Shown here in pieces: positions 1-13,805 of a stretch of 13,805 nucleotides of DNA; positions within the stretch are counted from its first letter, which is position 1; each line of letters starts with the position of its first letter. The position numbers and the translations under genes were made by a program. This stretch comes from Octopus sinensis (taxonomy: Eukaryota). Under the pieces are notes generated by a model that made no database searches, was not told the origin of the DNA, and saw only the letters and a list, made by a program, of their open reading frames with translations. The stretch is taken from NCBI RefSeq assembly GCF_006345805.1, contig NW_021825954.1:1-13805 (forward strand). The letters run 5' to 3'.

Positions 1-362
1 TCTTATTGTTAGTTTCTGCGTAAGTTTACTTGGATTAATTGGTATAATATTCTTATTGTTCTGTCTTACGTTTTGTTTTTGTTGTGTTTTTACCACTTTT
101 GTTTATCGTTTTTGTAATTTAAGTTTTAATATCTTTCTCTTTTCAGTCGTTTCTATAATAATAAACGCGAAACACTGTCTGTCTGTGTGTCCGAAACCCC
201 TGCTTCCCAGTCCACATTTGCTCTACATAGGCATACCATACCCTTTTAGCATTAGAATGATGCCGGGACTGAAAAGAATGCCCATCATTTGTTTCTCGAA
301 TACCTAGTGATGAATAAGTGCCAATTAGAAAGAAAAAAAAACAAAGAACAAACAAAAACTAT

Positions 363-510
363 CAGGAGTGGCTGTATGGTAAGTAGCTTGTTTACCAACC
401 ACATGGTTCCGGGTCCCACTCATGGCACCTTGGCAAGTGTCCTTCTGCTATAACCCCGGGCCGACCAAAGCCTTGAGGGGATTGGTAGACGGAACTGAAA
501 GAAGCCCGTC

Positions 511-557
<47 letters not shown>

Positions 558-783
558 GCGTGTATGTGTTTGTGAGTCTGTGTTTGTCCCCCTAACATTG
601 CTTGACAACCGATGCTGGTGTGTTTATGTCCCCGTTACTTAGCGGTTCGGCAAAAGAGACTGATAGAATAAGTACTGGGCTTACAAAAGAATAAGTCCCG
701 GGGTCGAGTTGCTCGATTAAAGACGGTGCTCCAGCATGGCCGCAGTCAAATGACTGAAACAAGTAAAAGAGTAAGAGAGTAAG
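363..783 (+). mobile_element. tRNA-derived SINE, family A copy 1 (CORE-like, internal (TA)n)
   Basis: Colinear with copies at 1133-1597, 3203-3640 and 7865-8228. It has an A-box-like TGGCTGTATGG, a CORE-like CACCTTGGCAAGTG, an internal (TA)n at about 512-557 and an (AGTAAAAG)-type tail. The B box has lost 5 bp relative to the other copies. Confidence 0.93.
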
Positions 784-786
784 CGT

Positions 787-1085
787 TTCCGACATTTTCT
801 GTTTTTTTGTTTTCAGTCCTAGATTCCAAAGGTGTCAAAGCCGCCGGAGTCATGTATGTTCTACTCAGAGAATGTGCTATAACTGAGAGAACAGCACAGG
901 AAATGGTTTTCACGACTTTCGGAAAGGAAATGCGATGCGTTTCTTTCAACATCGAAGTGGAACTCTATACGTGACTCGATGAATTCTTCAAATCAAGACT
1001 CGTTGGTTTCTGACATCAAGGCATCGACGAGCGAGTAGAACGTCAGCAAGAAGTCGTGAGCAATGAAGGAGAATATAATAGTCGA
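787..1085 (+). pseudogene. Internally deleted, decayed Tc1/mariner (mariner-type) transposase remnant
   Basis: Manual translation across frameshifts gives FRHFLFF..KGVKAA..ECAITERTAQ/KWFSR/FRKGN (mariner N-terminal HTH). This is joined to VSFNIEVELYT*LDEFFKSRLVGF*HQGIDERVERQQEVVSNEGEY (mariner C-terminal ..GI..L.ERW..VV...GEY motif). The DD34D domain is absent. Confidence 0.85.
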
Positions 1086-1132
1086 GGAAAAATTAGGTTT
1101 TGAGGTCAGGCTTGCTCAACCATTTTCTTTAT

Positions 1133-1597
1133 CTCTCTCTTTTACTCTTTTACTCCTTTACTTGTTTCAGTCATTTGACTACGGCCATGCTGGAGCACCG
1201 CCTTTAATCGAGCAACTCGACCCCGGGACTTTTTCTTTTGTAAGCCCAGTACTTATTCTATCGGTCTCTTTTGCCGAACCGCTAAGTGACGGGGACATAA
1301 CACACCAGCATCGGTTGTTTAAGCAAAGCTAGGGGGACAAGCACAGACACACAAACACACACCCCGCATATATATTATATATATATATATATAATATATA
1401 TATATATATATCTATATATATATATATATATATACATATATACGACAGGCTTCTGTTTTTTTTCAGTTTCCGTCTACCAAGTCCACTCACAAGGCTTTGT
1501 TCGGTCCGAGGCTATAGTAGAAGACACTTGCCCAAGGTGCCACGCAGTGGGACTGAACCCGAAACCATGTGGTTGGTAAACAAGCTACTCACCACAC
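1133..1597 (-). mobile_element. tRNA-derived SINE, family A copy 2 (slightly 5'-truncated)
   Basis: Reverse complement of family A: tail CTCTTTTACTCTTTTACT at about 1137, internal (TA)n at about 1368-1443, B box GGGACTGAACC at about 1549-1559. Confidence 0.93.
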
Positions 1598-1819
1598 GTG
1601 GACGCCTTTGATTACTATTTTAGTCTGGTGAACATAGGATGTTCACCACAGGATAGACATTGGATGTTTAAAAACTAGTTTTATAGATATTTCTTTCACA
1701 ATTCCTATTTTGTATTTAACACATTAACTTGCGTAGGGTGAACGATGTAAAACGTTACAGAAATAAACCAGGCTGTTTCTTGCAATGCAAACCAATATAT
1801 TCTACAGGAAAATTTTATC

Positions 1820-1915
1820 AGGGGGCACCTTAAAATTTACTATACTGTTGCATGGAATCACCAAAATCTTATAAGAGATCACAGGGGCCATATGAATCCC
1901 GGTTGAGAACCACTG
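1820..1915. mobile_element. hAT (Charlie-like) non-autonomous element end
   Basis: GGTTGAGAACCACTG at 1901-1915 is the reverse complement of CAGTGGTTCTCAACC, a typical hAT/Charlie terminus. It is followed by GTTTAGAT, resembling the NTCTAGAN target preference. No partner TIR was found, so the left boundary is a guess. Confidence 0.5.
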
Positions 1916-2296
1916 GTTTAGATATATGTAAAAAGAAAAAAAGCCCAACGAATCTATCTGACAATATATTGTAGTGTTTGACAAATTTGCAAGCGTGATG
2001 TAGCTGCATTCTTCAGACAGGTCATCTGGTGAGCAATCATCGCCGTTTCTTTAGTCTAACGCCTGCGAACGTGTGAATAAACCGTTGCGGTTGCAAATTT
2101 CGCTTGTGCATCACGTGTGAAAATCGATAAATTGAATACCAAACACTTCGGTTTCTTTCATGAATGCCAGACATATACAACACAATGCATACCCATGTTA
2201 TACGCATGAATACGATTTAAATTTACATCTTGGACCTGGACACATTGAAATTAATTACATACATTCAAAATAACTCGTATATGCGCATTGTTTTAG

Positions 2297-2298
<2 letters not shown>

Positions 2299-2370
<72 letters not shown>

Positions 2371-2409
2371 ACATATATACTATACATATATACATTTATG
2401 TATATATAG

Positions 2410-2440
<31 letters not shown>

Positions 2441-2466
2441 CATATATATATACACTTACATATATA
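2299..2466. repeat. Imperfect (TA)n microsatellite
   Basis: Direct reading. Confidence 0.95.
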
Positions 2467-2467
2467 A

Positions 2468-3189
2468 GAGGAATAACCACCAAGGTGGATTCCTATTATG
2501 CTAGAAGAAGACGCTATATCGTCTTACCACGAAGAATGTGTTCTCAAGAAATTTCAGTTAACACTTGGTGCTTATTCCTCATTTATATGTATGTAATAAA
2601 ACTTCTTAATCTTCTGATTTTTAAAGTATTCTTGGCCACTGTTTTAAATTGATATTCTTTAATTAATATTAATTTCTACCCTCATTATTTAATTTTTAAA
2701 TAACCATGTTCTCTAACCGGTAAATCTGCTGCGGAAATTCATTAACTGCAGAGTTCTATCCGGCTTCAGCGCACCAAAATTAAGACATTTGAAATATACC
2801 CTCAAATACAATTGGCAAAACTTTATACATGTTCTCTCTCGGGAAAACATCTTATTTCTAGTTCTGTGAATTACGTTTTCCATGCGACGACTGCACTGAA
2901 GAGCTGCGGACATTTATATTCGTAAATGTTAACAGCGAAATGTATGTTGGTTATTGTCAAATTTGCTCGTTTTACATTCTGGCTTTTGCTGAAATTTCTT
3001 GAGAACACACTCTTCGTGGTAAAACGATTCACCGGCTTCTTCTAGTATATTAGGAATCCACCTTGGTGGTTATTCCTCATATATATGTATGTAATATAAC
3101 TTCTTAATCTTCGGATTTTTTAAGTATGCTAGGCTACTGTTTGAAATTGATATTAATTAATTAATATTAATTTCTACCCTCATTATTTA
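2468..3189 (+). mobile_element. Non-coding element with 90-bp inverted repeats, 128-bp direct repeats and a decayed hammerhead (Penelope-like pLTR / retrozyme-like)
   Basis: Inverted repeat 2468-2557 vs 2989-3078 (8 mismatches in 90 by hand). Direct repeat 2564-2691 vs 3062-3189 (period 498). HHR-like core at 2896-2948. Flanked by TA runs. Confidence 0.7.
2884..2957 (+). ncRNA. Decayed type I hammerhead ribozyme motif
   Basis: CTGAAGA (2896-2902), stem II GCTG/CAGC extended by ACATTTA/TAAATGT, then GAAA (2937-2940) and TGTATGTT. The latter is interpretable as CpG-decayed CGTACGTC (palindromic stem III plus GUC site). Stem I is weak. Confidence 0.55.
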
Positions 3190-3202
3190 GCTCATATATA
3201 TA

Positions 3203-3637
3203 GGCGCAGGAGTGGCTGTGTATAGGAGCAGGAGTGGCTGTGTGGTAAGTAGCTTGCTAACCAACCACATGGTTCCGGGTTCAGTCCCACTGCGTAGCAT
3301 CTTGGGCAAGTGTCTTCTGCTATAGCCCCGGGCCGACCAATGCCTTGTGAGTGGATTGTGTAGACGGAAACTGAAAGAAGCCCGTCGTATATATATGTAT
3401 ATATATATATATATATGTGTGTGGTATGTGTTTGTTGTGTCTGTGTTTGTCGCCCTAGCATTGCTTGACAACCGATGCTGGTGTGCTTACGTCCCCGTCA
3501 CTTAGCGGTTCGGCAAAGAGACCGATAGAATAAGTACTGGGCTTACAAAGAATAAGTCCCGGGTCGATTTGCTCGACTAAAGGCGGTGCTCCAGCATGGC
3601 CACAGTCAAAATGACTGAAACAAGTAAAAGAAAAAGA

Positions 3638-3640
<3 letters not shown>
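3203..3640 (+). mobile_element. tRNA-derived SINE, family A copy 3 (full length, duplicated 5' head)
   Basis: GGCGCAGGAGTGGCTGTGTGG-type head, B box GGTTCAGTCCC, internal (TA)n and tail AAGTAAAAGAAAAAGAG. Sits between TA runs. Confidence 0.95.
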
Positions 3641-3683
<43 letters not shown>

Positions 3684-3700
3684 CGTTGCTATATATGTTG

Positions 3701-4660
3701 AACTGTCGTATGTCCAAATTTGGCCAAATTCATTTTTTCAATATTTAATTTTCCTTGCAATAACCGGTTCTTTTGCTCAAGCATCTTTTGGTCAAGTTCT
3801 TTTGCTCAAGCATCTTTTGGCCAAGTTCTTTTGCTCAAGCATCTTTTGGTCAAGTTCTTTTGCTCAAGCATCTTTTGGTCAAGTTCTTTTGCTCAAGCAT
3901 CTTTTGGCCAAGTTCTTTTGCTCAAGCATCTTTTGGTCAAGTTCTTTTGCTCAAGCATCTTTTGGTCAAGTTCTTTTGCTCAAGCATCTTTTGGTCAAGT
4001 TCTTTTGCTCAAGCATCTTTTGGTCAAGTTCTTTTGCTCAAGCATCTTTTGGCCAACTTCTTTTGCTCAAGCATCTTTTGGTCAAGTTCTTTTGCTCAAG
4101 CATCTTTTGGTCAAGTTCTTTTGCTCAAGCATCTTTTGGTCAAGTTCTTTTGCTCAAGCATCTTTTGGCCAAGTTCTTTTGCTCAAGCATCTTTTGGTCA
4201 AGTTCTTTTGCTCAAGCATCTTTTGGTCAAGTTCTTTTGCTCAAGCATCTTTTGGTCAAGTTCTTTTGCTCAAGCATCTTTTGGTCAAGTTCTTTTGCTC
4301 AAGCATCTTTTGGCCAAGTTCTTTTGCTCAAGCATCTTTTGGTCAAGTTCTTTTGCTCAAGCATCTTTTGGTCAAGTTCTTTCGGTCAAGCATCATTGCA
4401 TCTCCAGCTTCCTCAGATGAAAATTCTGAAAGTGTTGTACAAAGTTTTTGCATTTTTGAAAAGTGTAGTAAGCCTTACATACGACAGTTTTGAAAAAAAC
4501 TTTTTTGACTGAAAATATCATACATGCATGGACTTACGATTTTATGCACCCAACAAAGTATTATTTTTGAGCTGAAACTGTTGATAACGTAAATAGAAAT
4601 GGAATGGTGAAACTATTTTTTCGTTTTCTGAAAAAGCAACGTTTTGGACTTACGACAGTT
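3701..4660. mobile_element. Putative non-autonomous DNA transposon bounded by 18-bp (sub)terminal inverted repeats
   Basis: AACTGTCGTATGTCCAAA (3701-3718) vs TTTGGACTTACGACAGTT (4643-4660) is a 17/18 inverted match. Extra motif copies lie at 4477-4489 and 4529-4539. Confidence 0.6.
3767..4394. repeat. 29-bp minisatellite, 21 full units plus a partial unit (GTTCTTTTGCTCAAGCATCTTTTGGTCAA)
   Basis: Direct reading. Units are near-identical, with a GGCC variant in units 2, 5, 10, 14 and 19. Confidence 0.97.
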
Positions 4661-4834
4661 TTGTATAATAATTCAGTCTTCCGTCGATAGAAACCATTTG
4701 ATGCGATCCTCAGGCATGATTCTGCCGACCAGCTTCATTGTGTGATGTCATATTAACACATGGTGCATCGTGTGATGTCGCACTGCCACGTGTTGCGTCT
4801 TTGTTTTGTAGTGTTTCTTCCGTTCGTATATTTT

Positions 4835-5018
4835 TGTCAGTTGTTTGACCTTAACCAGTTGAGCTTTTCCCTTGGTATTTGACAATATGTGCATTTCTGA
4901 TCACGGGCAGAAGTAGTTGGGGAGCATCATAGCCATGTGTTGAGAGGAATTCTTTGGGGTTTGGATAATTCACCTCTAGAAACATAGGTGTTTCTTTCAA
5001 AATCCTTAAACAACCCTC
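4835..5018. repeat. Probable interspersed repeat fragment (unclassified)
   Basis: Resembles from memory a recurrent octopus repeat (..GCAGAAGTAG..GGGGAGCATCATAGCC.TGTGTTGAGAGG..). It is single-copy in this window and unverified. Confidence 0.3.
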
Positions 5019-5059
5019 TAATCTCTAATAAATCACAAGAAAGGAACAGTGATAGCTTA

Positions 5060-6062
5060 CTCGATGAGTGACATAGAGATGGTCTGGAAGAAGGCAATAA
5101 AACTAATGGTGGTATGACAGATGGGCAAAAGGAAATCTACGACAGAATAAAGGCAAGGCTACAGGAAAACGATAGCGACACTTTTTGCAACCTTAAAATG
5201 GTGGATCGGTGGAAATTGAAGCAAGAAATGAAAAATGTGAATGAAATTCTGAAATACATCAGAACAAACAACATCACAGAAACAAATAATTTGATCCAGG
5301 CTGCAAGTATTGTTGTAGCAGAAAATGTGGGTGTTAATGTCAAGAAAAAGAAATATAATGGGTGTGACAAAAGAAAAAAAGAATACAGGTGGGGTTAGAT
5401 ATGCTCTCAAAGGACAGTTATGTGTTGGACCGAAAAGAGGAGGGAGAGCTTAAAACCGAACAAAAGGACAGGGTACTGAACAAGAAATATGATATTGAAA
5501 GAAAGGGCCTGAAAATAGTAGCGGAGGAAATGAAAAAGCGCCTCGTTGCATGGAAAGCAAAAATAGTAAGATGCGACCAAATAATGAAGGGTTATCACCA
5601 GAGTAGGTTATTCAGAGTAGATCAGAATAGATTCTACAAAGAAATAAGTGGAGAGTGTACAGACGAAAAGTTGATACCAGATAACATTGAAAGTCAAAGG
5701 TTTGGGAGTTACATTTGGAGCAAAACAAGGAGCACAAGAAGGATGCTGAATGGTTGCAAGAACTGAAACAAACAGTAGTCTGTCTAAAAGGGAAGTGAAG
5801 GATATCAGGAGAAAAATGGGCAACTGGAAGGCCTCGGGACCAGATGGATTTCAAGGCTACTGTTTCAAAAGATTTGGTGAATGTCATGCACGAATAGCTG
5901 CACAACTCAACATCTTGTTAAATGCCGACCAAGTAACCAGAGTGGTTGACAATCCGTAGGTCAGTGCTGTGCTTTAAATACATCGGGAAAGGCAATACGG
6001 TAGACAATTACAGGTCGATATCCTGCTTGCCACTTATGTGGAAATTATTGACTGGAGTCAAT
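5060..6062 (+). mobile_element. Decayed non-LTR retrotransposon ORF fragment (pre-RT region plus RT domains 0-1), R4/Dong-like
   Basis: Consecutive frameshifted ORFs give ITETNNLIQAASIVVAENVG, QSRLFRVDQNRFYKEI, MGNWKASGPDGFQGY.FKRF and [23 protein letters not shown] (the KAPGPDG and NYRPISCL RT motifs). Truncated before YxDD. Clade assignment is from remembered motif similarity. Confidence 0.85.
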
Positions 6063-6176
6063 GTACGGACATCTGAAAAAAAAAAAGAAAATACTCCGGA
6101 TGGTGCTCGAAAAACAAGGGTTGTTACCTTAGTTCACTGGTAGAGAACAGCTGGCACGGTGCAAAGGCAATAAATA

Positions 6177-6289
6177 ACTTATTTAATCAGCACCGAAAAG
6201 ATGAGAGGCATAGTCGACCTCAGCGGAATTTGAACTAAGAACACATAGCATTTTGGCCTGTGTACTAACGATTCCGCCTTCTTGCCGTC
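6177..6289 (-). mobile_element. tRNA-derived SINE family B, 5' fragment
   Basis: Minus strand reads GGCGGAATCGTTAG...GTTCAAATTCCGCTGAGGTCGAC (B box). Homologous to 8893-9090. Confidence 0.8.
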
Positions 6290-6296
6290 ATAAATA

Positions 6297-6332
6297 TTAA
6301 TAATAATAATAGTAATAATAATAATAATAATG

Positions 6333-6392
<60 letters not shown>

Positions 6393-6410
6393 GTAGTAGT
6401 AGTAGTAATA
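6297..6410. repeat. (TAA)n/(TAG)n microsatellite
   Basis: Direct reading. Confidence 0.95.
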
Positions 6411-6755
6411 ACTACAACGATAATAGTAATCGCAACAATAAATAGTGTAACAATAATATATACTTGGAAAATGGAAAAGATATTTCTCTCTATATGATGA
6501 AATGGAAATATCTATATCGTATGTACTACTTTTCCCAGAGAGATATAATAACATTTAAAATAACCTGATCTTCTTCAGAAATATCATTATATAGAAATAT
6601 CGAACAGGCAGGCAATACGTATACCCGTGATAAATAGCAGCTTGCGAAAGAAGAGGGTTATCCGCTTTAAAGCACGGTATCGCTGCTGTTGTTGTTATCA
6701 TTGTTATGCATTTCATCGCTAAAACTCATCATACTTGGAGATAACAGGGGAATAA

Positions 6756-6775
6756 TTATACATATATATATATAT

Positions 6776-6813
<38 letters not shown>

Positions 6814-7151
6814 TATATAAATATATGTATGTGTGTGTGTGTTATATATGTGTATGTGTTATTATGTGGGTGTACACGTGTGTGTGTGTATACATATGGA
6901 TGCGCACACATATTTGTACGACTATATACATACGTATACGTATATATATATACATATACACACATACATATACATTCATTTTTATTGTTAGGTAGGTATG
7001 TAGGTACGTAGACAGATAAATACATGCATATGTACATACATACACACAATTATATACACGTATGTGTGTGAGTCTGCTATATATGTATGTATGTATGTAT
7101 GTATGTGTGCAGATTTGTATGTATGTATGTATGTATGTATGTATGTATGTA
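6756..7151. repeat. Compound (TA)n/(TG)n/(TATG)n low-complexity tract
   Basis: Direct reading. Confidence 0.9.
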
Positions 7152-7557
7152 TTGTAAGGGAGAACACGATTTGGGTGTACTAGCAGGCTTCAGAAAGGTT
7201 TTTGACCAAAGAAAGAAAAATGTGTTTATAGTATTATATTTTATAGAATTCTGTATTATAGGGTACTGAGAGAAGAGTAACGAGATAGAAGAATAAAAGA
7301 TTCTGCTGTTTCGGAAACAATGTGATTGATGGAAATTGTAGAAAGTTGGTTGATCTCCTGAAGATAATGGACAAATTTTCCTCAAATTTACTCCCTTCTA
7401 ACGTTTGAATAACGAAACGATACGTGAGATTAAGATAGTCTACATAGCCTTAGAGAGAGAGAAAAAAAAGAAAAAAACAATCAAGCAACAGAATGTGCCA
7501 AGATAACGGGGGGTTTTGCATGTGGTTGTTCCAGGTGCATGAAAAAAATAGCAGCCA

Positions 7558-7665
7558 AGTCGCACTGTACTGCATCTGAAGCAAGTGTCCTTCACTATAA
7601 CTCCTGTTTGATTGATGCCTAATGAGTCAATTTAATCGGTGTAAACTTTGGCAAAGTCTGTCGTA
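7558..7665 (+). mobile_element. Old, diverged family A SINE fragment (CORE region)
   Basis: GTCGCACTG..GCATCTGAAGCAAGTGTCCTTCACTATAAC...GTCTGTCGTA aligns by eye to the family A core. Confidence 0.65.
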
Positions 7666-7714
7666 CTACAAGACTTACTACAAGGTGCATACCCGAATAT
7701 AAATTTTTTAATAA

Positions 7715-7746
<32 letters not shown>

Positions 7747-7753
7747 TGAGAGA

Positions 7754-7773
7754 GAGCGTAGGCTCGAAACGTC
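7754..7773 (+). ncRNA. 3' half of a minimal hammerhead ribozyme motif (5' core lost in (GA)n)
   Basis: GAGC-GTAG-GCTC hairpin directly followed by GAAAC-GTC, a palindromic ACGT stem III of the dimeric minimal HHR type. CTGANGA is absent. Confidence 0.35.
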
Positions 7774-7864
7774 AAAGCCTTGCATTTTTCCGAGCGTCAA
7801 ATTAATACACCTTTCTTGTCCCCTCATCTGTTCTGCATATGTCAAACATACATATATATATATA

Positions 7865-8228
7865 GGCGCTGGAGTGGCTGTGTGGTAAGTAGCTTGCTTA
7901 CCAACTGCACGGTTCCGGGTTCAGTCGCACTGCGTGGCACCTTGGGCAAGTGTCTTCTACTATAGCCTGGAGCCGACTAAAGCCTTGTGAGTGGATTTGG
8001 TAGACTGAAACTGAAAGAAGTTCGTCGTATATATGTATATATATATATATGTATGTATGTGTATATATGTATATGTTTGTATGTCTATGTTTCTCCCCCC
8101 CAACATCGCTCGACAAACGACGCTGGTGTGTTTACGTCCCCGTAACATAGCGGTTCGGCAAAAGAGACCGATAGAATAAGTACTAGGCTTACAAAGAATA
8201 AGTCCTGGGGTCGCTTTGTCCGATTAAA
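7865..8228 (+). mobile_element. tRNA-derived SINE, family A copy 4 (3' end lost or diverged)
   Basis: Colinear with copy 3 up to ..GGGGTCGCTTTGTCCGATTAAA. Preceded by (TA)n. Confidence 0.92.
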
Positions 8229-8321
8229 AACTTTAAAATTGCAAGCGGATGACTGGAAGATAAATGAAAAGTCGCTGAGAGTGCTAAGCTAAAAGATTTA
8301 GACGTTCGCAATACACGACAA

Positions 8322-8390
<69 letters not shown>

Positions 8391-8540
8391 CATCATCATC
8401 ATCATCATCACATTATGATCATGAACATGATCATGATAAGAAGACGAAAAAGAAGAAGAAGAAGAAGAAGAAGAAGAAGAAGAAGAAGAAGAAGAAGAAG
8501 AAGAAGAAGAAGAAGAAGAAGAAGAAGAAGAAGAAGAAGA
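8322..8540. repeat. Compound (AAT)n-(CAT)n-(GAA)29 microsatellite
   Basis: Direct reading; GAA run at 8452-8538. Confidence 0.95.
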
Positions 8541-8640
8541 CGGGATTATTGGTTTGCCTACAGTAGAAAGTACCATTTTTTGGTAAAGAACTAACGACGG
8601 ATTTTCCAATGAGTCTTTTTCCCAGTGGAAATTTCAGAGA

Positions 8641-8808
8641 AGGCCATCCAGCAGAATGGTTAACATGCCGGACAAAATGTTTAGCGGTCTTTCTTCCGGC
8701 TTTTTACATGCTATTGGCGTTGACTTTGCTTTTCAATCCTTTGAGTTCGATATAATCGATTTCCTCTCCTCAAACTTGTTGGCCTTCTGTCAAAATCGCA
8801 GAGAATAA
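8641..8808 (+). mobile_element. Degenerate SINE family B copy
   Basis: GCAGAATGGTTAACATGCCGGACAAAATGTTTAGCGG...GTTGACTTTGCTTTTCAATCCTTT matches the reverse complement of 8893-9090. The B box is deleted. Confidence 0.7.
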
Positions 8809-8812
8809 GAAG

Positions 8813-8864
8813 AGGGTTAGGATTATGGTTAGGATTAGGATTAGTGTTAAAGTTATGATCAGGG
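8813..8864 (+). repeat. Degenerate TTAGGG-like hexamer array
   Basis: GGG TTAGGA TTATGG TTAGGA TTAGGA TTAGTG TTAAAG TTATGA TCAGGG. Confidence 0.6.
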
Positions 8865-8892
8865 ACTTGATATTCATTGTCCTCCTAAAATC

Positions 8893-9090
8893 CTTTCTTC
8901 TATGGGCCCAAGATCTGAAATTATTGGGGAGAGGGATAGTTGACCACATCGACCCCTGAGTTTCGCTGGTGCTTAATTTATCGATACCGAAGGGATGAAA
9001 GGCAAAGTCAACCTCAGCGGAATTTGAACCCCGAACGTAGCGACAGACGGAATACCGATAGGCATTTATCCGGCATGCCCGCTCGCCGCC
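8893..9090 (-). mobile_element. tRNA-derived SINE family B
   Basis: Minus strand reads GGCGGCGAGC...GGTTCAAATTCCGCTGAGGTTGACTTTGCCTTTCATCCC...GATAAATTAAGCACCAG...GGGGTCGAT. Confidence 0.85.
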
Positions 9091-9299
9091 TTAAACTGTC
9101 CTACTGAAATCAAGCAGTGAACAAATAGATAAAATAAGACATATGTAGTGCCGTGGATGTTCCAATGAAGAAAATCACAGTTAACTTTTGAATATGGACA
9201 ACAGGCAAAGGAGAGTTTGCTAATAGCAGATAACGTAAGACTAACGGACTAAATTCTGCGACGAAGATGCTGATATTTTTCAATACGGATCGAACACAA

Positions 9300-9545
9300 A
9301 ACATTAACTTAGGCATTGACTCGTAGCGCTTTGAACGTCGAAAATATGATCACTTTTCAACATGATTCTCGATAATAAGTCCCTTTGATCTCTCAACTTT
9401 TCTAATGCTGCAGCGTTTGTTACCCCGTCTTATTCTGTCCAATCTACGAAAGGTCCACATTTCGAATGTATCTAACGTCTTTTCCATTCCTATGTACATT
9501 ATCCATGTTTCGGCCCCGTACAGGACAAGTCATAATATCACAGTT
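9300..9545 (-). mobile_element. Decayed RTE-like LINE ORF2 C-terminal fragment
   Basis: Minus-strand translation VLYGAETWIMYIGMEKTLDTFEMWTFRRLDRI matches the RTE post-RT motif LLYG.ETW....E..L..FEMW..RR.LRI. Confidence 0.8.
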
Positions 9546-9792
9546 TACAAGATTCCATTTTCGATGCAATGGCGTCCGTTTATAGAACGTATAACGCCTT
9601 TCACTCCTCACCTTGTTCTTTTTAACAAATTAGCTGTTCCACCTCATATGTTTTCATTGTTACCCCACTGATTAATGTATCTTTGTATCTTTCCGTAACT
9701 TTTTTTAGATTCCGTGGTGGCTAATGAAGAAATCTTTTTTGCTTAGTTTTAGGCCGAACAACTCATTCAAGATAGAATCATACGATCTCAAT

Positions 9793-9880
9793 CTTTACCT
9801 TGTGTCTTTCATTAGACTACCGCCATGCAGGGAAACCGTCTTCAAGAACTATTTTGTCGAATGAATCGCCGCCAGTTATA
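9793..9880 (-). mobile_element. Old family A-type SINE 3' fragment
   Basis: TCATTAGACTACCGCCATGCAGGGAAACCGTC resembles TCATTTGACTACGGCCATGCTGGAGCACCGCC of copy 2. Confidence 0.6.
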
Positions 9881-10124
9881 ACACTTTTAAGTCAGTTTCT
9901 CCTTTGTAATATAAGATATGGCGAAAAGTCTACAAGGGAACATCATAATTATACTAAACAACCAAACACAGGCGACAGAAGGTGAGTTTCTTTATCTACT
10001 TATCGAATCGCCTGTATTTTCTGTACGAGCGTGTTTACGTTCGATACTACCGAACTACGTTTCACCATGATCGTTCGACTGACCCCACTGCATTACTACT
10101 ACGTATGTATACAGGGATAAACAA

Positions 10125-10300
10125 ATATATATGTAATGATATATATATATATATATATAGATTAATATATATATATATATATACATAATATAATATATAT
10201 ATATATTATATATATATATATAATATAATATATATATATATATTATATTCATATATATATATATATATATATATTAATATATTATATATATATATATATA
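10125..10300. repeat. Imperfect (TA)n microsatellite
   Basis: Direct reading. Confidence 0.95.
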
Positions 10301-10434
10301 AAAGTTCAGCAAAAATTTAGATTCGAATGAATATGGTACATAAGTTAGATGAACCAGAATTTTGAATGGTGTTATCCATAAAAATCCATGCGGTGATTAT
10401 AATCAAAATAAGCAACAAAATAACTTTGGTAATT

Positions 10435-10520
10435 TGGTATGATCGTTTCGTACTACATTATTTTATTTAATGTTGTAAGCATTACAACAGTTTTAAAATG
10501 CTGAGCACTCATCAGCCATT
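10435..10520 (-). ncRNA. Type I hammerhead ribozyme motif (minus strand)
   Basis: Minus strand: aaTGG-CTGATGA-GTGCT...AGTAC-GAAAC-GATC-ATA-CCA. Stem II is intact and extended by the TGTTGTAA/TTACAACA hairpin. There is a G>A change at the cleavage triplet. Confidence 0.75.
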
Positions 10521-10787
10521 ATTAGAGGTTTTCCATTAATACGTAATTTTCATATCAAGTGATAACCTTATATAGAAGACAGATATAGAGACAAAGATGT
10601 GGATTTAAATTTAAGAACATTTAAGGTAGTGGAGTTTATCAACTGACTGACTAATAGTCAGTTGCTCTGAACTACTATAATGTTCTGAGAAGAATGGACA
10701 AATGAAAGGGGACAACAAAGATTGTCTATTTATAGAAATAGGGGTGAAATAGATGTCAAAGTTCCATATAAAGAAAAACCTCTATCA

Positions 10788-10873
10788 ATGGCTGATGACT
10801 GCACAGTATTTTAAAACTGTTGTAATGCTTACAACATTTAATAAAATGATGTAGTACGAAACGATCGTACCAT
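10788..10873 (+). ncRNA. Type I hammerhead ribozyme motif (plus strand)
   Basis: ATGG-CTGATGA (10792-10798)-cTGCA...TGTAGTAC-GAAAC (10858-10862)-GATC-GTA-CCAT. Stem I, the palindromic stem III and the GUA site are intact. The first stem II pair is C-C. Confidence 0.78.
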
Positions 10874-11007
10874 GTTACCAAAGTTATTCTTGTTGCTTAT
10901 TTTGATAATATATATATATATGTACATATATTCATACACACACATACATACACACATATATATATATAGTTGGAATTTACAAACAATGGTATATAAATAT
11001 ATATACA

Positions 11008-11161
11008 TCATTATTATTATAATTATTATTATTATTTTCATCATTATTATTAATATTATTATTATCATTATTATTATATTATTATTATTATTATTATTAT
11101 TATATTATTATTATTATTATTATTATATTATCATTATTGTTATTATTATTATTATTATTAA

Positions 11162-11207
<46 letters not shown>

Positions 11208-11238
11208 ATTATTATTATTATCATTATTATTATCATTA

Positions 11239-11283
<45 letters not shown>
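11008..11283. repeat. Long imperfect (ATT)n microsatellite
   Basis: Direct reading. Confidence 0.95.
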
Positions 11284-11288
<5 letters not shown>

Positions 11289-11746
11289 GCTCAAATATAT
11301 AGAAAAAGATTGTTTCATACATATTTTATATATATAATATAATATGGATAGATCCGTATACATACACACATCTCAATAAGCATAGAAAAGTGATATATAA
11401 CCATATATATATATATATATATATATACAGAGAGAAAGAGGGAGAGAGGGAGGTAACTCTATACACAAACATATTGATGCATTTATTTACATAGAAACAC
11501 GCATATATACATGCACAAACACACACACCTATACACACGCAAATACACACTCCCATAATGTATACACAACCTACCTTACCTATGTAAAGTACATTTCTTT
11601 ATTCAGGTATGCTGAGTGATTTATTATTATGGATATAATTTATATAGGACTGTGTTTGCCTTTCGATGTCTCCGTGTGCGTTTCTGCGTCCACTTGCATC
11701 CATATCAGAATGTCTGTGGGAATTGTGTTCGTGGATGTGTGCGTAA

Positions 11747-11747
<1 letters not shown>

Positions 11748-11801
<54 letters not shown>

Positions 11802-11821
11802 CGTGTGCATATAAATATAGT

Positions 11822-11880
<59 letters not shown>

Positions 11881-11928
11881 CATATACATATTTGGTGTGT
11901 GTGTGTAATATATATATATATGTGTATG

Positions 11929-11984
<56 letters not shown>

Positions 11985-12270
11985 ATACATATTTTTCGTG
12001 TGTGTGGGTGTAATATATATAATAGTGTATGTGTATTATATCTATATATAATATATTATCCTTGTATATATATTCACACACATGAGCGCATATATATCTA
12101 CCTGTATGCATATGTATGCATATATACGTATATATGTATGTAATATAAATTGGGGGGGTGTATGTGTGTGCGTTTGCATGTGCACAGTGTGTGTGTATGT
12201 GTGTGCGTTTGCATGTGCACAGTGTGTGTGCGTGTGCATGTGTTGTGTGTGTGTGTGTGTGTGTACACTA
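11748..12270. repeat. Compound (TA)n/(GT)n low-complexity tract, including a ~34-bp duplicated GTGTATGTGTGTGCGTTTGCATGTGCACAGTGT unit
   Basis: Direct reading. Confidence 0.9.
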
Positions 12271-12529
12271 TATTAAAAAGCTCTGTTTACTCTCTGCTAT
12301 CTGCACTTCAGTATTAATTCTCATTGATTCATCTCATAGTTAACTGAATTATCTGCAAATCAATAGAACACTCTAAACGTTCTCTCTATACATGCACCCA
12401 AACATCTATGCTCCACTGCATCCTATCGCTCTCATTTCCTCTCTCTCTCTCTCTTCCATCTCTTTTACACAACGCAACATATATCACACTGTGTTCTTGC
12501 ATGTCTAAATAGACACATGTCTGTACAGT

Positions 12530-12560
12530 TATATAAATATATAAATATAAATATATGTGG

Positions 12561-12595
<35 letters not shown>

Positions 12596-12854
12596 TATAT
12601 ATATACATATAATATGTATAATTATATATAGACACATTCAACATAAAAAATATATATGATACTATAATGATATACATGCGTATTGAGCATGTTATTCCAT
12701 GTATGCAGCCATGTATGTGTGTGTTGTAAGTATGTATGATATATATATATATAAATGTCAACATATAAGTATATCCATAAATGTGTTATATGTGTACATC
12801 TATATCTATATATCTGTGTGTGTATGTATGTAGGTATGTATGTATGTATGTATG

Positions 12855-12885
<31 letters not shown>

Positions 12886-12965
12886 AATAATATATAAATA
12901 TATGTATATATACATATATATATGTACATACCTACATATATATGTATATATACATGCATATATGT
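12530..12965. repeat. Compound (TA)n/(TATG)n low-complexity tract
   Basis: Direct reading. Confidence 0.9.
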
Positions 12966-13805
12966 GTACAGGACATAAAAAAAAACGTTGAACACAATGA
13001 GAAACGAAAACATAAAAACAAAAACATAGAAACGAACTTTTTTTCATACAACGAAAAAAAAACAAGGAATTTTCCCCTTCTTCAGTTGTTCCTGTTTCAT
13101 CTACTCTGCGTTCGAATGTAAGAACAAGACGCGACTTGTTGAAATGGTCCTTCCCGCAAAGTAAATTAAATAAAATTCGGGATTTTTTGCGGAGGGTGAA
13201 AGTGGTAACAAGAACAGGACTGTAAGAACAATACAAAATTAAAAACAGTAAAATACAGAACAATTAGAACAAATGAGTAAAAACAAATGATGAAGGATGT
13301 TAAGCCAAGACGACGGGAAAATATTTTGAACGTTTAATGAGACAAGTTATGAAAGAGACAGGTTAAGCTGGTCTGGTCTTTGTGAAGGTAGCAGTCGAAA
13401 ATATGGCTTCCCTCTGATCACGTGTCAGTGACGAGAGAGTCGAGAAGGAGGAGGAGGGGGAAGAAGATAGAGGGAACGGTGAAGGAGAGAGGAGAAAAAT
13501 AAGGAAGGGCGAGAGAAAACTAGAAAGGGTGAAGAACAAGAGAGGGAGAGAGATAGACAGAAAAGAAATAGTAAAGAAGTGTGCTTTCCTACTTGTCTGT
13601 GCTTTGGTGTGTGTATGTGTGTGGTGTGTGTGGACACCCTCGCGTGTGGAGGACTAGGGTTTTATGAGTAAGTACACATTAATAAGCTTACGTCTTGCGT
13701 TTTCACGTTCCAGTGTGTGTGTGTGAAGTGTGCATGTACGTGTGTGTGTGCTGGTGAAAATTAGCACCCTCTATCTATTTAGTGACGACTGTACTTGTTG
13801 CTTTT

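Follow-up and report, generated by a model that had tools for sequence, protein, structure and literature searches.

A stretch of 741 bp at positions 2451-3191 of the window, by which we mean the whole 13,805 nt of Octopus sinensis contig NW_021825954.1 that were analysed, is likely one insertion into a (TA)n tract. By whatever route it arose, it is very probably an insertion of the Penelope-like element (PLE) type. We propose that it represents the single insertion of a short non-autonomous PLE, copied from a linear RNA that carried two copies of the 3' repeat, and we give this explanation a probability of roughly one in two. The PLE reverse transcriptase/GIY-YIG protein was probably supplied from elsewhere. 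The locus combines several features of EN+ PLEs, namely a partial tandem of pseudo-LTRs (pLTRs), an inverted 5'-truncated copy, a type I hammerhead core in sense orientation and a (TA)n target. This architecture is already published for PLEs; its boundaries and layout are drawn here from a single locus.

The direct repeat consists of a downstream copy (3062-3189, + strand) and an upstream copy (2564-2691, + strand), which are identical at 117 of 128 positions without gaps (E 2e-48). The two are separated by exactly 498 bp, as had been claimed from the sequence alone, and offsets of 496, 497, 499 and 500 bp leave only 35-44 of the 128 positions identical. The upstream copy is a 5'-truncated pLTR composed of the end of segment A (2989-3078) and segment B (to 3189). 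EN+ PLEs optionally have a terminal tail of 30-40 bp; both copies here end together, but the final two bases of the insertion, which complete its 3' end at 3062-3191, are an unmatched GC (3190-3191), whereas AT follows the upstream copy. The inverted copy of A, which was first placed at 2468-2557 opposite 2989-3078, is real (82/90 identical) but longer than described. Its full ungapped extent is 2454-2557 (- strand), the reverse complement of 2989-3092 (+ strand), with 94 of 104 positions identical (E 6e-37 for this longer match), and a gapped alignment carries it to 2445, opposite 3098. Leftward of 2454, pairwise comparison gave only a gappy, low-complexity alignment to inverted B, and 2451-2453 are assigned to no part. 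The arm takes in the start of B, has a 31-nt overlap with the direct copy next to it, shows AT microhomology at its outer end and leaves about 97 nt at the 3' end uncopied. At the inversion junction, sequence comparison leaves a spacer of 6 nt (2558-2563) within a GTTAAC palindrome. The repeat alignments show the source region of the arm to be A plus the start of B, and this region contains a hairpin at 3045-3084 (z -2.2, 5/200 shuffles) with its loop at 3062-3065; the first base of the upstream direct copy (2564) corresponds to the first base of that loop. A 32-nt A-T palindrome lies inside the downstream repeat at 3143-3174. The locus amounts to 626/498 = 1.26 units, and no tandem array of the 498-bp unit was found in the window.

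The left flank is a (TA)n-rich tract (2299-2452; a TRF period-2 array of 76 copies), the likely target. Among exact direct matches that are anchored at the two ends, the longest is the 11-mer TCATATATATA, found at 2440-2450 and 3192-3202 (both + strand), three bases (left) and two bases (right) outside the repeat ends; the right copy adjoins a SINE-like repeat. The sequence-only reading had B run directly into TA; instead, GC and then TCATATATATA follow. Because the 11-mer is of low complexity, with three occurrences in the window, it is a candidate target-site duplication only. Three of the 81 (AT)-runs in the window start with TC, two of them being these candidates. The direct pair has diverged at 11 of 128 positions and the inverted pair at 8 of 90 or 10 of 104 (about 9%; Fisher p 1.0 and 0.82, with intervals as wide as 5-17%), and the 31-nt three-way overlap is star-like, with 2, 2 and 0 private changes. 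Equal divergence and a star-like overlap are expected if all the pieces arose at once. Together with the candidate target duplication, they fit a single insertion of 741 bp.

The equal divergence of the two pairs is difficult to reconcile with a MITE having inverted repeats of about 90-104 bp, accompanied by an unrelated local duplication and a chance hammerhead-like motif. Arms of 90-104 bp around some 430 bp of ORF-free sequence in a TA-rich setting do suit a MITE. However, the 90-bp arm is flanked by AA/AT and the 104-bp arm by AC/AA, not by TA; the ends of slightly longer arms fall in TA-rich sequence and are uninformative. The particular case put forward at the outset, of 90-bp terminal repeats with a TA duplication, fails on these flanks and because the right arm sits about 100 bp in from the end of the insertion. 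The best duplication is 100 bp farther out than that arm and includes B, and the hammerhead core with its stem II arises in just 19-39 of 5000 shuffles. We therefore regard the MITE account as highly improbable.

For PLE insertions, (TA)n targets and partial tandems next to which a 5'-truncated copy lies inverted are described as standard (PMC8557442). In Adineta PLEs, two direct pLTRs with an overlapping, shorter inverted pLTR and target-site duplications of 8-10 bp have been reported, as have palindromes at the inversion junctions and unrelated sequence carried between the pLTRs in trans (PMC3846280). The octopus locus resembles the EN+ elements Pen2a_Av and Pen3a_Av of Adineta vaga in its direct repeats and shorter overlapping inverted copy (PMC3846280), with a low-complexity 11-bp candidate set against their 8-10 bp duplications. 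Its (TA)n target and its hammerhead, which precedes the 3' end by a few hundred bases, are shared with Hydra-clade PLEs as reported in PMC8557442; by eye, the 3' end shows no match to that of Hydra-1_Obim. Unlike EN+ PLEs, the octopus element has no reverse transcriptase/GIY-YIG ORF and a body of about 200-300 nt rather than 2-3 kb, its upstream repeat lacks a hammerhead, and its inverted arm falls short of the 3' end. The locus works like a PLE insertion. It is not an autonomous PLE, since no reverse transcriptase/GIY-YIG ORF was found, and it is not classed as a retrozyme.

The type I hammerhead-like motif (2886-2958, + strand), identified by descriptor and folding, has the core CTGAAGA (2896-2902) and GAAA (2937-2940), on the strand of the direct copies. 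Stem II, GCTG/CAGC (2903-2906/2933-2936), has 4 bp with a pair probability of 0.85-0.86 (z -2.4, 4/200 shuffles) and closes a 34-nt arm (2903-2936) with a 9-bp inner hairpin. The outer stem I has 5 bp (2886-2890/2954-2958) and the inner stem I has 2-3 bp. Scanned over both strands of the whole window, a CTGANGA-stem II-GAAA descriptor has a single strict match, 2896-2940. When the element was dinucleotide-shuffled, such a match turned up in 19 of 5000 cases with Watson-Crick pairing and in 39 of 5000 when G-U pairs were allowed; counts of 0/200 and, for a "tight" form, 0/5000 were obtained with motif-derived patterns and are not counted as evidence. The hammerhead-like core placed earlier within 2896-2948 is thus borne out for 2896-2940, but it is a single hammerhead lying outside the duplicated 128 nt. 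Rfam scans covering the whole window and each of the two hammerhead regions returned no hammerhead family, only microsatellite-driven miRNA noise. This null result carries little weight, since they also passed over the better-formed hammerhead pair at 10.4-10.9 kb.

The motif resembles the minimal type I hammerheads reported for metazoan PLEs (PMC4209133; PMC6765202) in its CUGANGA...GAAA core and G10.1-C11.1 pair, its long stem II and short stem I, and a palindromic stem III that would pair only as a dimer. It differs from them in that positions 9 and 10.1 are not separated by an unpaired base and a competing helix is present. The shape of stems I and II looks minimal, not canonical, the canonical type I hammerhead having a loop 1-loop 2 contact.

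Eight registers of stems I and III were compared (U16.1 up to 2954), two of which are plausible. In the minimal register, GAAA is followed by TG-T-A with a cut predicted after 2944 (GUA), and A-U, C-G and G-U pairs close stem I on the core. In the register of the sequence-only reading, an 8-nt wobble palindrome goes with a cut predicted after 2948 (GUU), and stem I is closed by an A-G mismatch. For a family consensus at 2937-2950, the minimal register would predict GAAACGTA then TGT and the other register GAAACGTACGT then C/T. The minimal register needs 0-1 change and lies one C-to-T change away from GAAACGTA; the consensus predicted earlier, GAAACGTACGTC, requires three CG-to-TG changes on one strand besides the A-G mismatch, and we consider it the less likely. 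Arm A keeps all 3 CpGs in both of its copies, and CpG decay is modest, with TG/CA at 13 of 61 CpG sites versus 90 of 1125 other mismatches across four non-independent repeat pairs, which argues against three CpG decays on one strand. The inner-helix probability is 0.24-0.38 in the minimal register versus 0.03 in the other. Fold energies over 2884-2960 are -16.0 versus -15.6 kcal/mol for the two registers, and the lowest-energy fold, at -17.6 kcal/mol, is not a hammerhead. The 8-mer would form a stem III self-duplex at -1.2 kcal/mol versus +2.6 kcal/mol for the 4-mer, with G-U wobbles present. This full self-pairing favours the 8-nt register, as does the 8-nt palindrome of the window's other hammerhead, and long stem III palindromes with GUU sites are reported for Hydra-clade hammerheads (PMC8557442). 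On balance, the models incline us towards the minimal register. The ribozyme of this copy is predicted to be weak or dead, and cleavage would require a dimer. Having a single hammerhead, the copy would set free neither a monomer nor a circle of its own.

The unique body (2692-2885, + strand) has no recognisable ORF according to the frame list, Pfam and homology searches, and the longest frame wholly within the element spans 66 codons from stop to stop. Pfam gave no coding match for five element frames (best E 0.007, below the cut-off) and nothing above the cut-off for 19 of the at least 93 window frames listed. A word-index protein search with the hammerhead-spanning frame found no match, and the best ESM Atlas value for frame 2717-2866, 0.77, is at chance level. 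A phmmer search of 1.84 billion proteins with frame 2746-2922 found no reverse transcriptase or GIY-YIG domain; its 2 matches, an LRR-like protein and a chitin-binding repeat protein, are sums of weak repeats and were rejected. The linked PLE reverse transcriptase/GIY-YIG ORF suggested as a check on the first interpretation is hence absent from the element frames as far as Pfam and homology searches reach. An exact 24-mer of the element has 0 matches in bacterial and archaeal genomes, and comparison with the three other PLE-like remnants in the window revealed no likeness (best E 0.41).

The locus may instead be what 5' truncation left of the 3' end of an autonomous, full-length PLE, possibly of the Hydra-like clade, which we consider possible but less probable than the short element. 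Here, cDNA synthesis would stop after 500 nt, resume on a second RNA, of which it would copy 128 nt from the 3' end, and then add the inverted piece, so that the 498-bp spacing would be merely a truncation length and not a unit. Heavy 5' truncation and partial tandems are given as the rule for PLEs in PMC8557442, whose Hydra table has (TA)n targets and hammerheads about 90-430 nt before the 3' end; the distance here is 296 nt. A stop-interrupted sense frame from 2730, just before the hammerhead, is the body's best match to two short Hydra-clade endonuclease-end motifs that were read by eye from consensus sequences. All six scorings place the best motif there, and its score was reached or beaten by 30, 626, 235, 55, 100 and 36 of 1500 shuffles, giving a nominal p of 0.02-0.07 in four of the six. 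However, within the window the match comes no higher than 6th-8th, two of the scorings show nothing unusual in it, and it keeps, by eye, 2 of 9 invariant motif residues, too few for a decay of about 4.5% per copy. The 5' 300 nt of the unit have no unusual structure (z -1.4; -0.2), but searches with three frames recovered no PLE protein, the two phmmer matches being repeat artefacts. A further point against truncation is an A-U hairpin of 7-8 bp (2685-2703, + strand, -1.5 kcal/mol) that spans the junction of B and the unique body. Since this hairpin is completed by the first bases of the body, it hints that B natively precedes the body. A comparable hairpin occurs at 3 of 289 AT-matched positions; this hairpin and the one at the break point were both picked out after the fact.

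The junction hairpin also bears on how the short element may have been copied. From the ribozyme to the 3' end of the insertion is a distance of about 245 nt, and the point in the upstream repeat that corresponds to this end falls on the 5' arm of the hairpin. In a PLE of Anolis, the protein is reported to cut and extend both strands at AT-rich DNA, reverse transcription to start inside the RNA at a stem-loop downstream of the hammerhead, and hammerhead cleavage not to be required (PMC11167929). We propose that the endonuclease would nick both strands of the (TA)n tract about 11 bp apart, and that one end would serve as primer for reverse transcription from an internal site, on the 5' side of the stem-loop and about 245 nt 3' of the ribozyme. 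The cDNA would pass the uncleaved hammerhead and the body of about 200 nt, enter the upstream pLTR and stop after 128 nt of it, in the loop of the hairpin. The other TA-rich target end could then anneal to an A-U stretch 31-37 nt 3' of the stop and copy 104 nt in the opposite orientation (twin priming), reaching 73 nt further 5', and repair would join both cDNAs through 6 nt. The inversion thus looks like twin priming at a hairpin stall. Twin priming has been described for L1 (PMC2246262), where the outer end of the inverted segment is near the inner end of the direct cDNA, as here, and both target ends prime, as they would here. Unlike L1, the locus has no poly(A) tail and no L1 sequence, and the comparison is one of mode of working only. 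The final GC, where the upstream copy has AT, counts against this explanation, as does a comparison with the neighbouring PLE-like element: both arms of that element end at about 10398/10910, whereas the inverted arm here falls about 97 nt short. In the published picture of PLEs, repeats flank the whole unit, which implies arms with a common end point.

In another scenario, a longer head-to-head palindrome of two pLTRs was inserted first, and asymmetric central deletions took out its hammerheads afterwards. Head-to-head inverted pLTRs with a junction palindrome are described as typical in PMC3846280, and the junction GTTAAC is present also in stem II, the spacer 7-mer 2557-2563 being identical to 2928-2934. 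A match of just 7 nt is within chance, and two deletions plus the outer loss of about 97 nt would be needed beside an intact candidate target duplication. We give this scenario very little credence. Both 7-mers are followed by GAAAT on the inverted reading, which may be chance or a short template jump.

The sequence-only reading proposed that reverse transcription ran more than once around a circular or tandem template of about 498 nt. The tandem half of this proposal is the likelier; the circular half is unsupported. The inferred template comprises about 1.4 units and begins 41-45 nt after the upstream cut position. All duplicated bases lie downstream of the predicted cut, save the chance-level 7-mer in the spacer. 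Therefore, a linear transcript from an upstream pLTR is enough, and a circle is not needed. More than one round on a hammerhead-processed circular RNA of about 498 nt, as in a non-LTR retrozyme, is accordingly unlikely in our view. Circular PLE templates have been proposed (PMC4209133), retrozymes are reported to derive from pLTRs (bioRxiv 10.64898/2026.07.22.740005), and stem II, which lies upstream of the cut, contains the spacer 7-mer. The unit also folds better than its shuffles, both as a linear molecule (z -4.2, 0/100) and as a circle (z -3.8 versus -1.4 to +2.7 in 11 control windows). However, the fold signal comes from 2945-3189 (z -3.3), whereas 2692-2990 has a z of -1.4. Both this and an equally strong signal on the opposite strand (z -3.6) point to local palindromes and provide no argument for a circle. 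In the one PLE studied in vitro, the main template was uncleaved RNA (PMC11167929).

The octopus unit resembles metazoan non-LTR retrozymes in being non-coding, low in G+C (about 33-36%), a few hundred bases long with a hammerhead, and likely PLE-derived (PMC7229834). Its 498 bp compare with 150-450 bp (PMC7229834) or 51-972 bp (bioRxiv 10.64898/2026.07.22.740005) in retrozymes. Non-LTR retrozymes are described as arrays with canonical ribozymes and demonstrated circles (PMC7229834). In contrast, the octopus locus has one ribozyme in 1.26 units, no array in the window and a 5' inversion, and the ribozyme resembles the minimal PLE type. The definition of an active non-LTR retrozyme calls for two consecutive units with complete hammerheads (bioRxiv 10.64898/2026.07.22.740005), and these are lacking at the locus, which is non-coding with G+C under the 45-50% limit. 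Of the sequence-only reading, the Penelope-like part is supported by the tandem, the inversion, the hammerhead and the (TA)n tract, and copying more than once round a circle is not supported.

As it stands, the locus adds another PLE-derived fragment to those of a repeat-rich animal genome, and its value is that of a compact footprint. If other copies share the junction of B and the unique body, a non-autonomous PLE of about 500 nt would define minimal cis-signals (start hairpin, ribozyme and 3' palindromes). A shared junction could also separate linear-tandem from circular templates. The footprint could reveal whether twin priming is the source of PLE 5' inversions, whose origin is listed as unresolved in PMC8557442. 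A bolder possibility is a family of gene-less Penelope parasites of about 500 nt, with a minimal dimer-dependent hammerhead, ribozyme-made circular RNA and twin-primed insertion starting at the junction hairpin. We think such a family improbable; if true, it would provide a direct genomic test of the 2014 circle-template idea for PLEs. A literature search, with few subscription journals and no Repbase in its scope, found nothing on octopus hammerhead mini-elements or on PLE twin priming, and a 9-nt motif gave one unrelated match, a Naiad 5' end, in the accessible part of the PMC8557442 supplement.

Three other PLE-like remnants lie in the window. The element at 10398-10910 is unrelated to the insertion and has the usual arrangement, with a hammerhead in both inverted arms and a common outer end point. 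Its hammerheads (CTGATGA at 10792, + strand, and 10515, - strand) have an 8-nt palindromic stem III and a GUA site; stem II of the + copy is damaged, and the - copy has a CpG-type change in stem III. The segment 12960-13430 (- strand) is likely a decayed PLE 3' end with the half core CTGAAGA at 13085, the GAAA half being lost, and the sequence before it resembles what we take to be a frameshifted GIY-YIG C-terminus. At 7755-7840, an (AG)n run is immediately followed by GAAACGTC (at 7766), which corresponds to the 3' half of a minimal hammerhead, and this is likely a heavily truncated PLE end.

Four copies (363-780, 1140-1597 on the - strand, 3203-3635 and 7860-8225) are present of a SINE-like repeat that has a (TA)n/(TG)n block in its interior. 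ARAGORN found no tRNA in these copies, and a literature search with the SINE motif gave no match. The head of the copy at 3203 is duplicated, as a 22-bp unit present twice at 3199-3243. A fragment at 781-1135, between two tail-to-tail SINE ends (159-nt arms, 96%), reads like the start of what is presumably a frameshifted mariner transposase. A broken LINE-like coding remnant (5050-6140) lies upstream of a (TAA)n tract (6293-6411) and has a motif that we assume to be of the Dong/R4 reverse transcriptase type; its frames gave no Pfam match, and a word-index protein search with two of them found no homologue. The SINE-like and Dong/R4-like repeats are, we presume, octopus-like. Many Penelope-like, SINE and Dong-R4 families are reported for octopus genomes (PMC13282606). 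The window also contains a 29-bp minisatellite at 3767-4394 (21.7 copies, 97%) and a short degenerate TTAGGG-like run at 8813-8849.

Follow-up and report, generated by a model that had tools for sequence, protein, structure and literature searches.

Avsunviroidae and other viroid-like RNAs are circular RNAs that replicate without a DNA form, and the hammerhead ribozymes of their two polarities are different sequences. Hammerhead pairs on opposite strands are already known in Penelope-like elements (PLEs): as described by Cervera and de la Pena 2014 (PMC4209133), dual minimal hammerheads in metazoan PLE fragments lie on opposite strands (~100-700 bp apart in Schistosoma), have a palindromic helix III and display a low activity that depends on dimers. 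Retrozymes, as outlined in bioRxiv 10.64898/2026.07.22.740005, consist of head-to-tail tandem units, in which two hammerheads on the same strand release a monomer. Among PLEs with a C-terminal endonuclease, Craig et al. 2021 (PMC8557442) described the motifs of the Hydra clade, and the same account of PLE insertions mentions an adjacent inverted 5'-truncated copy and a one-ended tail. According to PMC11167929, a Penelope-like protein, predicted to be dimeric, cuts both strands of AT-rich DNA and extends them from two reverse transcriptase (RT) start sites, one at each end of the tail, and the hammerhead is protein-assisted and dispensable for insertion.

The window analyzed here is an entire 13.8-kb unplaced contig, rich in microsatellites, from the 2.7-Gb octopus genome. 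It very probably carries a single insertion composed of two 5'-truncated Penelope-like 3' ends positioned head to head in a (TA)n microsatellite, likely the outcome of one abortive retrotransposition and likely decaying since. As found, the element is an ordinary, documented by-product of Penelope-like retrotransposition. The features of the locus are:

10125..10300, no strand: left-hand part of the (TA)n microsatellite targeted by the insertion (TRF period 2, 91.5 copies); (TA)n abuts 97 of 104 family 3' ends
10302..10776, minus strand: main copy, a 5'-truncated 3' end (3' UTR/pLTR) of a Penelope-like retrotransposon with its 3' end at 10302; 88-91% identity and collinear with long copies L031, L032, L043 and L044, which extend ~1 kb to the GIY-YIG stop codon
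10302..10401, minus strand: optional ~100-nt 3' tail, on the left arm only; family 3' ends fall into two classes, 54 with and 50 without the tail (n=104)
10435..10518, minus strand: type I hammerhead with broken stem III pair C15.2-A16.2, triplet AUA (descriptor search, family comparison)
10614..10686, no strand: imperfect central hairpin; its skeleton is family 3' UTR sequence, with two extra pairs nearly private to the window copy (A10619-T10681 paired in 2/59 and C10647-G10657 in 1/58 other copies)
10775..10776, no strand: head-to-head junction where both 5'-truncated copies meet with an overlap of 2 nt; the genome contains this junction once (<=2 mismatches allowed)
10775..10906, plus strand: inverted short copy of the same 3' end, stopping at the tail-less 3' site (family comparison)
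10788..10873, plus strand: type I hammerhead with triplet GUA (nominal cut after 10869), in which the pair closing stem II, C10.1-C11.1, is broken (descriptor search, family comparison)
10907..10921, no strand: (TA)n, right half of the insertion target (sequence)

A first-pass annotation had described a foldback at 10402..10906 with two inverted arms of ~131 bp. The arms are indeed there (10402-10532 and 10775-10906) and differ at 11 of 132 aligned columns, namely, by five full mismatches, four G-U pairs on the plus strand, one G-U pair on the minus strand and one gap; an ungapped alignment (10419-10538/10769-10888) gives 90%. Compensatory changes between the arms are absent, and four of the five transition differences yield G-U on the plus strand, a count too small to test. 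The outer limits need correction, because the element starts at 10302, its left arm bearing an extra ~100-nt family tail beyond 10402. The main copy reads in the minus direction, its sense strand running from 10776 down to 10302, and a second, shorter 3' end on plus makes up the right arm. Folding of 10402-10906 produced, as anticipated, one rod (−231 kcal/mol, z −22), which is explained by the inverted repeat alone, since any 130-bp inverted repeat would do likewise. The left flank, used to look for an allele lacking the insertion, matched elsewhere only in an 80-nt repeat.

Each arm had been proposed to contain a type I hammerhead. A descriptor search on both strands (CUGANGA followed by GAAAC) found three places in the window, two of them inside the arms, at 10792 (+) and 10515 (−). 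Both motifs follow the order stem I, CUGAUGA, stem II region, GAAAC, GAUC, triplet, stem I: CUGAUGA lies at 10792-10798 (+) and 10515-10509 (−), each with a 59-nt stem II region, GAAAC and loop GAUC, and the cleavage triplets are GUA on plus (cut after 10869) and AUA on minus. The motifs are real, but each has a broken pair flanking the core: C10.1 faces C11.1 on plus, and C15.2 faces A16.2 on minus. Four checks (core, 10.1-11.1 pair, 15.2-16.2 pair and stem I) are all passed by 62 of 97 family hammerheads, in a sample biased to intact cores, whereas each window hammerhead fails one. The recommended Rfam search did not recover them: hammerhead was absent among 61 window matches at E<=1, probably owing to the unusually long stem II. 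The third descriptor match, at 7358-7430 (+), was obtained with a loose descriptor, has no flanking stems visible by eye and is likely due to chance.

The motifs resemble the dual minimal hammerheads as presented in PMC4209133 in being type I, with a short stem I, a long stem II and a palindromic stem III/loop 3, and in their placement on opposite strands, at a distance of 292 nt in the octopus locus and of ~100-700 bp in Schistosoma. They differ in that the octopus stem II region, at 59 nt, is far above the 7-8 bp described there and in that no unpaired base is present between A9 and G10.1. The octopus family hammerhead occupies the sense strand between 25 and 120 nt from the tail-less 3' end, and therefore two arms will each contribute a motif, one per strand, once both exceed ~120 nt. 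Over 38 copies of the hammerhead fold, 96.3% of cells are paired and just one pair has changed on both sides; covariation does not exceed that in shuffles, and thus the structure is not proven by covariation. The parental hammerhead, a sense-strand pLTR motif, likely works as a dimer via the ACGAUCGU palindrome or else with the aid of a protein.

When either strand is folded as a full-length transcript, the core bases have a predicted unpaired probability of <=0.03, and on both strands the antisense arm is transcribed first. Any read-through RNA is predicted to form a ~130-bp duplex burying both hammerhead cores. With one cut site per strand, no unit-length monomer or circle can be released, and a plus-strand cut after 10869 would merely trim the RNA end. 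The locus resembles animal non-LTR retrozymes (PMC7229834; bioRxiv 10.64898/2026.07.22.740005) in being non-coding, PLE-derived and equipped with a type I hammerhead; unlike in retrozymes, its units are joined head to head, which gives each strand a single hammerhead, and no tandem unit is present. The nearest approach to a retrozyme-like tandem within the family was observed at one of three loci (L055, L056 and L057) where family 3' ends occur as direct repeats 274, 687 and 893 nt apart, respectively: in L055, short repeated units are joined to upstream sequence. What the foldback has in common with Avsunviroidae and viroid-like RNAs is the presence of hammerhead motifs in both polarities together with a rod-like fold; it differs in consisting of one sequence duplicated in inverted orientation, in single copy, in chromosomal DNA.

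A connection to the pLTR hammerheads of PLEs, drawn in the first-pass annotation, is borne out by genomic comparison, the arms being the 3' end of an element encoding RT and a GIY-YIG nuclease; the same comparison does not support the proposal of a non-autonomous ribozyme retroelement, because the sequence belongs to an autonomous one. Most of the 40 best-scoring genomic places match only positions 1-375 of the query and then continue into common family sequence. Long copies extend ~1 kb further to the stop codon of the GIY-YIG nuclease and then into the RT. The layout is illustrated by L034, with a pLTR (4412-4801), RT with YRDD and DKT, GIY-YIG, 3' UTR and 3' pLTR (9277-9653), broken up by other repeats, stops and frameshifts. 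All parent copies read are broken, and Pfam matches of the parent fragments (RVT_1, E=0.0048; GIY-YIG, E=0.0075) are both under the gathering score; we infer that RT and the C-terminal GIY-YIG nuclease shared a single ORF in the parent. The pLTR repeats are direct in L034 and inverted in 21 loci, and 5' truncation points differ among family copies. The genome contains about 2,000 family hammerheads: with <=3 mismatches allowed, a 22-mer spanning the core matches at 2,047 places and a control at 2. One family copy (L045-L047; G000:C28, 14.56-14.59 Mb) is repeated with its flanks at least six times with a ~3.25-kb period, forming a segmental tandem array, and the hammerhead cores are damaged in all of its scored copies.

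Judged by most of the motifs of the clade, the family may be assigned to Hydra, a call that rests on motifs. DKT is found instead of DKG (PADKTG in L034, one copy); the CxCX5C linker reads CNCRIRSKC in five of the six copies where the linker was found, L034 having Y for the last C; the GIY-YIG core has one C between VIY and YF[GSV], hence no cysteine pair, and the CCHH finger is absent; CQLC/CELC..E and N..CIH surround the conserved E and N of the nuclease in most copies read. These traits parallel the Hydra clade as characterized in PMC8557442, including RT followed by C-terminal GIY-YIG, DKT, the CxCX5C linker, the lack of a cysteine pair inside the GIY-YIG core and CxxC and CxH around the conserved E and N, and so do the hammerhead near the 3' end, the (TA)n targets, the inverted 5'-truncated copy and the one-ended tail. 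Differences concern the tail, which is ~100 nt in the octopus family versus 30-40 bp in the PLE description of that paper, the ~1.1-kb 3' UTR, the element seemingly longer than the quoted 'generally <3 kb', and the RWK position in the N-terminal region, which reads RWI (RIRWI) in the single octopus copy read. The Neptune clade, suggested by the cysteine linker, was considered and dropped in favor of Hydra on the motif description in PMC8557442, the supplements of which may already list the octopus family.

Is the head-to-head arrangement a conserved unit, as the proposed viroid-like rod would be? The window junction has one genomic match (<=2 mismatches), compared with 65 for normal read-through at the same point. 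We took a position-ordered sample, the first 42 exact hits in genome order, which represent 37 loci, with ~2.7 kb of 5' flank for 30 of them. Head-to-head pairs, defined by two outward 3' ends, account for 10 of these loci, spanning 257-973 nt, whereas a second outward 3' end is missing in the other 27; arm lengths differ in all 10 pairs, and the six loci with a hammerhead in both arms each have their own junction. One-armed copies and variable inversion points, the pattern that the first-pass annotation itself had named as refuting a conserved ambisense rod in favor of an ordinary inverted pLTR, are thus what the family shows. As the sample favors two-armed loci, which have two chances of a hit, a share of about one insertion in 10 is a fair reading. 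Arm lengths likewise differ in 11 further pairs among 39 loci chosen by likeness or as pairs. Duplicated loci (L009, L010, L013, L014, L017, L003, L011, L018, L019, L030 and L048) were removed before counting, and L031 served as the reference. Across 18 junctions, the two copies overlap by 0-4 nt or are separated by a gap of 1-11 nt, with 2 nt of overlap in the window. In some other pairs (L008, L027), the arms agree at up to 98-99%, and both arms of a pair share private letters, indicating that they come from one source element. In 20 of 21 pairs, one arm carries the tail and the other lacks it. The nearest look-alike, L035, has a junction ~20 nt off, a damaged core and an axis roughly on the hairpin. 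An ancient palindrome within the family was also considered and rejected, because the sequence past 10776 in normal copies is, by eye, unlike the arm.

The spacer between the arms had been regarded as self-complementary around a hairpin at 10640-10664 lying nearly on the symmetry axis. Both the hairpin and the AGAACATT/AATGTTCT helix are present and centred on the axis (10652-10654), and the central helices consist mostly of invariant family letters. The self-complementarity is nevertheless weak: the spacer fold has z −2.3 on the plus strand (3/200 shuffles equally good) and −1.6 on the minus strand (14/200), while the matching 230 nt in 59 other family copies, with mean z of +0.30 and +0.53, fold no better than shuffles. 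In a comparison of 60 copies with 20 shuffles per copy, the window spacer comes first in self-complementarity on either strand (z about −2.0, the runners-up having −1.2 and −1.4), a ranking to be read with the caveat that the window was chosen for its rod-like look. Selection for a spacer rod received no significant signal from rare letters that create pairs, which number 6/10 in the window copy and 95/255 elsewhere (P=0.12).

The simplest account of these observations would involve two cDNAs primed on opposite strands, one per start site. The structure of the ends suggests that the element protein would nick both strands of a (TA)n target and that each nick would prime one cDNA, the first beginning at the tail-end start site and its partner ~100 nt further in, at the tail-less site. 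Copying RNA from a single source element, the two cDNAs would then proceed inward and abort early, having extended ~375 and ~132 nt beyond the tail-less site, before being end-joined over the 2-nt overlap. The one-tail rule is consistent with priming of each target strand by a single protein dimer that uses both RT start sites known in vitro. The ~100-nt tail allows both start sites to be told apart easily, which gives the family a modest mechanistic value. The 8% difference between the arms and the damaged cores point to neutral decay thereafter.

A lesser rival, which we consider unlikely, is that a single cDNA folded on the weak 3' UTR hairpin, annealed its 3' end near 10532 and copied itself, placing the axis on the hairpin. 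The coincidence of the axis (10654) with the hairpin centre speaks for such copying, as do the L035 junction about 20 nt away and the private variants common to both arms of a pair. However, L035 was found through its likeness to the window layout itself, arm reaches place the axes of all 10 position-ordered pairs more than 50 nt from the hairpin, the overlap is just 2 nt, and nothing in self-copying alone would make it end 100 nt short, at the tail-less site also used by single-arm copies. Far less plausible is the generation of the inverted arm from a single-arm copy by rearrangement after insertion or by an assembly fold-back artefact. Although a 13.8-kb unplaced contig rich in microsatellites might invite that suspicion, the 11 differences between the arms exclude a read-level palindrome, the right arm stops at the family tail-less site followed by (TA)n, and the layout with one tail recurs in 20 of 21 pairs, most of them on large contigs.

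It is equally hard to credit that the 505-nt foldback is a non-autonomous element moving as a unit and making a viroid-like rod RNA that self-cleaves in both polarities. A hammerhead motif on each strand, the full-length rod fold and the top rank of the window spacer among 60 copies are what such a unit would show, yet its junction occurs once in the genome, the differences between its arms include no compensatory change, both of its hammerheads are damaged when most family copies scored pass all checks, and their cores are predicted to be fully paired. Moreover, the single cleavage site per strand precludes excision of a unit-length monomer, the spacer fold is not common to the 59 other copies, and the excess of pair-creating letters is not significant. 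We attach a similarly slight probability to the broader notion that head-to-head Penelope ends bearing hammerheads, of which the genome likely contains at least 100, are a standing source of ambisense rod RNAs, with the window copy transcribed and either copied or selected as a rod, thereby constituting a genomic precursor of viroid-like RNA. The stretch occurs in no sequencing run recorded as RNA. Contigs of four sequencing runs (three guessed to be RNA) that match 10539-10906 are family copies reading on normally at 10776; they carry family letters at the private sites of the window copy and none joins across the window junction, these contigs informing on presence only. Caution is called for when genomes are scanned for rod-like structures with ambisense hammerhead pairs, because fossils of this kind will be among the hits.

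The window contains a second foldback, with 159-nt arms (624-782 and 1142-1300) that are 96% complementary and lie 359 nt apart. A descriptor search detected no hammerhead motif in it. Its arms resemble an abundant short repeat also found at 1458-1597, 3240-3379 and 7880-8019, and part of its spacer matches another old repeat at 73-80%. Further along, a 29-nt unit is repeated in tandem 21.7 times at positions 3767-4394, with 97% matches, and broken reading frames at 5072-5766 on the plus strand resemble, by eye, a decayed protein of a non-LTR retrotransposon.
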